Shown here: piece by piece, positions 1 to 64,000 of the stretch | Numbering within the stretch: position 1 is the first letter of the stretch | How the letters are laid out: each line of letters begins with the position of its first letter | NCBI GenBank assembly: GCA_029856045.1 | Contig: JAHQWG010000050.1 | Location: forward strand, 1-64,000 | Direction: 5' to 3' | DNA length: 64,000 nucleotides | Origin: Promethearchaeia archaeon | GTDB taxonomy: Archaea; Asgardarchaeota; Lokiarchaeia; Sigyniarchaeales; SOKP01 | Made by a program: the position numbers and the translations under genes | Notes under the pieces: generated by a model | Databases searched by the model: none | Told to the model about the DNA's origin: nothing | Seen by the model: the letters and a program-made list of their open reading frames with translations, nothing else

Positions 1-3
1 GGT

Positions 4-987
4 ATGAATATTATTGGTGACCCCTTTCTTTCTATTTATTACGATTGTACCGTGCTCCCACCAGTCATTTCCTCATCTACACACCCAAATTCAAGCACTT
101 GGTATCTAAATACTACTCCACATTTCAACTGGACTATTCCCGACGATGTCAACGGAATCACTGGCTATTATTATTCTATCGATCAAAATCCTACAACAGC
201 ACCCACAGCAGCGACAGGTACTTATACTACAATAAATGGCACTATAATATCAATGCCACTGTCCGAAGGAACATGGTATTTCCATGTAGTTGCAAAAGAT
301 GGTGCAGGTAACGTAGGAACAACAGCTGGCCACTACATGGTGAACATCGACCCCACAGGACCAACTACTACCATTATATCCCCCATCGCTCAGGATAATT
401 GTTCCTCCAGCTCCATTGCGATAACTTGGAGCGCCACAGATGGAGGTAGTGGTTATGTCCTTTCTGATGTATGGATAGACACTGCTAGTAATATAATCTA
501 TACGGGCACCGCTCTAACTACAATAGCTACTAACCTTTCTGAAGGTTCTCATATTATCAATGTCACTACATATGATGCAAAAGGTAATATTGGTAGTAAT
601 CAAATCATAATCCTAGTTGACCTTACAGACCCAATAGTAAATATCACTGCACCCATCAACAGCATTATTTATACAGAACATATAAACCTCATTTGGACTG
701 CCAGTGATGAGCAATCAGGTTATCACTATGCTGAGATTAGAGTAAATGATACATTAATCGAAACATTATTTGGTCCAATTATGAATACTACTTTATTTGA
801 ATTTGGTATAAATATGTATTCTATTAATGTTACCGCCTATGATTGGTCTGGTCGTTCATCATCTGATCAAATATTAATTCTCCGTTTGTTTTCTCAACAG
901 ATTCCCGGTTACCTCTTAGAAGGTCTTTTCATTGGAATAATCGCTGCGATCTTTTCTAGATTATGGTATTATCGCCGACGTCAGTAA
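4..987 (+). CDS. Extracellular Ig/FN3-like repeat protein with C-terminal IPGY-TM-basic (Loki-CTERM-like) anchor; probably 5'-truncated by the window edge
   Basis: Repeated beta-sandwich motifs (W..D..SG, L.EG.H...V.A.D.AGN); ends IPGYLLEGLFIGIIAAIFSRLWYYRRRQ. Confidence 0.7.
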   Translation: MNIIGDPFLSIYYDCTVLPPVISSSTHPNSSTWYLNTTPHFNWTIPDDVNGITGYYYSIDQNPTTAPTAATGTYTTINGTIISMPLSEGTWYFHVVAKDGAGNVGTTAGHYMVNIDPTGPTTTIISPIAQDNCSSSSIAITWSATDGGSGYVLSDVWIDTASNIIYTGTALTTIATNLSEGSHIINVTTYDAKGNIGSNQIIILVDLTDPIVNITAPINSIIYTEHINLIWTASDEQSGYHYAEIRVNDTLIETLFGPIMNTTLFEFGINMYSINVTAYDWSGRSSSDQILILRLFSQQIPGYLLEGLFIGIIAAIFSRLWYYRRRQ

Positions 988-1277
988 AATATAAATATGG
1001 TTAAGGCACAAGAATTTAGAATTTTAAACTTGAAATGATGAGCAAGAATAATTATCAATTGAAAGGAAAACTTTGAAATTTTTATCAATTCGATTTAGGA
1101 TATTGCCAAATCACTAACAATTAAGAAAAAAAAAATTTCCAAGTTATATATATTCCAGTATTTAATATGTAATTAAAACTAAATAAATTGATTTCATAAG
1201 GTAAAATCTAATTACAAAATTTCAAAACTATTTGTAATGAACATAATCGCAAAATAGATTAATAAGGGAAATAAATA

Positions 1278-2144
1278 ATGTCAATTGATCACACTAATGC
1301 AAACTCTAAAAAAGAGTTCCAGCTTTTTTTATGGTTTTTTATGGGATATGCAATGTGTTATTTGATTACATTACTCGGAGATTTTTTTTCAATTACAATT
1401 AGTTATTGGATTTCAGAACTTGATCAGGAAGTATCTTTTGTCATTCCAGCGCAAGATTTAATAGAAATATTCTTAATGGGCCCTGTTTTTTCTGTTATCA
1501 CATGGAAGGTTTTTAAGAGCATTTTCCTTAATGAAAAAAGCTTATTAAAAGAAAAATTATCAATGAAATGGATAACTGCCTTAGAAGTTATATTCTTTGT
1601 TACGATTAGCACGATGTGCTTAGGAAATGCTATTCATAAAGTCGTCAATGATTTAAATAGACGAGCTTTTGATATTACAAAAATTCTTTCAGACCCTTTT
1701 TACGCTGATCTCTATTATGCAATTTATTTTTGGGATGAAATTTTTGGGCATATGGCTTTAGCCGTCCCACTAATGATATTAATGAGTATGTTTATGGGGG
1801 GATTATTATTCAGCCCACCTTCGAGAGATTTGAAATGGTTTGAATGGTTATTTATCACAATTGTGGGAATTGGATATGGAATCGTATGGTTTTATGGATT
1901 CGCTGAAGGTCAAGCAACTTTTGTCCTATTATTAATTAACGTTGGTCTAGTCTTATTTATTGTTGCTACAAAATTAAAAAAAAAAAAATGTATTCGCGAT
2001 CATCCATTTGTTTGGGTGGTAATAATTGAAGCACTTATTTTCATTATTTGTTCAATAATCTGGGGTTTAATAACAGGTCTTAAACCTTATTATCCCTTCT
2101 TTAAACAACCGGGAGAAGAACTCTGGATTAAATTGAAATTCTAA
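1278..2144 (+). CDS. Polytopic membrane protein of unknown function
   Basis: 288-aa ORF with about 7 hydrophobic segments; H..., DE..GH residues could bind metal. Confidence 0.7.
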   Translation: MSIDHTNANSKKEFQLFLWFFMGYAMCYLITLLGDFFSITISYWISELDQEVSFVIPAQDLIEIFLMGPVFSVITWKVFKSIFLNEKSLLKEKLSMKWITALEVIFFVTISTMCLGNAIHKVVNDLNRRAFDITKILSDPFYADLYYAIYFWDEIFGHMALAVPLMILMSMFMGGLLFSPPSRDLKWFEWLFITIVGIGYGIVWFYGFAEGQATFVLLLINVGLVLFIVATKLKKKKCIRDHPFVWVVIIEALIFIICSIIWGLITGLKPYYPFFKQPGEELWIKLKF

Positions 2145-2274
2145 ATGGTCGAATTTGGATTTAAGACCTTTAAACGAGAACTATGGACAATTAATAAATT
2201 GCTAAAAAAGATACTATTTATATATTTCCTAATTCTATCTATAAAGCAATAAAATTTTATTAAATTGATTTCAT

Positions 2275-5028
2275 ATGGTAAAATCTAATAAAAAAATTTC
2301 AAAGTTAATAGTAATATGCATAATTGCGCTATTCATAAGTGGCATGAGCTTCATTCTTTTAATTATTCCTTCAGGCGGTCAAGTAGGAGATAAAAAAAAT
2401 CTCTTGGTAATCAGCAAAGGAAATGATACCCACTTTTTACAAAGTTTACAAATTGATCAGGACAACTTTGATATTTCAGTCGTTTCAGATTCAACCCCAA
2501 TTACATCGATCGAAACCTCGGTTGATATAGTTATTATTTTTGATGCATCTTTAGACATCTCAGAGATTTCACTAATAGGAGATTTTGTGGATAATGGCGG
2601 ATCATGCATAATCTTTATGGGGCAAAATTTACATAATGATGCTACACTCTTAGAAGATCTACAAATAATTACCGATATACAGTTTGAAAAGAATACCGAG
2701 TCAATGCTATTCGTCGTAGGAGATATTTCACATCCAATCAACCAAAATATTGATTGGAATTCCGCTCCTGATATGAATGTAGACAATATGACGATTATTC
2801 CAACTCAAGATTTTAACAATTCCATTGATAGACTAATTGATGTTTTTCCGGCTTCAAAAAATTTAGAAATCGAACAATCTCGCCTACCTATTCTGGTGGA
2901 AATGGCAAAAGGAAATGGTAATATATTATTATTTACCGGTTGGCTAGAGGAAGGAGCTAATATAGGCTTTCTACTTTGGCCTTATTTAAATTATTTATTA
3001 TATTCATTAGCATTAGAAAGTTTAAATGAGTCCTTTTTATCTTATCCTGATTGGCCTTATTCTCCAGTCCCTCACTTAACAGAACAGATTATATTATTAA
3101 TCGTAATTATTATATTAGCAATCTTAGCTGCTTCATTGTTTTTAATTGTTAAGAAAAAATCTGGAGCACGTATCGATCAAGCAACAATAGAAGTTATGAA
3201 ACGTCAAGCAGAAGAAGAGGAAAGAAAAGAGAAGGAAGAAGAAGCAGAACTTAAGAAGAAAATTGAGGCGGAAATTGATTTAAAAGATGATTGGGAAGTA
3301 ATTGGAATTCATAGACAATTGGGTGGATTTCTCTTTACACTCTTTATAGGATTGATTTTAGTGATTCCACAATTATTGATATCTAATTTCGTAATGCCAC
3401 AAATAATCCAACCTTATCCTCAAGCAGCAGGTTGGTATTACTATGCATATAATATATTTCAAGTCGCTTGGCTTCTCTTCGATTTTGGTACTTCATATGC
3501 TTTAGCAAAATATTTTGCTCAATATCGAGTAAAAAATCCCGAAAAAGCAATTCATTACATACAAATATTCGTCTATTGGCAATTATTTACTGGATTAATA
3601 CAGATTTCTATATTTGCTTTCATCGGTTCTATAATATTTCCGCAAACAAACATTGCACACATGAGTTGGGTGTTCATAACATTTTCTTTAGTTCAATACC
3701 CAGGTTTCTTTTTAGTATTTATGTATTCATTTCAAGGAATGCAAAAAGCAGATTTACATCTTATAACATACGTTGCTTGGGAAATTATCTGGCAACTTAT
3801 TGGCCAGATGATATTTTGCTACCTAGGGCGTTTGTGGGGTGCCGCGAATCCTATGTTTGGTGAAGCATTAGGAGCAGGTATAGGATATTCTATTGCAAGA
3901 TATTTCGATTACTGGGCTACATTTTTCTTATCTATGATATTGTTTAAAAGATTAGGATATTCCCCTAAAACTGTGTTTAGAATTGATTTCACAAAAGAAG
4001 AATTTAAAGAATCAATGAAATATGGTTCAAAATTAGCATTCGGAGAATCATTTGTCCAATTAGGCTGGTTTATCCAAATAGTAGTAACAAGTTTATTTAT
4101 TGCAAATTACTCGAACGAACTTGGATATTTTAATTTATGTTGGAATATTGGTTTGATTGTACAAATTATTTCCTTATATGGTCAATCGTTACTTGGAGCA
4201 TATAGCGAATCCTATGCGCATGATAAACCAACTTTGACAAAACTTTATATATATCAAGGCTTTAGGTGGGGCAATTATTTCGGTTATTTTATTATCTCGG
4301 TACTTTTAGCGACGGGTGCAAAATTTTTAGTTGGCGCTGCAGGAGTTGAATATGGAACACCAGCAGTAAAATTTTTAGTTCCTTTAATGATATTCCATGC
4401 ATTCGGTATTTATTCTTGGTTAGGTGATTGTGTTTTTCAAGGTACCGGAAAAACTGGTTTATTGGCTGTAACTTGGATAATAGAGCAGACTTCGAGGGCA
4501 CTATTGATTATAATTCTCGTTATTTGGCTGAAAGACATGACCGCAGTACTATTTGCGTATATTCCCGCAGTATTAACGAAAGATATACTATTATGGTTAA
4601 TTATCCGCTTTAAAATTACGAAATATAAAATATATCCATTTAAAACATTCATAACTCCCGCTATAGCAGCAATAATAAATTATATAGTCCTATTTTTTAT
4701 AGGTGAACTTCTCTGGACAATCGATTTAGGAGATAAAATCATAAATACAGCTATAATATTCTTAATTGGAATTTTTCTATTCATGTATTTCTACGCATTT
4801 ATAGAGGGAATTCTTGGAGGATATGATGATAACACTCTTCAAGAGTTTGAGAGAGCTGCAAATCTTGTTGAAGGACCGATTGGAGCACTCCCAAAAGCCT
4901 TATATAAAATGGCAAAACTTGGTAGCAAAATAAGTCCACTACATAACAAATTTAAAATAGATATCTATGAACAAGCCATGAAAGAAGCTTATGAATTAAC
5001 CCTAGAAAAAAAAGTTTTAAAAATTTAA
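2275..5028 (+). CDS. MOP-superfamily (Wzx/MurJ/MATE-like) flippase fused to an N-terminal extracytoplasmic domain
   Basis: N-terminal TM, about 230-aa soluble domain, TM, charged coiled coil, then 12-14 TM region (FDFGTSYALAKYFAQY, ELGYF). Confidence 0.65.
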   Translation: MVKSNKKISKLIVICIIALFISGMSFILLIIPSGGQVGDKKNLLVISKGNDTHFLQSLQIDQDNFDISVVSDSTPITSIETSVDIVIIFDASLDISEISLIGDFVDNGGSCIIFMGQNLHNDATLLEDLQIITDIQFEKNTESMLFVVGDISHPINQNIDWNSAPDMNVDNMTIIPTQDFNNSIDRLIDVFPASKNLEIEQSRLPILVEMAKGNGNILLFTGWLEEGANIGFLLWPYLNYLLYSLALESLNESFLSYPDWPYSPVPHLTEQIILLIVIIILAILAASLFLIVKKKSGARIDQATIEVMKRQAEEEERKEKEEEAELKKKIEAEIDLKDDWEVIGIHRQLGGFLFTLFIGLILVIPQLLISNFVMPQIIQPYPQAAGWYYYAYNIFQVAWLLFDFGTSYALAKYFAQYRVKNPEKAIHYIQIFVYWQLFTGLIQISIFAFIGSIIFPQTNIAHMSWVFITFSLVQYPGFFLVFMYSFQGMQKADLHLITYVAWEIIWQLIGQMIFCYLGRLWGAANPMFGEALGAGIGYSIARYFDYWATFFLSMILFKRLGYSPKTVFRIDFTKEEFKESMKYGSKLAFGESFVQLGWFIQIVVTSLFIANYSNELGYFNLCWNIGLIVQIISLYGQSLLGAYSESYAHDKPTLTKLYIYQGFRWGNYFGYFIISVLLATGAKFLVGAAGVEYGTPAVKFLVPLMIFHAFGIYSWLGDCVFQGTGKTGLLAVTWIIEQTSRALLIIILVIWLKDMTAVLFAYIPAVLTKDILLWLIIRFKITKYKIYPFKTFITPAIAAIINYIVLFFIGELLWTIDLGDKIINTAIIFLIGIFLFMYFYAFIEGILGGYDDNTLQEFERAANLVEGPIGALPKALYKMAKLGSKISPLHNKFKIDIYEQAMKEAYELTLEKKVLKI

Positions 5029-5187
5029 ACTTATTTTTTTTTTTCTCATTTTACAATCAACCTATACAGAAAAAGTAGTTTATTGGGTAAATTGAAATTA
5101 TTTTCTAATAAATAAGATAAATTAATTATTTTTCTCCAACTTATTAATATATTGAACACTTCAATCATTGATAATAAGTGAGGGTTT

Positions 5188-6000
5188 ATCGTAAGAATAA
5201 CTCTTTCCGTTTTGGAGATCGGTGGACAGGAAAGATTCAAGTTTTTTAAGAGTGATTTTTTTAAAGGTGCTTCAGTAATCGCTCTAATATTTGATTTAGC
5301 CCGCCCGGATACTTTCGATAGACTTGAAAAATATTATAATGAGATACGGGGAAAAGCTGGAAATATCCCAATTATACTCGTGGGAAATAAAAAAGATTTG
5401 GAAAAAGATCTTGGCATCTTAATAAGAAAGAAAAAGATCCTTGATGTTGTTCATAGGTATAGCTTACTGGAATATATAGAAACTTCAGCGTTATCAGGTT
5501 TAAATATTAAAAAGCTATTTGATAAGATGGCTTTATTAGCCTTAATAGATATACGCTCTCCCCCTAAATTGGGCCAAATTATTGATAAAGAAAATTTTAA
5601 ATTTAAAGTCGTTCTTGCAGGACCGGCAGCTGTTGGTAAAACTACCATTCTAAGAACTTTAGTTGATAAAGAATTTACCGAACAATATAAATTAACTGTA
5701 GGATTAGATACTACAACCCAAACATATGAAATACCTGATGAGGAAATTTCTCAAGAAGCGAAAGAATCAATCGAAAAAGCATGGAATTCATTAGATAAGA
5801 TAATTAAAAAACAGACAACCACTCAAATGATAGAGGCCACACAGACAGAAACAGTAATGGCCCAACATAATGACATTAATAACCCAAGTGAATCATCTCA
5901 AAACTGGCGCCTTAAACGAAAATATAACTTTTTGGGGCTTATTATCATATTAATTTGCATAATACTGACGATAATTATAATTTTTAATTCATTCACCTAA
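5188..6000 (+). CDS. Circularly permuted Rab/Ras-like small GTPase with C-terminal TM anchor
   Basis: Motif order EIGGQERF (G3), NKKD (G4), ETSAL (G5), GPAAVGKT (G1), LTVG (G2); hydrophobic C-tail. ORF track starts at TTG 5212, but the frame is open to 5182; likely start is ATC 5188 after GTGAGG. Confidence 0.8.
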   Translation: MVRITLSVLEIGGQERFKFFKSDFFKGASVIALIFDLARPDTFDRLEKYYNEIRGKAGNIPIILVGNKKDLEKDLGILIRKKKILDVVHRYSLLEYIETSALSGLNIKKLFDKMALLALIDIRSPPKLGQIIDKENFKFKVVLAGPAAVGKTTILRTLVDKEFTEQYKLTVGLDTTTQTYEIPDEEISQEAKESIEKAWNSLDKIIKKQTTTQMIEATQTETVMAQHNDINNPSESSQNWRLKRKYNFLGLIIILICIILTIIIIFNSFT

Positions 6001-6057
6001 AAGAATAAGGAAAAAAAAGAAAATATAATTTTTATTTAGATGAGATTGACCAAAATC

Positions 6058-7341
6058 TTATAACATCTTCCATAATTGACGATTTGCCATGGAAATGATG
6101 TATTGCTGTATTTGTCTCGTTCCTCCGACAATTTCTTGTATTCTTGAGATTCCTACGAGATCCCACATTAATGTATTATCACAGACACCAGCACCTCCCA
6201 TAAGATTCGCCATTTCATAACAACAACGTTCGGATAATCGAGATGCTTCCAATTTAAAATGGCTGGAGGAAGCAATCATTGCTTGGGAGATATTTCTTGG
6301 AATCTCACCCCCAAATTTTTCCATTTTTTTATCATATTCTTCGCAGAATTTTAATAATCCTATAGTTAAATTTGTTGTTCTTGCCCAATAATCGGCAAAG
6401 GTGAAACCAACTCCTTGGAATTTTAAGATTTCTTGGCTAAATTGCTTTCGCATGTTGATATAAATAAATGCGTGTGAAAGGGCGGTCCATGCTTGAGCAA
6501 CATTTCCTACTGCGATCCCAATTCTTTCTAGTATTAATCCTTCAAATAGGTGACCCCTACCTTTTCCAATGCCCCCTAAAACATATTCTGGGGGAACTCT
6601 TATATTAGTTAGGTGATTGTGGCCGATCCAAATTTTTGGAGTCCATGGAATAAATACTCTTTCACTCTTCCATCCGTCCCAACTTGTATTAATTAAGTAT
6701 TGGGTCATTTGATTACCTTCATTTGCTACTGCAGTACCGTATCCAACAACCCATTTAGCTTTGGGGGAGTTAGTGTTGAAAATTTTTTCACCGTTAACAA
6801 TTAAGCTGCCATCTTCTTGGGGTTCGGTAACAGTCAATTGATGTACAGCATCCGAACCTCTTTCGGGTTCTGTTATTAAAATTGCCCCACATTCTTTACC
6901 AGTTATTAGATCTCTTAGAGCATCCAACCGTTCTGGGATTCCTTCATGATGAGCTTTAATGGCATTTATTGCTAATATTGTAGCGCCCATAGCCATACAA
7001 AACTGGGTATCAAACTGATCAACTGAAAAAATTCTCATCATTTCAGCAACAGCACCATGTTCTTCATAATTAATATCGAGTTCATCCATTTTATAGGAAC
7101 GTGATACATATCCTTCTGCACCAAAATCGGGAATCCATTGATATAAATCTTCATCCATACTATGTTGGATGTTATTTTTTTTCTCATATCTCATGCAGAA
7201 TCTTTGTACCTTTCTTAAGAAATTAAATTGTTCGGGGCTTAAGATTGCCATTAAATTATTATTAAAAAAGGTGTACCGATTTTTTAGGTTCATTTTTTCC
7301 ATTATTTCATCATTTATTGCTTGGTCTTGATACATTGGCAT
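6058..7341 (-). CDS. Acyl-CoA dehydrogenase family protein (paralog 2)
   Basis: ITEPERGSD, NGEK.F.TN, R.QF, LMGGAG, IVGGT..IQ motifs. Confidence 0.9.
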   Translation of the reverse strand: MPMYQDQAINDEIMEKMNLKNRYTFFNNNLMAILSPEQFNFLRKVQRFCMRYEKKNNIQHSMDEDLYQWIPDFGAEGYVSRSYKMDELDINYEEHGAVAEMMRIFSVDQFDTQFCMAMGATILAINAIKAHHEGIPERLDALRDLITGKECGAILITEPERGSDAVHQLTVTEPQEDGSLIVNGEKIFNTNSPKAKWVVGYGTAVANEGNQMTQYLINTSWDGWKSERVFIPWTPKIWIGHNHLTNIRVPPEYVLGGIGKGRGHLFEGLILERIGIAVGNVAQAWTALSHAFIYINMRKQFSQEILKFQGVGFTFADYWARTTNLTIGLLKFCEEYDKKMEKFGGEIPRNISQAMIASSSHFKLEASRLSERCCYEMANLMGGAGVCDNTLMWDLVGISRIQEIVGGTRQIQQYIISMANRQLWKML

Positions 7342-7612
7342 ATTCTTATATCACTCTTTTAATTTAGTTTTTAAATTATGTATTGGTAGAAATAAATTTT
7401 GAAAATTTTAAAGTTATTTTGTGTAATAGTAATTAATATATAATTTTTTTCTCTAATACATTGAATGATTACTTTATTCTCTGAGAATTATTTTCAATTT
7501 TAGAAATAAAAGTATTTCAAAAGGCAAATAACATCAAATTTATCTTTTAAAATTTATGGTTTTTCTAAATTTTTTTTAATTAAAACCATTTATTGTTAAA
7601 AAAAGAATTTAA

Positions 7613-7641
7613 TCGTCAGTTAATTGATTAATAACTGACGA
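7613..7641 (-). terminator. Stem-loop in the 3' UTR of the upstream acyl-CoA dehydrogenase, followed by a U-tract
   Basis: Perfect 10-bp inverted repeat TCGTCAGTTA/TAACTGACGA 12 nt after the stop; T7 tract follows on the minus strand. Confidence 0.55.
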
Positions 7642-7653
7642 GATAAGTAATTT

Positions 7654-8949
7654 TTATATCATCTTCCATAATTGACGTGTTGCCATGGAAATGATGTATT
7701 GTTGTATCTGGCGTGTCCCTCCGACAATCTCCTGTATTCTTGAAAGTCCCAAAAGATCCTGCATCATTGTATTATCATTGACTCCTGCACCTCCCATAAG
7801 ATTCGCCATTTCATAACAACAGCGTTCGGATAGCCTTGATGCTTCCAATTTAAGGTGACTGGCAGAAGCAACAATAGCTTGTGAAATATTTCTTGGTATT
7901 TCGCCGCTAAATTTCTCCATTTTTGCATCATATTCTTCACAAAATTTCAATAGTCCGAGGGTCAAGTTCGAGCACCTTGCCCAATAATCAGCAAAAGTAA
8001 AACCAACTCCTTGAAACTTTAAGACTTCTTGTTTAAATTGCTTTCTCATGTTAATGAAGAGAAATGCAAGTGAGAGTGCGCCCCATGCTTGGCCGATATT
8101 ACCCATTGCAATCATTATCCTTTCAGGAGTTAATCCATCAAAAAGATGATCTCTACCCGTACCTATTCCTCCTAAGACATATTCTGGAGGAACTCTTAAA
8201 TTTTCTAAGTGCTCATGGCCAATCCATATTTTAGGAACCCAAGGAATAAAAACTCTTTTGACATTAAATCCTTCCCAATTTGTGTTGATTAAGAACTGTG
8301 CCATTGTCCTTCCATTATCTTTTTCTGCGCATGCGTAGCCAACGACCCACTTTGATTTTGGAGCGTTACTATTGTAGACTTTTTCACCATTAAGAGTAAA
8401 ACTGCCATCTTCATTCTGCTTGCATTCAGTTAACATATGCACAGCATCAGAGCCTCTTTCGGGTTCTGTTATCAATATAGCGCCCGGAGATTCACCTGTG
8501 ACTAGTTCTTTGAGCGCTTTCAAACATTCTGGTCTTCCATTATGATGGGCTTTGATTGGATTTATTGCTAATATTGTAGCTCCTAAAGCCATATCGAATT
8601 GAGTATCAAACATATCGATGGCTATTGCTCTTAACATATCAACAGTTAATCCGTAATACTCATAATTAAGATCAATTTCTTCATATTTATAACCACGAGT
8701 TACTAATCCTGCTTTACCGAATTCAGGTATCCATTCATAAAAATCCTCATCTGGAGAATGTTGGATGTTATTTTTTTTTTCAAATCTCATGCAAAATTTT
8801 TGAACGGTTTTTAACCAATTAAATTGCTCTGGTTTTAAAATTGACATTAAATTGTTATTTAAAAAAGCATAACGATTTTTTAACGATAATTTTTCTAATA
8901 TTTCATCATTTATTGCCTTGTCTTGATATCTTACCATTTTTATTATCAC
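7654..8949 (-). CDS. Acyl-CoA dehydrogenase family protein (paralog 1)
   Basis: Same motifs as 6058-7341 and colinear over the whole length; true start probably MVRYQD. Confidence 0.9.
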   Translation of the reverse strand: MIIKMVRYQDKAINDEILEKLSLKNRYAFLNNNLMSILKPEQFNWLKTVQKFCMRFEKKNNIQHSPDEDFYEWIPEFGKAGLVTRGYKYEEIDLNYEYYGLTVDMLRAIAIDMFDTQFDMALGATILAINPIKAHHNGRPECLKALKELVTGESPGAILITEPERGSDAVHMLTECKQNEDGSFTLNGEKVYNSNAPKSKWVVGYACAEKDNGRTMAQFLINTNWEGFNVKRVFIPWVPKIWIGHEHLENLRVPPEYVLGGIGTGRDHLFDGLTPERIMIAMGNIGQAWGALSLAFLFINMRKQFKQEVLKFQGVGFTFADYWARCSNLTLGLLKFCEEYDAKMEKFSGEIPRNISQAIVASASHLKLEASRLSERCCYEMANLMGGAGVNDNTMMQDLLGLSRIQEIVGGTRQIQQYIISMATRQLWKMI

Positions 8950-9032
8950 TCTTTTATTATTGTATTATTTTTTCATTCTTAGATTTATCAATTTCAATAG
9001 TTTTAATTATTCTTTGTAATTGTGGTTATTAT

Positions 9033-10280
9033 TTAACTTTTTTTTTCTAACAAGTTGAGTAGTTGCTTTATTTTCTGTGGATTTTGTTCGGTTATTGCAG
9101 ATAAATAATGTAATGAGCAGATACCATCAAGATGTTTTTCTAATTGGTGTAAAAAACCCAAATCTTCTTCTTCAAATCCTTTCATTAATAGTAATGGAAT
9201 TTCTTCTTCGGTAACTGGCTCAATTTTCGGGCAATATTCCACCCAATCCACTAGATATTTATTTATTAGGAATCTCATATATAGAAGAGATGTATACTCC
9301 GTCAAATTTGACTCGGCTAAAATTTTTTGCAGTGAATTTGGTTCATCAAATCTAGTTAATAAACCAATTATCTTTTTATCCTTAAACTCTTCAGTTAACG
9401 ATTGTTCATCTTTTCTACTGGCTACGAGATACTCTTTCCCTCTACTAGTAATGAGAAAATCGTCTGATTTAAGAGGATTGAATCTTAGATAGATTTTATT
9501 TGCAATCCATAATTTGAATATTTGTTTTTTAAATACTGATAATTCTAAGGAATGTTTTTTTACAATACTTTCTACACTTTCTAATCCCGTTATATAAGAA
9601 ATAAGATTAATTTCTTCTTCACTTGTTGAAGATTCTATTAATTCACTAATTTCTTTATTTTTATTTTCATAAAATGCCAATTCTGAAGTAAGATCAGGAA
9701 CTAAGAAATTTAAAATAACCCGTTCAGCAAAATATTCAAGAACTATATTCAGAAAGAGATCAAAAATGTCATCCCTTTCAAGGCTTTCCGTAGATTTTGG
9801 TGAATAATTTGATTCTATTTCTGTAAGACATTGTTTTAGCCGTTTTTTAATATTATCGTCTATAAAATTAGAAATTAAAACAATAAAAAAGGAGGTTCCA
9901 AAGATATAGGTGAAAATAAGCTTTAAGCCTGGATATTCTAATTGATTTTGATATTGAAAATCAATTATATTTTTTTCGGCTTCTATTTCATTAATCTTTT
10001 CATCAGAGGTTTTATCTTGATTAAAATCAAATTTTAAAAATTTTTCAATTTTATTAATTGCTGCATCTGTTGTTTTATGTTCTTTTTTTTTATCTATAAT
10101 TTCTTTAGGAGTTTTTATTTCTATGAAATAAGGAGATATGTCAAATTCTTTTATGATTTTATGATAATTAATATTTTGAGGATACTTTAAAATGGTTAAA
10201 TCCCGCAATTCAAATAGCGGAGGTTCTTCATTATTGAAGGCGGTCTTTTTGAAGACACCAAGAAAATTTAATTCAACCAT
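9033..10280 (-). CDS. Hypothetical protein, possible longin-like N-terminus plus tandem winged-helix repeats
   Basis: Three repeats of a (D/T)G..S+..I...helix pattern in the C-terminal half. Confidence 0.55.
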   Translation of the reverse strand: MVELNFLGVFKKTAFNNEEPPLFELRDLTILKYPQNINYHKIIKEFDISPYFIEIKTPKEIIDKKKEHKTTDAAINKIEKFLKFDFNQDKTSDEKINEIEAEKNIIDFQYQNQLEYPGLKLIFTYIFGTSFFIVLISNFIDDNIKKRLKQCLTEIESNYSPKSTESLERDDIFDLFLNIVLEYFAERVILNFLVPDLTSELAFYENKNKEISELIESSTSEEEINLISYITGLESVESIVKKHSLELSVFKKQIFKLWIANKIYLRFNPLKSDDFLITSRGKEYLVASRKDEQSLTEEFKDKKIIGLLTRFDEPNSLQKILAESNLTEYTSLLYMRFLINKYLVDWVEYCPKIEPVTEEEIPLLLMKGFEEEDLGFLHQLEKHLDGICSLHYLSAITEQNPQKIKQLLNLLEKKS

Positions 10281-10330
10281 TTTAATTCACCTTATAGTTT
10301 TAAATTTATAAATTTTTAAAAAAAGTATTT

Positions 10331-11071
10331 TCAAAGAGACATTTGGATTCTTTTCGAAAATTTTTTCGAGATTATAAGTGCTGTTTCAAAGGGACACTCT
10401 CTCTTAAATTGAATTACACTTATCATTTCTTTATTTACTGCATTTATTGATAAAATTCCAAAATCTTCCAGAGTAATTAATTCATTAAGTTCATCTTTCC
10501 CTGTGATATGCCTTGCTTCAAGCATTCTTATTATCTCAGAAAATATCTTATACTCAAGGGAAGATTTTATTATTCCACCATCTTGTGTTAATAAAGCACA
10601 ATCGATTACAAATGAGGAAAATTTTTGTAGATCTTTAAAAATTTGTTCAATTTTATGAAAAGCTAAATCATCAAGAATTTTTTTATTATTTTCAATTATT
10701 TCTTCCACTGTAGACCCAAATTCAAAAAAATCGGTTATGTTACCATTAAAATCTATCAATTGATCGTAAAACTGCTGAATAAATTTGTTTTTTATTGATA
10801 GCAAATTAGCCCTGAGTGGTAATAGATTATCACTTCTTTCAGCCAAAATTACAAATAAAAGTTCCATTTTCCCAGTTTTTTCAATTTCAAAAATAAATCG
10901 ATATTTTCCCATTTCTATTTGGTTAAGATCTATAGTTTTTAGACTATGTTTCAAAAAGGCATAAATTGCTGAAAGAAAGCTGCTAGTGAGTTTAAGGTTA
11001 AAAATATCATCATATATCTTGTAGTATATCAATTCTCCGCTACTTCTTAAAATGAAAATAGTCTTTATTAT
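10331..11071 (-). CDS. Longin + roadblock/LC7 domain fusion protein
   Basis: In-frame extension gives IIKTIFILRSSGELIYYK...LTSSFLSAIYAF (longin); C-terminal CALLTQDGGIIKSSL (roadblock). Start extended to ATA 11071 after GGTGA. Confidence 0.7.
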   Translation of the reverse strand: MIKTIFILRSSGELIYYKIYDDIFNLKLTSSFLSAIYAFLKHSLKTIDLNQIEMGKYRFIFEIEKTGKMELLFVILAERSDNLLPLRANLLSIKNKFIQQFYDQLIDFNGNITDFFEFGSTVEEIIENNKKILDDLAFHKIEQIFKDLQKFSSFVIDCALLTQDGGIIKSSLEYKIFSEIIRMLEARHITGKDELNELITLEDFGILSINAVNKEMISVIQFKRECPFETALIISKKFSKRIQMSL

Positions 11072-11127
11072 ATTATTTCACCAAGAATATTATCATGATT
11101 TTGATTATTTTATATTTTACTACTATG

Positions 11128-11859
11128 TTAGAATTCGAATTTTGACCATTCATCTTCTTCTTCCTCTTCTTCTTCCCATTCTTCAAGATTTTCAGTCGCT
11201 TCAGCTTCTTTGGCTTCGCTAATCTCCTCTGGTTCATATTCTTCCTCAAAAGAGATAGTTTTTTCTAAATCGGTTGAAAGTTCCATTTCTGCTTTAATTT
11301 GTGGAATTGGTTCTTCTTCCCTCTTAGCTTTCTCAACTAATTTTAAATAATCACCGTGTATTTTTATCGTGATATCAGATTCTTCTTGAAGTAGTCTAAC
11401 AACAACTTCTTCACTTGCTGAAGTGTCATGAGGCATTCGCATAATAACTGCACGACGACCTGTAAAAACACCACTGATAATTTCTACTTTATCACCTTCC
11501 TCGAGATATTCAGTGACAGAACGAGGTACTAGCACATGATTAATTTCTTTTAATTTGATCTGTCCCACAATTCTTCCTTTTATATGTTGAACACCTTGAA
11601 TGGCTCTTTGAACATCTGTTTTTTGAGTAGCTTCAATGAAGATAAAACCAGGTAAAAGTGGAGTAACAAGCATTCCTTTTATGTCAGGTAATGGAGATAG
11701 GATTTTAAATCGATAAAATATTTGCTTCAAAATATTACTTTCTTGATTGAGTGTTGTGCGAACAGCGAAAATGGTTGTATCTACATCAGTTTCCTTTATA
11801 GTCATATCTAAATCGACAGTCTCTGCTTCATCTTCTTCCACTCTTTCCTTATCTGCCAT
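11128..11859 (-). CDS. spt5: Transcription elongation factor Spt5/NusG
   Basis: NGN domain (FAVRTT.NQE, PGFIFIEA) and KOW (GDKVEIISGVFTG); acidic N- and C-terminal tails. Confidence 0.92.
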   Translation of the reverse strand: MADKERVEEDEAETVDLDMTIKETDVDTTIFAVRTTLNQESNILKQIFYRFKILSPLPDIKGMLVTPLLPGFIFIEATQKTDVQRAIQGVQHIKGRIVGQIKLKEINHVLVPRSVTEYLEEGDKVEIISGVFTGRRAVIMRMPHDTSASEEVVVRLLQEESDITIKIHGDYLKLVEKAKREEEPIPQIKAEMELSTDLEKTISFEEEYEPEEISEAKEAEATENLEEWEEEEEEEDEWSKFEF

Positions 11860-12081
11860 TTTTTTTTATTCTCTCTTTTTAATAATAAATATAAATTTAC
11901 TTATTTAAGCATTCTTTCATTATTACTCTTTTCCCAGAAATCTAATTGATTTTAGGAGTTATTAAAATGTTTGATTAAATTTTTAGAAAAAGACAAATAT
12001 TATTAGTCTATTATAAAATATAAAATTTTTGTAAAAGTTGTTGGAGATTTGTAAGTGAAAGATATATTATTCTAACTAATT

Positions 12082-12441
12082 CTATAAGGGAATGTTATTG
12101 ATATCAAGTATCTCAGGCACTTTTCTATTGCGCTCGAGCCAAGCAATCTCATTAGCTCTATACCGCCAAAATATTTCACATTTTCCCAATTTTCCGGCCG
12201 TTTGAGTTTCCCAGTCCCAACTTGAAATTAATACTAAATCCCCCTGACGCATCCACACCCTTTTTTTAATTTTACCACGAACACGACCAATTCGATAAAC
12301 TTTATCCTCACAAAATACGCGCATTCTTTCATTTCCGAGGATTTCAACAACTCTGCCAAACATTTCCCCGTTTCTTCGATTTGGGAATTTAATTCTAAAT
12401 GATTGTGCTTGTTGGGCTTCTTTATGTTTTTTCTTTGTCAA
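12082..12441 (-). CDS. eif1a: Translation initiation factor aIF-1A
   Basis: GEMFGRVVEILG..R..V.C.D...R.GR..GKIKKRVW...GD.V...WD. Confidence 0.93.
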   Translation of the reverse strand: MTKKKHKEAQQAQSFRIKFPNRRNGEMFGRVVEILGNERMRVFCEDKVYRIGRVRGKIKKRVWMRQGDLVLISSWDWETQTAGKLGKCEIFWRYRANEIAWLERNRKVPEILDINNIPL

Positions 12442-12544
12442 ATCTTTTAACCAAATCTAATGTTATATTTCTTTAATTATAATTAAGTTTAAATTTTTTT
12501 CTGTTAAGATTTTTAAAAAGTTCTTAAATAAAATTAAATAAAAA

Positions 12545-12880
12545 CTATATTTTATCATCTGGTATATACTGACTTTTTATAAAAACCACTTTTATATTAG
12601 AATTTGAATCATTTCGGATATTATGCATTTCTTTTGGTTCAATTAAGAAAGCTGAACCTTCTGGTGCAGCAATTTCCTTATCATCAACGATCATTACACC
12701 ATCTCCTAGAATGAAAAAGAAGGTTTCATCTAAGAAGTTGTGCCCGTGGGGTTTATCTCCCATATATTCTCTAGGTTTAAGAAGAATCACCCCCCAATCA
12801 ATACTGGGACCCCTAAAAAGATATTTCACACCAGAATCTCCACCACGATATTCGAAATCAGACTCTTTTACTACTTTCAT
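12545..12880 (-). CDS. Cupin domain protein
   Basis: PHGH...DE.F..G.G...G....I.P.EMH cupin motifs. Confidence 0.85.
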   Translation of the reverse strand: MKVVKESDFEYRGGDSGVKYLFRGPSIDWGVILLKPREYMGDKPHGHNFLDETFFFILGDGVMIVDDKEIAAPEGSAFLIEPKEMHNIRNDSNSNIKVVFIKSQYIPDDKI

Positions 12881-12952
12881 TTATTTTACCTCCAATTATT
12901 CTTTTCATCTTAATTTTGTTTATAATAATTTACATATTTATTTTTTTTAACT

Positions 12953-14191
12953 TTATAATGCATTCAAAAGAATTTGCTTTAGACTTTCTTTATCAGTATC
13001 TCGAGGATTATTATTCAAAGATGACCCTTTCGTATCCTTAACGATGTCATCAATACAATCTTCGGTAATTCCAATCTCTTTTAAATGCAGGGGGATTTCA
13101 CAATGTTTAAAAATTTTTCTAATGAGTTCGATTGTCCAAACAGCTTTATCTTTTATTCTATCTGGGCAATCTTTTATCTTCAAATCAACCTCATTAATAA
13201 TATTGCTCTGAACTGCAATATCCGCAATATAAGCATATTTATTTTGAACATATACTAATTCTGCGTTGTATTCCATCACATATGGCAATAAAAGACCACA
13301 GACTAACCCATGATTGATGTTATGTTTAACTCCAATTGGATGAGCAAATCCATGAACCGCCCCAAGTTTAGAGGTTGCAAATGCTAATCCATCAATGAAA
13401 CTTCCTAGCATCATCTTTTCTCTCAGTTCAATATTTAATAGGTCATTTACTACTTTAGGAAGAGATGGAAGTAATAATTTTATTGATTCAATTGCAAAAA
13501 AATCTGAGAGATAATTAGATGCTTTTGATACAAACGCCTCTATTGATTGAACTAACGCATCAGCACCAGAAAATGTCGTATATTTTTTAGGGCATGAAAG
13601 AACTAATTCAGGATCTAATATTACGACATGTGCCATCATTTTATCTCCACGAATGCTTTGTTTAATTCCTCGTGTAGGGTCAATTACAACTCCGTTATTG
13701 GTCACTTCAGACCCAGTTCCGGAGGTAGTTGGGGCAAGTATTAGTGGAAGTCCCACTTTATCAAAACTTCTTCTACCAACATGATAATCTTCGACTATTC
13801 CATCGTTTGTAACCAAACCAGATATGCATTTAGCGGAATCCATAACACTACCTCCACCTATACCAATTATGATATTTGATTTTTGTTCAATTACAAGTTT
13901 TTTGCCATAATTTATTACAGTTGTGGTTGGTTCTCCTTCAATCTCATCATAAATAAAAACCGAAATATTTGCTTCATTTAAATTTTTTAAGATTTTCTCT
14001 AAATTACCAGATTTCTTAAGAGAACTTTTTCCAGTAACTAAGAATGCATTTAATTCTTTTTTTATATCCTTTTCGCAAATATATCGCGATTGTTCGCCTA
14101 ATAGTGAGATTTTTCCTCTTCCAAAAATTATACGAGGCGATCTAAAGAGGAAATCTTTTTTAGAAAAATTTAAAATTTCCATCGTAATCAT
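12953..14191 (-). CDS. Iron-containing alcohol dehydrogenase
   Basis: GGGSVMDSAK, PTTSGTGSEVT, GAVHGFAH, HGLVC. Confidence 0.92.
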   Translation of the reverse strand: MITMEILNFSKKDFLFRSPRIIFGRGKISLLGEQSRYICEKDIKKELNAFLVTGKSSLKKSGNLEKILKNLNEANISVFIYDEIEGEPTTTVINYGKKLVIEQKSNIIIGIGGGSVMDSAKCISGLVTNDGIVEDYHVGRRSFDKVGLPLILAPTTSGTGSEVTNNGVVIDPTRGIKQSIRGDKMMAHVVILDPELVLSCPKKYTTFSGADALVQSIEAFVSKASNYLSDFFAIESIKLLLPSLPKVVNDLLNIELREKMMLGSFIDGLAFATSKLGAVHGFAHPIGVKHNINHGLVCGLLLPYVMEYNAELVYVQNKYAYIADIAVQSNIINEVDLKIKDCPDRIKDKAVWTIELIRKIFKHCEIPLHLKEIGITEDCIDDIVKDTKGSSLNNNPRDTDKESLKQILLNAL

Positions 14192-14248
14192 CCAAATTTT
14201 AAATAAAATATATTTAAATTATAGCTGATCAAAATTTAATAAAGTTTT

Positions 14249-14701
14249 CTAATCGAATCGATCAGAAACAATTTTCTTTTTTTGTCTTAGATATATAACA
14301 CTTATTCCCAATTTCATTGCCCTTGACCGAAGTCTAGAATCATTTGTTGCCAAATGAACTTTAAAATTATTATTTAATAATTTTTGACATGCTTTAATTA
14401 AAAAATCATCTACGGTTTCTCCAGTTATCCTTTCTATTGGGATCTCACAGAATTTATGAGATCTTAAAATTTTTAAGCCTAATTCTAACTGTTTCTGATA
14501 TTTGACTTTTTTACTTTCTCTTATTTTTTTCCAGTTCAATTCATCTAAAGTGGATTTAAAAACGATATAAGCCAATTTCCCCGGGATGATATCTCTAATT
14601 TCTTCAAAATAATCAATCCCAAACTGAGATGGAATTAAAATAAAATTCGCATCCAAAATGATAAGCTGATGATCTTTTAAGTCATTAAAATAAGATAACA
14701 T
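14249..14701 (-). CDS. PIN-domain nuclease, Fcf1/Utp24-like
   Basis: ILDANF, DEL, VDDFL, LATND..LR motifs. Confidence 0.8.
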   Translation of the reverse strand: MLSYFNDLKDHQLIILDANFILIPSQFGIDYFEEIRDIIPGKLAYIVFKSTLDELNWKKIRESKKVKYQKQLELGLKILRSHKFCEIPIERITGETVDDFLIKACQKLLNNNFKVHLATNDSRLRSRAMKLGISVIYLRQKKKIVSDRFD

Positions 14702-15229
14702 TTATATTTGAATACCCTGGCGTTCTAATATTTCTTGAGTTAAACGTTTAAAGGATTCTTCAACATTTTCACCAGTTTTTGAAGATATCTTGAGATAATC
14801 AAATAAATTTAAATCTTCGATATATGATAAAGCAAAGTCATCATTCACATTTATATCTTCTATTAAATCAATTTTAGTCCCAAGAAATAAAACAGGTAAG
14901 TTAGGGTCGTTTTGGCGCACAATTTGAATCCATTGATCAAGTTTTTCCAATGTTGCAATTCTTGTAAGATCAAACATTAGTAATGCTCCTTTAGCCCCTA
15001 AAACATAACTTCCAAGTAAAAACCTAAAACGTTCTTGCCCACCAAAATCCCAGAGTTGAAGTGTAATCTCATTGTCTCCTAAAATAATAGATTTCAGGAA
15101 AAATTCCACACCTATGGTCATTTTAGTTTCACTAAAAAATTGTCCTTCAACAAAACGACGTAATAATGTAGTTTTACCAACACCTCCCTCCCCTGCTGTA
15201 AGGATTTTCATTATGAACTTTTTAGGTAT
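14702..15229 (-). CDS. Rab-like small GTPase (canonical motif order)
   Basis: GEGGVGKTT, TIGVEF, WDFGGQERF, TKID, SSK. ATG at 15211; probable upstream ATA start at 15229 after GGTGGAG gives IPKKFIMKIL. Confidence 0.92.
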   Translation of the reverse strand: MPKKFIMKILTAGEGGVGKTTLLRRFVEGQFFSETKMTIGVEFFLKSIILGDNEITLQLWDFGGQERFRFLLGSYVLGAKGALLMFDLTRIATLEKLDQWIQIVRQNDPNLPVLFLGTKIDLIEDINVNDDFALSYIEDLNLFDYLKISSKTGENVEESFKRLTQEILERQGIQI

Positions 15230-15451
15230 TTTTTCTCCACCGAAAATTATGAGTTATTTATGTGATTTATAAGATAAAATATGATTATTAATTGTATTTA
15301 GTAATTCTTATTAATAAAATAAATTAATTTCAGAAAAATAAAACTTTTCATTTTTAGAATTGAGATTTGAAGATCTTATATGATCAATTCTTTTTTTTTA
15401 AGATTCATTTATTAATCAAAAAATAGGATTGAATTAAGTAATTCTTAGATA

Positions 15452-15991
15452 TTAATATGTATCCTTATCTCTATACTCTTTTACAGAGATTTCTCTTTCT
15501 GGTAGCCGATTAAATTTTTTAAGAGTATTCAAAATACATTTGACTTCAGATTTTGTTTGTAGATCATATTTTTTCATACCCTCGAGGATTTCCTTCTCAC
15601 CAAATCCTTTTTTATAAAGTTCATTAAACTTATTTACTGATTCTTCGTGAAAATAAATATATCTATTATCCAAATATACAATTAGATATGGTTTTTTGCG
15701 TTGTTTTTGAGATAATTTAAATAACTCTTCTCTAATTTTTCTCAAGGGTTTTTTCATTTTATTAGCAATTGTATCCTCTTCAATCATATAATATTCCATC
15801 ATTTTTGCTTTAAAAGATCTCTTGAAGAAGAGATTAGGAAGATATGACAACAAATATAAAATTATTGCAATACCCACTAACCAAATTGCTAGTATTGGTT
15901 CTATAAAAAAAACAAATATCACGGCTATTAAAAAAATTAGAAACCAGTTACGCCCAACACGTTTGAAAAATACAATAATTTTATTAGGCAT
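15452..15991 (-). CDS. Hypothetical protein with two N-terminal TM helices
   Basis: ORF 15452-16075; likely start MPNKII at 15991. Confidence 0.65.
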   Translation of the reverse strand: MPNKIIVFFKRVGRNWFLIFLIAVIFVFFIEPILAIWLVGIAIILYLLSYLPNLFFKRSFKAKMMEYYMIEEDTIANKMKKPLRKIREELFKLSQKQRKKPYLIVYLDNRYIYFHEESVNKFNELYKKGFGEKEILEGMKKYDLQTKSEVKCILNTLKKFNRLPEREISVKEYRDKDTY

Positions 15992-16120
15992 CGATATTTT
16001 AAGATTATTTTCAAAACTATTTAAATTTTCTAAAAGTAAATCAATTAAATTAAGAGTTTTAAGTAAAATGATCATAATAAATGTAGGAATATTTCAATTA
16101 GATTGATAATAGTGAGTAAA

Positions 16121-16150
16121 GAGTAAAATTAAAATAAAAGTGTTTATTAT
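16121..16150 (+). promoter_or_regulatory. Putative BRE/TATA promoter of the 5S precursor
   Basis: Purine-rich GAGTAAAA followed by TTAAAATA about 25-30 nt upstream of the precursor stem at 16160; weak evidence in AT-rich DNA. Confidence 0.35.
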
Positions 16151-16159
16151 AAATTTATA

Positions 16160-16316
16160 GCATTTCACACTAAACTGGAAGTTAAACAACAAACCGTTAC
16201 AGGTAAGTACTGATATTGCGATTATCGGGAAACTGTAAACTGTTAATTCGTTAACGGTCATAGGATGTTGGAAAAACCTGATCCCTTTCCGAACTCAGAA
16301 ATTTAGTGCGATTTGC
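16160..16316 (+). other. Precursor processing stem with a relaxed bulge-helix-bulge motif enclosing the permuted 5S
   Basis: CACTAAA(16168-74)/TTTAGTG(16302-08) outer helix; CTGG(16175-78)/TCAG(16295-98) 4-bp central helix; bulges AAG and AAA lie 3' of the central helix on each strand. Confidence 0.8.
16181..16300 (+). rRNA. rrf: 5S rRNA gene, circularly permuted (3' half 16181-16246, TTCG linker 16247-16250, 5' half 16251-16300)
   Basis: Reordered sequence folds as 5S: helix I TTAACGGT/ACTGTTAA, helix II GGATGTTG/CAACAAACC, helix III-loop C CTGATCCCTTTCCGAACTCAG, helix V TTACAG/CTGTAA, loop E AGTA/GAA, helix IV CTGATA/TATCGG with GCGA loop; 116 nt. Confidence 0.93.
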
Positions 16317-16322
16317 ATTCTA

Positions 16323-16330
16323 TTTTTTTT
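16323..16330 (+). terminator. Oligo-T terminator after the 5S precursor
   Basis: T8 tract immediately after the processing stem. Confidence 0.55.
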
Positions 16331-16392
16331 AAAAATTCTTGAGTTAATCAAAAAAAAATAAAAATTTTCTATTTAGATTACCATAATCTCTA

Positions 16393-17643
16393 TTATGGAA
16401 AGATTCCCCGTAATTCAATTGCTTTTGCAACTCTTGAGACAGCAATCATATATGCCGCTATTCTATAAGACACATTTTCTTCTTTAACCAGTTTATATAC
16501 AGATTCAAATGCATTAAGAATAATTTTCTTTAGTTCTTTATTAACTCGATCTAAATCCCAATAATATGCATTTATATCCTGTACGTATTCAAAATAAGAA
16601 ACGATTACGCCTCCACCGTTAGCTAGAATATCGGGAATAATAACAGTACCCTTTTTATTAAGAATTTCATCTGCTTTTGGTGTTGTAGGTCCGTTTGCGC
16701 CCTCTAAAATAATTTGACAATTAAGATCATTTGCATTATACTCAGTTATTTGATTTTCTGTTGCTGCAGGAATTAAAATATCACATTTGATTTTAAAAAA
16801 TTCTTCATTAGGAATGATCTTAATAGAATCATCTTTAAAATCAGTAATAAGATTTCCTCTTCTTTGCCATTCTATTAATTCATCTATATTTAAACCTTTC
16901 TCAGAATAAATTGTACCATAATACTCTGAAATTGCTATTATTTTTGTTCCATATTCATACAGCCTTTTACCAATAATAGAACCAACTTTTCCAAAACCTT
17001 GAATTATTGCAGACATAGATTTTAAATCAAGACCTTCTTTTTCACAAAATTTCTCTATCACAAAAAAAATGCCAGTTCCCGTTGCTTCACTTCTACCTGG
17101 GGATCCTCCAATTTCCAAGGGTTTTCCAGTCACAACGCCAGGCATTGTAGCTCCATGTTGCATTGAATATGTATCCATCATCCAAGCCATAGTTTGAGCA
17201 TTAGTACCTACATCTGGAGCAGGAATATCTTTATCTGGTCCAATAATATTGATGATTTCTGCAGTATATCTCCTTGTAAGTCGTTCAAGTTCTCTTTGTG
17301 ATAACTTTTTAGGATCAGCACAAACTCCACCTTTAGAGCCACCTAAAGGGAGATTGTGTAGAGCGCATTTCCAAGTCATCCAAGTAGCTAATGCTTTAAC
17401 CTCATCTAAAGTAACATTAGGGTTAAAACGCACTCCACCTTTTCCAGGACCTCGAATAGTTGAATGGTGAACACGATATCCTTCGAAAATTCTAAGACTA
17501 CCATCATCCATAATAATGGGTATTGAAACAATTAACGATCTTTCTACTCTTTTAAGAAAACTGTGCGTATCTGAATTTAAATTCATTTTTTCAGCTACGA
17601 GTGCCAACTGTTGTTTTGCCATTTCAAAAGGATTAACTTCCAT
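16393..17643 (-). CDS. gdhA: Glutamate dehydrogenase (Glu/Leu/Phe/Val family), paralog 2
   Basis: GPGKGG, MTWK, GGSKGG, DIPAPDVGT, QGFGKVG, EGANGP, PDILANGGGV. Confidence 0.93.
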   Translation of the reverse strand: MEVNPFEMAKQQLALVAEKMNLNSDTHSFLKRVERSLIVSIPIIMDDGSLRIFEGYRVHHSTIRGPGKGGVRFNPNVTLDEVKALATWMTWKCALHNLPLGGSKGGVCADPKKLSQRELERLTRRYTAEIINIIGPDKDIPAPDVGTNAQTMAWMMDTYSMQHGATMPGVVTGKPLEIGGSPGRSEATGTGIFFVIEKFCEKEGLDLKSMSAIIQGFGKVGSIIGKRLYEYGTKIIAISEYYGTIYSEKGLNIDELIEWQRRGNLITDFKDDSIKIIPNEEFFKIKCDILIPAATENQITEYNANDLNCQIILEGANGPTTPKADEILNKKGTVIIPDILANGGGVIVSYFEYVQDINAYYWDLDRVNKELKKIILNAFESVYKLVKEENVSYRIAAYMIAVSRVAKAIELRGIFP

Positions 17644-17741
17644 AAGATTTTCCTTATTAATTTTTCAAATTTATATTAATATTTTGTTTTATAAAAGTTG
17701 TAATTAAATATTACAGATAATATTATCATTTTTTTCCTACA

Positions 17742-18995
17742 TTATGGAAAAATTCCCCTTAATTGTAAGGCTTTTGCAACTCTTGAAACTGCAATCATAT
17801 AAGATGCAGTTCGAAGGGTTTCTTTCTTTTCTTTAGCAACGCTACAAACATTTTCAAACGTATCTAAGATAATCTTCTTTAGTTCTTTATTAACTCGATC
17901 TAAATCCCAATAATAAGCATTTATATCTTGAACGTATTCAAAATAAGAAACGATTACGCCTCCACCGTTAGCTAAGATATCAGGAATAATAATAGTACCC
18001 TTTTTATTAAGAATTTCATCTGCTTTTGGTGTTGTCGGTCCGTTTGCGCCCTCTAAAATGATTTTACAATCGATATCATTTGCATTATGCTTAGTAATTT
18101 GATTTTCCGTTGCAGCAGGTATCAAGAGATCGCATTTAATTTTGAATAGTTCTTCATTGGTAATTGATTTTATAGAATTTCCTTTAAAATCCTTAAGGAA
18201 TTTTCCTTTATCTCTCCATTCTATTAACTGATCTACATCAAGGGCCTTCTCAGAATATACTCCCCCCGCTAATTCAGTAATTGCAATAATCTTACATCCA
18301 TATTCATATAACTTTTTGGCAATAACCGAACCCACTTTGCCAAATCCTTGAATAACCACAGTCATTGATTTTAAATTAAGGCCAAACTTTTCGCAATATC
18401 TTTCAATTACAAAAAAAAGTCCAGTTCCTGCTGCTTCAGTTCGTCCAGGGGAACCCCCTATTTCTATTGGTTTTCCTGTAACAACTCCAGGGATTGTTTT
18501 CCCATGCTGCATTGAATATGTATCCATTATGTATGCCATAATTTGAGCATCTGTACCAATATCTGGTGCTGGAATATCTATATTAGGTCCTATCATATTA
18601 ATTATTTCTGCAGTATACCTTCTAGTAATCCATTCTAATTCTCTTTTTGATACATTTTTAGGATAAACACAAACGCCTCCTTTTGAGCCTCCAAATGGGA
18701 GTCTATGAAGGCTTGTTTTCCAAGTCATTAACATAGCTAAAGCTTTAATTTCATCAAGTGTCACCAATTGGCTATATCGTATACCACCTTTACAAGGACC
18801 AAGAACAGAGGAATGTTGAACTCGAAATCCTTCAAATATTGTTAGGTTTCCATCATCCATGATGACAGGAATTGAAACAATAACTGAGCGTTCTACGTTT
18901 TTGAGAAATTTTTCAATATTTGGAGGTAAATCTATTTTTTTTGCAATAATCTCAAGTTGTTTTTTTGCTATTTCATAAGGGTTAATTTCCCACAT
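17742..18995 (-). CDS. gdhA: Glutamate dehydrogenase, paralog 1
   Basis: Same motifs; tandem duplicate. Confidence 0.93.
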   Translation of the reverse strand: MWEINPYEIAKKQLEIIAKKIDLPPNIEKFLKNVERSVIVSIPVIMDDGNLTIFEGFRVQHSSVLGPCKGGIRYSQLVTLDEIKALAMLMTWKTSLHRLPFGGSKGGVCVYPKNVSKRELEWITRRYTAEIINMIGPNIDIPAPDIGTDAQIMAYIMDTYSMQHGKTIPGVVTGKPIEIGGSPGRTEAAGTGLFFVIERYCEKFGLNLKSMTVVIQGFGKVGSVIAKKLYEYGCKIIAITELAGGVYSEKALDVDQLIEWRDKGKFLKDFKGNSIKSITNEELFKIKCDLLIPAATENQITKHNANDIDCKIILEGANGPTTPKADEILNKKGTIIIPDILANGGGVIVSYFEYVQDINAYYWDLDRVNKELKKIILDTFENVCSVAKEKKETLRTASYMIAVSRVAKALQLRGIFP

Positions 18996-19088
18996 ATTTC
19001 CCTCACTGAAATGATTATTTTAAATTAGAGAGATATTTTATAATGTTTAACTTTTATTTATTAATTTTTACTAAGGACTTGAAAAAAA

Positions 19089-19646
19089 ATGTTAATGCAA
19101 TTAATATATCAGAATTCTAATTTTTTAATTAATTTGCTTATTGTAGGTATGGGCAGATCTTTAGATATTTTAAGCACCTACTATGTTACGGCAAAATTAA
19201 AACTCGAAACTAATAAAATAGCTAGAAGAATTGGTTGGAAAGGGATGATTTTAGTTCAGATTCCTATTTTAATCCTCGGATCTTTAGATTTTTACCTTGC
19301 TCTTTTCATTTTTTTATGGAGTCTATATCTATTTGCCAATAACTTGGAAAGTTCTTGGTTTATTAGAGATAAGGGAGAAGAGCAATATTATAATGATTTA
19401 AAAGATATTTTGAAGCGAACACCGGTAAGAAAAATAATAATTGGTGAAATTTCATTGATTTTTTCTTTTAGTGTCTCAGGAGTTTTTATGTTAATTCTAG
19501 TTTTTATTTTTCGAGATTTTATTGCAGCGTTTTTTATTGGTCTCGCAATGGTTTGTCATGGGTTATTAGGTTCTTATCGTTCTCTCAGGTATCTCTTATC
19601 ATTAAGAAAATATGAATTAACTGATAAAACCAATGAAGCAATTTAA
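19089..19646 (+). CDS. Hypothetical membrane protein
   Basis: LDILSTY...E.N..AR motif with several TM helices. Confidence 0.65.
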   Translation: MLMQLIYQNSNFLINLLIVGMGRSLDILSTYYVTAKLKLETNKIARRIGWKGMILVQIPILILGSLDFYLALFIFLWSLYLFANNLESSWFIRDKGEEQYYNDLKDILKRTPVRKIIIGEISLIFSFSVSGVFMLILVFIFRDFIAAFFIGLAMVCHGLLGSYRSLRYLLSLRKYELTDKTNEAI

Positions 19647-19651
19647 TTTTT

Positions 19652-21787
19652 TTAAGATCTTATATATTTCTTTTTGTAATTTTGCCAATTATTAAAAAGA
19701 ATTATTATACCTAAGGCAAGTAATCCAAGCAATCCAAAATTAATTGAGATTAAAACATAATATAAAATAGGTGGCAGGATCTCAATTTGGAAATTATTTA
19801 TGTTATAGAGAAAAATTGAATTATTTGCATAATCAAATCCAATAATGGCATATTGATATTCCATAAAATCTAATTTATTTAATGTATAGGAATGTAGATC
19901 ATCTGTGCTACTTTCTTTTTCCAAAGGAAAATAATTATATGAAGAAAAATTATCATTTGAAATCAGAAAGAAAATATTTTCTATACCGGATTCATTATCG
20001 GATGCGTTAATTGAAAAGCAGATATTATCAGAAACAGATGGTTTTTCAGGATTCATATGGAGATTCTCTAAAATGGGAGGATTATTATCCAGTAGGGTTG
20101 TAAATGAACCGTTAATTGGTTTGATATTGTGTCCGGTAATTGTATAATTATATGTGTCGATACCCAAAGGGAGGATTATATTTACGTGTCCGTTTATATC
20201 TGAATAGAAAGTTCGATATTTCCCTCCACTACTTACAAAATTAATCCTAATATTTGAGAGAGCGTTATCATTAATATCTGTTATATACATTGAAAAATGC
20301 TGCCCTTCATAAATGTCTCCAGAGAATGGATCTTTAGGTGTTTTTGGGATATTTGTATAAATATCTACTTCAGGATCTCCCAATAGACAATAAGTTAAGA
20401 CGTTTTTTCTTTCCCATTCGAGCGAGATATTTATATTAGAATACTGAAACCAATCACTGTTTAGATATTCAACTTTAGAATCGTAAAGTGCTTTTCCAGG
20501 TTGATAACTTTTATTAATAAAGAACGCTTCCCAAAATAATTTGCAATTGCCGCGATTCAACATTTCTAAGTCTAGATCTTGTTCAAAATACCAAGTAGCT
20601 CTTAATGCTCCAATATATCCTATCGCTCCAGCATCTTGTCTTTTAATTAAAATTTCACCGATATTATTATCTCCATAGTCATAACTGGAAGTGGTGCATG
20701 CATCAGCATAAAATAATGTGGGCATATTAGTATTTGAGGAACTTCCTGCATTACTGCTGCTGTAAATTATATCTCCAGATCTACTAATAAATCTATTGGG
20801 AGCTCCATGACCCGCAAAAATACCCAATGAATGTCCATCATTAAAATTATTTCGAAATGTTAAACTTGGATCTGTAATATTATCAAAATCTGGATTTTGT
20901 TCAAAGCTTGAAGTAGTTTGGATCAAATGCACATAATCCATTGAATCTAGAACATAATTTGATAGAATATAACTTGTAAGTCTCGCCTCATCTTCACCAA
21001 TCCCAGATTCTGTTTGATAAGGATAATCAGAAATTACACCTGCAAGTAAAAATGAGTTCATCCAATCTCCTATTTGAGGATTTGTTTCGTATTTAAGAGT
21101 TTTATTCACCATAATTTCTAACTCCTCATCATCTGAAGCGGGTAAGCGTCCAACATAAATTTCAGGAGTCCAATCGATTTCATCAACTCCATTATCATTA
21201 TATACTGATGATTCGCCCCATCTCCCGTCTCCGTCATCATCCCAGGTTCCGTCTAAATCAGCATAATAAAAATCTGTTGGTTTAGAATAATCATCTCCAA
21301 CCGTTTCGCACTCACCTAACGGGAGTACATCATTATTATATACAAATCTTATGGGAATTAAGTCTGTATCTCCTGCTAACAACACCCATTGAATTTCTTC
21401 AGAATTATAATAACTTTTAATCATGTTTCTAATCTTTTCTTGTGTATCTACACCGGAATAACTTGAATAATTTGTTAAAATCAGTGTTTTCACGCCTTTT
21501 TGATTTTTCCATTCAGCTAAGGGAGTTAAAATATTAGTGAAATTAGGTTTATCAGGAGGAGCAATAATTAGCATTTCAATTTTTGGATTGAACCATTCTT
21601 CTAAATCTTGAGTAAGATTTGCTCTTGGGAGTAATGAAAGGTCAATATCTAACTCATTATTTGCAGATAATGAAAATCCTTGTTGATAATATGAGCTTGA
21701 AGTTAAGAATAGAGAAAAAATTATACAATAATGAAGTAAAAATATAATCAAATACCTTGAATATTTTAATTTGTTGGTTGACTGCAT
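19652..21787 (-). CDS. Peptidase C25 (gingipain-like) family protein, membrane anchored
   Basis: VLLAGD, TDFYYADLDG, VGRLP, AGHG (His), DACTT (Cys), LLGDP; signal peptide and C-terminal TM. Confidence 0.88.
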   Translation of the reverse strand: MQSTNKLKYSRYLIIFLLHYCIIFSLFLTSSSYYQQGFSLSANNELDIDLSLLPRANLTQDLEEWFNPKIEMLIIAPPDKPNFTNILTPLAEWKNQKGVKTLILTNYSSYSGVDTQEKIRNMIKSYYNSEEIQWVLLAGDTDLIPIRFVYNNDVLPLGECETVGDDYSKPTDFYYADLDGTWDDDGDGRWGESSVYNDNGVDEIDWTPEIYVGRLPASDDEELEIMVNKTLKYETNPQIGDWMNSFLLAGVISDYPYQTESGIGEDEARLTSYILSNYVLDSMDYVHLIQTTSSFEQNPDFDNITDPSLTFRNNFNDGHSLGIFAGHGAPNRFISRSGDIIYSSSNAGSSSNTNMPTLFYADACTTSSYDYGDNNIGEILIKRQDAGAIGYIGALRATWYFEQDLDLEMLNRGNCKLFWEAFFINKSYQPGKALYDSKVEYLNSDWFQYSNINISLEWERKNVLTYCLLGDPEVDIYTNIPKTPKDPFSGDIYEGQHFSMYITDINDNALSNIRINFVSSGGKYRTFYSDINGHVNIILPLGIDTYNYTITGHNIKPINGSFTTLLDNNPPILENLHMNPEKPSVSDNICFSINASDNESGIENIFFLISNDNFSSYNYFPLEKESSTDDLHSYTLNKLDFMEYQYAIIGFDYANNSIFLYNINNFQIEILPPILYYVLISINFGLLGLLALGIIILFNNWQNYKKKYIRS

Positions 21788-21957
21788 TTTAAGGAAGTAA
21801 TTTTTCTCTTAGAATGTTAAATTAATCTATTCTAATAAATTTAATATTTATATTAAATAATTTTAAATGAGATTTAGATTATTCTATCAAATAAATAGAT
21901 AAACTAAGAAAATGATATAGAGTATAAAAAGGGAAAAATTTAAGAAAGGTTAAAAAG

Positions 21958-22191
21958 ATGGTATTGAAAGTAAGTAGTTGTCCGTACTGCGATTTAAAAA
22001 TTTTTTTTCGAATTGAACTTTCTGATATAACTACTGAAAGATTTCCTGCACCAGTATATATTGTGCATAAAAATGGAATTTGCGATCAACTCTCAACTTT
22101 TTACGTAGATAGTAAATTAAGGATTTCTTATTCAACAAAAGAAAAGAAAGAGGGGGCAATAAAGACCCTTCATACAATAGATAAACCTTGA
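21958..22191 (+). CDS. Small putative Zn-binding protein
   Basis: CPYC...H....C; purine-rich SD upstream. Confidence 0.65.
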   Translation: MVLKVSSCPYCDLKIFFRIELSDITTERFPAPVYIVHKNGICDQLSTFYVDSKLRISYSTKEKKEGAIKTLHTIDKP

Positions 22192-22300
22192 TTTTTCAAA
22201 AATTCTAAAAACTTATTTATTGTATTATTTTATTTTCATTAAAAATAAGAACCAAATTAAAATATTAAATATTAAAAAAAAAGGGAGTTTTATTTAGCAA

Positions 22301-23752
22301 TTGAGTCAAAAGTGTCCTTATTGTGGAAAGGAATTTAAGCGTTTAAGCGCACATAAATGTCCAATGGCGCCTTCAGAGGATAAAAAAGAGAAAATACAAG
22401 AACAAAAAAGAAAAGAAAAGACGATTGCAAAATCAAAAACTAAGGAAAAGATTACTCCTAAGAGCCCAGCAAAACCGAAAAATTCTCAAAATCTTAAGGA
22501 TTTAATCGGAGAGATTCAAGCAGAGACGAATATAGGGCTTGTAGGGCACGTAGATCACGGGAAGACAACCTTAGTCAAGGCTATTTGCGGAGAATGGACA
22601 GATAGATTCTCAGATGAGCAAGAGAGAGGAATATCAATCAAGTTAGGTTATGCTAACTCAACGATTTTGAAATGTTCTGCTTGTAATAAATATATGACTT
22701 ATTGGATGACTGAACAAGCTCGTAAAAAGGGAGAAAAAAGATATAAATGCATTTATTGTAAAGGAGATCTCGAATTTGTTAGAAAAATTAGCTTTGTAGA
22801 TGCCCCTGGGCATAGTGTGTTAATGTCTACAATGCTTAGTGGATCTTCACTCATGGACGGGGCATTATTACTAATAGCAGCAAATGAGATTTGTCCTCAA
22901 CCCCAAACTCGAGAACACTTAGCTGCTTTAGAAATTGCTAATATTAAAAATATTGTTATAGTTCAAAATAAGATAGATTCAGTCTCTGAAGAAAGAGCAA
23001 TTGAGAATTTTAATGAGATTAAAAGTTTTATTAAGGGATCTATTGCAGAAAATGCTCCTATTATTCCCGTTTCAGCAGTTTTCAATGCAAATATCGAACT
23101 TATAATAGAATATTTTGAAAAAAATATACCCACACCTCAATTAAATGAAGATGATGATTTTAGGTTTCTAATTGCTAGATCTTTTGATATTAATAAACCT
23201 GGAACAGAAATTGATAAATTAGTTGGTGGTGTAATTGGAGGTTCAATTACTCAGGGATTAGGAAAAATTGGTGATGATATAGAAATGAGACCGGGGTTAC
23301 GAGGAAAAAGTGGATATGAACCGATTTTTGCTGAAGTAGTAAGTCTTAGTCAAGGAAATGTTAGACTGGAAGAAGCAAAACCAGGTGGTTTAATTGGAAT
23401 TGGAACTGAATTGGATCCTTTTCTTACAAAGAGCGATTCTTTGATCGGAAACTTAGGCGGAGCTCCAGGCACATTGCCGGAAATTTTAACAGAATTAAAA
23501 CTAGAGATTCATTTATTAGATCAAGTAATTGGGGCAGAAGAACCAATAAAAGTAGAACCTATTAAACATAATGAACGTTTATTATTAGTAAGCGGCACTA
23601 TGAGAACTGCAGGCGTTGTGGAAAAAATTACTAAGGATTATGTTCAAATTAAACTATCAATTCCATTATGCACAGAGAAGAACTCATTAATATCCATCAG
23701 TAGGGTTATTAAAAAGCGGTTTAGATTAATTGGCTATGGATATATTAAATGA
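22301..23752 (+). CDS. eif2g: Translation initiation factor aIF2 gamma subunit with N-terminal extension
   Basis: NIGLVGHVDHGKTT, RGISIKLGYA, DAPGH, PQPQTREH, NKID, ARSFDINKPG. Confidence 0.95.
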   Translation: MSQKCPYCGKEFKRLSAHKCPMAPSEDKKEKIQEQKRKEKTIAKSKTKEKITPKSPAKPKNSQNLKDLIGEIQAETNIGLVGHVDHGKTTLVKAICGEWTDRFSDEQERGISIKLGYANSTILKCSACNKYMTYWMTEQARKKGEKRYKCIYCKGDLEFVRKISFVDAPGHSVLMSTMLSGSSLMDGALLLIAANEICPQPQTREHLAALEIANIKNIVIVQNKIDSVSEERAIENFNEIKSFIKGSIAENAPIIPVSAVFNANIELIIEYFEKNIPTPQLNEDDDFRFLIARSFDINKPGTEIDKLVGGVIGGSITQGLGKIGDDIEMRPGLRGKSGYEPIFAEVVSLSQGNVRLEEAKPGGLIGIGTELDPFLTKSDSLIGNLGGAPGTLPEILTELKLEIHLLDQVIGAEEPIKVEPIKHNERLLLVSGTMRTAGVVEKITKDYVQIKLSIPLCTEKNSLISISRVIKKRFRLIGYGYIK

Positions 23753-23762
23753 TTTTTCATTT

Positions 23763-24089
23763 CTAAGAATAAGAGATATAAATTTCTCTAATTTTTCCTT
23801 TTATAAGTTTTAAATTTAAATTGGCTGTATCAAGGAGATTTTGCAACTCTTCGATTATAAGGCTCTCGGGTTTTCCCGTATCTTGTGCAGAAAGCTTGAT
23901 TTTTGTTTCATATAGTGCTAGGGAGTTTTCAGGAATTTTTCCTAAGAAATGAAGTATAATTTCAATATTTTTTAAGCTATTAAGATCATCTTGCTGGCTT
24001 TCTTTTTTTATTTCGAAAAAAATATTATCTGTAATTCTTTTCTCGAGAAAAGCCACAAAATCTTTTAATTCATCTATATAAATTACTAT
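23763..24089 (-). CDS. Hypothetical protein
   Basis: ORF track starts at GTG 24056; frame is open to ATA 24089/24092 after GTGATG. Confidence 0.6.
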   Translation of the reverse strand: MVIYIDELKDFVAFLEKRITDNIFFEIKKESQQDDLNSLKNIEIILHFLGKIPENSLALYETKIKLSAQDTGKPESLIIEELQNLLDTANLNLKLIKGKIREIYISYS

Positions 24090-24131
24090 TATATTTCATC
24101 ACTTTTTTTAATATAACCATTTCATTAAGAA

Positions 24132-25787
24132 TTATGATTGATTTTTATTTTTTATGTAAATCCATGCTCCCAATCCCAAAATAATGGAATAAAAAATTGA
24201 GAAAATAATGATCCACGTTGGAAAGTGTATAACTGTAGTATCTATATAATTGAGTGTTATTGAAGTATCTGCTGTTCCATTCATTATAAACTGCCCAAGA
24301 GAATTGTATACTTCAATAGAATATACTCCTATTGGCACATTATACAATAAGACTTGTCCTGCATAGTTGGTTATCTTTTGAGGAATAGGTTGAGATTTTA
24401 CCAATGAAATAAATGTACCATAAGTTTGATTGAAAAAATAAAATTTTAAAATCATTCCTGCAAGGGGCGCTTTTATGTGATCTGTAACCACTACAGATAA
24501 GAACTCAGTAGTTTGATATTCAACAATTACTGCAAGGACTTCATTCTTGATGAAATAAGAGCTAGCAATATTTAAGCCAAGTCTTGGTGACAAACCTCCT
24601 CCTTCAGTTGTGTTTAGGTCTATAACATTTGCTACGCGCTCGAAATTAGTATTTGTTTTCCTAAATTGAGAATAATATATATTGGATTCAATGAATTGGA
24701 TTCCTTCAAGGTAAATACCTATAGGTCCATCAAGAATTTCTAAGAGATATATACGTTCTCGAATATTATCCGACATAACAAGCCTATCTATTGCCCAAAA
24801 ATCATAACATACATTATTAAATGAAATTATGAAATCCGTGGTAAATTTCAATGATATTATGGTTTGATTCGCTGGACAAGAACCATTAAACCAATTTTGT
24901 GGGTTTTTATGAGCATTTATATCTTTGGATTCATTTCCAATTGAGTATTCGAAATTGTATAGTTTAATACTATCTTCAATGCAAAATAAAAAATCTAATG
25001 TTAAATTTTCAGCAAGTATACTATATCCTTGAGAAGTTTTGATTAATCCTTCTATATTAAAGCCATAAGTAAAATTAACTGATTGTATTTGAGTTTTATT
25101 AATCATATTTAAGTTTTGATTAAGATCTTGGTTAATATTCCAAGATTCAATGGATAACCAATAATCGTAAATAAAAATAAAGCGTAAAGTGCCATTTTTC
25201 GCTATATGTTGTTCTCGATAATTATAAATAAAAGCGTTTTTTGAATCAATTGTATAATTTTCTTTAGGAAGTAAGGTTTCATTAAGATAAGCATCAAGTA
25301 AATTCGTTGGATGTAAATTTGTTTGATACATTAAAAGTCCTGATGCACTGGAATTATAATCAAATATTATTGAAATATTGAATTTTACAATAATATTTTC
25401 AAATCGATCTCTGATATCTGTATTATTAAATCTAGCGGGTCTTACTGTGTTACTAAAAATTAAATCAAAATCTTGAGCAATTAAATCTCCAGAGTCAAGA
25501 TCATTTTTAATATTTTCATATTCAATATTTCGATAAAGAAATCCTTGATCTTGTGTATCCATATTTATTATCGAGATATTCCCCAAATCATGCAGTTTTT
25601 CTGATAAAACTGGTTCATAATCAAATAATTGTAATTTTGGAGAATTAATATTATAATCAAAATTGCTTGAATCTTTATGATTTAATTCCTTAATACCATT
25701 AACGTAAAATAATGTTAGAGAAAAAGAAAGAATGAATAATATTGCTAAGACAAAAGTAAATTTCTTTAAATTAAACTTATTTAACAT
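24132..25787 (-). CDS. Secreted/membrane-anchored hypothetical protein
   Basis: N-terminal signal-like helix, beta-rich body, C-terminal TM plus basic tail. Confidence 0.7.
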   Translation of the reverse strand: MLNKFNLKKFTFVLAILFILSFSLTLFYVNGIKELNHKDSSNFDYNINSPKLQLFDYEPVLSEKLHDLGNISIINMDTQDQGFLYRNIEYENIKNDLDSGDLIAQDFDLIFSNTVRPARFNNTDIRDRFENIIVKFNISIIFDYNSSASGLLMYQTNLHPTNLLDAYLNETLLPKENYTIDSKNAFIYNYREQHIAKNGTLRFIFIYDYWLSIESWNINQDLNQNLNMINKTQIQSVNFTYGFNIEGLIKTSQGYSILAENLTLDFLFCIEDSIKLYNFEYSIGNESKDINAHKNPQNWFNGSCPANQTIISLKFTTDFIISFNNVCYDFWAIDRLVMSDNIRERIYLLEILDGPIGIYLEGIQFIESNIYYSQFRKTNTNFERVANVIDLNTTEGGGLSPRLGLNIASSYFIKNEVLAVIVEYQTTEFLSVVVTDHIKAPLAGMILKFYFFNQTYGTFISLVKSQPIPQKITNYAGQVLLYNVPIGVYSIEVYNSLGQFIMNGTADTSITLNYIDTTVIHFPTWIIIFSIFYSIILGLGAWIYIKNKNQS

Positions 25788-25936
25788 TATTAAACTCTAA
25801 CTTGAAAATTTATAGACTAAATAAAGTGTGATATTTTTTTAATTTTATTAGTTTCAAAATTTTAAAACATATAAATCAATATTTCCAAAAATTATGTAAA
25901 TATTTTTAATTTTTTTTTGTATTTGATAATTATCGA

Positions 25937-27313
25937 ATGAATGTTAAAAAAGATAAGAAAAAATTTTTATCTCAATTAGAATATTTAGTAGAGAATTTTT
26001 TAGATAATCAATATGAGCAAGTAATTTCTATTTCTCATAATGATGCTGATGGATTTAGTAGTTCTGCTCTAATACAGAATTTGTTACATAAATTACAGAT
26101 CCCATTTGAATATCATATCTTTAATCTAGCGCAATCTTGGAAAAATTATTTAAAAGGGTTTTTTTCTAAGCTAGGTAATAAAAAAACAGCTTTTATTTTT
26201 ACCGATATTGGTTCTAATATATCTGAGATAATTGAAATAATTAAAGATCGAAAAGAAGATTTCTTTATTTTGGATCATCATGAAATTGATCAAAAGATTG
26301 AAGATCTAGAAATCCCAGATAATCTATTCCTTTTGAATCCTACAATTTATGGATTTGATGGATTAAGTGATATTGCAGGAGCTACATTAGCATATATGTT
26401 TGCAAAAAGAATAAAACCATCGATAGTTAAATTGGGATGGTTAGCTATACTTGGAATCTCCGGAGATTCATTAAAATCTATGGATAAATTAGCCTCTTTT
26501 AATAAAGAAGTTTATGAGGAAATTATTGAGGAGGGTATTATATTAGAACTGGATGGCTTAACTTTATTTGGAGGTATGCATGAAACAATCAAGGAAGGAT
26601 TGAGATATAGTATATTACCGTTTATAAAAGAAATTGAGGGAGATCTCCAGAAATCCAAAATCATATTGCGCAAATTGAAAATTGACGAAAATAGACCTGT
26701 AATCAAGCTTAATTCAGATGAGATTGAAAAATTACAGGGCTCAATTAATGCAAATATTATTGGAAAGTCGGCAATCTTTCCAAAGAAAAGTGGATTACTA
26801 AAGTTTGTTTTTGAGCATTCATTATTATTAAATATTTTAGGTTTTAATAATATAAATGCCGCATTTAATTTACTACAAAGCCCAAATATAACTCTATATT
26901 CAAAGAAAATGTATTATGATTACATAAAAAATCTAATAAAGAATTTAAGCACCATATCAAGAATTCAAAAAGAAGTGTCAGAAAAAGCCATAATTATTGA
27001 TGCGGAAGGAAAAATCCCCCCAAGTAATTGGTCAGATACCAGCAGTTTCGCAACTGTCAATGAAATTTTAGACCCCAATAAAATGTTATTTTTAGGTGGT
27101 GAAGAACAACGTTATCATATGATAAAATTGAGTGTCCGATGTAGTAATAAGTATCTTGAAAAAAATCCGGGCAAGGGAGCAAATTATGTAATTCAAAATA
27201 TTAAAAAAGATCTGGGTGGAATTGGAGGGGGGCATAAATTAGCTGGAGGGATTAAAATATCGCAAAATTCATTTCATATTCTAAGAGAAAATATAGATAA
27301 ATTTCTGGAGTAA
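25937..27313 (+). CDS. DHH-family phosphoesterase (RecJ/GAN-like)
   Basis: HNDADG, TDIGS, LDHH, GGGH..AGG. Confidence 0.88.
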   Translation: MNVKKDKKKFLSQLEYLVENFLDNQYEQVISISHNDADGFSSSALIQNLLHKLQIPFEYHIFNLAQSWKNYLKGFFSKLGNKKTAFIFTDIGSNISEIIEIIKDRKEDFFILDHHEIDQKIEDLEIPDNLFLLNPTIYGFDGLSDIAGATLAYMFAKRIKPSIVKLGWLAILGISGDSLKSMDKLASFNKEVYEEIIEEGIILELDGLTLFGGMHETIKEGLRYSILPFIKEIEGDLQKSKIILRKLKIDENRPVIKLNSDEIEKLQGSINANIIGKSAIFPKKSGLLKFVFEHSLLLNILGFNNINAAFNLLQSPNITLYSKKMYYDYIKNLIKNLSTISRIQKEVSEKAIIIDAEGKIPPSNWSDTSSFATVNEILDPNKMLFLGGEEQRYHMIKLSVRCSNKYLEKNPGKGANYVIQNIKKDLGGIGGGHKLAGGIKISQNSFHILRENIDKFLE

Positions 27314-27322
27314 ACGTCTTAT

Positions 27323-27622
27323 ATGTCATTTTTAAAAAAAGTTAATGAAAATACCTTTACTCTTTCAATTCATGTAAAACCTAATTCTAAAGAACAAAAA
27401 ATAATCCAAGAAAATGATAATTTAGTGGTTTCGCTTAAATCACCACCCATTAAAGGTAAAGCAAATAAAGAATTGCTTAAATTAATCAAAAAAGAAGTAA
27501 AAATTCCGCATATGAATGTTTGTTTATTATCGGGATTCCAGAATAGAGATAAAATCATTCAAATTACATTTAATAACGAGATAATAAATCAAAAATTTAT
27601 TTTAGAAAAATTAATTAAATAA
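27323..27622 (+). CDS. DUF167/UPF0235 (YggU-like) protein
   Basis: VKPNSK, PP.KGKAN.EL, SG...R.K. Confidence 0.85.
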   Translation: MSFLKKVNENTFTLSIHVKPNSKEQKIIQENDNLVVSLKSPPIKGKANKELLKLIKKEVKIPHMNVCLLSGFQNRDKIIQITFNNEIINQKFILEKLIK

Positions 27623-27667
27623 TAATTTGAGATATCTAATCGTAATAACCTTATACTATTTTTTAAT

Positions 27668-28798
27668 ATGAGCAAATTAGTTTTAATTGATGGTGCAAAA
27701 GGGCACACAGGTACATTTCTTGTAAGAGAGATATTAAAAACAAAAGATAATTGGAAGATTATTGCAACTGACCTCCCATCAGCTAGGAGAAAAGAAATAA
27801 TGAGTAAGGAAACGATTTTTAGTAGCAGATTGAAATATATGAAAGAAGTTTTGCAACATGAGAGAGTAGAATTCATCCCAGCAGATTTGACCGAACCAGA
27901 GAGTCTTGAACCTTTATTTAAAGATAAAAAATATGATTTGATTTTTCATACGGCCAGTTTATATGATTATTTTGCTAGTTTAGATATTTTAAGAAAAATT
28001 AATGTTGAGGGGATAAGGAATTTACTTGAAATTATTTATAAATCACAAAATTTGGAGACATTACGATTTATACATTGGAGCACATGCGGGGTTTACGGGG
28101 AGCCTAAATATAAAAAAGATAATAAAAATTATCCAATTCCTGCTGATGAGACAACTCCTTATAACCCTCCAAATAATTATAGTATTAGTAAAATGGAACA
28201 AGAAAAGGTTTTAAAAGAATATTGTGAAAAATATAAATTAAAAACAATCATAATCCGACCCGCGCCTATTATTGGTCCCTATCAACATTATGGTACTTTC
28301 CATATTTTCCAAATTGTAAATAAATCAGGTGTTGGTCCGGGTATCCATATATATCCAAAAAAGAAGCGATTAGCTATGCCATTAATTCATGTGGTAGATT
28401 TAGCCCGTGCAGCAACTTTTCTAGCGGAAAATGATAAAGCAATTGGTGAAGCTTATAACCTGATTATTGATCCTTGCTTTCAAGAAGATTTTTTTGAGTA
28501 TGTTGCTGATCTTTTAAATGTTGATTATTTTAATTTTCCAGTTTGGTGGCCATTTTATAAATTTATGTCGAGTACTCTTTTTTGGCTTGCTAAGCGAAAG
28601 GAAAAAAAAGCTCGAAAATTAAATTCCAGACCTCCTGTTGATTTATCTATGGCTGGCTATATAAAACATCAATATCTATTTTCTAATGAAAAAATTAAAA
28701 AATTAGGTTTCAAATTTAAATTTCCTGATTACAAAAGCACCTCAAAGGATACGATCGATTGGTATATTAAAAATGGATGGTTGGAGAGTGAAAATTAA
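27668..28798 (+). CDS. NAD-dependent epimerase/dehydratase (extended SDR)
   Basis: GAKGHTG, ST.GVYG, YSISK, RPAPIIGP. Confidence 0.85.
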   Translation: MSKLVLIDGAKGHTGTFLVREILKTKDNWKIIATDLPSARRKEIMSKETIFSSRLKYMKEVLQHERVEFIPADLTEPESLEPLFKDKKYDLIFHTASLYDYFASLDILRKINVEGIRNLLEIIYKSQNLETLRFIHWSTCGVYGEPKYKKDNKNYPIPADETTPYNPPNNYSISKMEQEKVLKEYCEKYKLKTIIIRPAPIIGPYQHYGTFHIFQIVNKSGVGPGIHIYPKKKRLAMPLIHVVDLARAATFLAENDKAIGEAYNLIIDPCFQEDFFEYVADLLNVDYFNFPVWWPFYKFMSSTLFWLAKRKEKKARKLNSRPPVDLSMAGYIKHQYLFSNEKIKKLGFKFKFPDYKSTSKDTIDWYIKNGWLESEN

Positions 28799-28801
28799 AA
28801 T

Positions 28802-29275
28802 ATGGGGTTTTTAACATCGCTGATTTTGATGTTTTGGGTTGGTTGGGTTAACTCATATTTATATCGAAAATTTTTACGGAAAAGAAATAAGGATTGGATT
28901 GTTTTCTTAGCCATAATTTCTATTTCTGGTTTTTGGATTTTTGATTCCTTAATTTATTTTGAAATATTTGATATGACTTGGATAAATTTCCTTCCATGGG
29001 TAAATATTCCTATGGTCGATGGAGGGAAATATTATATGTGGAACTCATTTATAGTCTTAGGCCTTGATTTTGGAATAACTCATCAATCCGGTATGGAAAT
29101 AATTGCATTCTTTTTACTCATATCATACCTTTTCTGGTACTATTTTGGTTCTAAACTTGGAAAAATCTTTCACGGTTATAAAACATATCAGCAAGGGCAT
29201 TATATGATCATTAGACCTGTTAAAAAATATATTAAGGATCGAGAAAAAAGAAACTTAAAAGAACATAAAGAATGA
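28802..29275 (+). CDS. Hypothetical membrane protein, probably co-transcribed with the SDR
   Basis: 3 nt after the SDR stop; 3 TM segments. Confidence 0.65.
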   Translation: MGFLTSLILMFWVGWVNSYLYRKFLRKRNKDWIVFLAIISISGFWIFDSLIYFEIFDMTWINFLPWVNIPMVDGGKYYMWNSFIVLGLDFGITHQSGMEIIAFFLLISYLFWYYFGSKLGKIFHGYKTYQQGHYMIIRPVKKYIKDREKRNLKEHKE

Positions 29276-29313
29276 AATTTAAAAAATAAACCCAAGAAAT
29301 ATTACATTTTTAT

Positions 29314-30771
29314 TTATTTTATTGGTTTTGGTTTAATTTTAAACACATAAGCTGGAGCCCATAATAAATTTCTTGAAATCTCAATTTCAAGGTTTTCTGC
29401 ATTATTTTTCCAATTTAAATCTTTTGTATTATCCAAAATTTGAATTTTAGCATTTTTTTCTAAATTTAATGATTTAATCGTAATTGTGTTAGTTTTTAGC
29501 TTCCCCAATAAAATTGCATAAAGTACATTTTCTTTTTGGGTATATCGTATTTCCATATTATCTACAGTCTTACTTTCTGCTCTTATCCATGGTCGGGTCC
29601 CAAAAATTGCATCTCCATTCACCTCGAGCCATTTACCAAATTTTAATAAAAGATTTTTTTGAATTTCTGGAATCGTGCCATCTTCCATTGGACCTACATT
29701 TAACAAGAGATTTCCATTTTTACTCACAATATCCACAAACATATAAATCAATTCTTCTAACGTCAGATATTGACTTTTCGGCTCAAACTTATTATATCCA
29801 AATGAAAAACCAATGCCTCTTGTTATTTCCCATTTATTTTCTCTAATTTCTTTAAAACGCATATATTCTGGAGTCTGGAAATCATAATGATGAGATATTG
29901 GGAATGAGACACTTCCCTTAGAAGTCAGGCGTTTGACTATCCATTTTATTAACGCTGCGATTGGTTTAAATTTCAATAATTTTCGAGTAAATTTCGAAAT
30001 TTGGATCCATCTATCATTAACAATACCATCTGGAAATTTATTATAAAAATAGGCAAATAATTCATTCACATTTGTTTTAGGGGGATATCCAATATCATTC
30101 CATAGAATAATTGGCTCATACTTATCTATCAATTCATACCAATGATTACTTACATATTCGACATATTCTGGTTCCGTAGGTCCATTATCTAAAAAAGAAA
30201 TAATGTCGATAATTGGAGTTTCAGTAAAAGACCAGTCTAATGAACCAGAATAATATAAACCCATTTTTAACCCCGCCCGCTTAACCACTTTTGTAAGTTC
30301 TCCTACAATATCTCGGCTTGCTGAATAATTCTTCTTTCGGGGGTTGGGATATTTACTAGGCCACAGGAGAAATCCATCATGATGTTTAGTAACGAGAATG
30401 ACATATTTAGCTCCTACTTTTTTAAATAAGTCAACCCATTCATTCGGATTCCATTTTTTAATGGCTTTATTAAATATTGGTACAAAATCATCATAGGAGA
30501 AATTTTCTCCATAAGTCTCTCGATGATATTTTTGAGTTTCAGTCCCATCAATTCTGAGAGAGTTTAAGTACCATTCTGCATATGGATTTTTTGCAAATTG
30601 TGCGCCGATTCCTTCTTTTTTCTGAATCTCAACTAAATCACCTTGTCCAACAACTGCGAACGCAGGAACAGAAGATAAACTCCAATGAATAAAAATTCCA
30701 AATTTGGCATCATGAAACCATTCAGGAACTTTATGTTTTCTTACAGATTTTAGATTAGGAGTATAAGTCAT
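29314..30771 (-). CDS. Alpha-L-fucosidase (GH29)
   Basis: PEWFHDAKFGIFIHW, YAEWY, TKHHDGF, LWND, VSKNGNLLLNVGP. Confidence 0.92.
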   Translation of the reverse strand: MTYTPNLKSVRKHKVPEWFHDAKFGIFIHWSLSSVPAFAVVGQGDLVEIQKKEGIGAQFAKNPYAEWYLNSLRIDGTETQKYHRETYGENFSYDDFVPIFNKAIKKWNPNEWVDLFKKVGAKYVILVTKHHDGFLLWPSKYPNPRKKNYSASRDIVGELTKVVKRAGLKMGLYYSGSLDWSFTETPIIDIISFLDNGPTEPEYVEYVSNHWYELIDKYEPIILWNDIGYPPKTNVNELFAYFYNKFPDGIVNDRWIQISKFTRKLLKFKPIAALIKWIVKRLTSKGSVSFPISHHYDFQTPEYMRFKEIRENKWEITRGIGFSFGYNKFEPKSQYLTLEELIYMFVDIVSKNGNLLLNVGPMEDGTIPEIQKNLLLKFGKWLEVNGDAIFGTRPWIRAESKTVDNMEIRYTQKENVLYAILLGKLKTNTITIKSLNLEKNAKIQILDNTKDLNWKNNAENLEIEISRNLLWAPAYVFKIKPKPIK

Positions 30772-30834
30772 TTTTATTAATATAAATAATTGGATTATCT
30801 TTAATATTTGATATTTTACAAAATAAATGAATCT

Positions 30835-31203
30835 CTAACTTCCAATTTTTATCATCTTGCCACATTTTAAACAGATTATAAAATGAGTCATCCCTTCATC
30901 GGCACTTCTTGTTTGACGTGTTTCTATTGCAGCCTTATCATAACCGCATTTAGGGCATTTAAAATCTTTTATGGCACTTTTTAGGTTTTCATCCTTCCAT
31001 TTTAATATTGCTGAAGCGCTTGTTATTTCTCCTCGAACAGAGTGTTCTATTTTTTTCTTTATTGTGTAATGATTTTCTTCAACAATATTAAGCGGTTTTG
31101 TTTTACCACAAGATTTACATTTAAATATTTTTTTTCCAATATCATCTTTTGTTGGGAGCATTAATCCGCCGCATTCGTCGCAAAACTCCACCATTTTTTT
31201 CAT
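30835..31203 (-). CDS. tfs: Transcription factor S (TFS/RpoM-like)
   Basis: Two Zn ribbons; QTRSADE acidic hairpin. Confidence 0.9.
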   Translation of the reverse strand: MKKMVEFCDECGGLMLPTKDDIGKKIFKCKSCGKTKPLNIVEENHYTIKKKIEHSVRGEITSASAILKWKDENLKSAIKDFKCPKCGYDKAAIETRQTRSADEGMTHFIICLKCGKMIKIGS

Positions 31204-31229
31204 AACCTCAATATTATTGTATTTTACTA

Positions 31230-32210
31230 TTATAATTTAATACCAAAAATTAAAGAGAGAAAAATAACACCAGCTAATAAATCTGCAGAAGTTCCTGGAT
31301 TCATTTTTCCTTTTTTCGATTGTAAAAAAGCGTCAAATTTTTTAATCATTTTTTTTCCCTTAGAACTCAATAATCCTTTTTCATCTAAAATTTCTCTTGC
31401 AGTAAATGAAACCATTTTTGCTGCTGTAAGCCCACTTTTTCGACAAATTAATGTATCCGGATGATTAGCTAAAATTCTTAAGAAAGTATGCACAGATGCA
31501 ACATTAACATCTCCAGTTTTATTAAAAGTTTCTAAATAGTAAGGAAATCCTTCAGATAAAATTATGGGAAATCCATTTGCATATTCATAACTAATTAAAT
31601 CATAATCTTGTGAAAGTTGAAAGATTTTTTCCAAATTAATGTTATCTGATTTGAGATCTTGAAGTGAATTATCATTAGACAAATCATATTTCTGCACAGT
31701 TCCCATTCCACCTGGGTTACAATATCTTATTGCTTTATAAAGATTAATTGAATCTGTGGGTGTTGATTCTTTTATTATTTTAATTAAATTTTGTTTAAAA
31801 TCTTTAAAAGATAATGCATCTTGTTTAATGCATATTGTTGCGGTTACAGATAAGATCCCAAGAATTAAAATATGCCCTAATAAAACATTTCCACCCCCTT
31901 GCCAATCTATCATCCTTTTTACAGCATCAAGGAAAAAGTTTCCTAGTCTTACAGATGAAAAATCATGTAGGTTAGTTTTATATTCTTCAGAAACTCTATA
32001 ACATAAATTTTTAAAAGATATTTGAATTGCACAAATTCCAGCAAGAAAATGCTCAAACCGTGTCTTTTCAAAATTTATGGTACGATGGACATTACCCGGT
32101 TTAGGCCATGCGGAAACTTCTAAGAGGCTAGCTAAATTAACGCATGTCAAGACATCGTCAACACAGCTAATTGAAAGGTTTAGACCTTTGACTTTTTCAG
32201 GTTTAGCCAT
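31230..32210 (-). CDS. citG: Triphosphoribosyl-dephospho-CoA synthase (CitG family)
   Basis: LEVSAWPKPGNVHR, PDTLI.RK.G, NPGTSADL. Confidence 0.85.
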   Translation of the reverse strand: MAKPEKVKGLNLSISCVDDVLTCVNLASLLEVSAWPKPGNVHRTINFEKTRFEHFLAGICAIQISFKNLCYRVSEEYKTNLHDFSSVRLGNFFLDAVKRMIDWQGGGNVLLGHILILGILSVTATICIKQDALSFKDFKQNLIKIIKESTPTDSINLYKAIRYCNPGGMGTVQKYDLSNDNSLQDLKSDNINLEKIFQLSQDYDLISYEYANGFPIILSEGFPYYLETFNKTGDVNVASVHTFLRILANHPDTLICRKSGLTAAKMVSFTAREILDEKGLLSSKGKKMIKKFDAFLQSKKGKMNPGTSADLLAGVIFLSLIFGIKL

Positions 32211-32234
32211 TATATAACAATATAAAGAATTAAT

Positions 32235-32573
32235 CTAATAATAAGTGAATTCTACTTGTTTCTTCTCATGAATTTCATACCCATCCTTCTCTTCTTTTTT
32301 GTAAGATATCGGGCGGAAATTTTCTTTTAAGTTGTTTTTATATAAGAATTTCCGAATTCTGAGCTTTATTATTTTCTTTGACATTGATAGCGGAGCAGAA
32401 ATCTCAAGTTCATTTCCATTTCTCTCAATTTGGATACTTGCTAACTTTTCTTGTAAAAAGCGAACCAAATCTATAACTAAGGAATCATCTTTATAACTCA
32501 AATCATCTACTTTCAAATAAATTTTCCTTAACTCTAATTCTTCCGCCTTAGAATTTTTTTTTTTAGAAGACAT
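32235..32573 (-). CDS. rpl22e: Ribosomal protein eL22-like
   Basis: Size and pattern (FLQEKL, SKKIIKLRIRKFLYKNNLK..FR.IS....YE) resemble eukaryotic L22e, which is known from Lokiarchaeia. Confidence 0.72.
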   Translation of the reverse strand: MSSKKKNSKAEELELRKIYLKVDDLSYKDDSLVIDLVRFLQEKLASIQIERNGNELEISAPLSMSKKIIKLRIRKFLYKNNLKENFRPISYKKEEKDGYEIHEKKQVEFTYY

Positions 32574-32738
32574 TTAATTCACATATTAGAAAATAAAAAA
32601 TCAATTAAATTTTTTTCTATTTAAATATTTTTTTCTTCTCCAAGTTTTTATAAAGAGGTTTTTTGAATATTTAATTGTGAGAAAAGGAAAAATCTTTTTT
32701 ATTTCAACGATATTTAAATCACAAAAGGAGAAATTAAT

Positions 32739-34022
32739 ATGTTAGATTATTTAAATCTCGATTATAAACCTTCTGATAATGATCTTAAAGTAATGTATTA
32801 TGTTGAGAAAGCTGCTGATACTTCTTCTATAGAAAAAGCATGTGAGGAAATTGCTAAAGAAAGTTCTATTGGAACTTGGACTGATATTGTAACTCTTTCT
32901 GAGGATATTGCTCAAAGATTAAAACCATGCGTATATCATATAAATAAAGAGAAAAAAATAATTAAGATCGCCTATAACGAGGAACTCTTCGAAGCAGATA
33001 ATATTTCTCAAATCCTGAGTGCTATTGCTGGTAATATTTATGGCATGAAAGCAATTAACAATTTAAGATTAATTGATATAGAGTTTCCAAAAAGTATAGT
33101 AAGTGTATATAAAGGACCTAAATTCGGAATAAAGGGAATTCGCAAATTATTAAAAGTTTTTGGTAGACCTCTTTTGGGTACAATTGTTAAGCCAAAAGTG
33201 GGCTTAAATCCAAAACAGCACGCAAAAGTTTGCGGAGAGTCGTGGATAGGAGGTTTAGACATAGTAAAAGATGATGAAAACTTAACAAGCATGAAATTTA
33301 ATAAATTTGAGACAAGAGTTAAAGAAACTTTAAAGATACGGGATAAAATCGAAATAGAAACTGGCGAAAAGAAAATATACATGCCAAATATTACAGCTCC
33401 GGTTAGTAAAATGAAAGAGAGAGCGGATTTTGTCATTGAACAAGGAGGAGAGTATGTAATGGTTGATATTATTACTTTAGGATTTTCTGCACTTCAAGAA
33501 ATACGAGATTATCTTGATGATAAAAATGTTGTGATACACGCTCATAGGGCAATGCACGCTGCCATAACAAGAGACCCAAAACATGGTATGACGATGTTAT
33601 CAATTGCTAAAATATCAAGGCTAATCGGAATGGACCAACTACATACTGGTACAGTAGTTGGAAAAATGGAAGGTGGAGAGAAAGAAGTAGTAGATATCAA
33701 TAAGGTACTTACTAATATGTTTATTGAAGAAGAAGATTATTCAATGTTACATCAAGATTGGGGAAATATTAAGAAAACTTTCCCCGTTGCTTCTGGAGGT
33801 CTTTATCCTAATGTTGTTCATAAATTAATTGATATTTTAGGAACAGATATCGTGATTCAAGCGGGTGGAGGTGTTCATGGACATCCAGAAGGTACCGAAG
33901 CTGGAGCAAAAGCTATGAGGCAAGCAGTTCAAGCTTATTTGGATAACATTAATTTAAGTGAATATGCAAAAACTCATAATGAATTAAAAAAAGCACTTGA
34001 AAAATGGAAATATTTAAAATAA
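32739..34022 (+). CDS. rbcL: RuBisCO large subunit, form III
   Basis: ESSIGTW, GTIVKPKVGL, KDDENL, HAHRAMH, HTGTVVGKMEG, SGG, QAGGGVHGHP. Confidence 0.95.
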   Translation: MLDYLNLDYKPSDNDLKVMYYVEKAADTSSIEKACEEIAKESSIGTWTDIVTLSEDIAQRLKPCVYHINKEKKIIKIAYNEELFEADNISQILSAIAGNIYGMKAINNLRLIDIEFPKSIVSVYKGPKFGIKGIRKLLKVFGRPLLGTIVKPKVGLNPKQHAKVCGESWIGGLDIVKDDENLTSMKFNKFETRVKETLKIRDKIEIETGEKKIYMPNITAPVSKMKERADFVIEQGGEYVMVDIITLGFSALQEIRDYLDDKNVVIHAHRAMHAAITRDPKHGMTMLSIAKISRLIGMDQLHTGTVVGKMEGGEKEVVDINKVLTNMFIEEEDYSMLHQDWGNIKKTFPVASGGLYPNVVHKLIDILGTDIVIQAGGGVHGHPEGTEAGAKAMRQAVQAYLDNINLSEYAKTHNELKKALEKWKYLK

Positions 34023-34097
34023 TTTAAGTTGAAAACACAAAGATTAGACTATTATAATTATAATTAAAATAAGGATAAAACAGAAAACATCCAAAAT

Positions 34098-35129
34098 TCA
34101 GGATATTTCAGCTTTTAATAAATCGTGTTTATACAGTTCGGAAATAGTATTCGGGGCAAACTTCAATTTCTCTTTAATAATTATTGAATTTAACTTTTTC
34201 GAACGTATAAAATATTTTTTAAACCCTTGCCAGAAACCTTTTAAAATTGAACGAAATAAAGTATTTCTTTCAACATTATAATAACGCTGATCTTCCTTAT
34301 GATTAATTAAATTATAAATCCATTTGAAAAAATATAAAGAAATACCAGTAATAATTTCAATAGGACTTTTCCAATGCTTCATTATTAATAAAGTTGTATT
34401 AGATATAATATTTGAATACCATTTTTCTGCTTTACACCTACAGCCACCATAATTAACTCTTAAATGATTTACTAGCATTTTCGGATCAAAAATTATTCTA
34501 CCATATTCTTTTGCTCTAAGACAAAAATCTGTTTCTTCTCGATAATGATTTCCATCAAATTGTGGATTAAATCCCATACATCGGTAAATAATACCTTTTT
34601 TAAAGTACATATTTCCACCAGGAAGAGTATCAACTAAGATTGGCTTTTTTGGTTTTATATAAAAATTTCCAATTATTTCTGGAATAATTTTATTGATCTT
34701 TCCAATCATTCTACTTGAAATTTCTATCTTAGAGAGAGAAGGATTTTGTTTTGTGGATCTAAAAAAAACTGGTCCTCCAACTCCCACTATTTTACTTTTT
34801 TTTGATTTGAGCCATTTTTTTGCTTGTTTGAACAAATCATTCCTTATTGGAAAACAATCATCATCTATAAATCCAACGATTTCATGATTACTATGTCTAA
34901 CTCCTATATTCCTAGAAGTGGGCAGTCCTACTTGATGTTTTAATTGAATATATTTTAATTTATATTTCAGATGTAGAGCAATATTCTTAATCATTTTTCT
35001 AGTTCCATCAGTTGATGCATCATCAACAATAATAATTTCAAATTTACCTTTTTGATTATTTAGTTCAATAAGTAAATATTCAAGTATTTCAGCACGATTA
35101 TGAGTTGGAATTATAATAGAAATACTCAT
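34098..35129 (-). CDS. Glycosyltransferase family 2
   Basis: SIIIPTHNR, VDDASTD, FIDDDC, EETDFCLR. Confidence 0.9.
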   Translation of the reverse strand: MSISIIIPTHNRAEILEYLLIELNNQKGKFEIIIVDDASTDGTRKMIKNIALHLKYKLKYIQLKHQVGLPTSRNIGVRHSNHEIVGFIDDDCFPIRNDLFKQAKKWLKSKKSKIVGVGGPVFFRSTKQNPSLSKIEISSRMIGKINKIIPEIIGNFYIKPKKPILVDTLPGGNMYFKKGIIYRCMGFNPQFDGNHYREETDFCLRAKEYGRIIFDPKMLVNHLRVNYGGCRCKAEKWYSNIISNTTLLIMKHWKSPIEIITGISLYFFKWIYNLINHKEDQRYYNVERNTLFRSILKGFWQGFKKYFIRSKKLNSIIIKEKLKFAPNTISELYKHDLLKAEIS

Positions 35130-35938
35130 CTATATAACACCTTTTTTTTTGCATGAATTAAATATGATTCAGCAATAAATAATTGAAAATGAATAGGCAT
35201 CTTAGAGAGCTTTCCAGAAAAATAATTAAATATTTTTAGAACTTTTTTCTCTAATTTTTTTGTTATCAAGGGAATTTCATCATTTCCCCGTTTAAAAATT
35301 GGTAGCCTTATTATTACTGGTGAAATATTAAGAATGGATAAATTATTTTGTTTTATTAAGGATTTTAAAAACTTTAATGAAAGATTTTCGAACCAAGAAT
35401 ATTGTCTAACTTCATTAAACTTATTCCGATTATAAAATCGTAGGAATACTTTTAATTTCTTATAATAATCCCAAATAGACTTTTTTGTTTTTGTTATTAT
35501 CACTAATTCCCCATTGGGAACTAAAAGTTTACTGATCTTCTTGAATAATTTAATTTTATTAGGAATATATTCAATTACTCGGACTGAAAATATTTTATCA
35601 AATTTTTCATTAACTTCAAAATCCAGAAAATTGCAGTTAATAAATTTAACATTATTATCTTTAACATAATTTTTTACTTTATCAATCATTTCTTTAGAAA
35701 TATCTATTGCAACTAACTCAAAGCAGTTTTTTGCTATTAATTGCGTCCAAATGCCGGGACCACAACCAATTTCTAAAATTTTTTCATTTCTTTTTGGTCT
35801 TAAATTTCTTAATAATTTTCTTTTTGTTTGTTCATAATCAAACTGGGAAGTTAATGTTCCTGTCCATTGTGCTTTTCTATATCTTTTTGAGTGATTATCC
35901 CAATAACTACTAATTTGTTTATTTAATATAATATTCAA
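35126..35938 (-). CDS. Class I SAM-dependent methyltransferase
   Basis: ILEIGCGPG, AIDIS, LVPNGEL; 4-nt overlap with the GT2 gene. Confidence 0.88.
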   Translation of the reverse strand: MNIILNKQISSYWDNHSKRYRKAQWTGTLTSQFDYEQTKRKLLRNLRPKRNEKILEIGCGPGIWTQLIAKNCFELVAIDISKEMIDKVKNYVKDNNVKFINCNFLDFEVNEKFDKIFSVRVIEYIPNKIKLFKKISKLLVPNGELVIITKTKKSIWDYYKKLKVFLRFYNRNKFNEVRQYSWFENLSLKFLKSLIKQNNLSILNISPVIIRLPIFKRGNDEIPLITKKLEKKVLKIFNYFSGKLSKMPIHFQLFIAESYLIHAKKKVLYR

Positions 35939-36662
35939 GATTATCCATTCTATTTTTATGTGTCTTTCAAGAAATAATGTTAAGAGGAAAATTATCTATT
36001 AAAATTTTGTTTATTAGAGCAAATTCAATTTAAAATATTAACAAAATAAACGTTTATAATAACCATTTTTTATGAATTTCCCATTTGTGACGTAATAAAT
36101 AAATGAATTATTATTTATAAATATAACATAAAAAATAATCGGTGTGTTTATTTATTCTATAAAATCTAAATGGGTTATACCTTAAATGAATAAAAATTAA
36201 TAAATATTTAGACTATTAAAAGAGAAAAGGCAATTATTCTTCGTAATTGATTAACATTTACAGAATATTCTTTTTAAAAATTGATATTTTATTATTTTCA
36301 GGAGTAATATTTTAGCCTATTTTAATTTTTGCTATCCATATAATTGTTTTTATCATTTAGATTCAATATCTTCACATTCTGCTCTATATAGTTATTATGG
36401 TTTGTTTGTTTATTTATTAAAAAAAAATTAAATAATTTTTTACTTGAGTTTATAAAAAAATAATAAATTTTTATACCTTAAACACAATGTAAGTGATTAA
36501 TTTTGAGTTTTATCTTATTAATCATCATTCACCTTAATTTTTAAAGAAGTACAATAATTTTTTATATAGTCAAATTTTTTTTTAAAAATGGATTCAAAAA
36601 AAATATCATATTAAATTTTATTTATCATTCTACCTTATTTTTATTAGACAAAGGTTGAGAAA

Positions 36663-37361
36663 ATTATTATTGAGATAAAAAAATATTTAAAGAGTATAAA
36701 AAACCCCAAAAAATTAATTATAGGATGTAAAAAATACCATGCGTTAAATAAACGCGATTCAAGCTACGTTATTTCCAGATATATTCTTAACCAAGATCCA
36801 TCTAACATTAATAAAATACTCGCTAGTTCAAAGATAATATTTTACATGTGGAATGTAAGATTTTTTGAAACATTATCTAAATATACAAAAAATAATTTAG
36901 AAAAAGAGATTTTAAGAGCATATAATGAATGTAAATTAGATTTAGAAAAGTTAAAAAGGAAAAAGTTAAGTAAATTAAATTTTAATAAGAATGGAAATTT
37001 AATTAAACGTATTTTTTCGACTTTCTCTATAATGCCTTCAATCAGATATACTGGAGCAGCAAAGATTTTGCATATATTAAACCCAAACGTTTTTATGATG
37101 TGGGATTTACAAATAAGAAGGGCTTATTTCAAAATCAATAACAATATAAGAGATCCTGCAAAATTTTATTTAAAATTTCTACAAAAATCTAAAAAGATTA
37201 TTAATGCTATCTTAAAATTAGTTGATGAAGAAACACTTTGGATTTATCATTTGGAGTTTATAGATAAAAATTTTGTTAAGAATTTTTCATTCAGTGAAAC
37301 AATTCTCAAAATGTTGGATGAGTGCAATTATTTAAAATTTAATCAGAATATAGATTTTTAA
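36663..37361 (+). CDS. Hypothetical protein with a TGAAKILH..NP..F.MWD motif (possible HhH/DNA-glycosylase-like fold)
   Basis: Frame is open about 60 codons upstream of ATG 36846 (stop at 36645); ATT codons at 36663-36671 follow AAGGTTGAG. Confidence 0.6.
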   Translation: MIIEIKKYLKSIKNPKKLIIGCKKYHALNKRDSSYVISRYILNQDPSNINKILASSKIIFYMWNVRFFETLSKYTKNNLEKEILRAYNECKLDLEKLKRKKLSKLNFNKNGNLIKRIFSTFSIMPSIRYTGAAKILHILNPNVFMMWDLQIRRAYFKINNNIRDPAKFYLKFLQKSKKIINAILKLVDEETLWIYHLEFIDKNFVKNFSFSETILKMLDECNYLKFNQNIDF

Positions 37362-37411
37362 ATTTTTCTTTTATTTAGTAATGTTCTCTTTTTTTATTTA
37401 CATACTCCATT

Positions 37412-37502
37412 CTTATTGGAGAATATTTATCTAATCGAGAATGCAAAAAACTCATATAAATTAAAAAAAGCATTTGAAAAATGGAAAGATATTAAAGTTT
37501 AA
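37412..37502 (+). pseudogene. Degenerate duplicate of the rbcL 3' end
   Basis: Aligns with 33934-34022 (ATGCAAAAA..CTCAT..AATTAAAAAAAGCA.TTGAAAAATGGAAA); ends LKKAFEKWKDIKV-stop. Confidence 0.8.
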
Positions 37503-37505
37503 TTT

Positions 37506-37975
37506 TTATCCTACTAATTCTGGGTAAAGTCTTTCGAAATATATATGGATATAACTAGGAGCGAATATGCCCGCTTCAGTAATAATTCCATCAATATATC
37601 TCCTACTTACAGTTTCAAAGGCAGGATTTATTACATGTACGCCTTCTGGAGGATCCTCCCATATTTCCTTAGTATCTCTCATTTCAATTTTTTCTAATAA
37701 TCCAAAAGAAGTCTCAGGATTATATTTTAGTAATGGTGAAGCAACATAAAAGAGTACATGTTCTTCTTGTGCAACCAAAGCTAATAATCTTAAGCCGGTT
37801 TTGTTTAAAACAGTACCTTCTGAAGTAATTGAATCAGCCCCAATTAAAATTAAGTCCACTTCAAAATGATTGACAGCCCAGCGCATTGCAGAATCAACTA
37901 TATGAATTACCTCTATATTTTCTTCTAATAATTCTTTTGTCGTTTTTCTTCCTTGTAATTTCGGCTGAGTCTCTG
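37506..37975 (-). pseudogene. 5'-truncated duplicate of ribose-1,5-bisphosphate isomerase (470-bp direct repeat of 39883-40352)
   Basis: Gapless alignment at offset 2377; lacks the N-terminal half; NKIGS changed to NKTGL and VPFY to VLFY. Confidence 0.9.
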
Positions 37976-38003
37976 AGATTTGTTCAATGTAAGAAATTAT
38001 ATT

Positions 38004-38657
38004 CTAACTCTTGTTAAGTAGTTCTAACGCTTTTTTAACAGCTTCAGGAGCAGTTAGAGCCCATCCATCCGCTCCGTATTGTATTGCAATCTTTTCAGTA
38101 ACCGGTCCCCCTCCTGCCATAATTATTACACCTTTATCTTTTAGACCTTTCTCTTTAGCCAAATTAACGAGTTTTCCTATTTGTGGAAATAACGAACTTA
38201 ACATCAGGGAGAGCAAAATAAGGTCTGCATTTGCTTTTTCTGCCTCTTCTACAAATTTCTCAACTTTTACATCAAAACCTAAGTCAATCATTTCAAAACC
38301 TTCAGCTTCCATTAGATATTTTACAATATTTTTGCCAAGATCATGAAAGTCTCCTTCGCCAACACCAATAACCGCTACCCCTTTTTTATTTGCTTGTGCT
38401 TTTTCTGGACTTATACTAGGTCTTAAAATGTTAGCGCCATCATAAAATGCATCTGAAGCTAATATCAAATCAGTTAGAAAAATAGTTTTTTCATATTCAT
38501 CACACACTTCTTTTAGACCAATATAAAGTCCTTTCTGGATAGCATCAATCGGATCTATTCCCGCTTCCAAAGTTTCTTTAGCAGCTTCTTTAGCAGCCTC
38601 ACCATCATAATTTAAAACACTTTTTTTAAGTTTATTCAAAATATCTTCTTTTGACAT
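38004..38657 (-). CDS. Corrinoid (B12-binding) protein, MtaC/MtbC-like
   Basis: Cap domain plus GDFHDLGKNIV, DLG.DV, SLML, GGG motifs. Confidence 0.9.
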   Translation of the reverse strand: MSKEDILNKLKKSVLNYDGEAAKEAAKETLEAGIDPIDAIQKGLYIGLKEVCDEYEKTIFLTDLILASDAFYDGANILRPSISPEKAQANKKGVAVIGVGEGDFHDLGKNIVKYLMEAEGFEMIDLGFDVKVEKFVEEAEKANADLILLSLMLSSLFPQIGKLVNLAKEKGLKDKGVIIMAGGGPVTEKIAIQYGADGWALTAPEAVKKALELLNKS

Positions 38658-38663
38658 TTTTAT

Positions 38664-39794
38664 TTAATTACCTCCAGATATATATTCAGGTTTGGGTCCT
38701 TCTCCAGTTTTATAGTTAGCTCCATAGGTCCTAGCTGCTTTAACCACCGCCATCGCATTGTATAGAGGAGCATATGGCGGATATTCACATGACGCTCCGA
38801 GAAAATAGCCTGCAGGTGCCTTTCCAAAAGTCTCAAGTTGTCTTTTACATTCTGCTATTACTTCACTAGGACTTGCCCAAGCAAGTAATGAAACGCTCAA
38901 AAAACCTAAGAAAATTAATTTTTTACCGTATTTTTCTAACATCTCTTCTTCGGTCGTGCAACCGTCCGGTAAAAACGCATTTTGGATGAGAATTGGTCGA
39001 AGCCATTTAATTAAAAGATCGAAATAGGGCCCTCGACCACATGTATGAACACAGTAGAGCCCTCTTTTTTTCTTTACAAATTTTGCTATCCTTTGTTGGT
39101 ATGGGGCATCTAATTCTTCCCACATTTCTTTACTCATTAATTCCCTTTCAGCTAGGACGACTGGCACCATGATGACTTGAGCTCCGGCCTCAATCTGCTT
39201 CTCTACATATTCGATTTGAATCTCAGTTACGATATCTAAAGCTTCATGAAGTTTATCTTTATTATGGACGAAATCACGAATAAGTTCATTAATATTTCGA
39301 AGCCTTGAAATAAGACCCAGGGGACCAATAGTGAATCCGCCCACCAATAAATCGGGTATTTTTTCCTTAAAGGTTTCAATAGCACGAAGTTGATTTTTCA
39401 TCCTTGTCGCTTTGTCCCAATTGAATAATTTATCAAAATTTTTATAATCATCCGCGGACTTAAGAATAGGATTATATGGATCTGGGTACGCTGCATTATT
39501 TTTTGGATAAATAATTTTCGCTCCAAAACCTTGAGCCTCAACACACAAATCAGGTATAGATGTAATTGCGTCGTAGCCGAAGAGCTTTTGAGCCTCTATT
39601 TGAGCCTTTATAAATAATTCTGGTTTTTTGGCATATTCATCATAGCCTAAATGGAGCACTTGTGCTGCGGCTGCTGTAACAAATGGAAAAACAGGTATTC
39701 TATCTAGTTGCTTGCGCGCTATTAAACCCATTATCCTTTCTTTTGGAGTCATATATTCTTCTATTTCTTTTAATTTTCCTGACATTTTTTCCAT
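38664..39794 (-). CDS. Uroporphyrinogen decarboxylase-family methyltransferase (MtaA/CmuA-like)
   Basis: MTPKERI, DRIPVFP, DLCVEAQGFG, HTCG Zn motif, ASCE. Confidence 0.85.
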   Translation of the reverse strand: MEKMSGKLKEIEEYMTPKERIMGLIARKQLDRIPVFPFVTAAAAQVLHLGYDEYAKKPELFIKAQIEAQKLFGYDAITSIPDLCVEAQGFGAKIIYPKNNAAYPDPYNPILKSADDYKNFDKLFNWDKATRMKNQLRAIETFKEKIPDLLVGGFTIGPLGLISRLRNINELIRDFVHNKDKLHEALDIVTEIQIEYVEKQIEAGAQVIMVPVVLAERELMSKEMWEELDAPYQQRIAKFVKKKRGLYCVHTCGRGPYFDLLIKWLRPILIQNAFLPDGCTTEEEMLEKYGKKLIFLGFLSVSLLAWASPSEVIAECKRQLETFGKAPAGYFLGASCEYPPYAPLYNAMAVVKAARTYGANYKTGEGPKPEYISGGN

Positions 39795-39882
39795 TTTTTA
39801 ATATTAATTATACATGAAATTATTTCATGATTTACTTATGTTTTTAATAATAATGTATTCAGAAATCTTCTAATTTTAATAT

Positions 39883-40827
39883 TTATCCTACTAATTCTGG
39901 GTAAAGTCTTTCGAAATATATATGGATATAACTAGGAGCAAAAATACCAGATTCAGTAATAATTCCATCAATATATCTCCGACTAACTGTTTCAAAGGCA
40001 GGATTCATTACTTGTACGCCTTCTGGGGGATTCTCCCATATTTCATTAGGGGGTCTCATTTCAATCTTTTCTAATAATCCAAAAGAGGTTTCAGGATTAT
40101 ATTTCAGTAGCGGTGAAGCAACATAAAATGGTACATGTTCTTCATGTGCAACCAAAGCTAATAATCTTGAGCCGATTTTGTTTAAAACAGTTCCTTCTGA
40201 AGTAATTGAATCAGCCCCAATTAAAATTAAATCTACTTCAAAGTGATTAACTGCCCAGCGCATCGCGGAATCAACTATATGAATTACTTCTATATTCTCT
40301 TCTAACAACTCTTTCGTCGTTTTTCTTCCCTGTAATTTCGGCTGAGTCTCTGTATTTATAACTTTAAATTCTTTTCCCTGTTTTTTAGCCTCAATTAGAA
40401 TTGCAGAAACAATGGTACTGTGACAATGCGTCATTACAGTAAAACCTTCTGGATCTTCATATGGAATACGATTGGCACCTATTTTTGCGATTTTCTCTTT
40501 TGAATTTAATAATTTCTTATGATATTCCTCTTTATATTGTTGAACTTTTAAAAGAACATCAGATAATGAAATAGAATCTGCTTCAAGTTCAAGCTTTTTA
40601 AGAATATATTTCAATCCATTTTTCATTGCCGGTTCTGTAGGGCGAGTATCAATTAATACATCTTTTGCCTTATATAATTGTTCTAATATCTCTTTTTTAT
40701 TCGTTGCTTTTATTCTTTGAGCAAAACTATTTAAAAAATCACAGGCACTCAAACATACATTAGTCGCACCTTGAATTTCTAAAGACCTAATTCTTTCTGC
40801 ATCCTTTTTTAATTGTTCCATATCCAA
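39883..40827 (-). CDS. Ribose-1,5-bisphosphate isomerase (eIF2B-like family)
   Basis: IQGAT, TRPTEP, THCHS, ETQP..QG, GADSIT, NKIGS, NPAFE; near form III RuBisCO (AMP pathway). Confidence 0.9.
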   Translation of the reverse strand: MDMEQLKKDAERIRSLEIQGATNVCLSACDFLNSFAQRIKATNKKEILEQLYKAKDVLIDTRPTEPAMKNGLKYILKKLELEADSISLSDVLLKVQQYKEEYHKKLLNSKEKIAKIGANRIPYEDPEGFTVMTHCHSTIVSAILIEAKKQGKEFKVINTETQPKLQGRKTTKELLEENIEVIHIVDSAMRWAVNHFEVDLILIGADSITSEGTVLNKIGSRLLALVAHEEHVPFYVASPLLKYNPETSFGLLEKIEMRPPNEIWENPPEGVQVMNPAFETVSRRYIDGIITESGIFAPSYIHIYFERLYPELVG

Positions 40828-40912
40828 TACACATTAAACTTTCAGATATTCAATAAATTAAAGATTAATATATTTAATTATAGATTCACTATTAATTCCG
40901 ATTACAAACAAG

Positions 40913-41098
40913 TTATTTCTTTTCTTTTTCTTCTTTTATTTTTTTTAATTCATCAATATCTACTTCAACAAAAAAGGAGCCACAATATCCGCATTCCTTA
41001 CATTCGAATTTCTGAGGGGCTAACCAGCCAGATACATTAGTTAAAAGATGTAACTTGGCTGAGCGGCATTTAGGGCATAATCTCACAGTCTTTGGCAT
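40913..41098 (-). CDS. Small Zn-ribbon protein
   Basis: CPKC...SGWL.P..F.C.ECGY.G; AAGTGATC SD upstream. Confidence 0.75.
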   Translation of the reverse strand: MPKTVRLCPKCRSAKLHLLTNVSGWLAPQKFECKECGYCGSFFVEVDIDELKKIKEEKEKK

Positions 41099-41116
41099 TT
41101 GATCACTTAATTTAAA

Positions 41117-42958
41117 TTAATTATTATTAGATAAAAAATCTTGGATTATAATGGCTAATTTTTCTCCCACAACTTCTGAGATATCTTCAAGTTTTGCTCT
41201 TTTTATTCCATCTACACTTCCAAAAGTTTCTAATAATTTTGTTCTTTTAGCAGGGCCAATTCCGGGAATATCATCTAAAATTGATCTTGAAACTCTTTTT
41301 TCTCTTAATTTTCTATGTAATTTTACTCCAAATCGGTGGGCTTCGTCTCTAACTCGTTGTAAAAGTTTGAGAGCCGCTGAATTATCTGACAATCTGATTG
41401 GTTCTTTTTTATTGGGGATATATATTTCTTCAAATTTTTTTGCTAATCCCAATATTGGAGTATTTCCTATTCCTAAATCATTTAAAACAGATAAAGTTGC
41501 ATTTAATTGACCTTTACCTCCATCTATTAGGATTAAATCGGGAAGTTCTAGATTTTTTTCAATTAAAGAGTTATAGCGACGATACACTACTTCTTTCATC
41601 ATGCCTACATCATCAGGTGTAGATTTAGACAATATTTTGTAATGTCGATACCATTTTTTATTGGGTTTTCCATCAAGAAAAGATACTAAGGATCCTGTTG
41701 GATCAGTACCTTGAATATTTGAAATATCAAATCCTTCAATAATATGAGGTATATTAGGGAGATTTAGGACTTCTTTCAGCTCATTAAGAGCTTGATTTAT
41801 TTGATTAGGGCTCTCCAATTCCAGTTCTTGTTTTATTTTTTCTTGCTCAACAATAACTTTTGCATTTTTATTAGCAATTTTTAAAAATCCTTCCTCGAAA
41901 TGATCACTAGGAGTTTTAACTATAATTTTTTTCTTTAATTTTTCACTTAATAGATCTTTTAATACTTTAACATCCTCGTGTATTTCACTTACAATTATTT
42001 CGTTGGGGACTTTTGTTGCTGGATGAAGATAATACTGTTTCATAAAGGCGGGTATAATTCCGTTCCTTTCAATAAGTTTACCTTTCAAATCGTATATAAA
42101 TGGAATTTTTCCCGATATCTTTCCTTCTCTTATTAATAAAATCAAAACAGCCGAATATTCTTCATCCTTATAATAACTAATAATATCTTGATTTTTTTTA
42201 TTTCCAGAAATTATTGTATGTTTAATCGTCACACGAGTTAAATCACCTAATCTATCACGCCATATTGCAGCAGATTCAAAATTTTGCTCTTCTACCGCTT
42301 TTTCCATTTTATTTTTAAGAATTTTTGTTAATTTATCGGTTTCTCCTTTAAGAAACAATTCTACTTGTTTTATGTTTTGTAAATAATCTTCAGGTGTAAT
42401 TTTACCAATACATGGACCGGGACATAATTTTATTTGATAATACATACAAGCCTTTTTTTGATTTTCCTTAACTTTTCTCTTACAAGTACAAAATGGGATT
42501 GTTTTACGTATAAATCTCAGAATACGTCTTAATTCTTTTTTATCTGTATATGGTCCGATAAACAGATTTTTTTGATTATATTTGTGTGGACCTCTGATAA
42601 CTCTAATTCTAGGATAATTTTCGGAATAGGTTATCATTAAAAAAGGATAAGTTGTATCATCACGAAATCTAACATTATATTTTGGAAGATGTTTCTTAAT
42701 TTGAATATTCTCTAAGATAAATGCTTCCTTTTCATTCTCAGTTATTATATAGTCAATATCCGTAATGTTGCTAACTAAATCTTTAATTTTTTCTCCAAAA
42801 TAGGGGTCTCTATAAGTTGATTTTTGAAAATATTGGGAGACTCTCTTATTTAAATCGATAGCTTTCCCTACATAGAGTATATTTCCATTTTTATCTTTAA
42901 ATAAATACACTCCTGGATTATGAGGAAGACTCTTTCTCTGAACTTCTAAATCTACCAT
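41117..42958 (-). CDS. uvrC: Excinuclease ABC subunit C
   Basis: GIY-YIG (PGVYLF..LYVGKA), UVR domain, IEGFDISNIQG, DGGKGQL, RDEAHRF, HhH IPGIGP. Confidence 0.96.
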   Translation of the reverse strand: MVDLEVQRKSLPHNPGVYLFKDKNGNILYVGKAIDLNKRVSQYFQKSTYRDPYFGEKIKDLVSNITDIDYIITENEKEAFILENIQIKKHLPKYNVRFRDDTTYPFLMITYSENYPRIRVIRGPHKYNQKNLFIGPYTDKKELRRILRFIRKTIPFCTCKRKVKENQKKACMYYQIKLCPGPCIGKITPEDYLQNIKQVELFLKGETDKLTKILKNKMEKAVEEQNFESAAIWRDRLGDLTRVTIKHTIISGNKKNQDIISYYKDEEYSAVLILLIREGKISGKIPFIYDLKGKLIERNGIIPAFMKQYYLHPATKVPNEIIVSEIHEDVKVLKDLLSEKLKKKIIVKTPSDHFEEGFLKIANKNAKVIVEQEKIKQELELESPNQINQALNELKEVLNLPNIPHIIEGFDISNIQGTDPTGSLVSFLDGKPNKKWYRHYKILSKSTPDDVGMMKEVVYRRYNSLIEKNLELPDLILIDGGKGQLNATLSVLNDLGIGNTPILGLAKKFEEIYIPNKKEPIRLSDNSAALKLLQRVRDEAHRFGVKLHRKLREKRVSRSILDDIPGIGPAKRTKLLETFGSVDGIKRAKLEDISEVVGEKLAIIIQDFLSNNN

Positions 42959-43126
42959 AAAGACTCAAGTGAATATAATTATACCTACTTTATTAATAAA
43001 GAGGGGTAAATATTTTTATTTACAATAAGAAAAGGATCTTTAATATTTATTATTGATAATACCAAAAATAATAGTAATAAAAAAAATTTAAAATAAAAAA
43101 AATCAAAATTTAGGAAGTGATTAAAG

Positions 43127-43663
43127 ATATTAGACGAATCAGAAGGATTTACCAATGAAGATATTATGGAAGTTCTTAAGGGACAACAAGAAGTAGGGAA
43201 TAAATATAAGACTCACTTCTTTGCTATGTTTTCCCAATTATTCTGCACTATTGCAGAGGAAATAATCAATCAATTTGGAGATAAAGGTAGAGATGCGATA
43301 GGAGAAGCGGTAAAAAAGTATGGAGAAGAAAGGGGTAGAAGAGTAGGAGAACTCGTTAAATCTGTGGGAAAAGAGAAGAATTTAAAAAACTTTTTCATTT
43401 ACAGTGATTTAGATATAAAAAACACGGCAAAATATAGACCAAAAATCATTGATGGAGATGTTATAATTGAACTTAGGGATTGTGTTTTTTGTAATGGTTG
43501 CAAGGATTGGGATAAATTGGAATATGGAAAAATTTATTGCGAATATATTGATAAATCTACTTTAAAAGGATATAATCCAAATCTTCGCATTGAAGTACCC
43601 GCTACTTTAACAAAGGGAGATAAAAAATGTATTCTAAGATATATTGTTAAAAAAAGTAGTTGA
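43127..43663 (+). CDS. L-2-amino-thiazoline-4-carboxylate hydrolase-like family protein
   Basis: AVKKYGEERGRR, C.F...K, G.IYCEYID, GYNP, TL.KGD..C; ATG 43166 with in-frame ATA 43127 after GGAAGTGA. Confidence 0.7.
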   Translation: MLDESEGFTNEDIMEVLKGQQEVGNKYKTHFFAMFSQLFCTIAEEIINQFGDKGRDAIGEAVKKYGEERGRRVGELVKSVGKEKNLKNFFIYSDLDIKNTAKYRPKIIDGDVIIELRDCVFCNGCKDWDKLEYGKIYCEYIDKSTLKGYNPNLRIEVPATLTKGDKKCILRYIVKKSS

Positions 43664-43703
43664 ATAATCTAATTTATGGGAAAAATTAAAGAGATGGTAT
43701 AAT

Positions 43704-45527
43704 ATGGGAGAAGTAGAAAAATTTTTTGATAGAATTATAAGCACGGATTTATTAATTGTTGGAAGCGAAGGTGCAGGAGGTCACGCAGCAATAGAAGCAC
43801 ATAGTCATGGAACTGATGTTCTAATAGTAACAAAGGGGAAAATTGGACAATGTGGGGCTTCTCAGATGGCGGGAGTAGATTTTAATGTAGATGGGAAAAC
43901 AGCTAAAATATTAGGTTTTGATGGCGATGATCGCGACAGTCCCGAGAGATTTTTTGAAGACCTTGTTAGAGAAGGATTATATCTAAATAATCAAAAAATG
44001 GTTGAAAAGTATGTTGAGTATGCTCCTAAAGCTATGAAGGATCTTATGGATTGGGGAATGCGTATCTACGGATATGACTCAGTCCACACGGAGGAAATGG
44101 CTCGTGGTATCACAAGTGCTGGTACTTTATGGGTCGCCGCTATCCGAAAAAAAGTGAAAGAATTAAAAATTCCAATGCTGGAAGATACAATGCTTATAGA
44201 CTTATTAGTAAGCGATGGGCGAATTGCTGGAGCAGTTGCCTTAAGCATTAAATCTGGAGAAACAGTCCTGATTAAGTGCAAGGCAATCATATTAGCTACC
44301 GGAGGGTGGCATAGAGCATATTCATTTAACACGGGCTCATATGATCTGTCAGGTGATGGTATAGGGGTGGCTTACCGAGCCGGAGTAGAATTAATTTCGA
44401 TGGAGATGGTACAATTCTGTCCTATAACAATGGTCTGGCCCCCGAAAGACCGAGGGAGTATAGCACTATATGTCCTTAGCTGTATTGACCCTTTTGATAA
44501 ATATATCCAACTTGTAAATAATAAGGGTGAAAGATTTATGGAAGAATATGATCCAATAAATTTGGAAAAAAGCACTAAAGAAATAGTATCAATTGCTTCG
44601 GAATTAGAGGTTGAAAATGGCCGTGGGGGGCCACATGGCGGTATCTTTCTTTCATTAAAACATTTACGGACAAAATTTATTGATGCAATTATTAGAATCG
44701 CCAATAACCGTATTAAAAATGAACTTAAAGATACACGCTATGAATTTATAACTCTCATACCAGAATTGTTAGAAAAATGTAAAACTGAAGATATAGAGGT
44801 GGGAAATGCTGCCCATTATATGGGTGGTGGAATCAAGGTCAATGAAAATACAGAAACAACTATCCCCGGATTATTTGCAGCAGGAGAATGCTCTGGCGGT
44901 CTGTGGGGGGCAGTAAGAGTTGCCTCTGCTTGTACTGAGGTTGGTGTTCAAGGAATAATTGCAGGTGGAGTTGCTCCAAAATACGTTAAAAAAGTAGAAC
45001 AAGCTGAGATAAATAAGAATCAAGTCAAAGAGATTTTGGATAGAATAAATAAACCATTGATGAGAGATGAGGGAATTACACCAAATGAACTTACTAAAAA
45101 AATACATGAAATTTCTGGGCAAAAAGTTGGTTTAATCAAGGAAGGAATCCTATTAAAAGAAGCGATTGGAGAACTGGAGAAAATAATAAATAATGATCTT
45201 GAGAATCTCTGCATTACTTCTACTAAAAGCAAAGAATTGAATGATGAGTGGATTAAGGCTATTGAGTTACGAAATATATTAACATGTTTATATTTATCAG
45301 CTAAATCTTCGCTAATTCGGGAGGAGAGTCGTGGTGAGTTTTATCGTAGAGATTATACAAATACTGATCACGACAATTGGCTCAAAACAATTGTTATGAA
45401 ACAAAAAAACGGTGAATTGGATATTAAATTTGAAAAACCTGTTGTAACAAAAATTTCTTTGCCAAAAGGAAAATTGACGTATCAAGAGGCTATAGGTGTG
45501 GCGACAGCCTCTTTAAAGAGAGAATAA
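43704..45527 (+). CDS. FAD-dependent oxidoreductase, SdhA/FrdA/NadB superfamily
   Basis: DLLIVGSEGAG, ILATGG, MEMVQF, HYMGGG, GLFAAGEC, REESRG. Confidence 0.88.
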   Translation: MGEVEKFFDRIISTDLLIVGSEGAGGHAAIEAHSHGTDVLIVTKGKIGQCGASQMAGVDFNVDGKTAKILGFDGDDRDSPERFFEDLVREGLYLNNQKMVEKYVEYAPKAMKDLMDWGMRIYGYDSVHTEEMARGITSAGTLWVAAIRKKVKELKIPMLEDTMLIDLLVSDGRIAGAVALSIKSGETVLIKCKAIILATGGWHRAYSFNTGSYDLSGDGIGVAYRAGVELISMEMVQFCPITMVWPPKDRGSIALYVLSCIDPFDKYIQLVNNKGERFMEEYDPINLEKSTKEIVSIASELEVENGRGGPHGGIFLSLKHLRTKFIDAIIRIANNRIKNELKDTRYEFITLIPELLEKCKTEDIEVGNAAHYMGGGIKVNENTETTIPGLFAAGECSGGLWGAVRVASACTEVGVQGIIAGGVAPKYVKKVEQAEINKNQVKEILDRINKPLMRDEGITPNELTKKIHEISGQKVGLIKEGILLKEAIGELEKIINNDLENLCITSTKSKELNDEWIKAIELRNILTCLYLSAKSSLIREESRGEFYRRDYTNTDHDNWLKTIVMKQKNGELDIKFEKPVVTKISLPKGKLTYQEAIGVATASLKRE

Positions 45528-45540
45528 ATGAGGGGATCAT

Positions 45541-45858
45541 ATGGAAGAGAAAAAAATAATAAAAGTAAAATGTTTTAGATTTGATCCACACAAGGATGAG
45601 AAGCCTTACTATGATACTTTTGAAGTCCCAATAAGTGGAAAAATGAGTGTTCAAGACTGTCTGGTTTATATAAGAGAGAATGAAGATCCAAGTTTAGCTT
45701 TTTTTATTAACTGTAGATTGGGGTTCTGCAAAAGATGTTTAATCCGTGTCAATGGGAAATCTTGTTTTAGTTGCTTAACAAATGTGGAAGAGGATATTAC
45801 AGTTGAGCCGCTTATTAAAGATAAGATAATAAGAGACCTATGGAGTAAAAATTCCTAA
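45541..45858 (+). CDS. Stand-alone 2Fe-2S ferredoxin domain (SdhB/FrdB N-terminal-like)
   Basis: FRFDP, CRLGFCKRC, NGK...SC, EPL. Confidence 0.85.
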   Translation: MEEKKIIKVKCFRFDPHKDEKPYYDTFEVPISGKMSVQDCLVYIRENEDPSLAFFINCRLGFCKRCLIRVNGKSCFSCLTNVEEDITVEPLIKDKIIRDLWSKNS

Positions 45859-45935
45859 ATTTACCCTTTTTTTTAACTTTTTAAATAAATTTAGTTAAAT
45901 AAAAAAATAAAAATTTAAATTAATTCATTAGAACT

Positions 45936-46628
45936 ATGAAGAATATAGGACTTATTGGAGGCATGAGTTGGGAATCTTCTCTTGAATATTATAGAATAAT
46001 TAACGAAATCGTAAAGCAAAAATTAGGAGGGTTTCATTCTGCCGAATGTATTATGTATTCAGTTGATTTCGATGAGATCGAAAAATTACAACACCAGGGA
46101 AAGTGGGAAGACCTTACAAAAATAATGATAGATTGCGCTCAAAGATTAGAAAAAGCAGGTGCAAATTTAGTTATTATTTGTACTAACACAATGCATAAGA
46201 TGGCTGAAGATGTCGAAAGTAATATTACTATTCCTTTATTACATATCGCTGACGCAACAGCTGAGAGAATCAAAGAAAAAGATTTTAAGAAGGTTGGACT
46301 TTTAGGAACCAAATTTACAATGAATGAAGATTTCTATAAGGGGAGGCTTATTGAAAAACATGGTATTGAAGTAATTATACCAAATTCTGAAGAGATGCAA
46401 ATTGTCCATGATATAATTTATAACGAACTATGTTTGGGAGAAATAAAAGAAACATCTAAAGAGCAATATAAGAAAATTATAAAAAATCTTGCTAAAAAAG
46501 GGGCGGAAGGAGTTATATTAGGTTGTACAGAGATTCCCTTACTAATTAAGCAAGAAGATGTTGAAGTTCCATTATTTGACACAACAAAAATTCATGCAGA
46601 ATTTGCGGTTGATTACGCAATTAAGTAA
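45936..46628 (+). CDS. Aspartate/glutamate racemase family protein
   Basis: IGLIGGMSWESS, CTNTMH, LGCTEI. Confidence 0.92.
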   Translation: MKNIGLIGGMSWESSLEYYRIINEIVKQKLGGFHSAECIMYSVDFDEIEKLQHQGKWEDLTKIMIDCAQRLEKAGANLVIICTNTMHKMAEDVESNITIPLLHIADATAERIKEKDFKKVGLLGTKFTMNEDFYKGRLIEKHGIEVIIPNSEEMQIVHDIIYNELCLGEIKETSKEQYKKIIKNLAKKGAEGVILGCTEIPLLIKQEDVEVPLFDTTKIHAEFAVDYAIK

Positions 46629-46812
46629 AATGATTTTTTTAAAATGTTTATTTCAAAATCAATGTTAAAAAATACAATCAAAAAATTATTGGGATATCTT
46701 TATCTCTTAAATAATTGTATTATTGCAAAATAAAAAAATCATTTTCTTTTGAAAGTGATCAAGAACAGCCGTTAGAAATTTTTTTTATTTAATTAATCGT
46801 AAGAAATTAAAG

Positions 46813-48249
46813 TTATGAAATAGTTGAGGTTTTTTGAACAATTTGAGTAATAAATTGAACAAGTTTTTTAGCTAGATCTTCAGATTTCGCCTCACTTATT
46901 ATTCTAATTACTGGTTCTGTATTTGATGGGTGTATTAAAACGAACCAATGGTCAGGATATAGTATTTTTATATCATGACCTATTTCAGAAAAAACTTTAC
47001 CTTGTGTTATTTTGTGATTTTTTAATTCGTGTTTTATTATTTCTAAATCTTTTCCATGAATGGATATATTCACACGTTTTGAATAAAACTTTGGTAACTT
47101 ACTAATTAAATCTGAAATTATTTCACCAGATTTTACCAAAATTTCGATAATCTTTGCCGTAGCAAAAATACCATCCCTGGCATTGTTAAATGATGGAAAC
47201 ATAACTCCCCCACAAGAGCCCTCCCCACCAAAAATAAAAGAGCCTTTACTAATATTCAATTCTGCTTTCTTCTCTTCTATTAAAAACATCTTCTCTGCGA
47301 GGTATCTTTCACCAATTGGAGTTCTTATTATTGAGCCATCATATTTTTTCACAATTGAATCAAACATTAAAGATGAAGCAACATTCGTGACAAATATTCC
47401 TTTTTTCTTTTCTTCTGATAACTCATTAAAAGTATGTTCAGTAATTAAGGCAAGACCTATATCTTCTTGATACCATTGACCATCATTTCCAACGAGACCT
47501 AATCGATCTGCATCGCAATCATATGCGAAACCAACATCGAACTGTCCCTTTCTTACAGTTTCTATTAAACTTTCAAGATTTGATTCAACTGGTTCTGGAT
47601 TTCGGGGAAAATCATTTCCTTCTAATAATTCATTATTAATTACTTTTACTTCACAACCAAGTGATTCCAGTATTTTGGGAACAATAACTTTTGCCGCGCC
47701 TGCTCCTGTATCAACTACTACTTTTAATTTATTTTTCTCTTTTATTGAATCTGATTTTAAATACTTGAGTAAATCCCTTAGATAATCGTTAATGGGATCA
47801 ATAACTTTTATTTGTGAAAGTGTATCCCAAGAGGCATATTTAATTTTATCAGAGTCAGATATTTCTGCAATTTCTTCTAACTCTGCTTTACTAAGAAAGG
47901 TTTCTTGGGATAAAAATTTTAAAGCATTCCATTCTGGAGGATTATGGCTTCCAGAAATAATAATGCCACCAGGTACTTTTAATTTATTTTTTGTATAAAT
48001 AATAACTGGAGCCGGACATATACCTAAATTAATTACCTTACACCCGACTGAAACCAGAGCTGAGATAACTGCAGATTCAAGCATCTCACCGGAAGTGCGA
48101 GTATCTCTTCCAATTATTACTTCATTCCCAAATTTATGAATCCACTGCCCAAAAGCAGAAACGATATTAATAACAGCTGGAACAGTTAATCCTTCTCCGA
48201 CTATTCCCCGGATACCACTGGGTGTGATTATTAAATTATCGTTCTTCAT
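46813..48249 (-). CDS. Phosphohexomutase (PMM/PGM/GlmM family)
   Basis: SGIRG, GRDTR, SGSHNP, DCDADR, GGEGS, SNTEP. Confidence 0.9.
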   Translation of the reverse strand: MKNDNLIITPSGIRGIVGEGLTVPAVINIVSAFGQWIHKFGNEVIIGRDTRTSGEMLESAVISALVSVGCKVINLGICPAPVIIYTKNKLKVPGGIIISGSHNPPEWNALKFLSQETFLSKAELEEIAEISDSDKIKYASWDTLSQIKVIDPINDYLRDLLKYLKSDSIKEKNKLKVVVDTGAGAAKVIVPKILESLGCEVKVINNELLEGNDFPRNPEPVESNLESLIETVRKGQFDVGFAYDCDADRLGLVGNDGQWYQEDIGLALITEHTFNELSEEKKKGIFVTNVASSLMFDSIVKKYDGSIIRTPIGERYLAEKMFLIEEKKAELNISKGSFIFGGEGSCGGVMFPSFNNARDGIFATAKIIEILVKSGEIISDLISKLPKFYSKRVNISIHGKDLEIIKHELKNHKITQGKVFSEIGHDIKILYPDHWFVLIHPSNTEPVIRIISEAKSEDLAKKLVQFITQIVQKTSTIS

Positions 48250-48296
48250 GGCAATATGAATTAAAAGATGAATGATAATATAACTTTTATTTAAAT

Positions 48297-49301
48297 TTAA
48301 GAAATAATTTTATGATTATCAGTCTTGTATTTAACTAAGGCCAAAGCCCCTCTTAAACCGACATCATCACCTAATTTTGTAAGCTTTATTTCTGGTGGAT
48401 TATTAATTGTAAAAATAATAGGATTTTCTTTAAATTGCTTTATTATTGGAGGAAGTATTTGCTCATGGTCTTTCATCATTGCACCACCCACATATATAGT
48501 CGAACAATCATAAAAATTATTAACTAAGCCAAAACCAACCTTCGCGTAGAAAACACAGTCATCTATAACTTTTTTTGAAAGCTTATCACCTTTCCGAGCT
48601 GCTTGAAATATTTCTTTAGCCGTAATTTTTGTAATATCATTATTTACTATTTCTAGTAGAATATCTATATTTAATTTCCCTTCACTTATCGCTTCTAAAG
48701 CTCGATTTCTAACCCCAGTTCCCGAACTAAACACTTCCCAACATCCATAGGCCCCACAATTACATTGAATTTTACTTCTTGGGGCAACCAATCCATGACC
48801 TACTTCAACCGCATTCCCTTCCTTTCCAAGTAGTAAATGTCCGTTGCAAATTACACCACCACCAATTCCAGTTGAGATTGTAATATAAACCAAATTATCT
48901 TTCTCATATTCTTCTGCTTCAAAATAATGAACACCCAAAACAGCGGCGTTGCAATCATTAATAAAATAAATAGGAATCCCTGGAAATTTTTTTTCAATTG
49001 GCTTTTTTAAAGGGATTATTTTAAATCCCAAATTAGCGTTATTAAATATCTCACCTTTCTTTAAATCTATGGGACCAGCAGAAGCCAGACCAATACCAAT
49101 TATATACTCTTTTTCAATATTATTCTCAATTAATAATTGATTCAGTATCTCACAGACCAAAGTACTAATTGAATATGGGCTTTCTTTTCCAGTTCTGGCA
49201 ATTTTATGCTTTATTTTTTCCTCCTTAAGATCATCTGCACAAATTCCAACCCTTATCCATGTGCCCCCAATATCAACTCCAACGATATATCTTTCTTCCA
49301 T
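48297..49301 (-). CDS. ROK-family sugar kinase (glucokinase-like)
   Basis: GVDIGGT, NDCNAA, STGIGGG, EVGH, CNCG..GCWE. Confidence 0.92.
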   Translation of the reverse strand: MEERYIVGVDIGGTWIRVGICADDLKEEKIKHKIARTGKESPYSISTLVCEILNQLLIENNIEKEYIIGIGLASAGPIDLKKGEIFNNANLGFKIIPLKKPIEKKFPGIPIYFINDCNAAVLGVHYFEAEEYEKDNLVYITISTGIGGGVICNGHLLLGKEGNAVEVGHGLVAPRSKIQCNCGAYGCWEVFSSGTGVRNRALEAISEGKLNIDILLEIVNNDITKITAKEIFQAARKGDKLSKKVIDDCVFYAKVGFGLVNNFYDCSTIYVGGAMMKDHEQILPPIIKQFKENPIIFTINNPPEIKLTKLGDDVGLRGALALVKYKTDNHKIIS

Positions 49302-49360
49302 AATCTTATGAGCTAAAGGTGTTAATTAAATAATAAAGTACATTTTTGTTTAAAAAATTT

Positions 49361-50242
49361 TTATTTGATAAATCCGCTCAATTTTAAACCTTTTATTAAC
49401 CATGAAATCATTAATTGCAATCCATGTATGTTCTCAATAGTAAATATTTTCGAATCTGGTATAAAAGTTTCCTGATATTTCGCTGTTACATATTCTGCCG
49501 ATGGATTTTCATTATACCATTTAATGAACGCATCCTTTGTTTTAAAATGAATTTCTTCCATATTGTTGAAAATTTTATCCAAATCTTCATCTGTCCATAC
49601 TCCAAAATGAGATAAAGAAATTGAATTTAAATTTTCTCTCATTTTTCTCAATTTTTCAATCGTTTTAATGAGTTCTACTTCATTGAAATCGGGCGGCATA
49701 AAATTTGGTATAATAGTGTCGTGATCCCATTTATGATGAATAGGTTCTCCTAGAAAAATATTTTTATTTTTCTTATCAAAAATAGCAATACAATCCAATG
49801 AATGTCCAAAAACATTTATAACTTCCAATTTTAAACCATTTAAATTAATTATTGCTCCTTCTTTTAATGGTATGACATTTTCTACTGGATTCACAGTCGC
49901 TTCATAGGGTTCATTCATCCTTTCTGGATTTTTCAAGTCTTCTATAGCGTTTTCTGAAGCTAAAACTTCAAAATCTCCCATTAATTTCTTTAACTTACCA
50001 ACACCTTGTACATGATCCCAATGAGAATGGGTTAAGAGCAATTTATGAATTGGGAATAATCCAAATTCTTTTAATTTTTTTACAATTTTTCTAGCTGCTA
50101 TTTCTGATGAAGTATCGATCATCATCCGCATTCCATTGTTCTCAATTACGTAGATAGCCATGACTCCAGTCATTCGAAATAACTGTCCATCTATAAGATA
50201 AGAATTTTCGTTAAATTTCCCTTCAGAATTTATAAAAACCAT
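49361..50242 (-). CDS. MBL-fold metallohydrolase
   Basis: THSHWDH, GHS, SHFG. Confidence 0.88.
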   Translation of the reverse strand: MVFINSEGKFNENSYLIDGQLFRMTGVMAIYVIENNGMRMMIDTSSEIAARKIVKKLKEFGLFPIHKLLLTHSHWDHVQGVGKLKKLMGDFEVLASENAIEDLKNPERMNEPYEATVNPVENVIPLKEGAIINLNGLKLEVINVFGHSLDCIAIFDKKNKNIFLGEPIHHKWDHDTIIPNFMPPDFNEVELIKTIEKLRKMRENLNSISLSHFGVWTDEDLDKIFNNMEEIHFKTKDAFIKWYNENPSAEYVTAKYQETFIPDSKIFTIENIHGLQLMISWLIKGLKLSGFIK

Positions 50243-50312
50243 ACTTAAATATGTATCAATATATTATATAATGTCTTCCTTGTTGGGAGAATAAATCTTA
50301 AAGTATTATAAT

Positions 50313-50921
50313 TTGCCTGTTATGATAGAATGGATAAATTTCATTTCATTGATTCTCAGCGCACTTTTTTTTTGCTATTTTTATACATTAAGCGTCCAAC
50401 CAATGAAAAGAAAGGAAAAAAGGGGTGAACAAGCGTGGAAGGATTGCAAGATTTTGCGATCTTTAGCAGGACTTTTTGAATTCATTACTATCGTTAATAT
50501 CTTGCTCTGGGTATGGTTTCCGATTCCTTCATTAAATTGGATAATACATCAAAATATTGGAGTGGGTATAGGTATATGCATTGCGATTGTTGTTCCTGGT
50601 TTTATAATTATTTTTAAAGGCATAAAAGATGCTGGTTTCGAGTCTTTACGTCCATTAGGAGAAACAGAAATGTTTGGGGGTATATATAATTATATCCGAC
50701 ATCCTCAAACACTCGGAGAATTCCCAATTTTCATTGCAATTGCCTTTGCCGTCAATTCATGGTTTCTCGTATTGTTGATGTCTGTATTAGTTGTAATATA
50801 TACTCCAATTATGATTCATTATGAAGAAAAAGATCTCATAAAACGTTTTGGAGATAAATATCGTGAATATCAACAACGGACAGGTGCTTTATTCCCAAAA
50901 TTTTGGCATAAATCTGAATAG
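50313..50921 (+). CDS. Isoprenylcysteine carboxylmethyltransferase/PEMT-family membrane protein
   Basis: GIY.YIRHPQ, EE..L..RFG..Y.EY...T. Confidence 0.85.
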   Translation: MPVMIEWINFISLILSALFFCYFYTLSVQPMKRKEKRGEQAWKDCKILRSLAGLFEFITIVNILLWVWFPIPSLNWIIHQNIGVGIGICIAIVVPGFIIIFKGIKDAGFESLRPLGETEMFGGIYNYIRHPQTLGEFPIFIAIAFAVNSWFLVLLMSVLVVIYTPIMIHYEEKDLIKRFGDKYREYQQRTGALFPKFWHKSE

Positions 50922-51057
50922 ATTTTGAGTATAATGACGATTTCTTTCAATCCTTATATAATGTAATGACAATAGTTACATCTAATAAAGTCAGATAGAA
51001 AAAACTATAAGAAAATGTAATATTTTAAAATATTTTTATAATTTATAATCAAGGATG

Positions 51058-51068
51058 TTATATTTAAA
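51058..51068 (+). promoter_or_regulatory. TATA box of the leader peptide/cysteine synthase transcript
   Basis: TTATATTTAAA about 20-30 nt upstream of ATG 51088, consistent with a leaderless mRNA. Confidence 0.5.
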
Positions 51069-51087
51069 CTCATATTTTAATAATTTA

Positions 51088-51156
51088 ATGAGATTTAGAC
51101 AACAGAATCAACCAAATTCTTATTTCTGTAACTGTTGTAGGGATTGTTGTTGCTAA
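51088..51156 (+). CDS. Cys-rich leader peptide MRFRQQNQPNSYFCNCCRDCCC (putative attenuator uORF)
   Basis: 6 Cys in the last 9 codons, about 100 nt upstream of cysteine synthase. Confidence 0.8.
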   Translation: MRFRQQNQPNSYFCNCCRDCCC

Positions 51157-51258
51157 AAACAACACCTCACATATTCTCATACATCCATCATACTCCTATA
51201 ATTATAACGGTATTATGGTGGCTAAATTTATTGATAATAAATCCTTGAGGTAAAAAAA

Positions 51259-52272
51259 ATGACTATATTTGCAAAGATAAGTAAAAAACTGAATGTAAGC
51301 ACAAAATCTCAGTTAAGAGTTTTTGAAAGTATTGAGGAGTTGATTGCAACTCCAGAGAATCCAACCCCCTTAGTTAGATTAAGTGAAAGATTTAATCCGC
51401 ATAGAAATTTCCCAATATACCTTAAATTAGAGAGATATAACCCATTCGGATCTATAAAAGATAGGATTGCCCTCTCAATGTTAGAAGGAGTTAAGATAAA
51501 AGAAGATCAATACATAATTGAACCTTCATCGGGTAATACCGGTATTGGTTTATCAGCTCTTGCTAATGCGAAGGGTATTCCAATAGAAATAGCAGTCCCT
51601 AGTAGAATCCCTGAAGAAAAGAAGATACTATTAAGGTTATTAGGAGTTAACAACTTGTGGGAAGCAGATGATGATTTATGCCCATCATTCCCAAATGAGG
51701 GAGCAAGGGGTTTAGTGAATGGGATAATGAAAGGTAAGCGAAGAAAAAGATTTATTAATCCAAATCAATATGAGAATCATTTAAACGTTCAAGCACATTA
51801 TAGAACTACAGGTCCAGAAATTTGGGAACAAACTCAAGGCAAAATTGATTATTTTTTTGGTGCTCTCGGAACTGGCGGTACAATAACAGGAGTCGGAAGA
51901 TATTTAAAGAAAAGAAATCCTTCAGTGAAAATCATAGGTGTTGAACCAGCTAAAGCAGAGCACAATTTACCTGGAATGAAGAGAATATCTGATCTTACAG
52001 AAGAATTGAAACCAAAAATTTTAGATTATTCTATAATAGATCAAATCTTGGAAGTTGAAGATGATGATGCGTACCTAACAGGAATCCAATTAGCAAGAAA
52101 GAATGGTATTCTTGTTGGCCCCACTACAGGTGCTTTATTATTCGTGGCAATAGAATATGCAAAAGAACACAGTGGATTAGCCGTAGTAATTTCTCCAGAT
52201 GATGCTATGAAATATATAAGTGCTTATGCACCTTATGTAAGGGAAGATGGAATTCCCAAGTTTATGAGCTAA
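51259..52272 (+). CDS. PLP-dependent cysteine synthase family protein
   Basis: TPLVRL, KLERYNPFGSIKDR, EPSSGNTG, NQYEN, GTGGT; SD TGAGGT at 51246. Confidence 0.9.
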   Translation: MTIFAKISKKLNVSTKSQLRVFESIEELIATPENPTPLVRLSERFNPHRNFPIYLKLERYNPFGSIKDRIALSMLEGVKIKEDQYIIEPSSGNTGIGLSALANAKGIPIEIAVPSRIPEEKKILLRLLGVNNLWEADDDLCPSFPNEGARGLVNGIMKGKRRKRFINPNQYENHLNVQAHYRTTGPEIWEQTQGKIDYFFGALGTGGTITGVGRYLKKRNPSVKIIGVEPAKAEHNLPGMKRISDLTEELKPKILDYSIIDQILEVEDDDAYLTGIQLARKNGILVGPTTGALLFVAIEYAKEHSGLAVVISPDDAMKYISAYAPYVREDGIPKFMS

Positions 52273-53075
52273 AAATATCTTATATCCACACTTTCATCAT
52301 CTATGACTTGCTTAAACTCTTGGACAATCCATGCCTTTCTTTCGTCATCTATAGCATAGACGTAATATTTTGCAGGCATTCTAGCTATAGAATAGACCTG
52401 TACTATATCAGGTTTAATTTTTTTAAATGCAAAAGCTAAATCATTTATGTTTTCTGAAGTGTTATTGTCAGTAAATTTTTCTCTATTTGAATTAAAAATT
52501 AAACACTGAATTGCTAATTTATGATCATTCGGCATTTCTCTTTTCAATTTAACGAGGGAGTCAATGATTATATCAATATTTGGAACATCTTTATGGGGGC
52601 AATTCACTCGTCTAAAATCAATTTCATTCGCTACATCTAATTTTGCCAATACAAGATCAAAATTTTTTATTTTTTCCCTTATTTCTTTTAAAAACAAGGT
52701 ACTAGAGTTAGTAAATAACGTAAGTTGAGGATATTTCTTAGGCCAATTTTTCTCATTTCTAAGTTCTTTAGCAAGTCTTAAAAAATCTAAGATATTCTCA
52801 TTTAGCGTAGGTTCTCCATTATAACCAAAAGTGATGGAATTTAAATGAGTTGTATATTTTAAAAATGAATGCAATTCTTTTCTAAAATTTTGAGTGGGAG
52901 GATCTTTGATTCTATAATCAGGAGGGACTAAATGATCAGGTTGTGTTGATCCAATCTCACAATATACACAATTATAAGTGCATTTTTTCATTTTTGGTAA
53001 AATATCAACACCAAGGGATGACCCTAACCTTCTAGATAGCCAGGGTCCATAGCAATACCTTCTTGTATTTCTCAT
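52269..53075 (-). CDS. Radical SAM protein
   Basis: YGP..SRRLG.SLG, CTYNCVYC, GEPTL. Confidence 0.88.
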   Translation of the reverse strand: MRNTRRYCYGPWLSRRLGSSLGVDILPKMKKCTYNCVYCEIGSTQPDHLVPPDYRIKDPPTQNFRKELHSFLKYTTHLNSITFGYNGEPTLNENILDFLRLAKELRNEKNWPKKYPQLTLFTNSSTLFLKEIREKIKNFDLVLAKLDVANEIDFRRVNCPHKDVPNIDIIIDSLVKLKREMPNDHKLAIQCLIFNSNREKFTDNNTSENINDLAFAFKKIKPDIVQVYSIARMPAKYYVYAIDDERKAWIVQEFKQVIDDESVDIRYF

Positions 53076-53109
53076 ATTTTGAATGTATTTTTACAACTTT
53101 ATTTAATTC

Positions 53110-53481
53110 TTGTTGATCCTTTCATTTTTATTTTTTTATTATAACTTAGAAGAAATTTACAAGAATTTCTTTAGAAAGGCTAGTGTCGCGTTAATAAGTA
53201 TTAGCCCCATATTAATTATCTTTTATTCATATACGGCAATTCTTGGCACTAAAATTCTTATTATCGACATATTGAGTTTTTTTGTCGGAGTGATTATTGG
53301 TCAATTCATTAATAATAAGATTATCACATTAATTAAACTTCAAAAATGGATAAGCATTGTTTCATGGATAATTATAATTGGATTGGGATTATCTTTAATA
53401 ATATTTACTTATTTTCCACCTCATTTACCAATTTTCCAAGATTCTGGGACTTGGCTTTATGATATTTTAGTACATTCCTAA
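53110..53481 (+). pseudogene. Probable 5'-truncated membrane protein remnant (DUF6512-like)
   Basis: FYSYT.ILG....IDI, FTYFPPH.PIF.D resemble the C-terminal part of that family; no credible start. Confidence 0.5.
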
Positions 53482-53625
53482 AAATAAATGATTTTCATTA
53501 AAAAACAAATAAATTATTTTTTACTTTATTTATTCTGTTAAATTTAAAAATAACAAATCTTTCATTTATAGTTTTAAGAATAATTAAAATAATCTAAAGA
53601 AAAAGATATTATTAGTTGGAGATTA

Positions 53626-53874
53626 ATCCTTCCCTCTAGTATTAATACAAAATGCCTAACTGAAGATCAATTAAGAAATCTAATTTTAAAAGATCTAAAC
53701 AAAGGAGAGCTTCGCCAGGCGTTTCTTGATAGGAAAATTGATATTCGTATTATTGATGACCAACCTATAAATTTTTTAGCAGCTAGAGAGGAAATTTTAA
53801 CTCAAGTTAGAAATGGGAAAGTACCAAAAGGTATTCTTAAGAAATGGCCTTTATACATTGTTGAACTTCTATAA
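53626..53874 (+). CDS. Unannotated 82-aa protein with no ATG/GTG/TTG in frame
   Basis: Open frame ILPSSINTKCLTEDQLRNLILKDLNKGELRQAFLDRK...KWPLYIVELL-stop; ATC after GGAG; protein-like composition. Confidence 0.6.
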   Translation: MLPSSINTKCLTEDQLRNLILKDLNKGELRQAFLDRKIDIRIIDDQPINFLAAREEILTQVRNGKVPKGILKKWPLYIVELL

Positions 53875-53914
53875 GTAGTTAAATAAAAAAAAAAGAATAA
53901 TTATACTTTAAAAT

Positions 53915-54220
53915 TTAAGTCCACACAATTAAAATCATTCCTGCAATAAGAAATCCAAAGAGATACACTATATATTCTATAAGAAATAGTTTTAGACCTC
54001 GATTGTTGAAGATAGTCTGATTAATTCCAATAGTTCCAACAAGTCCCCCCCAAAGTAATAAACTTAACAATAATGCAGGTCCTATTTCAGTAATCCCTAT
54101 AAGAATCGTTATAATGTCAATAACAAGAACGGTGATAAAACTTATTAGGATCATAATGATGGTTTCTTTTACAATCTTAGATTTGGATTCACTTTCCTTT
54201 CCTACTAATTTAAGCTTGAT
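53915..54220 (-). pseudogene. Probable 5'-truncated DUF1761-like membrane protein remnant
   Basis: C-terminal pattern (LLWGG..., IF..R.LKLFLI..Y......G.IL..W); frame closes shortly upstream. Confidence 0.45.
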
Positions 54221-54415
54221 ATTCTATATGCTAATTTAATCTTTATTTATATAGATTATAAAAATTTCAGTCATTAATTGAATATTAAAATTTTACCCTA
54301 AACTCATTAAATCTAAAACTGATTATTGGAAAATTTAAATAATTTTTAAAACCATTATTTAAATTCTTTATTTGGATAATTAATAATGTAAAATCTAAAT
54401 TTAAAAATTATAAAA

Positions 54416-55231
54416 ATGGTTAAAATGAATTATAAAGAACGACAAGAAATTATTGCAAATTCCAATATTTCATCTGATTATTTACAAAAGTTTAACAGGA
54501 ATATGGGAATTCTTCATTTGATACAAGGGATACTAATGCTAACTGTAGGTCTTATTTTGGAGTTCTCTAGAGATATTTATACTTTTTACTTGACTTATGA
54601 ATTCACTCCTCCCGATATTTTCAATATTTATCCCAATCCTGAAGTGATATTCACAATTTCATATTTTGGAGCTATTTTAGCTTCATTCTTGTTATTGTCC
54701 GCGGTAGCCCATCTCCTTATTGCCTATCCATTAAATAAGAGATATAATGAAAATCTAAAGAAAGGATTCAATCCTTATCGTTGGTATGAATATGCATTCT
54801 CTAGTTCGATTATGATAACTTTTATTTCGTTGCTTTTTGGTGTGTGGGATTTATGGTCTCTGGTAATGATTTTTGTCTTAAATGCCACGATGATAATGTT
54901 CGGTTATGTAATGGAATTAGTTAATCAATATACAGAGAAATTAAATTGGAAGCCATTTATAATGGGATGTATATCTGGAGCAATTCCTTGGATTGTGATT
55001 TTAGGATACTTTTATGGCGTAGACGCTGAAGGAATGCCTGATTTTGTATACGTAATTTTCTTTACATATTTAGTTCTATTTAATACATTTGCTATAAACA
55101 TGGTTCTTCAGTATAAGGGAGTCGGTCCTTGGAAAGATTATCTTTTTGGTGAACGCGTATATATAATATTAAGTTTGGCAGCTAAATCATTGCTGGCATG
55201 GTTAGCCTTTGCAGGTATTTTACAACCATAA
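54416..55231 (+). CDS. heR: Heliorhodopsin
   Basis: LHLIQG, SAVAH, NPYRWYEYAFSSSIM, GERVYIILSLAAKSLLAW (retinal-binding Lys). Confidence 0.95.
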   Translation: MVKMNYKERQEIIANSNISSDYLQKFNRNMGILHLIQGILMLTVGLILEFSRDIYTFYLTYEFTPPDIFNIYPNPEVIFTISYFGAILASFLLLSAVAHLLIAYPLNKRYNENLKKGFNPYRWYEYAFSSSIMITFISLLFGVWDLWSLVMIFVLNATMIMFGYVMELVNQYTEKLNWKPFIMGCISGAIPWIVILGYFYGVDAEGMPDFVYVIFFTYLVLFNTFAINMVLQYKGVGPWKDYLFGERVYIILSLAAKSLLAWLAFAGILQP

Positions 55232-55293
55232 TTATTTAAATTTTTATTTTTTTTTCTTTTTTATATAAAAAAGACATTTTGGTCATGATATTT

Positions 55294-55764
55294 CTATAAT
55301 GATTTGAGTCCAATTGGTTTGTTTATTAATTCAAATTTATAAATTAGTTGATCTTTTGCAGTAAAATGCTCCCATCCTTCTTTTTTATCAAATCCATGAG
55401 CTAAAAGGAAATTCTCTGAATAATTTTCCCTGGCTCGTTTGACCATTTGACTAACAACTTTCTTTTTTAGATCATTATTTTTAACTAACTTTAACTTACC
55501 CTGCATTGAAATAAAATAATATTTACTGAGATTAGGCTTGAAGTTTTCAATTGATACGCATACATTTGGATTTTTTGCTAGTATTTTCTTTTTTTTTCCA
55601 TAATCTGTTAAATGGAAATATAAGATATTGTCGATATTAACATATTGAAAGGGAGAAATATAAGGATAATCTTCATCAATAAATGCAATTCTACATAAAT
55701 TATTAGATTCAATTGCTGAATTTATTTCAATCTCACTCATGTGTGATAATTTTATTACGCTCAT
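55294..55764 (-). CDS. Pyridoxamine 5'-phosphate oxidase-like FMN-binding protein
   Basis: CRIAF...YPYISP..Y....LYFH...G.K...L..NPNVC. Confidence 0.85.
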   Translation of the reverse strand: MSVIKLSHMSEIEINSAIESNNLCRIAFIDEDYPYISPFQYVNIDNILYFHLTDYGKKKKILAKNPNVCVSIENFKPNLSKYYFISMQGKLKLVKNNDLKKKVVSQMVKRARENYSENFLLAHGFDKKEGWEHFTAKDQLIYKFELINKPIGLKSL

Positions 55765-55793
55765 AGATACTATTAAACAAAAATTCTATATAA

Positions 55794-56696
55794 TCATATT
55801 CTATTTCTAATGAATCTTATATCATTCACAAGATTTTTTATAGCCATTAAAGCACTTTTTTCTTTATTTTTAATTTCCAACATAATATCAAAATTGTGTT
55901 TATTTGTCATTTTTATGAATTCTTTGAAATAATTCATATTTATTTCATCAGCACGCTTAAATTTCCCCTTAACTGGGTGTTCTGAACTGTAATGTACTAT
56001 TGGCAGTCCATTTTTTTCATTCCAAGTTTTAAAAGTATTTTCAATTGCTTTTTCAATTGATTCTCCTGAATTATAGTAAAAATGATGGTAAAAATCTAAA
56101 ATTATAGGTATATTTGTTGATTCATTTATTAGCAGACATTCTTTTAAATTGTAATTCTTATCATCATTTTCAATAACATAATGATTTTTTATACTTTCAT
56201 TGAGTTTCCTATGTCGTTCTATAAATCTTTTAATACTATTTTTCTTATCACCATAAACTCCTCCCACATGGGTAATTACTTTCGCTTTTGAATCTAAACC
56301 CAATAAGTTTAAAACTTCAGTATGATATTTCAATTCTTTTATACTATTTTGAACCACTTTATCATTTATAGAGTTAAGAACAGTATATTGCCCTGGATGC
56401 ATCGTTATTCGCATTGAGTTCTTTTTTATATACACACCAATTTCCTTAAATTTTGATTTAAAATACTCTTACCAACCAAATTTCATGATTGGATGAGAAG
56501 CAAAAGGTATTAAATCCGAAGTAATTCGAAAAAATAAAATATTATTATTATAGTTAAATTCTAATATTTTTGCTAAGCAATTCAAATTATTTTCAATTGT
56601 TTCTATAAGTCTTTCTTCTGAATAATTTTCTAAACGGAATGTTCTACTACTTCTACAATTTAAGGTCAAATTTATACAAGGATATCCTATTTTCAT
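55794..56696 (-). pseudogene. uvsE: UV-damage endonuclease UvsE interrupted by one in-frame TAA (56469-56471)
   Basis: MKIGYPCIN, FFRITSDLIPFASHP, then W-stop-EYFK, MHPGQYTVLNS, HVGG, IENDD, DIMLEIKNKE all in one frame. Confidence 0.88.
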
Positions 56697-56719
56697 AAAA
56701 AAAAGAGAATCATAAATTT

Positions 56720-57508
56720 TTAAATATATTGATAAAATTTTATACGTCTATCTTCAATTAAATTATTAAATTCATTAAGATTTTTATCTCTTGCTCTATT
56801 AATATCGACATTAACAATATCTACAAACTCTTTCGCTTTTGGGGCTGAAGACAAAATTTCTCCATTATAAGAGGTTATTTGACTTGCACCTGTAAATGAG
56901 AAATTATCTAAGCCACGTTTCTCCTGACCTATTCTATTAGAAGTAATGGCAAAAACTCGATTTTCCAAACATCGAGTGATCATTGCTTTTTGACAATAAG
57001 GAAGCACTAAGTTTGAGGGGTGTGCAATAATATCAGCACCTAGAAGTGCGAGCGTTCTAGCAGTTTCAGGGAAAATCCAGTCAAAACAAATCATCATCCC
57101 AACTTTAAAATCATTTATCTTATAAACTTTTAACTGTTGATTTCCCGGTGAAAACCATAATTTTTCCCTGTAGTAAAGGTGAATCTTTCTGTATATACCA
57201 ATTACACCAGTTTCAGAAACAATCATCGCAGAATTAAAAATTTTATTATTATCTCTTTCAATGAAACCTCCAACAATTGTTGCACCTGTAATTTTGGTCA
57301 TTTTTTGTAAAAATTGAGATGTAATCCCATCTACACTTTCTGCCAGAGTTTTGGCTTCTTCCTTAGAGGTAAAGGTATAACCTGTAGCGAAAAGTTCAGG
57401 TAATACAATAAGATCCGCTTTTTTATTAACTAATAATCCCTTAACTTGTGTAAAATTTTGCTCCCTTTCACCAAAAATTGGGGATGTTTGAACATAACCG
57501 ATTTTCAT
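56720..57508 (-). CDS. Nitrilase-family carbon-nitrogen hydrolase
   Basis: LPELF, YRKIHL, ICFDW.FPE. Confidence 0.9.
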   Translation of the reverse strand: MKIGYVQTSPIFGEREQNFTQVKGLLVNKKADLIVLPELFATGYTFTSKEEAKTLAESVDGITSQFLQKMTKITGATIVGGFIERDNNKIFNSAMIVSETGVIGIYRKIHLYYREKLWFSPGNQQLKVYKINDFKVGMMICFDWIFPETARTLALLGADIIAHPSNLVLPYCQKAMITRCLENRVFAITSNRIGQEKRGLDNFSFTGASQITSYNGEILSSAPKAKEFVDIVNVDINRARDKNLNEFNNLIEDRRIKFYQYI

Positions 57509-57586
57509 ATTCTCATCTCTTAATCTAAAAATTAATTATGATTTTTGATAAAATAATAATTAAATTCAATTTTTAAAACGTTTCGA

Positions 57587-58366
57587 TTATAAAGATTCAA
57601 TAAATTCTTGGATGTACTGATTTACTAGCTGGGGTTTTTCTAACATTACCATATGCCCCGCTTGTTGTAAAATATGTAATTTACTGTCTTTAATATTAGT
57701 ATGGAAGTATTGACTATACTTCGAAGGGGTTAAAATATCGCTATCTCCACATAAAATTAGGCACGGGACTTGAATTAATTTCAATTCTTGCATAATATCA
57801 AAGCCATCACATATTTTAAAGTCATTGTAAATAACTTGGGGGTCGACTTTAGAGATTTGGTCTCTATAGGTATCAATAACTGATTTTGGAGCTTTCCTAT
57901 GAAATGCTGTTTGACGTATATAATTCAGATATTGGTTATAATCATCTGTGAGTTGTTGGAATATAATGGAGCTAGTCCGTAATCGAGCGCCTGTAGCGCA
58001 TAAAATTAAAGATTCAATATCATTAGGATTTTTTAAATAATAGGATAATATAATAGCACCCCCTAATGAATGCCCGCATAAAATCATTTTTTCTAATTTT
58101 AAAGATTCTTTCAATTTTTCAATAACATTAACGTAAAGGTCAAGGGTAATTTCTGATATTAAAATTTTATCAGAGTTTCCATGCGAAGGGAGATCAACCG
58201 CTATTATTTTATAATCAAGATTAAAATCATCAATTTGATTATGCCAAATGAGCGAGGTGCTCCCTGACCCATGAATAAAAATTAATCCCTTATTTTGCGA
58301 ACTTGCTGCGTTATTTTCTTTAAGCTGATAATAAATTTTTTCTCCTTTAAAATTGAGATATGGCAT
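57587..58366 (-). CDS. Alpha/beta hydrolase
   Basis: FIHGSG, DLP.HG.S, GHSLGG, GH. Confidence 0.9.
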   Translation of the reverse strand: MPYLNFKGEKIYYQLKENNAASSQNKGLIFIHGSGSTSLIWHNQIDDFNLDYKIIAVDLPSHGNSDKILISEITLDLYVNVIEKLKESLKLEKMILCGHSLGGAIILSYYLKNPNDIESLILCATGARLRTSSIIFQQLTDDYNQYLNYIRQTAFHRKAPKSVIDTYRDQISKVDPQVIYNDFKICDGFDIMQELKLIQVPCLILCGDSDILTPSKYSQYFHTNIKDSKLHILQQAGHMVMLEKPQLVNQYIQEFIESL

Positions 58367-58494
58367 AAATATGAAAAATAATTAATCAATAGATTTATAA
58401 TATTCCTTTTTCTCATGAGAAAAAAAAGGAAGAAACGCTAACACGGAAAAATGATCTTTCGCGAATATTTATAAATTTTGTCGATAAATGAAAT

Positions 58495-58683
58495 TTGAGG
58501 TATATCTTATTGATGAACTTTTCTTATAAGAGTAGTTCAAAAAAGGATGAGAAAGAACAACAAGTCCTAGAAGAACATCCCCATGATATATTACAAATAG
58601 GAAAAGATATAAAACGAATAGATGGTAATGAAAAAAAGAGATTACTTGCCATCCTTAAAGAAGAATTACTTAAAGAATTATGA
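58495..58683 (+). CDS. Small hypothetical protein
   Basis: 62-aa ORF (likely start MNFSY after GAGGT); has a degenerate paralog just downstream. Confidence 0.55.
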   Translation: MRYILLMNFSYKSSSKKDEKEQQVLEEHPHDILQIGKDIKRIDGNEKKRLLAILKEELLKEL

Positions 58684-58847
58684 TTCCTTTATTTTTGTAA
58701 AATTCCTTCATCCGAAATTAATTAAAGTTACATTAAATACTGTAATTACTAAAAAACTAAAGTAGATTGAATTATTTTAGATTCTGGTTGAAAAAAAGCA
58801 CACATCTTCCACATAAGGGGTAATAATATTTGGGGTAAAGGTAAAGA

Positions 58848-58982
58848 ATAACCTACCGAAATGAAAAGCAATTAGACGAAGAAGAGATAAAAGATTACCT
58901 CCATAATATTACTCAAATAGGAAAGAACACCAAATATGCAGAGAGGGATGATAAAGATAAATTATTCGCCCTCTTAAAGTAA
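58848..58982 (+). pseudogene. Degenerate paralog of 58495-58683
   Basis: LHNITQIGKNTKYAERDDKDKLFALLK-stop-EFL aligns with PHDILQIGKDIKRIDGNEKKRLLAILKEELL. Confidence 0.55.
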
Positions 58983-59029
58983 GAATTTCTGTAAATTTAT
59001 ACTAATTCTCTTTTATATTACTTTTTTAC

Positions 59030-59830
59030 TTAACTTATTTCCATTTTATTAAATGATCTTGCTCCAATTAATATTAAAATCGCTCCAAATAGTACCATCA
59101 CTATTAGATCAAGCCAAAATGGAAAGTACGATACTCCGAGTAACACTAATCTAAATAGATCCACGCTATAAGTAAAAGGGTTACACATCATTATTACCTG
59201 CATAGGAAGTGGTACTGAATTGAAAGCGAATAAAGCCCCCGATAACCAGAACATAGGCATCACGATAAATGTTTGGATTAGTCCAAAAGACTGCATATCG
59301 CTCAGACGAGTGCTGATAGTTAACCCCACTCCAACAATTCCAATACTTGCCAATAAAGCGACGGGTAAGACCAACATTACACGCCAAATTAAATTAAGGT
59401 CATATCCGTAATATCCAAAAACGATACTTAGACCAATCATTATTAAAACTTGCACCAAGGTTTGTAAAGCTACTCCTAAAGTTCTTCCAAACATTAGCGT
59501 ATTCCGACTAACAGGTGCAACCATTAATTCTTTCATGAACCCAAACATTTTATCGCGAAAGATTGACATACCTCCGAAGATTCCCGTAAATAAAATAACT
59601 ATTGCTGCAATACCTGAAGCAGTAAAAGCTCTTGGATCAATAGATGTCCCATCTATAGTTATTGAAAGGGATGAAAATCCTCCCGCAAATACAAATAAAA
59701 AGAGTATTCCCTGAGCTATTGATGAGATAACCCTTGATTTATTTCTCCAGAATCCCAATAACTCCCTTTTCGCCAGTGCCCATATCGCATTATAATTTAT
59801 TTTGGTTTTGGTAATATTTAATTCTGACAT
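59030..59830 (-). CDS. ABC-2 type transporter permease
   Basis: RDK.FGFMKELMVAPVSR, LSGALF, NPFTY.VD. Confidence 0.9.
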   Translation of the reverse strand: MSELNITKTKINYNAIWALAKRELLGFWRNKSRVISSIAQGILFLFVFAGGFSSLSITIDGTSIDPRAFTASGIAAIVILFTGIFGGMSIFRDKMFGFMKELMVAPVSRNTLMFGRTLGVALQTLVQVLIMIGLSIVFGYYGYDLNLIWRVMLVLPVALLASIGIVGVGLTISTRLSDMQSFGLIQTFIVMPMFWLSGALFAFNSVPLPMQVIMMCNPFTYSVDLFRLVLLGVSYFPFWLDLIVMVLFGAILILIGARSFNKMEIS

Positions 59831-59836
59831 TTATTA

Positions 59837-61183
59837 TCACTTCCTTAATTGCCTCATTTGAATCATCTTTTTAATACCTTTTGTGTGATTTGAAGATTCC
59901 TCCCTTATTGCGCTCCCAACGTAATGGAGGAACACATCTTCCAATGTAGGTTGATGCATATTTACAGATTTTATGATTAAATTATTTTCATTTATTTTTT
60001 GAATAATTAGAGGTAATTGTTTTCCACCGTTTTCGCAAGAGATCGATAAAGATGGCTCGATATCCACTTCTTCCTCTGGATATTCTCCCTTTTTTATTTT
60101 AATTAACTCTTGTTTTATATTTTCTGGAACCTCTTCTAAAAGTTTGTCGTCAAACAAATCTGCAATCTTTTTCTTAGCGATTAATGGTGCATTTAAAAAC
60201 ATATTTACTGCCATTGGCATCTTTTTCCAAGCCATTAACAATTTTTTAGGATCAGACAAAATTTCTCTCATTCTTGCTTGGATCATTTCAGGAGTAACAG
60301 TAGCAGGCATACCTGGTGGTAGTTGCATTTTCGGTATTATATCTTGTTCATTTCCTGCAGTTCCAAATGAAATATTTTTAATTCCAGATATTTCTTTTAC
60401 TTGCTTCATAATCATGGGAAACTTAAACTGATCGTCAACATTCTCAAATTGTATATCTATTACATCCCCAGATAATTGTTTTTTTAAATTTTCCGAAGTA
60501 TCCATAGCAATTATTTTACCGTGATCCATTATGCATATTCTATCCGCGAGCTCATCTGCTTCATCCATATAGTGTGTGGTAATTAAGATAGTCATATTTA
60601 AGTCTCCTTTATTTAATTCTTTTATTTTCTCCCAGATTTTACGCCGTGTCTGAGGATCTAAACCTAAAGTAGGTTCGTCAAGAAATAAAACTTTCGGTTC
60701 GTGTATCAATCCTCGAGCAATTTCTAAGCGACGTTTCATCCCACCAGAATAATTTTTTACGTAAGTATCGGCTCTATCCTCAAGATCCACAATTTTCAAT
60801 ACTTCTTGTATTTTAACTTGCCTTTCTTTCTTCAGCATTCCATAAAGAACCGCATGTAATTCAAGGTTTTCCCAACCTTTCATATCTCCGTCTACTGAAG
60901 GTTCTTGAAAGACAAATCCTATACTCTTCCTTACTTTATCGGGATCCTTCGCAACATTGTACCCATTTACAAATGTAGCCCCTTTTGTTGCATTTAGCAG
61001 AGTCGCCAAGATCGATAACGTTGTTGTTTTACCAGCCCCATTAGGACCTAAAAGCGCAAAAATCTCTCCCTTTTTAACAGTAAATGAAATTTTATCTACA
61101 GCTTTTAAATTACCCTCTTTATAAATTTTAACTAAGTCTTTAACTTCTACTATATTTTCAGAATTGCTTTTAATTTCAGTCAT
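59837..61183 (-). CDS. ABC transporter ATP-binding protein (DrrA-like) with an internal insertion
   Basis: GPNGAGKTT, YSGGMKRR, LDEPT.GLDP, TTHYMDEA, PTLEDVF. Confidence 0.92.
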   Translation of the reverse strand: MTEIKSNSENIVEVKDLVKIYKEGNLKAVDKISFTVKKGEIFALLGPNGAGKTTTLSILATLLNATKGATFVNGYNVAKDPDKVRKSIGFVFQEPSVDGDMKGWENLELHAVLYGMLKKERQVKIQEVLKIVDLEDRADTYVKNYSGGMKRRLEIARGLIHEPKVLFLDEPTLGLDPQTRRKIWEKIKELNKGDLNMTILITTHYMDEADELADRICIMDHGKIIAMDTSENLKKQLSGDVIDIQFENVDDQFKFPMIMKQVKEISGIKNISFGTAGNEQDIIPKMQLPPGMPATVTPEMIQARMREILSDPKKLLMAWKKMPMAVNMFLNAPLIAKKKIADLFDDKLLEEVPENIKQELIKIKKGEYPEEEVDIEPSLSISCENGGKQLPLIIQKINENNLIIKSVNMHQPTLEDVFLHYVGSAIREESSNHTKGIKKMIQMRQLRK

Positions 61184-61371
61184 ATCATAATCAATTATCT
61201 ATTATTTTACTTCTAACACAATCTTTGAATATTTTTTTTAATAGAACAAATGATTTATTCTTTTTGGTAACATTTTAAAAGCCCTCATTACGATATCTAA
61301 TCATATTCTTACTCAATTTTTTTAGATAAAATAAAAGGAAAAAAAAATTGATGTATTTTAATTATTTTAGA

Positions 61372-62661
61372 TCATTCATATCGCAATGCTTCTACTGGAT
61401 TCAGTTTTGATGCACGCCGTGCTGGATATAAGCCGAAAAGGATGCAGACTACGAGACTGAAAGCGAAAGCTAAAAATAATATGGTTGGTGTCAAAATAGG
61501 TGTTATACTTAATGCCATAGCTTGTTGTTGTCCCGTATCGAACCCACCTCCTACTCCACCGCTCATAAAGACAGATAAGAATAAGGAAATTACATTTGAT
61601 ACACCCCATCCAAGAGCAATACCTAGCACTCCACCTAATAGACCAATTAAGCTAGCTTCACCCAGGAATATTGTTAGAACGTTTCGATCCTTCATACCTA
61701 ACGATTTTAGGATACCAATTTCACGAGTACGTTCCAAAACAGAAACAATCATGATATTCATGATGCCTATACCTGCCACTAGTAGAGCTATACCCGATAT
61801 TGCTACCAAAAATAGTTCTATTATTGAAAACATTCCGGATATCGTACTAAGTAAAGCTGTCGGAGAAATCACACTAACTTTGTCATCATACAATTTCTCT
61901 ATCTCTGATGTTACCGAGTCTATGGTTTCCTGATTGCTATCTATTAGTTGAATAATTATTTGATTACATTGTTCAGTATCAAAAAATTCTTGTGCTGTTG
62001 TTATTGGAATATAAATTTGATTGTCTGAAGGTCCACCCAGGCCAAATCCGCCAATTTCTTTAAGGATGGTAGATACATTGGCTATATAACTTTTTGTTAT
62101 AGGATTAAGGATTGGTCCAGTCGCCCAAGTTATATTGATCTTATCGCCTACGCTAGCGAATAGAGTTCCATTATTCCAAGGATCAGCTATTCCTGCTCCT
62201 AGGATTATTGTATCATTCGCTGGGCTAAAAGGTATTGATCCATTTTCTGCAAGAAAAGTACTACCGTATATCTCTGAATATTGGGTAAAATTAACACCCA
62301 CTACAGAAACAGATCGTGTTATATTGTTAGAAGAGATACTTACTTGCTTAGATATTATTGCCAGTGCAATGTTGACACCTTCTACTTCATCGATTGTCTC
62401 AGTATCATTAACTAATAAATAAAATTCATCATCGCCTCCTCCGAACCCCATAAATCCACCACCTGGAGTGACAGTTAATGTATTTAAGGAAAAACCTTGT
62501 TCAAATTGACCAGTCATCTCAATCCTGAAACCTTCTCCGAGAGATAAAAGGGCAACAATCCCGGTGATTCCGATGATAACGCCCAACGTGGTGAGGAAAG
62601 TTCTAAGCTTTCTCACTCGAATGCCACTCAAAGCGTATTTAAAAACATCTAAAATCTTCAT
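61372..62661 (-). CDS. MacB/FtsX-like ABC permease
   Basis: RTFLTTLGVIIG, GIMNIM.VSV.ERTREIGILK, P.EALRYE; likely start MKILD at 62661. Confidence 0.9.
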   Translation of the reverse strand: MKILDVFKYALSGIRVRKLRTFLTTLGVIIGITGIVALLSLGEGFRIEMTGQFEQGFSLNTLTVTPGGGFMGFGGGDDEFYLLVNDTETIDEVEGVNIALAIISKQVSISSNNITRSVSVVGVNFTQYSEIYGSTFLAENGSIPFSPANDTIILGAGIADPWNNGTLFASVGDKINITWATGPILNPITKSYIANVSTILKEIGGFGLGGPSDNQIYIPITTAQEFFDTEQCNQIIIQLIDSNQETIDSVTSEIEKLYDDKVSVISPTALLSTISGMFSIIELFLVAISGIALLVAGIGIMNIMIVSVLERTREIGILKSLGMKDRNVLTIFLGEASLIGLLGGVLGIALGWGVSNVISLFLSVFMSGGVGGGFDTGQQQAMALSITPILTPTILFLAFAFSLVVCILFGLYPARRASKLNPVEALRYE

Positions 62662-62662
62662 T

Positions 62663-63403
62663 TTAATTAACCCCTCTCTCAAAATTTGTATGCTCTATTC
62701 TTCCATCTATAAGATGAATTATTTTCTTTGCCTCATTAGTTATATTTTGGTCATGGGTTGCAAGAATAATAGTAATTCCTTTTTCCTCATTTAACTTCTT
62801 AAGTAATGTAACTATTTCTTGTGCAGTTTTTGAATCTATATTTCCAGTTGGCTCGTCCAGTAGAAGAAATCTTGGATTACCTGTCAATGCTCTGGCAATA
62901 GCTACTCGCTGTTGTTCGCCACCGCTCAATTCTGTTGGTCTATGATTTATACGATCTCCGAGACCAACTATTCGTAATAATTCTTCGGCTTCCTTTCTTC
63001 GTTTCTTGTTGTTGACACCCATTATTGCTAATGGTAGTTCTACATTTTTTCGAGCATTTAATTTTTGTATTAAGTTAAAAAATTGAAAAACAAATCCAAC
63101 TTTGCGTCTTAAATTAGCTAGTTGATTTCCTTTTAGGGTAGAAACATCTGCACCATCTATATATACTTTTCCATTAGATGGTTTGTCGAGAGCGCCTATA
63201 AGATTTAGGAATGTTGACTTTCCACATCCTGAGGGACCAGTGATAGCAATAAAATCACCTTCTTCAATTTTCAAATCGATTCCCCTTAAAGCATGCACTA
63301 TAACCTTACCCATTAAATAGGTTTTTTTTAAATCTTGAGTTTCGACTACATACGATTTTTCTATGGAATCATTTTTAAGTAAATCCAGATTTGTATCTTT
63401 CAA
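62663..63403 (-). CDS. ABC ATP-binding protein (LolD/MacB type)
   Basis: GPSGCGKST, LSGGEQQRVAIARAL, DEPTGN. Confidence 0.93.
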   Translation of the reverse strand: MKDTNLDLLKNDSIEKSYVVETQDLKKTYLMGKVIVHALRGIDLKIEEGDFIAITGPSGCGKSTFLNLIGALDKPSNGKVYIDGADVSTLKGNQLANLRRKVGFVFQFFNLIQKLNARKNVELPLAIMGVNNKKRRKEAEELLRIVGLGDRINHRPTELSGGEQQRVAIARALTGNPRFLLLDEPTGNIDSKTAQEIVTLLKKLNEEKGITIILATHDQNITNEAKKIIHLIDGRIEHTNFERGVN

Positions 63404-63461
63404 ATATTTATACCTCGTTGATTTTAATTTTTAAAAAAGTTTTCAAATTATTTTAAATAAG

Positions 63462-63600
63462 AATTTTCTTATTTAAATATTTTGCATTTTTGCAAACATT
63501 TGTAATTAAATAATTTCTCATATTTAAGTATTTTGCATTTCTGCAAACATTTATAAATTAGTAATTTTTCATATTAAAATAGTTTGAATTTTTCACATCT
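63462..63600. repeat. About 2.7 tandem copies of a 51-bp unit, each containing a TTTGCA-N4-TGCAAA palindrome
   Basis: Palindromes at 63481-63496 and 63532-63547; degenerate third copy at 63583. Confidence 0.75.
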
Positions 63601-63689
63601 ATATCTTTGAAGTTTTTTTACTTAACGCAGTAAGTAAATCAAAATAGCACCAAAGAAATAAATAGATTAATTCCATATTTGATATTAAC

Positions 63690-64000
63690 ATGAGATCCAG
63701 AAACTCATTTAAATTATTCACGGAAACAAAAAAGGATTTTAAGAATAGTTGGCAGCTATTTAAAGAAAATTACAAAGCGTTTATTAGTACTGAATTTTTC
63801 GCTTTTTTATCCTTCATATCAATTGAAATAATCATGTTTTCACTGATAGGTTTAATTTATTATCTAGTTCCATCGTTATCACTTGAAGATTTTTGGTTTA
63901 TTTTCCCACAAAATTTTAATATTTCATTCATCTTTCGATTTATCACCATTTTTGTTGCCCTAATTATCTTATTTGCTTTTCTAAACTGTCAAAATGGTCT
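63690..64000 (+). CDS. Membrane protein, truncated by the window end
   Basis: Open frame MRSRNSFKLF...SWQLFKENYKAFI... runs to the edge. Confidence 0.65.
   Translation, partial: MRSRNSFKLFTETKKDFKNSWQLFKENYKAFISTEFFAFLSFISIEIIMFSLIGLIYYLVPSLSLEDFWFIFPQNFNISFIFRFITIFVALIILFAFLNCQNG

Follow-up and report, generated by a model that had tools for sequence, protein, structure and literature searches.

A circularly permuted Rab-like GTPase with a predicted C-terminal membrane anchor in one order of Lokiarchaeia

The window analysed here, a 64,000-nt stretch of DNA from a Promethearchaeia archaeon (assembly GCA_029856045.1, contig JAHQWG010000050.1, positions 1 to 64,000), carries on its plus strand a reading frame that starts directly after the TGA at 5179-5181 and extends from 5182 to the TAA at 5998-6000. 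Read from the ATC at 5188, this frame encodes a protein in which each of the five G motifs of a small GTPase occurs once, starting with G3 (EIGGQ) and continuing with G4 (NKKD), G5 (TSAL), G1 (GPAAVGKT) and the G2 Thr of KLTVGLD (Table 1). The span originally proposed for the gene, 5188-6000, holds for the open frame and its stop codon, but its first codon is not a canonical start. Two acyl-CoA-dehydrogenase-like (ACAD) genes follow on the minus strand (6058-7341 and 7654-8949), and the gene upstream encodes a 917-aa membrane protein with a Polysacc_synt domain.

Table 1. Positions of the permuted GTPase gene, its elements and its start region in the window
Feature	Position	Strand	Remarks
CDS of permuted, TM-anchored Rab-like GTPase	5188..6000	+	270 aa, read from ATC
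SD-like purine motif GTGAGGG	5178..5184	+	holds in-frame TGA 5179-5181 and out-of-frame GTG 5178
ATC, putative near-cognate start	5188..5190	+	aligns with family Met ATG of M-V-x-I-T-L-S
Strand β3, N-terminus of the permuted domain	5191..5217	+	AF2 strand residues 2-10; Rab11 match from residue 59
TTG, start chosen by gene callers	5212..5214	+	262-aa product MEIGGQ...; probably not the real start
G3 / switch II, EIGGQ	5215..5229	+	Glu for the usual Asp; catalytic-type Gln retained
G4, NKKD	5386..5397	+	N67, K68, D70 invariant in family alignment
G5, TSAL	5482..5493	+	T99, S100 invariant in family alignment
New connector, helix 5 to strand β1	5548..5598	+	conserved P-[RK]-L-G-[EQ]-I..D..[HN]-F-[RK]-F-K
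G1 P-loop, GPAAVGKT	5620..5643	+	G145, G150, K151 invariant; matches within Rab11 residues 5-58
G2 / switch I Thr (KLTVGLD)	5695..5697	+	T170, G172, D174 invariant in family alignment
Long charged stalk helix after β2	5752..5874	+	AF2 helix residues 189-229
C-terminal TM helix, tail-anchor type	5929..5985	+	basic RLKRK before, 4 residues after

The Pfam Ras profile (PF00071) matches the protein with an E-value of 6.4e-31 (107.6 bits; cut-off 21.6). This match is split in two: residues 5-117 correspond to profile positions 47-157, and the P-loop part lies at about residues 140-190. The TIGR00231 small_GTP profile gives 57.2 bits against a cut-off of 42.5, whereas the matches to RsgA_GTPase and MMR_HSR1 stay below their Pfam cut-offs and cover the P-loop only. 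The protein therefore belongs to the Ras superfamily by profile and by its five G motifs, with G3 reading ExxGQ in the window's genus and DxxGQ in all other members of the family, and the motifs follow each other as G3-G4-G5-G1-G2 instead of the canonical linear G1-G2-G3-G4-G5. When a family profile built from 52 members was searched against PDB sequences, the best 60 matches were all Rab/Ypt/Sec4 proteins, including a Thorarchaeota Rab, and every one of them matched in two stretches. For Rab11 (3bfk), residues 5-58 correspond to profile positions 134-187 and residues 59-165 to positions 6-114. Since these two pieces abut between Rab11 residues 58 and 59, the break falls exactly in the β2/β3 turn, with neither duplication nor loss. 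The same relation is found inside the genome that holds the window (3.34 Mb in 55 contigs, 100% complete), which encodes a single permuted copy and several dozen canonical small-GTPase loci: the canonical paralogues match the query as two adjoining pieces in reversed order, as at C47:16134-16292 (query residues 137-189), which lies directly N-terminal to C47:15795-16130 (query residues 7-118). The closest paralogue is 41-42% identical in both halves. Overall, these data strongly support that the Rab-like G domain is truly circularly permuted, in a protein with a TM helix of the tail-anchor type, and they bear out the motif order and the single occurrence of each element that had been read from the letters of the window alone.

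The AF2 model computed from the full-length alignment (mean pLDDT 76, pTM 0.65) follows the order β3, helix 2, β4, helix 3, β5, helix 4, β6, helix 5, a short strand and β1, then helix 1, a disordered switch I, β2, a 40-residue helix and the TM helix. With Foldseek, ~118 of its residues align to RhoA, Rac and Rab at an rmsd of ~2.2 Å. An exhaustive VIA-align search placed Rho and Rab structures, which are tied by fold alone, on model residues 1-120 (Z 10-11, rmsd 1.9-2.2, 118-125 residues), and placed the permuted GTPases YqeH (3h2y), YlqF (1puj), the pre-60S Lsg1 type and YjeQ/RsgA sequentially on model residues 14-181 (Z 9.3-10.3, 118-144 residues, rmsd 2.8-4.7). Because the YlqF, YqeH and RsgA alignments cross the junction between helix 5 and β1, the G domain is closed in the full-length model, as the original prediction had anticipated. 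Residues 1-188 modelled by themselves gave a poor result (pLDDT 53, pTM 0.46), so that the case for closure is made by one full-length model together with sequence homology.

Several residues of the new connector (R127, L128, G129, H136, F137, R138, F139 and K140) are invariant or nearly so in the family alignment. A conserved I-P-D-E-E motif, with P188 and E190 nearly invariant in the same alignment, precedes the stalk helix, and a polar spacer separates this charged helix from the hydrophobic C-terminal one. The latter, modelled by AF2 as a helix over residues 239-269 with a pLDDT of 93-96, reaches a Kyte-Doolittle value of 3.5 over 19 residues at the C-terminus, in agreement with the TM segment predicted to follow a polar linker. 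These residues, 248-266 of 270, are the sole hydrophobic segment of the protein, which has no N-terminal signal or TM. The C-terminus reads ...IIIFNSFT and lacks a terminal Cys or prenylation motif (CC, CXC or CAAX). By the predicted position of the TM helix and its basic flank, the protein would count as a tail-anchored membrane protein, and the helix would be expected to insert into the membrane. A gene of the ArsA/Get3 family is present in the genome, but this family is also found in 14 of 14 control genomes.

We found the permuted protein to be a member of a conserved family. A protein search returned 461 matches, hundreds of which are ~50-56% identical over 70-98% of the query and 207-284 aa long, and the homologues that were read all share the permuted order, starting at β3 with M-[KV]-x-[IV]-T-L-S-L-W-D-x-[GA]-G-Q. 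At the DNA level, none of 59 homologous loci carries an extra N-terminal G1/G2 or a C-terminal G3-G5, and a stop or start codon lies directly 5' of β3 in all 59. An in-frame 'IYCxLG...' extension on the 5' side of some homologues proved to be the 3' end of the neighbouring methyltransferase gene read in another frame. A screen of 400 genomes of the phylum with the family profile (E <= 1e-45) detected the family in 67, in essentially one copy each, with two fragments on separate contigs in one genome. It is present in 63 of 134 genomes of the window's GTDB family and in 3 of 14 genomes of a second family (f3) of the same order, and in 0 of ~250 sampled genomes elsewhere in the phylum. The family is thus restricted to one GTDB order and is not general across Asgard archaea, so that the Asgard permuted, TM-anchored GTPase first proposed keeps its permutation and its anchor but applies to a narrower group. 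Some of the MAGs concerned are titled Thor-, Hod-, Hermod- or Odinarchaeota at NCBI, and these labels are doubtful because on the tree the sequences hardly differ from those labelled 'Promethearchaeota'.

The three f3 matches score lower, and the third ends at a contig end. In the two f3 frames that were read fully, which encode proteins of 439 and 707 aa, the permuted domain lies at the N-terminus and is followed by a long linker rich in Pro, Glu and Lys, a small conserved domain and TM helices at the C-terminus. In the tree rooted with these f3 relatives, the first lineage to split off within the main family is the window clade, made up of the window's genus and loci L006 and L007 (SH-aLRT 95); TM-bearing forms are basal, with TM-less forms of 204-224 aa nested inside, and the unrooted tree agrees, although all family trees contain long branches and have to be read with care. 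Given the basal position of the TM-bearing forms, the membrane anchor is most likely ancestral to the family and was lost later in the TM-less forms. A full-text literature search, covering journals without subscription, returned no description of an archaeal permuted Ras-like GTPase, and neither a 2026 structural-clustering preprint nor a 2026 Microsporidia paper mentions one.

The region where translation of the window gene begins is unusual. No ATG, GTG or TTG occurs in frame between the TGA at 5179 and the TTG at 5212. This TTG is not conserved, being TTA in L006 (71% identity) and TTT in L007 (56% identity), and a start there would remove strand β3; in L006 and L007 themselves, the gene callers' starts lie far 3', inside G4 or helix 3. 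At the position of the family Met, ATC is also found in L006, L007 and L096, and ATA in L033/L095, so that five lineages have ATC or ATA at this position without a canonical in-frame start upstream. The ATA of L095 is the start in the NCBI annotation. The remaining members have ATG, TTG or GTG at the Met position or at the next codon. The sequence AAGTGAG, 6 nt 5' of the ATC, is conserved in the window's genus, L006 and L007, and other members carry GAGG, GGAGG or GGTG 6-13 nt before their start; the GTGAGGG of the window may well play the role of a Shine-Dalgarno (SD) sequence.

Over the first 60 codons, dN/dS is 0.07-0.14 (0.06-0.39 over codons 61-125). For this first segment, we obtained 0.08 between the window and L006 and 0.07 between the window and L007, both with a saturated dS (> 1), and 0.08-0.14 among close relatives. 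Such strong purifying selection on codons that lie, in L006 and L007, upstream of any canonical start indicates that the region is translated. SD-led initiation at the near-cognate ATC 5188 is the more probable mode. A +1 shift from the out-of-frame GTG 5178 is unlikely and at best a minor option: L006, L007 and the window's genus share the offset of this GTG, yet no slippery motif is present, conservation does not extend to the intervening codons and the alternative frame ends at varying positions; in L096 the GTG is in frame, and L033 has an out-of-frame ATG at a different distance. Initiation at TTG 5212, which would apply to the window's genus only, is about as unlikely, and some other mode of initiation is slightly less likely still.

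The surroundings of the gene were compared by clustering the ORFs of 57 loci. The usual same-strand cluster consists of genes for a Trx-like protein (16 loci), a ~700-aa protein (40 loci) and a SAM-dependent methyltransferase (39 loci), followed by the permuted GTPase, which is the final gene of the cluster in most relatives. The ~700-aa protein has a C-terminal coiled coil and no significant Pfam match. The 3' side of the GTPase gene is occupied by an HD-domain gene in 25 loci and by one or two ACAD-like genes in 52, mostly in convergent orientation. The GTPase ATG follows the methyltransferase stop codon at a distance of 2 nt in L039, where a GGAGG is located within the methyltransferase 3' end; this arrangement suggests translational coupling of the two genes. 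The window clade retains only the ACAD neighbours. A homologue of the ~700-aa protein (69% identity) is encoded on another contig of the window genome in an unrelated context, and the best methyltransferase match there is only 40% identical. The window lineage has lost the usual operon partners.

Three conserved positions have changed in the same lineage. The G3 Asp (D10, at least 90% conserved in the family) is Glu in the window's genus only; the replacement noted originally is real, and L006 and L007 keep Asp. In the window clade, Leu or Phe replaces the Trp that stands before the G3 Asp (WD motif, conserved to at least 90%), and Thr, Ser or Gln replaces the interswitch Phe/Leu of G-L-D-[FL], Thr being the residue of the window's genus. 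In Rab proteins, the equivalents of this Phe and this Trp pack on the β2/β3 hairpin and are part of the effector-binding hydrophobic triad. Their replacement coincides with the loss of the operon partners and with the long stem branch of the window clade (0.63 in the midpoint-rooted tree, 0.32 in the f3-rooted tree, both to be read with the caution given above). Together with the missing canonical start between TGA 5179 and TTG 5212, and with a ~700-aa gene that survives only elsewhere in the genome, these D-to-E, W-to-L and F-to-T exchanges, at sites that are either nearly invariant or hydrophobic and conserved, could be taken to mean that the protein is degenerating in this lineage, being weakly translated, made without β3 or no longer cycling GTP. 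We consider this quite unlikely: L006, L007 and every genome of the window's genus keep the frame intact, no part of the neighbourhood is better conserved than the CDS, the low dN/dS of its first 60 codons, at saturated dS, speaks for translation, and G1, G2, G4, G5 and the catalytic-type Gln are all in place. With the frame and the other motifs intact and dN/dS low, the changes suggest a shifted effector interface rather than decay. The Glu in G3, the Leu for Trp and the Thr for the interswitch Phe/Leu may nevertheless make the switch of the window's genus behave atypically.

The break point is shared with one described group. The chain of the eukaryotic cpRAS domain of CPRas proteins is likewise opened between strands 2 and 3, which gives the order G3-G4-G5-G1-G2 (Elias and Novotny 2008, Biol Direct 3:21, PMC2430557), whereas in YlqF and RsgA the order is G4-G5-G1-G2-G3 with the break after β3 (PMC2430557); both statements of the original prediction on this background are correct. 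It was once argued that a G domain permuted to begin with G3 could not fold, and so far this arrangement has been documented only for the rare cpRAS (PMC2430557), a typical RAS-family domain with 'TIE' in G2, found inside large VWA or COG2373-type proteins of scattered eukaryotes (PMC2430557). The archaeal family has in common with cpRAS the motif order, the strand 2/3 break, the joining of helix 5 to strand 1 and a Ras-superfamily G domain. By that published description, cpRAS is set apart from the archaeal proteins, which have a Rab-type G2 (T-V-G-L-D) in place of 'TIE', stand alone at 210-280 aa without being embedded in a large protein, carry a TM anchor or a basic C-terminal helix and occur in one order of Lokiarchaeia.

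Canonical Rab proteins (PF00071; Rab11 3bfk, Rab7 and the Thorarchaeota Rab 7ezb) provide the best sequence and fold matches and share with the family the five G motifs, the Rab-type switch I and interswitch and a WDTAGQERF-like G3 context. They differ from the window protein in that the halves of the domain are swapped in the latter, no prenylation Cys is present at its C-terminus and its TM anchor leaves from β2, not from helix 5. YlqF, YqeH and RsgA (YRG/YawG) are, like the window protein, permuted P-loop GTPases, and align with it across the helix 5-β1 junction, but they belong to the TRAFAC ribosome-assembly lineage, not to the Ras superfamily, are 10-21% identical to it and begin with G4 where it begins with G3.

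The common motif order and break, and the position of Asgard archaea as the closest relatives of eukaryotes, might point to a single permutation event behind cpRAS and the archaeal family, passed on by vertical descent from Asgard archaea or by transfer. This is very unlikely in view of the contrast between a Ras-type 'TIE' domain in VWA/COG2373-type proteins and a small stand-alone Rab-type TM protein, of the lack of any cpRAS among the longer matches and of a distribution limited to two GTDB families of one order, with none in the ~250 genomes sampled elsewhere in the phylum, which argues for a late origin of the archaeal family. An independent origin of the archaeal permutation, Rab-type and stand-alone where cpRAS is Ras-type and part of large proteins, is therefore likely, though not proven, and the archaeal permuted, TM-anchored family apparently represents a separate and unpublished case.

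The DNA upstream of β3 was examined for remnants of other elements. Each of the three frames of the interval 5029-5211 is interrupted by stops, and none encodes a P-loop; the 'KVV' string at about 5071-5090, originally considered as a possible decayed N-terminus, is a frame-2 fragment bounded by stops. That the protein is a non-functional accident left by a decayed tandem of two GTPases, with G3-G5 from the first and G1-G2 from the second, can hardly be correct: adjacent canonical GTPase genes do exist in the window genome (C20:768-2025), rotifer tandem arrays mimic the permuted order in searches and the 'KVV' string lies close by, but the 153-nt upstream spacer has stops in all three frames without a P-loop, no examined member has the additional N-terminal G1/G2 that such a remnant implies, the 59 loci being free of it and of a C-terminal G3-G5, the Rab11 junction is exact, and dN/dS is 0.07-0.39. 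Consistently, a search limited to longer proteins returned no fused form of the permuted family, its top matches being rotifer tandem Ras-like arrays followed by canonical Asgard GTPases. The family may well have arisen through a tandem fusion that was later trimmed, but that would describe its history and not its present state. A conserved RNA element in the spacer was also considered, as the region is 97% conserved in five close relatives; with more relatives, the conservation does not exceed that of the CDS and Rfam gives no match in the spacer, so the idea was dropped. A minus-strand ORF at 5046-5240 was discarded as well, its frame not being conserved in L006.

In the mechanism that we propose for the permuted Rab-like GTPase, the chain would run from β3/G3 through G4, G5 and helix 5 into a connector of ~15 residues, and on through β1/G1, helix 1 and G2 to β2, and these segments together would form one ordinary closed G domain on the cytoplasmic side. 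Beyond β2, the chain would pass the conserved acidic motif and a ~40-residue charged helix, and after a polar spacer its last 25 residues would hold the single TM helix, giving a tail-anchor topology with a cytosolic basic flank, in which a protein anchor replaces the prenyl group. As all nucleotide-binding motifs are present, GTP binding, GTP hydrolysis and the recruitment of effectors at the membrane are the most likely activities. In most genomes, the GTPase would presumably act with the products of the upstream cluster, and in the window lineage it is probably initiated at the near-cognate ATC behind the SD-like motif. Since the tether exits at the interswitch strand β2 and not at helix 5, the nucleotide state could, speculatively, couple directly to the stalk. 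A fuller scenario, in which a second independent invention of the G3-first order was selected for shifting the tether from helix 5 to β2, with mechanical transmission from the switch to the TM, and in which basal lineages including that of the window depend on obligatory AUC/AUA starts, is doubtful as a whole. If it were true, mechanical coupling through the stalk would be a mode of membrane coupling unknown for any Ras-superfamily protein.

A conserved archaeal family with cpRAS-like topology would show that the G3-first break point is readily tolerated, and its stand-alone, Rab-type, TM-anchored members offer a small, tractable protein for testing this tolerance. The lineage-wide missing canonical start, together with strong purifying selection on the codons that follow, makes the window gene a clean candidate for an Asgard archaeal gene translated from a near-cognate start. 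Among the many small GTPases of Lokiarchaeia, the family is an unusual addition, one that would be fixed at the membrane by protein and not by lipid, and, being tied to a specific gene cluster in most genomes, it bears on membrane-associated GTPase signalling in Asgard archaea.

Upstream of the permuted GTPase gene, most genomes carry a conserved cluster encoding a Trx-like protein, a ~700-aa protein and a SAM methyltransferase (loci L013-L066 of the family homologues; examples in the table). The ~700-aa protein ends in a coiled-coil tail and has no Pfam family, and only 2 nt separate the methyltransferase stop codon from the ATG of the permuted GTPase. On the 3' side, these loci continue with an HD-domain gene and acyl-CoA-dehydrogenase (ACAD)-like genes. 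An ACAD-like gene adjoins the permuted GTPase in 52 of the 57 loci, mostly in convergent orientation. In the lineage of the window the upstream part of the cluster is lost, and the ACAD-like gene, present there as tandem paralogues, is the sole neighbor retained. The window also encodes a 917-aa membrane protein with an extra N-terminal domain and a flippase-like Polysacc_synt domain; at the equivalent position of L006, from the same clade, all that survives of it is a ~67-aa remnant of its C-terminal part.

Coordinates of features in the window and at related loci
Feature	Locus	Positions	Strand
Upstream cluster, example	L039	228-1726	
Upstream cluster, example	L014	2-2131	
ACAD-like paralogue, 427 aa	window	6058-7341	minus
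ACAD-like paralogue, 431 aa	window	7654-8949	minus
917-aa membrane protein	window	2275-5028	plus
Remnant of the membrane protein	L006	2541-2744	
GTPase start region	window	5178-5214	
GTPase start region	L006	2799-2835	
GTPase start region	L007	1192-1228	
GTPase start region	L033	2985-3012	
GTPase start region	L096	301-321	
Permuted G domain protein, sister GTDB family	L099	64-2187	
Permuted G domain protein, sister GTDB family	L100	1012-2331	
Canonical GTPase gene pair	C20 (own genome)	768-2025	

In the distant relatives from the sister GTDB family (L099, L100), the permuted G domain is N-terminal in proteins of 439-707 aa, which also contain a long low-complexity linker rich in Pro, Glu and Lys, a small conserved domain that includes Cys, and TM helices at the C-terminus. 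The linker of L099 contains PSGPPGA repeats. The GTDB-based survey places the family in a single order only. MAGs titled Hod-, Thor-, Hermod- or Odinarchaeota at NCBI (L014, L019, L020, L026, L048, L050, L055, L058, L059 and L062) encode permuted GTPases almost identical to the "Promethearchaeota" ones, and the phylum labels of this MAG series look unreliable.

Contig C20 of the window's own genome carries two canonical small-GTPase genes arranged head to tail with a gap of ~110 nt; the segment between them that starts with the first gene's G3 and runs through the second gene's G2 shows the permuted motif order, illustrating a possible starting point for a fusion-and-trimming route to permutation. 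Animal proteins with tandem arrays of Ras-like domains (P0122-P0131, from Rotaria, Solemya and Macrostomum; 519-1667 aa) obtain very high scores with the permuted profile. In these, the end of one repeat and the start of the next mimic the permuted order, a trap when searching for permuted GTPases.

In the basal lineages (window, L006, L007, L033 and L096), the family's Met position is ATC or ATA, and a canonical in-frame start codon is lacking. Despite this, the N-terminal codons are under strong purifying selection, and the basal lineages of the family are a candidate case of near-cognate initiation in Lokiarchaeia.

What the first reader, a model, noticed from the sequence alone, without database searches (positions are those of the whole stretch)
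16160..16330. Circularly permuted 5S rRNA gene in an Asgard-type archaeon
Seen: this stand-alone intergenic locus carries the 3' 66 nt of a 5S rRNA (GTTAAACAAC...ACTGTTAA, 16181-16246) before the 5' 50 nt (TTAACGGTCATAGG...CCGAACTCAGAA, 16251-16300). The normal termini are fused by a TTCG tetraloop capping an 8-bp helix I. When reordered, all five helices, loop C (CCGAAC), loop E (AGUA/GAA) and the GCGA loop D are intact, so this is not a decayed copy. Known: permuted tRNA genes occur in Thermofilum and some algae, and permuted 5S in some algal mitochondria. I know of no archaeal chromosomal 5S gene with this arrangement. Inference: standard 5S models would give only split or partial hits, so such genes could be routinely missed.
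Basis: partly seen in the sequence, partly recalled or inferred. Interest (0 to 1): 0.97.

Follow-up and report, generated by a model that had tools for sequence, protein, structure and literature searches.

The report
Back-to-front 5S rRNA gene, splice-restored
This Asgard archaeon, like most Asgard families sampled, writes its only 5S ribosomal RNA gene back half first, between flanks shaped like the cut signal of the tRNA-splicing enzyme, so cutting and joining would rebuild a normal 5S sequence as a 120-base ring, and standard tools miss the gene.

Summary
Confirmed. 16181-16246 is the 3' part and 16251-16300 the 5' part of a 5S rRNA, joined by a UUCG loop on an 8-bp helix I. Reordered, it scores 63.8 bits full length against a profile of colinear Asgard 5S genes; in genomic order it gives two swapped half hits. 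It is the only 5S found in this complete Lokiarchaeia genome.

The flanks form a relaxed bulge-helix-bulge whose standard cuts fall exactly at 16180/16181 and 16300/16301, so ligation rebuilds helix III in a 120-nt circle. The genome encodes an (αβ)2 splicing endonuclease with the broad-specificity loop, plus RtcB.

The layout occurs in 24 of 30 Asgard families sampled. The motif sits at the length-restoring junction in 51/69 loci versus 16/828 controls. Six families are colinear and do not group together. No reads could be obtained, so circularity is inferred. The closest precedent is Thermoproteus SRP RNA. I found no paper on it in archaea; one reports Asgard 5S as unpredictable. This scan noted the same arrangement earlier in other Asgard genomes.

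The parts
16160..16174 (+). Leader; 16168-16174 is the 5' strand of the 7-bp outer processing stem (pairs with 16302-16308), with looser pairing out to 16160/16316
16175..16181 (+). 5' half of the splicing motif: central-helix strand 16175-16178, 3-nt unpaired stretch 16179-16181, predicted cut between 16180 and 16181
16181..16246 (+). 3' part of 5S rRNA: end of helix III, loop B, helix II 3' strand, helices V and IV with loops E and D, helix I 3' strand
16247..16250 (+). UUCG tetraloop joining the normal 3' and 5' ends and capping helix I
   Evidence: UNCG-type loop in 34 of 56 homologues scored
16251..16300 (+). 5' part of 5S rRNA: helix I 5' strand, loop A, helix II 5' strand, helix III 5' strand, loop C, helix III 3' strand and its two bulged A
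16295..16301 (+). 3' half of the splicing motif: central-helix strand 16295-16298 (4 bp with 16175-16178), 3-nt bulge 16299-16301, predicted cut between 16300 and 16301
16302..16316 (+). Trailer; 3' strand of the outer processing stem
16323..16330 (+). Run of 8 T, likely archaeal terminator (inference)

Best explanation
This is the cell's working 5S rRNA gene. It is transcribed on its own as a precursor of about 160-170 nt in which leader and trailer pair. That pairing builds a relaxed bulge-helix-bulge: outer stem, 3-nt bulge, 4-bp helix, then a 3-nt stretch in an internal loop. The (αβ)2 tRNA-splicing endonuclease cuts after the second nucleotide of each 3-nt element, and RtcB joins 16300 to 16181. 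This restores helix III with its two bulged A and gives a 120-nt circle with canonical 5S sequence and fold. The circle most likely stays closed, with UUCG capping helix I, and enters the large subunit. Shown: gene order, sole copy, covariation, motif position and conservation, presence of the enzymes. Inferred: transcription, cutting, ligation, a circular mature form, ribosome loading.
For: (1) It is the only 5S-like locus in the genome, which also encodes uL18. (2) Across 20 permuted loci 93.3% of cells pair and 18 of 25 pairs change on both sides; 0/500 shuffles reach this and slid registers give 34-43%. (3) A blind scan of this locus ranked the motif with cuts at 16180/81 and 16300/01 first. 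(4) With the junction length chosen only by a colinear-5S profile, the motif passes in 39/56 loci versus 9/674 other length classes; with anchors corrected by hand, 51/69 versus 16/828. (5) The outer stem is not 5S sequence, yet its first 3 bp fit their own partner in 57/69 loci versus a mean of 10 in shuffles, with 29 different triplet pairs. (6) The cut register slides by -1, 0 or +1 between families, and 6 loci break at another place beside loop C, yet ligation gives the canonical junction. (7) The endonuclease has two subunits; the catalytic one is closest to the PDB entries 3P1Z/3AJV and carries the Crenarchaea-specific loop, which confers cutting of bulge-helix-loop motifs (PMC3241643). 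RtcB is present. (8) Relatives carry separate 30-nt inserts of splicing-motif shape inside 5S whose removal restores the canonical sequence. (9) The same route is proven for SRP RNA in Thermoproteus (PMC4731332). (10) E. coli lives with a 5S whose native ends are joined by a 4-nt connector (PMC7283268).
Against: The motif lacks the inner helix of a canonical bulge-helix-bulge in this locus and most others. 18 of 69 loci fail the strict test; several have a 29-30-nt segment between outer stem and gene start, and family f19 stays unexplained. The central helix partly reuses 5S helix III sequence, so that part of the test is not independent. The 69 loci are related, so the counts are not probabilities. 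PMC12918454 says archaeal 5S is not usually circularised.
Confidence: 0.72

Rival explanations
1. Same cutting and ligation, but the circle is an intermediate that is reopened at the helix I loop to give an ordinary linear 5S, as with permuted tRNAs.
For: Permuted tRNAs mature through a circular intermediate (PMC4267664). 5S is linear in studied archaea (own knowledge). The loop varies from 3 to 7 nt in some families, and one locus has a 31-nt insert there (L038).
Against: The linker is 4 nt in 43 of 56 homologues and UNCG-type in 34. That is a stabilising cap with no spacer to remove and no tRNA-like signal.
Confidence: 0.17
2. The RNA is cut out but not ligated and works as a linear permuted (nicked) 5S, as in brown algal mitochondria.
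For: Permuted final products exist in stramenopile mitochondria (PMC4267664). Helix III could still pair across a nick.
Against: The break lies inside helix III at its conserved bulge, not at a helix junction. Cuts restore the sequence to the nucleotide in three registers and at a second breakpoint, which only ligation would select for. RtcB is present.
Confidence: 0.08
3. A relic or an assembly artefact, with the true colinear 5S missing from the assembly.
For: The assembly has 55 contigs, and ARAGORN found only 25 tRNA genes.
Against: The same layout is found in 113/126 family members and in single-contig genomes (G061, G071, G095, G121). None of 37 family members has a full Rfam hit. Compensatory changes are abundant.
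Confidence: 0.02

Closest known systems
Permuted, circular SRP RNA of Thermoproteus tenax and T. uzoniensis (Plagens et al. 2015, PMC4731332)
   Same: A universal RNA gene 'missing' from annotation because its halves are swapped; leader and trailer form a splicing motif; a heterotetrameric endonuclease and RtcB restore a conserved element at the junction; the product is a circle.
   Different: Here the RNA is ribosomal, helix I is kept and capped rather than lost, and the trait spans 24 sampled families rather than one genus. The circle is shown there and inferred here.
Circularly permuted tRNA genes (Cyanidioschyzon merolae, as cited in PMC4267664; Thermofilum pendens, from memory)
   Same: 3' part before 5' part, splicing motif at the new ends, circular product.
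   Different: There the circle is reopened by removing a spacer between the natural ends; here the natural ends are joined by a 4-nt UUCG loop.
Permuted mitochondrial 5S rRNA of brown algae (Valach et al. 2014, PMC4267664)
   Same: 5S gene in rotated order, with helix I turned into a hairpin.
   Different: Organellar; the break is at the junction of domains alpha and gamma, and the final product stays permuted. Here the break is inside helix III and flanked by a splicing motif.
Circular or permuted archaeal 23S and pre-16S/23S rRNA (PMC7758197, PMC12918454); traces of circular 5S in Sulfolobus (PMC3326292)
   Same: Endonuclease and ligase act on an rRNA processing stem and give circles.
   Different: Those genes are colinear and circularisation is not needed to restore sequence order. 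The Sulfolobus 5S circles were rare and not confirmed by RT-PCR.

Membership tests
5S rRNA (RF00001) | Reaches the Rfam gathering score in genomic order | tested here: not met
   26.5 bits against 38; expected for swapped halves
5S rRNA (RF00001) | Reordered sequence reaches the Rfam gathering score | not testable with these tools
5S rRNA (RF00001) | Full-length homology to colinear 5S after reordering | tested here: met
   63.8 bits, model positions 5-113 of 118, profile of 12 colinear Asgard genes
5S rRNA (RF00001) | Five helices and loops A-E, supported by covariation | tested here: met
   Circle folds to the 5S shape; 18 of 25 pairs change on both sides; only 2 pairs of helix II were included in that count
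5S rRNA (RF00001) | Expressed and bound in the large subunit | not testable with these tools
Splice-restored permuted RNA gene (Thermoproteus SRP type) | Halves swapped, natural ends joined in the gene, no colinear copy | tested here: met
Splice-restored permuted RNA gene (Thermoproteus SRP type) | Leader and trailer form a 4-bp helix with a 3-nt bulge whose cuts restore the conserved junction | tested here: met
Splice-restored permuted RNA gene (Thermoproteus SRP type) | Broad-specificity (αβ)2 endonuclease and RtcB in the genome | tested here: met
   by sequence only
Splice-restored permuted RNA gene (Thermoproteus SRP type) | Cleavage in vitro and circular mature RNA in cells | not testable with these tools
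   Needs reads or biochemistry
Canonical bulge-helix-bulge (helices on both sides) | A paired helix on the inner side of the 5' bulge | tested here: not met
   0 inner pairs in this locus and most others; 3 pairs in f8 (2 of 3 loci), f11, f14 and f18. The motif is the relaxed, bulge-helix-loop type
Permuted tRNA type (circle reopened) | Removable spacer between the natural ends | tested here: not met
   4-nt loop in 43 of 56 homologues
Brown algal permuted mt-5S type | Break at the alpha/gamma junction, product left permuted | tested here: not met
   Break is inside helix III; PMC4267664

The most novel reading that the evidence does not exclude
The permuted, splice-dependent 5S gene arose once, early in Asgard archaea. 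Most Asgard ribosomes then carry a closed 5S ring, and the colinear genes of six families (including the one with cultured Lokiarchaeia) are repeated reversions. If eukaryotes branch inside this group, their colinear 5S would be a reversion too.
Probability: 0.45. Interest if true: 0.94.

Novelty: new variant of a known kind. Interest (0 to 1): 0.86.

Why it matters
A ribosomal RNA whose sequence order must be restored by the tRNA-splicing enzymes has not been described for a cellular chromosome in the literature I could search. It would make splicing essential for ribosome assembly in these archaea.

It offers an answer to a stated gap: 5S genes could not be predicted in closed Asgard genomes (PMC8813620). 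Two genomes of the sizes reported there each carry two permuted copies.

It is a rare genomic character spread through the closest archaeal relatives of eukaryotes, and it is directly testable with small-RNA reads.

Tried and rejected

A blind motif scan over all cut pairs gave high-scoring chance motifs in colinear loci too. I replaced it with homology-anchored tests with off-length controls. In one search the anchor pattern favoured the motif, so its 24/29 versus 8/4524 is not independent. In one search the anchors were wrong for L001 and L081, and the profile picked non-canonical lengths for most f10 loci; these were corrected by hand.

The sigma-70 promoter scan does not apply to archaea and gave chance-level results; TATA-like words upstream are not distinguishable in this AT-rich stretch, so the start site is unknown.

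The RpoB tree has no outgroup and weak deep nodes, so it cannot separate gain from loss. G038, G043 and G062 lacked the marker, G045 was dropped as partial, and f29 was not sampled. Archaea outside this phylum were not searched with the permuted model. Pseudogene and misassembly were rejected.

Full report
Verdict. It is a circularly permuted 5S rRNA gene whose flanks carry the signal for the tRNA-splicing endonuclease. The mechanism is known from other RNAs; its use on 5S rRNA is not in the papers I could search. Splicing and circularity were not observed here because no reads were available.

The sequence. The locus lies on the + strand between a divergent 207-aa ORF (15452-16075) and a convergent glutamate dehydrogenase-like gene (16393-17643) (name from my reading of the translation). 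Position 16181-16246 is the 3' part of 5S, 16247-16250 is TTCG, and 16251-16300 is the 5' part. Rfam finds nothing at gathering level and one 26.5-bit hit on the 5' half at loose settings. A profile built only from 12 colinear 5S genes of a sister family scores the reordered sequence at 63.8 bits over nearly the whole model, and the native order as two swapped halves of 27.6 and 20.3 bits. The joined circle folds into the five-helix shape.

Sole copy. The genome is 3.34 Mb in 55 contigs, 100% complete and 3.5% contaminated. RF00001 and the Asgard profile find no other 5S. Single 16S and 23S genes are assembled on another contig, about 75 kb apart, and uL18 is present. Named close relatives are Promethearchaeia, i.e. 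Lokiarchaeia.

The mechanism. Leader 16168-16174 pairs with trailer 16302-16308 (7 bp). Positions 16175-16178 pair with 16295-16298 (4 bp). Each strand then has three unpaired bases, 16179-16181 and 16299-16301. The endonuclease cuts after the second base of each such element (established knowledge), giving exactly 16181-16300. Ligation restores helix III with its two bulged A. A blind scan ranked this motif first in the locus, and free folding forms the outer stem, bulge and central helix unprompted. The inner side is an internal loop, so the motif is the relaxed bulge-helix-loop type. The genome has two endonuclease subunits. One has the catalytic Tyr, His and Lys and the Crenarchaea-specific loop, with best matches 3P1Z and 3AJV; the other lacks the catalytic His. 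That loop allows cutting of relaxed motifs (PMC3241643). RtcB is present.

Comparative tests. In 61 relatives only family f2 had full Rfam hits, and reading the partial hits showed swapped halves. Across 20 permuted loci the 5S helices covary: 93.3% of cells pair, against 71% in shuffles and 34-43% in slid registers. The splicing motif falls at the length-restoring junction in 39/56 loci versus 9/674 other length classes when a colinear profile picks the length, and in 51/69 versus 16/828 after anchors were corrected by hand. The outer stem, which is not 5S sequence, fits its own partner in 57/69 loci versus a mean of 10 in shuffles. The cut register is 0 in f1, f9, f16, f22, f24, f26 and f30, +1 in f5-f7, and -1 in f8, f10, f11, f14, f18, f20, f23, f25 and most of f13. 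Some f1 genomes break beside loop C instead. Apart from f19, ligation returns the canonical sequence. These loci are related, so the counts show consistency, not a p-value.

Spread. A covariance model of the permuted gene matched 90 of 151 Asgard genomes in 19 families. RF00001 passed its cut-off in 51, almost all in six other families: f2, f12, f15, f17, f21 and f29. The one exception, a 38.4-bit hit in f28, is permuted on reading. With f3-f7, 24 of 30 sampled families are permuted; I read at least one locus from each, not every hit. Within the own family 113 of 126 match. Two single-contig genomes of 3.33 and 3.08 Mb each hold two permuted copies. These sizes match the closed Heimdallarchaeum genomes of PMC8813620, which states that 5S could not be predicted; the identification rests on size alone.

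History. On an RpoB tree of 36 genomes the trait needs 5 changes (bootstrap range 3-6; strongly supported branches force at least 2). Holding the colinear genomes together is rejected (AU p about 6e-75). The tree is single-gene, unrooted and built without a mixture model. A shared break within one base of the helix III bulge in 22 families favours one origin with several reversions over many gains, but this is inference. Two routes could create the gene, both untested: a colinear gene with a splicing-type intron at the bulge, rearranged inside the intron (the idea raised for SRP RNA in PMC4731332), or a tandem duplication trimmed to half of each copy. The first is plausible because 30-nt inserts of that shape occur inside Asgard 5S genes, permuted and colinear.

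Circle or intermediate. The natural ends are joined by 4 nt in 43 of 56 homologues, UNCG-type in 34 (loops called by folding, a few miscalled). That looks like a cap kept in the product. E. coli tolerates a 5S whose ends are joined by 4 nt (PMC7283268). I put a closed mature ring at 0.72, reopening at 0.17, an unligated nicked RNA at 0.08 and a relic or artefact at 0.02.

Novelty. Searches for permuted or circular 5S returned only organellar and plant cases; the library lacks most subscription journals. The closest system is the SRP RNA of Thermoproteus. I class this as a new variant of a known kind. Earlier notes of this scan describe the same arrangement in at least ten other Asgard genomes. 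One claims junction reads for another lineage; I could not check that and do not count it. My reading was written before I opened them. They gave me one lead, the statement in PMC8813620, which I verified.

Noticed in passing
L064-L066, L068 and L071 (loop C); L063 (helix IV); L030, L037 (loop D): Inserts of exactly 30 nt inside permuted 5S genes, at three different positions, each with a 4-bp central helix and 3-nt bulges whose cuts restore the canonical sequence. Suggests mobile mini-introns in 5S rRNA.
   Followed up: partly
L101:345-375 and L103:512-544 (strand as read; family f12, colinear 5S): 30- and 32-nt inserts of splicing-motif shape just after helix III in colinear 5S genes, a few bases from the site where other families are broken.
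   Followed up: partly
L090, L092 (f18), L021 (f4), L096, L108, L109, L111 (f10): A 29-32-nt segment sits between the outer processing stem and the gene start. In f18 and f4 it has the shape of a nested intron at the junction, implying two-step splicing; in f10 it is a hairpin without a clean motif.
   Followed up: partly
L014 (f3), L098 (f27): Other breakpoints: in the 5' strand of helix II (L014) and in or near loop C (L098). Their processing motifs were not resolved.
   Followed up: no
L015, L018, L019, L025, L027, L030, L037: A second breakpoint inside family f1, beside loop C, reusing the same flanking stem. It appears in several genera, so the break has moved by about 16 nt, possibly more than once.
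   Followed up: partly
L038 (G009), helix I loop: 31-nt insert in the linker between the natural ends; no clean splicing motif found.
   Followed up: partly
L097, L112 (f19): Permuted 5S whose flanks pair but do not give the standard motif at the canonical length.
   Followed up: no
window 16393-17643 and 17742-18995, minus strand: Two tandem glutamate dehydrogenase-like paralogues (416 and 417 aa) next to the 5S gene.
   Followed up: no
G000 contig C27, about 176,200 and 251,700: 16S and 23S genes are unlinked (about 75 kb apart) and both are on a different contig from 5S.
   Followed up: no
G000 whole genome: ARAGORN finds only 25 tRNA genes, many with introns, and a tRNA-Sec on C1; others may be hidden by multiple introns or be unassembled. 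Simple motif searches for SRP and RNase P RNA found no convincing hit.
   Followed up: no
L153, L155 (f24, f16): Two long-branched families, far from the rest on the RpoB tree, share the same permuted layout and register as family f1; useful for the debate on which lineages belong to Asgard.
   Followed up: no

What the first reader, a model, noticed from the sequence alone, without database searches (positions are those of the whole stretch)
16168..16308. BHB-like splice motif predicts the 5S is excised and ligated as a 120-nt circle with the canonical junction restored
Seen: the leader CACUAAA-CUGG-AA^G pairs with the trailer UCAG-AA^A-UUUAGUG. This gives a 7-bp outer helix, a 4-bp central helix and a bulge 3' of it on each strand; the inner side is relaxed (BHL-like). 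Known: archaeal EndA cuts after the second bulge nucleotide and RtcB ligates the products. Those cuts (16180/16181 and 16300/16301) join ...GAACUCAGAA to GUUAAAC..., exactly the conserved 5S helix III/loop B sequence. The leader CUGG also competes with the 5S CUGA (16278-16281) for UCAG, so precursor and mature folds are mutually exclusive. Inference: the 5S matures as an excised intron-like circle that either stays covalently closed (UUCG-capped helix I) or is reopened at the UUCG loop.
Basis: partly seen in the sequence, partly recalled or inferred. Interest (0 to 1): 0.93.

Follow-up and report, generated by a model that had tools for sequence, protein, structure and literature searches.

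The report
Permuted 5S rRNA gene needing splicing
The only 5S ribosomal RNA gene of this Asgard (Loki-type) archaeon is written back half first between tRNA-splicing signals, so a normal 5S sequence can arise only by cutting the transcript and joining its ends, most likely into a 120-base ring, and in relatives the cut point has moved repeatedly and small spliceable introns have been added.

Summary
Window 16181-16300 is a circularly permuted 5S rRNA gene, the only 5S found in this Lokiarchaeia-type genome. Its flanks form a 7-bp outer helix, a 4-bp central helix and a relaxed inner side. The genome encodes two EndA subunits and RtcB.

In 80 permuted genes from the same order, the central helix is 4/4 in 78. 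Only a cut after bulge nucleotide 2, the EndA rule, restores the conserved sequence in all 49 genes of this register. Thirty relatives break the gene at a different site with the same geometry, and the registers interleave on an rtcB tree. Eighteen genes also carry 29-31-nt BHB-type inserts, likely introns. Cut-and-join is therefore very likely (about 0.9). That the ring stays closed is inferred (about 0.6 overall). I obtained no RNA data.

The closest precedent is the permuted, circular SRP RNA of Thermoproteus; I found no paper on a permuted archaeal 5S gene. This scan has already noted permuted 5S genes in many other Asgard genomes.

The parts
16168..16174 (+). Leader strand of the outer (h') helix; extends to 10 bp in three congeners
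16175..16178 (+). Leader strand of the 4-bp central helix (CUGG); competes with 5S 16278-81 for UCAG
16179..16181 (+). Leader-side bulge AA^G; predicted cut 16180/16181; inner side relaxed
16181..16246 (+). Native 3' half of 5S rRNA (end of helix III, loop B, helix II 3' strand, helix V, loop E, helix IV, helix I 3' strand), encoded first
16247..16250 (+). UUCG loop joining the native 3' and 5' ends and closing helix I
16251..16300 (+). Native 5' half of 5S rRNA (helix I 5' strand, loop A, helix II, loop B, helix III, loop C, the conserved AA bulge), encoded second
16295..16301 (+). Trailer-side central helix UCAG and 3-nt bulge AA^A; predicted cut 16300/16301
16302..16308 (+). Trailer strand of the outer helix
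16129..16150 (+). Candidate TATA elements (TTAAAATA at 16129, TTTATTAT at 16143); inferred, not tested
   Evidence: sequence; conserved in congeners
16318..16331 (+). T-rich tract, candidate archaeal terminator; inferred
   Evidence: sequence

Best explanation
A stand-alone 5S rRNA gene is encoded in permuted order. The transcript folds so that leader and trailer form a relaxed bulge-helix-bulge (HBh' type), which keeps helix III from forming. The two-subunit tRNA splicing endonuclease cuts after the second nucleotide of each bulge (16180/81 and 16300/01), and RtcB joins the new ends. This gives a 120-nt circle in which helix III and its AA bulge are restored and helix I is capped by a 4-nt loop; leader and trailer play the part of a split intron. 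The circle most likely stays closed and is the 5S of the ribosome. Shown here: gene order, motif, conservation, the cut register, presence of the enzymes. Inferred: transcription, cleavage and ligation (about 0.9), and retention as a closed ring (about 0.65 given ligation).
For: (1) It is the only 5S-like locus in a genome rated 100% complete whose 23S is assembled elsewhere. The rejoined sequence scores 58.0 bits against a profile of canonical-order relatives, against 26.7 as encoded. (2) Among 80 permuted genes in 13 genera, the central helix is 4/4 in 78, the outer helix has 3 bp or more in 78, and the product is 119-123 nt in 62. Leaders complete the motif with their own trailer in 89% of 37 distinct motifs, against 40% with trailers of other genera. 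Six of seven outer pairs show two-sided changes. (3) A cut after bulge nucleotide 2 gives AAG in 49 of 49 register-A genes; other offsets fail in 7 to 39 genes. It gives UCC in 26 of 30 register-B genes. Each product matches what the other register carries intact in DNA. (4) Eighteen genes carry 29-31-nt inserts. In 15 the best-scoring removal has a 4-bp central helix and at least 2 intron-side pairs, a geometry met by only 0.1-1.1% of candidate sites. These genes need cut-and-join in any case. (5) EndA alpha-like and beta-like subunits and RtcB are encoded. (6) For closure: the linker is 4 nt in all family variants listed, mostly UNCG or UUNG, on a 7-bp helix. E. coli ribosomes work with a 5S whose native ends are joined by a 4-nt connector (PMC7283268). 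The Thermoproteus SRP RNA matures as a circle by this route (PMC4731332).
Against: I saw no RNA read, so ligation is not directly shown here. The leader-side bulge is not closed by a proper inner helix, and whether the Asgard enzyme cuts such a relaxed motif is untested. Permuted tRNAs and archaeal pre-16S/23S circles are precedents in which the circle is an intermediate that is reopened. The loop is closed by A-U here and by G-C in many relatives, not by the most stable C-G.
Confidence: 0.6

Rival explanations
1. The same cut and join occur, but the circle is an intermediate that a nuclease reopens at the helix I loop (16247-50), giving an ordinary linear 5S.
For: This is the route of permuted tRNAs (cited in PMC4267664) and the classical view of archaeal pre-rRNA circles (PMC12918454). 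The loop sits exactly at the native ends. Three g6 genomes have a 31-nt insert at or beside this loop.
Against: The linker is only 4 nt, fixed in length and of stable-tetraloop type, with no conserved cleavage sequence or BHB there. A closed helix I is compatible with ribosome function in E. coli, and circular 23S has been reported in archaeal ribosomes.
Confidence: 0.28
2. The mature 5S is linear and permuted: either cut by EndA and left nicked, or trimmed at the outer stem and kept with an extra helix, as in brown algal mitochondria.
For: Linear permuted 5S exists in organelles (PMC4267664). I have no direct evidence of ligation.
Against: The break lies at several different places in the helix III, loop B and loop C region across relatives, always with exact restoration of sequence after a position-2 cut. 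The leader blocks helix III in the uncut form. Intron-bearing genes need ligation anyway.
Confidence: 0.09
3. The locus is an assembly artefact or a dead copy, and a canonical 5S gene is missing from the assembly.
For: rRNA genes are often unassembled in metagenome bins.
Against: The same arrangement, one per genome, occurs in 80 genomes, including single-contig G108 and G109, which have no canonical copy. Helices I, IV and V show compensatory changes.
Confidence: 0.03

Closest known systems
Permuted, circular SRP RNA of Thermoproteus tenax and T. uzoniensis (Plagens et al. 2015, PMC4731332)
   Same: Essential structural RNA gene in permuted order; leader and trailer form a BHB; EndA cuts; ligation restores a conserved element; the gene was 'missing' from annotation.
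   Different: Here the RNA is ribosomal 5S. The arrangement spans many families of a phylum, the breakpoint differs between relatives, and extra introns occur. Circularity was shown by reads there and is only inferred here.
Circularly permuted tRNA genes (Cyanidioschyzon merolae, Soma 2007, cited in PMC4267664; Thermofilum, from my own knowledge)
   Same: Swapped halves, BHB at the ends, circular intermediate.
   Different: Those circles are reopened to restore native ends (by RNase P and tRNase Z, from my own knowledge); here the native ends are joined by a 4-nt loop with no such signal.
Permuted mitochondrial 5S rRNA of brown algae (Valach et al. 2014, PMC4267664)
   Same: 5S rRNA with helix I closed as a hairpin and displaced ends.
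   Different: It stays linear, with an open three-way junction and no splicing; it is organellar; the break is at another site.
Circular or permuted archaeal 16S/23S rRNA (PMC7758197, PMC12918454)
   Same: BHB processing stem, EndA and RtcB, circular rRNA.
   Different: Those genes are in normal order. PMC12918454 states that this route applies to 16S and 23S 'but not 5S'. Rare 5S circles in Sulfolobus came from a normal gene and were not validated (PMC3326292).

Membership tests
5S rRNA (RF00001) | Five-helix fold with conserved loops A-E | tested here: met
   All helices pair and covary; the rejoined form scores 58.0 bits against canonical-order relatives.
5S rRNA (RF00001) | Colinear gene reaching the gathering score | tested here: not met
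   26.5 bits against a cut-off of 38; only the 5' half aligns.
5S rRNA (RF00001) | Present in the 50S subunit | not testable with these tools
   uL5 and a weak uL18 match are encoded; no structure or fraction data.
EndA/RtcB-processed permuted RNA gene (Thermoproteus SRP type) | Halves in swapped order with native ends linked | tested here: met
EndA/RtcB-processed permuted RNA gene (Thermoproteus SRP type) | BHB or BHL formed by leader and trailer, conserved in relatives | tested here: met
   Relaxed HBh'; 78 of 80 with a 4-bp central helix; covariation.
EndA/RtcB-processed permuted RNA gene (Thermoproteus SRP type) | Cut after bulge nucleotide 2 restores the conserved sequence | tested here: met
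   49 of 49 and 26 of 30.
EndA/RtcB-processed permuted RNA gene (Thermoproteus SRP type) | Two-subunit EndA and RtcB encoded | tested here: met
   the subunit roles are inferred from motifs
EndA/RtcB-processed permuted RNA gene (Thermoproteus SRP type) | Junction-spanning RNA reads | tested here: inconclusive
   No RNA run was listed; two junction scans of metagenome contigs gave 0. These blanks are not evidence either way.
EndA/RtcB-processed permuted RNA gene (Thermoproteus SRP type) | Mature RNA remains circular; in vitro cleavage | not testable with these tools
   Needs RNase R, end mapping and an enzyme assay.
Linear permuted organellar 5S (mtPerm-5S) | Ends at the three-way junction, no splicing motif | tested here: not met
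   The ends lie in helix III and carry a splicing motif.

The most novel reading that the evidence does not exclude
Many Asgard lineages use a covalently closed circular 5S rRNA in their ribosomes, made by the tRNA splicing machinery from a permuted gene. The leader-trailer pair behaves like a mobile split intron whose insertion point in the circle has shifted many times between close relatives, possibly by RNA-level reinsertion and copying back to DNA.
Probability: 0.5. Interest if true: 0.92.

Novelty: new variant of a known kind. Interest (0 to 1): 0.82.

Why it matters
It would explain why 5S genes could not be predicted in complete Asgard genomes (PMC8813620). It would make ribosome assembly in these relatives of eukaryotes depend on tRNA splicing enzymes. 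It would give a natural 5S rRNA without free ends, and the first 5S introns I could find. The phylum is a mosaic: canonical order in the sister family f2 and apparently in four other families, permuted in more than 20 families. This gives a natural comparison for how RNA genes become permuted and un-permuted, and it raises the question of which form the eukaryotic ancestor had.

Tried and rejected
The sequencing-run search with a 2.3-kb query listed no RNA holder. This is no evidence on expression.

Two exact-pattern scans of metagenome contigs for a sequence holding both the closed helix I and the rejoined junction gave 0 matches. They are uninformative, because it is unknown whether RNA-derived contigs of this size are held.

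Rfam at the gathering threshold finds nothing in the window. The bacterial promoter and terminator scan gave nothing above chance and does not cover archaea. The whole-precursor folding z-score is only -1.97, so I did not use folding energy alone as support.

Strong canonical 5S hits in family members G076 and G096 lie beside what reads as a 23S end and look like foreign bacterial contigs; I did not count them. G043 (family f4) looks permuted but gave no clean motif. My strict scan found the motif in only 16 of 30 genes from other families. The rest mostly show one central mismatch, an insert, a longer product or a contig end, and I did not score them further.

Literature searches found no report of a permuted or intron-bearing archaeal 5S gene. 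The library lacks most subscription journals.

Full report
OBSERVATION. Leader CACUAAA-CUGG-AA^G (16168-16181) pairs with trailer UCAG-AA^A-UUUAGUG (16295-16308): seven Watson-Crick pairs outside, a 4-bp central helix with one G-U, and a true 3-nt bulge on the trailer side. On the leader side the bulge is not closed by a proper inner helix, so the motif is the relaxed HBh' or BHL type known from archaeal tRNA introns at non-canonical positions (established knowledge). Only 4 of 3.34 million genomic 11-mers could complete this motif with at most one G-U. Predicted pair probabilities show the switch: in the precursor the central helix forms (0.4-0.8) and helix III does not (0.01); in the 120-nt circle helix III forms (about 0.56). 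The predicted junction is absent from the assembly.

WHAT IT IS. Rfam matches only the second half of the stretch to the first half of 5S rRNA (26.5 bits, cut-off 38). Rejoined at the predicted sites and opened at the UUCG loop, the sequence scores 58.0 bits against a profile of canonical-order 5S genes of the sister family, against 26.7 as encoded. It is the only 5S-like locus in the genome by Rfam and by a model of the permuted form. The 23S gene is assembled on another contig. The gene stands alone between an unknown ORF and tandem glutamate dehydrogenases. Records carrying the same pattern are mostly titled Promethearchaeota (Loki) archaea. The genome encodes two EndA-family proteins: one with the catalytic Tyr/His/Lys motifs and one lacking the His and resembling the beta subunit. 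It also encodes RtcB, uL5 and a weak uL18 match. A two-subunit EndA is the type known to accept relaxed motifs (established knowledge; not tested for Asgard).

RELATIVES FIX THE CUT. I extracted 80 permuted genes from 80 genomes in 13 genera of the order, 70 of them distinct. The central helix is 4/4 in 78 and the outer helix has 3 bp or more in 78. The outer helix covaries (AAA/UUU here, GCG/CGC in most others; 6 of 7 pairs with two-sided changes). Kin are not independent, so these are counts, not probabilities. In this genome GAA occurs at both ends, so four adjacent cut pairs give one product. Relatives remove the ambiguity. Of four possible offsets, only a cut after the second bulge nucleotide gives the conserved AAG in all 49 genes of this register (A); in six genes it is the only solution. 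Thirty genes break at another site, after the 5' strand of helix III (register B: leader CUGG-AA^C, trailer CCGG-UC^A). There the same rule gives UCC in 26 of 30. Each register carries intact in DNA the sequence that the other must create. One genome of another family breaks in loop B (register C). That three breakpoints obey the endonuclease's rule is the strongest argument for cut-and-join.

INTRONS IN 5S. Eighteen genes would give 149-151-nt circles. Each has a 29-31-nt insert, at about five positions (loop C, three sites in helix IV, the helix I tip). In 15 the best-scoring removal has a 4-bp central helix and at least two intron-side pairs, a geometry found at 0.1-1.1% of candidate sites. 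The three at the helix I tip are weaker. These genes need the ligase whatever happens at their ends, which argues against a merely nicked 5S.

A MOVING BREAKPOINT. Registers A and B both occur in three genera. On an rtcB tree of 29 rows they interleave: 8-9 changes, at least 6-7 forced by well-supported branches, and no more clustering than shuffled labels. The single-contig genome G109 (A) is sister to G069 (B). Caveats: one marker, a quick search, two genomes with paralogues, and possible binning errors. Helix III is CCGG on both strands in many members, so one leader can serve either site. Reinsertion of the leader-trailer into the RNA circle and copying back to DNA is a plausible route, but it is speculation.

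DISTRIBUTION. A model of the permuted form matches in 23 of 25 family members and in 19 other Asgard families. Sixteen of 30 sampled genes from other families have a 4-bp central helix and a 6-10-bp outer helix at the helix III junction, in registers shifted by up to one base. The sister family f2 has ordinary 5S genes, often in several copies. Families f12, f15, f17 and f21 have full-length matches above the cut-off (sequences not inspected). Single-contig genomes with the permuted gene have no canonical copy.

CLOSED OR REOPENED. This is not settled. The linker is 4 nt in every family variant listed, mostly UUCG, UACG, UUAG or UUUG, on a 7-bp helix, with no splicing motif. E. coli tolerates a 5S whose native ends are joined by a 4-nt connector (PMC7283268). 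The Thermoproteus SRP RNA stays circular (PMC4731332), and circular 23S is reported in archaeal ribosomes (PMC12918454). Against this, permuted tRNA circles are reopened. My estimates: ligation about 0.9, closed ring as the mature form about 0.6, reopening about 0.28.

RNA EVIDENCE. Earlier scan notes report rejoined forms in environmental RNA for Atabeyarchaeia and Heimdall-group genes. I could not check these and do not count them as support.

COMPARISON AND VERDICT. It works like the Thermoproteus SRP gene and meets every sequence-testable feature of that kind. It differs from the organellar permuted 5S, which is linear and unspliced. I found no paper on a permuted or intron-bearing archaeal 5S gene; PMC8813620 notes that 5S could not be predicted in circular Asgard genomes. 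The scan itself holds 84 findings with these words in at least 68 genomes, including a near-identical one from another genome. One word search for the moved breakpoint and introns returned nothing. Class: new variant of a known kind. Interest 0.82.

Noticed in passing
L286 about 2668-2696 (G036:C2:12134-12162, minus strand) and L287 about 1475-1503 (G020:C13 about 33460-33488): The rtcB gene itself is split at model codon 47/48 by a 29-nt insert with a BHB (UUGG/CCAA central helix, 9-bp intron stem). Removing it restores the G-Y-D-I-N-C-G motif, so the ligase's own mRNA would need the ligase. The insert is absent from this window's genome.
   Followed up: partly
L012, L109, L110 (loop C); L045, L047, L050, L066, L073, L075, L080, L081, L088, L090, L094, L097 (helix IV); L083, L092, L098 (helix I tip): 29-31-nt BHB-type inserts, probably introns, inside 5S rRNA genes. 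Similar loop C inserts appear in other families (L229, L232).
   Followed up: yes
L013, L041-L049 and others (register B); L038 (register C): The permutation breakpoint lies at different sites in close relatives and flips along the tree.
   Followed up: yes
L227 and L252 (G166, G176; family f18): The leader holds two CGUGA(A/G)AG segments, and the trailer pairs with the more distant one. This suggests an insert between them and a two-step splice.
   Followed up: no
L028 (G044:C1:1399892-1400758): Three identical-scoring canonical 5S genes in tandem, about 374 bp apart; other f2 genomes also have 2-3 copies, while permuted genes are nearly always single.
   Followed up: no
leaders of most family genes, e.g. 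L009, L016, L049: A small conserved hairpin (UAGC-N5-GCUA) precedes the outer helix, and a further CCACA/UGUGG stem encloses the precursor. Both are reduced or absent in this genus.
   Followed up: no
window 16393-18995 (-): Two tandem glutamate dehydrogenase paralogues; a Ras-family GTPase at 14702-15211 and an unclassified 207-aa ORF at 15452-16075 flank the gene on the other side.
   Followed up: no
G000:C27:163914-164235 (L293): The SRP RNA matches the model full-length in normal order but below the cut-off (77.2 bits against 96.5).
   Followed up: partly

Follow-up and report, generated by a model that had tools for sequence, protein, structure and literature searches.

A conserved cysteine-rich upstream ORF in Lokiarchaeia as a candidate leader-peptide attenuator of a cysteine synthase gene

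In a lokiarchaeial genome of 3.34 Mb and 29% GC, a gene of the cysteine synthase family is preceded by a short upstream open reading frame (uORF) crowded with cysteine codons, and the question raised by this arrangement is whether the uORF senses cysteine and controls the gene. The locus lies in the window analyzed here, a 64,000-nucleotide stretch of contig JAHQWG010000050.1, and its features are listed in Table 1. Six Cys codons fall among the last nine codons of the uORF, at positions 14, 16, 17, 20, 21, and 22, giving it the highest Cys count per 10 residues of all short ATG-ORFs in the genome. The Cys density is far beyond chance (binomial p 1.8e-7, rank 2 of 1047 short ORFs), and the peptide had no Pfam match. 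The first-pass annotation had placed here a Cys-rich leader peptide combined with an anti-Shine-Dalgarno (anti-SD) switch, and the motifs on which it drew, namely, the uORF, TTTAAA, ACCTCA, AACAACACCT at 51158-67, and TGAGGT at 51246-51, were all present.

Table 1. Features of the cysteine synthase leader and gene (coordinates refer to the window)
Feature	Position	Strand	Remarks
TATA-like box	51058..51068	+	20-30 nt 5' of the uORF ATG; TTTAAA at 51063-68
Cys-rich uORF	51088..51156	+	22 codons, 6 of them Cys, from codon 14 on
Region 1, uORF start, 5' strand of helix P1	51088..51095	+	
P3 hairpin, last Cys codons and stop	51139..51167	+	51145-51 with 51158-64; extension 51139-41 with 51165-67
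"Anti-SD" ACCTCA	51164..51169	+	present, not conserved
Region 3, post-stop segment	51172..51180	+	ATTCTC invariant; pairs with region 1 or region 4
P4 hairpin	51185..51221	+	51185-92 with 51214-21; AACCA/TGGTT in homologues
Region 4 within weak AU hairpin beside the SD	51226..51242	+	51232-39 can pair with region 3 instead of region 1; homologues have AGAATT
Shine-Dalgarno GAGGT of the synthase gene	51247..51251	+	at -12
PLP-dependent cysteine-synthase-family gene	51259..52272	+	337 aa; sole CysK/M-level match in this genome

The synthase scored 254 bits against TIGR01136 (cysKM), under the curated cut-off of 344, and its best PDB matches were O-acetylserine sulfhydrylases. It belongs to a subfamily of about 63-71% identity that was matched in 11 of 400 genomes of the phylum, this one included; its protein homologues carry archaeal labels (Promethearchaeota, Lokiarchaeota, Thorarchaeota) and also bacterial ones (Deltaproteobacteria, Planctomycetota), from which a lokiarchaeial origin of the window is deduced. 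Orthologues of about 70% identity adjoin genes for PAPS reductase, sulfite reductase, and TusA, which points to a biosynthetic direction of the enzyme. Since cysE was found neither in this genome nor in four of five other leader-bearing genomes, we infer the substrate and, strictly, also the direction. No SepCysS above the cut-off was present in this genome, which encodes CysRS and tRNA-Cys(GCA). The tRNA-Cys(GCA) gene (L134:1569-1643, contig C51) lies directly 5' of cysS on the same strand, and no Cys uORF was found before cysS in this genome. The GATCACCTCC tail is present in the 16S rRNA gene, and genome-wide the SD-like motifs are most frequent at -15 to -12, so the GAGGT before the synthase gene is a credible SD. 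Directly 5' of the leader, in this lineage only, lies a gene for a PEMT-family membrane methyltransferase (50313-50921, +), whose product has weak similarity, below the cut-off, to the methanethiol S-methyltransferase MddA. A heliorhodopsin gene (Pfam PF18761, assigned on the equivalent gene) is located at 54416-55231 (+).

Homologous leaders were found upstream of members of the same cysteine synthase subfamily in Lokiarchaeia, giving a set of 18 distinct but related sequences with some near-copies. Their uORFs have 20-26 codons with 4-8 Cys, the cluster begins at codon 14-17, internal stops are absent, and the uORF stop sits 102-115 nt before the synthase start. A covariance model recovered the leader once each in 9 of 135 genomes of the family, and a second copy in none of the genomes searched. 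In eight of these genomes the synthase gene follows, and in the ninth the contig stops within the first codons of the gene; every downstream gene that was readable belonged to the same subfamily. The neighborhoods differ by lineage, with PEMT, ArsR/DUF2769/SBF, a tRNA-Thr editing domain, a histone, and other genes at the flanks, which assigns the leader to the synthase and not to a neighbor. The proposal of a Cys-rich leader peptide as a cis regulator of the Asgard cysteine synthase is thus well supported by conservation, and the search among orthologues yielded the conserved Cys uORFs that this proposal predicts, though not an anti-SD covarying with the SD.

The leader was not found before other cysK/M paralogues, cysE-cysK operons, or operon-internal orthologues of bacteria or of another Asgard family, and loose DNA patterns run over the genomes of the family and the order returned mostly chance matches and no new leaders. 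Three Lokiarchaeia orthologues (L043, L033, and L034) have no leader; these genes are divergent from tusA and located upstream of a second cysK, with an Rrf2 regulator beside tusA in L043, and transcription-factor control has possibly replaced the leader there. On the gene tree, where the leader was scored for the rows with DNA, its presence requires two changes, and a single origin is also compatible. The copy in this genome is the most divergent of the set. At its nearest relative (L121:1-2700), two extra genes followed by an apparent degraded copy of the PEMT 3' end lie between PEMT and the leader, and the promoter and leader are intact. In L065 (2354-2507) the leader is intact as far as P4 and then fused into the synthase coding region, its second half and the normal gene start being absent, by deletion or assembly error.

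Signs of translation were seen in the reading frame itself. The ATG of the uORF is invariant, and the variable codons 4-14 contain an in-frame stop in none of 17 distinct sequences, while the two alternative frames are interrupted in 16 and 14 of them; no stop occurs among the 67 different codon states, with a rough P of 0.006 given that the sequences are related. The Cys codons of the homologues (94 TGT and 14 TGC) interchange. The number and spacing of Cys residues vary, which speaks more for a sensor of codons than for a motif that binds metal. A TTTAAA-type box occupies the equivalent place in most homologues, and TTTA[AT]A shows a weak genome-wide peak at -33 to -25 before start codons. 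The position of the box would suit a transcript that is leaderless or close to it and whose start is predicted. An in-frame ATG at 51055, located 5' of the TATA-like box, would give a uORF of 33 aa, and in 9 of the 18 leaders an in-frame ATG or GTG occurs at -33/-36 with the frame open through the box. The longer form was rejected as the conserved one, given in-frame stops in that stretch in 6 of 18 homologues; the 51055-51087 stretch may be part of the promoter element or belong to a lineage-specific longer uORF.

Helices were sought as all pairings kept across the leader alignment. P1 joins nt 3-11 of the uORF with a segment about 12-22 nt past its stop, over 9 bp in the homologues, and that segment has an alternative partner further downstream, a look-alike of the uORF start, with which it forms helix 3:4. 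The alignment cells were paired in 95.7% for P1, 95.6% for P4, and 92.6% for the 3:4 helix, compared to 29-54% in slid controls. An internal hairpin of the homologues, P2 (84.9% paired, two pairs changed on both sides), is missing in this lineage, and P1 in this genome is reduced to 6 bp plus a mismatch. One pair of the 3:4 helix was changed on both sides. The P1, P4, and 3:4 columns are mostly invariant, and 159 of 500 shuffles scored as high as the three pairs changed on both sides; to judge from the alignment, complementarity is conserved and covariation is thin. Against background short ORFs, the duplex between uORF start and post-stop segment ranked by strength within the top 2% in 16 of the 18 leaders and only within the top 13% in this genome, where the whole-leader folding z-score was -1.1 (homologues, -0.7 to -4.0). 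The pairing probability in this sequence was 0.99 for P4 and 0.05-0.27 for the 3:4 helix. Of the two small hairpins that the first-pass annotation had drawn between anti-SD and SD, the motifs of both were found, including TTTATT at 51227 and AATAAA at 51236; the first one, as it was written, contains a C.U mismatch, and its preferred conserved register is that of P4. Apart from one chance match (E 3.8), the leader was unmatched in Rfam; a search for bacterial-type intrinsic terminators gave 0 terminator-like sites, and the alignment showed no conserved pairing of the Cys tract with the SD region.

Folding was repeated with ribosome footprints as constraints, in which the tallies for P4 and the 3:4 helix are approximate because a few rows were mis-anchored. 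In the ribosome-free state P1 dominated, with a mean of 0.80, and when nt 1-15 were blocked region 3 moved from P1 to its downstream partner (0.53-0.58). One stalled ribosome left P1 largely intact at equilibrium, so the model needs queuing or kinetics. In the queued state the opening energy of the ribosome-binding site (RBS) changed by a mean of -0.4 kcal/mol, falling in 13 of 18 leaders and rising in 3, this genome included. Effects on the RBS in equilibrium folding were thus small and of mixed sign, and folding with footprints fixed neither the direction nor the output of the switch.

On this evidence, the leader quite probably acts in cis as a leader-peptide attenuator through which the cysteine synthase gene responds to cysteine. 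Translation of the uORF would begin at or close to the 5' end of the transcript. With ample Cys-tRNA, ribosomes would clear the uORF, P3 and P1 would fold, the uORF start would be locked and region 3 occupied, leaving region 4 and its U/A-rich flank free to exert a negative effect, and expression would be off. Under a shortage of Cys-tRNA, one ribosome would stall on the Cys codons and a second one would queue on the 13-16 preceding codons, for which a footprint of about 27 nt suggests that there is room; region 1 would then be kept covered, region 3 would capture region 4, and expression would be on. For the negative step, the chance is not far below even that FttA/aCPSF1, the archaeal homologue of eukaryotic CPSF73, terminates transcription prematurely in the untranslated pyrimidine/U-rich stretch, and masking of the RBS by the hairpin beside the SD is a possible step that we would not favor. 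Termination is slightly more likely than masking for two reasons: FttA/aCPSF1 is encoded in this genome and binds and acts on U-rich nascent RNA (PMC11616081), and the 3:4 helix of a Leu leader described below is too far upstream of the start codon to mask the SD directly.

A blind scan for enrichment of single amino acids in 1047 intergenic short ORFs behind TATA-like boxes, in which gene function was ignored, placed a Trp-rich ORF before trpB2 at rank 1, the Cys uORF at rank 2, and a Leu-rich ORF before leuS at rank 7. Ranks 3-6 were Phe, Lys, or Pro runs, among which only the Phe-rich ORF at rank 3 was checked; it precedes glycerate kinase, and was rejected as a leader and taken as an AT-rich false positive. 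In the Trp leader (L130, G000:C27:116858, +), a 25-codon uORF with 5 Trp codons lies 186 nt before trpB2 and its 5' end is complementary to the post-stop segment, as in P1. The Leu leader (L131, G000:C27:38779, -) has a 26-codon Leu-rich uORF 190 nt before leuS. A second copy of the uORF start occurs further downstream, a U7 tract lies between the two copies, and a single post-stop segment is complementary to each of them. A 34-codon His-rich uORF precedes hisC (L132, G000:C36:46786, +), and no P1-like duplex was found in it. That uORFs with cognate downstream genes head a ranking made without regard to function speaks for amino-acid leader peptides as a general device of the organism. Tentatively, Lokiarchaeia may run a set of Cys, Trp, Leu, and His leader peptides that share the toggle between uORF start and look-alike and have premature termination by FttA/aCPSF1 as their output, a reading that we do not regard as the probable one.

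Other explanations of the locus were weighed against the attenuator. The leader could be an untranslated structured 5' region under the control of a protein or ligand, with UGU repeats kept for pairing and the frame incidental. The excess of TGT among its Cys codons (87%, compared to 73% genome-wide) and the pairing of the last Cys codons in P3 agree with this, and, as triplet repeats slip by threes, retention of the frame inside the repeat proves little. Outside the repeat, however, the invariant ATG and the avoidance of stops by codons 4-14 in one frame only speak for translation, the first Cys cluster shows TGT/TGC exchange although it lies outside P3, and a known RNA family was not matched in Rfam, which together make an untranslated leader very improbable. 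We consider it nearly as doubtful that selection acts on the peptide product, made together with the synthase as a micropeptide that binds metal or arsenite or stores thiol. Such a role would suit peptides with 4-8 Cys each at a locus that in many g11 genomes follows ArsR, DUF2769, and an SBF-family transporter; yet the Cys residues vary in count and spacing, conservation in the N-terminal half is limited to the parts that form RNA helices, the leader is kept with the synthase where ArsR genes are absent, as in this genome, and the Trp, Leu, and His uORFs each stand before a gene for their own amino acid.

The third explanation is the direct toggle of the first-pass annotation, in which ACCTCA pairs with the SD once a ribosome opens the stop-codon hairpin. 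The duplex is present in the minimum free energy structure of this sequence (-8.5 kcal/mol) and its SD is of the genuine type for this genome, but the anti-SD is absent from the other 17 homologues, the closest included. L121, which falls in the same 90%-identity protein cluster, has ATTCAT at the site of ACCTCA and independent changes in the SD region, and its duplex is worth -0.5 kcal/mol as against -8.5 kcal/mol here; the P3 extension is altered there on both sides, and the changed bases covary with uORF codons 18-19, not with the SD. The duplex between post-stop segment and SD reaches -1.4 to -5.9 kcal/mol in all other homologues, and 16% of dinucleotide shuffles contain by chance a hexamer that is perfectly complementary to the SD window. 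The predicted sign is also opposite, as stalling raises the RBS opening energy from 1.8 to 4.2-6.9 kcal/mol and would turn the gene off. For this genome, the stall is predicted to hide the SD, not to expose it, which is the wrong sign for a biosynthetic gene. The ACCTCA:TGAGGT switch, confined to this genome and replaced or lost elsewhere, is hence a most unlikely basis for the conserved control, and the duplex may modulate this one lineage.

With the attenuator as the preferred reading, the leader was compared with known systems. The trpL, hisL, pheL, thrL, and leuL leaders are the classical bacterial leader-peptide transcription attenuators, and the Asgard leader resembles them in the cluster of cognate codons in a uORF before a biosynthetic or synthetase gene and, by prediction, in mutually exclusive helices; in contrast to them, it has no GC-rich terminator hairpin with a U-tract and no Rfam match, and it would be read from a TATA-type promoter by archaeal RNA polymerase. 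It is closer in outline to the mycobacterial polycysteine leaderless sORF attenuators of the Ms5788A type, sharing a short, putatively leaderless, transcript-first ORF that ends in a Cys tract and precedes a cysteine-related gene without an intrinsic terminator. In the Ms5788A type it is the SD region of the following gene that the Cys tract binds by base pairing, and the control was shown to be translational (bioRxiv 10.1101/834739), whereas the Asgard Cys tract pairs with bases after its own stop and the conserved toggle uses the uORF start. The host here is an archaeon, and the likeness is taken as one of design. Predicted Cys leader peptides of Actinobacteria likewise have Cys runs near the stop upstream of cys/cbs genes and no terminator hairpin, and Rho factor-dependent termination was suggested for them (PMC1262725). 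The Asgard leader shares the Cys-codon run near the stop and the missing terminator hairpin and differs in its conserved helices and in its candidate factor, FttA/aCPSF1 in place of Rho. Since both the pairing of the tract with the SD and the terminator features failed, it was filed under neither the mycobacterial nor the trp/his-type attenuators. General features of leader-peptide attenuators were found, namely, a conserved uORF of cognate codons placed directly upstream of a gene of the cognate metabolism, a gene that scores below the cysK/cysM cut-offs.

The remark of the first-pass annotation that attenuation is little documented in archaea held: no report of amino-acid-sensing leader-peptide attenuation in an archaeon was found in the literature searched, which lay largely outside subscription journals. 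The locus very probably represents a known kind of control that was found described only in bacteria and is here carried by an archaeon, as far as its sequence can tell. An element of 200 nt is small enough to be transferred to a reporter in a tractable archaeon. Exclusion between FttA and the ribosome has been stated as a hypothesis (PMC11616081), and a natural compact attenuator would allow a test of whether ribosomes in archaea decide what becomes of the transcript that they follow. It would also allow a test of whether uORF-based amino-acid sensing was already present in the archaeal relatives of eukaryotes. If the wider set of leaders with FttA/aCPSF1 output proves true, ribosome-mediated attenuation would in these organisms be coupled to a eukaryote-like transcription machinery.
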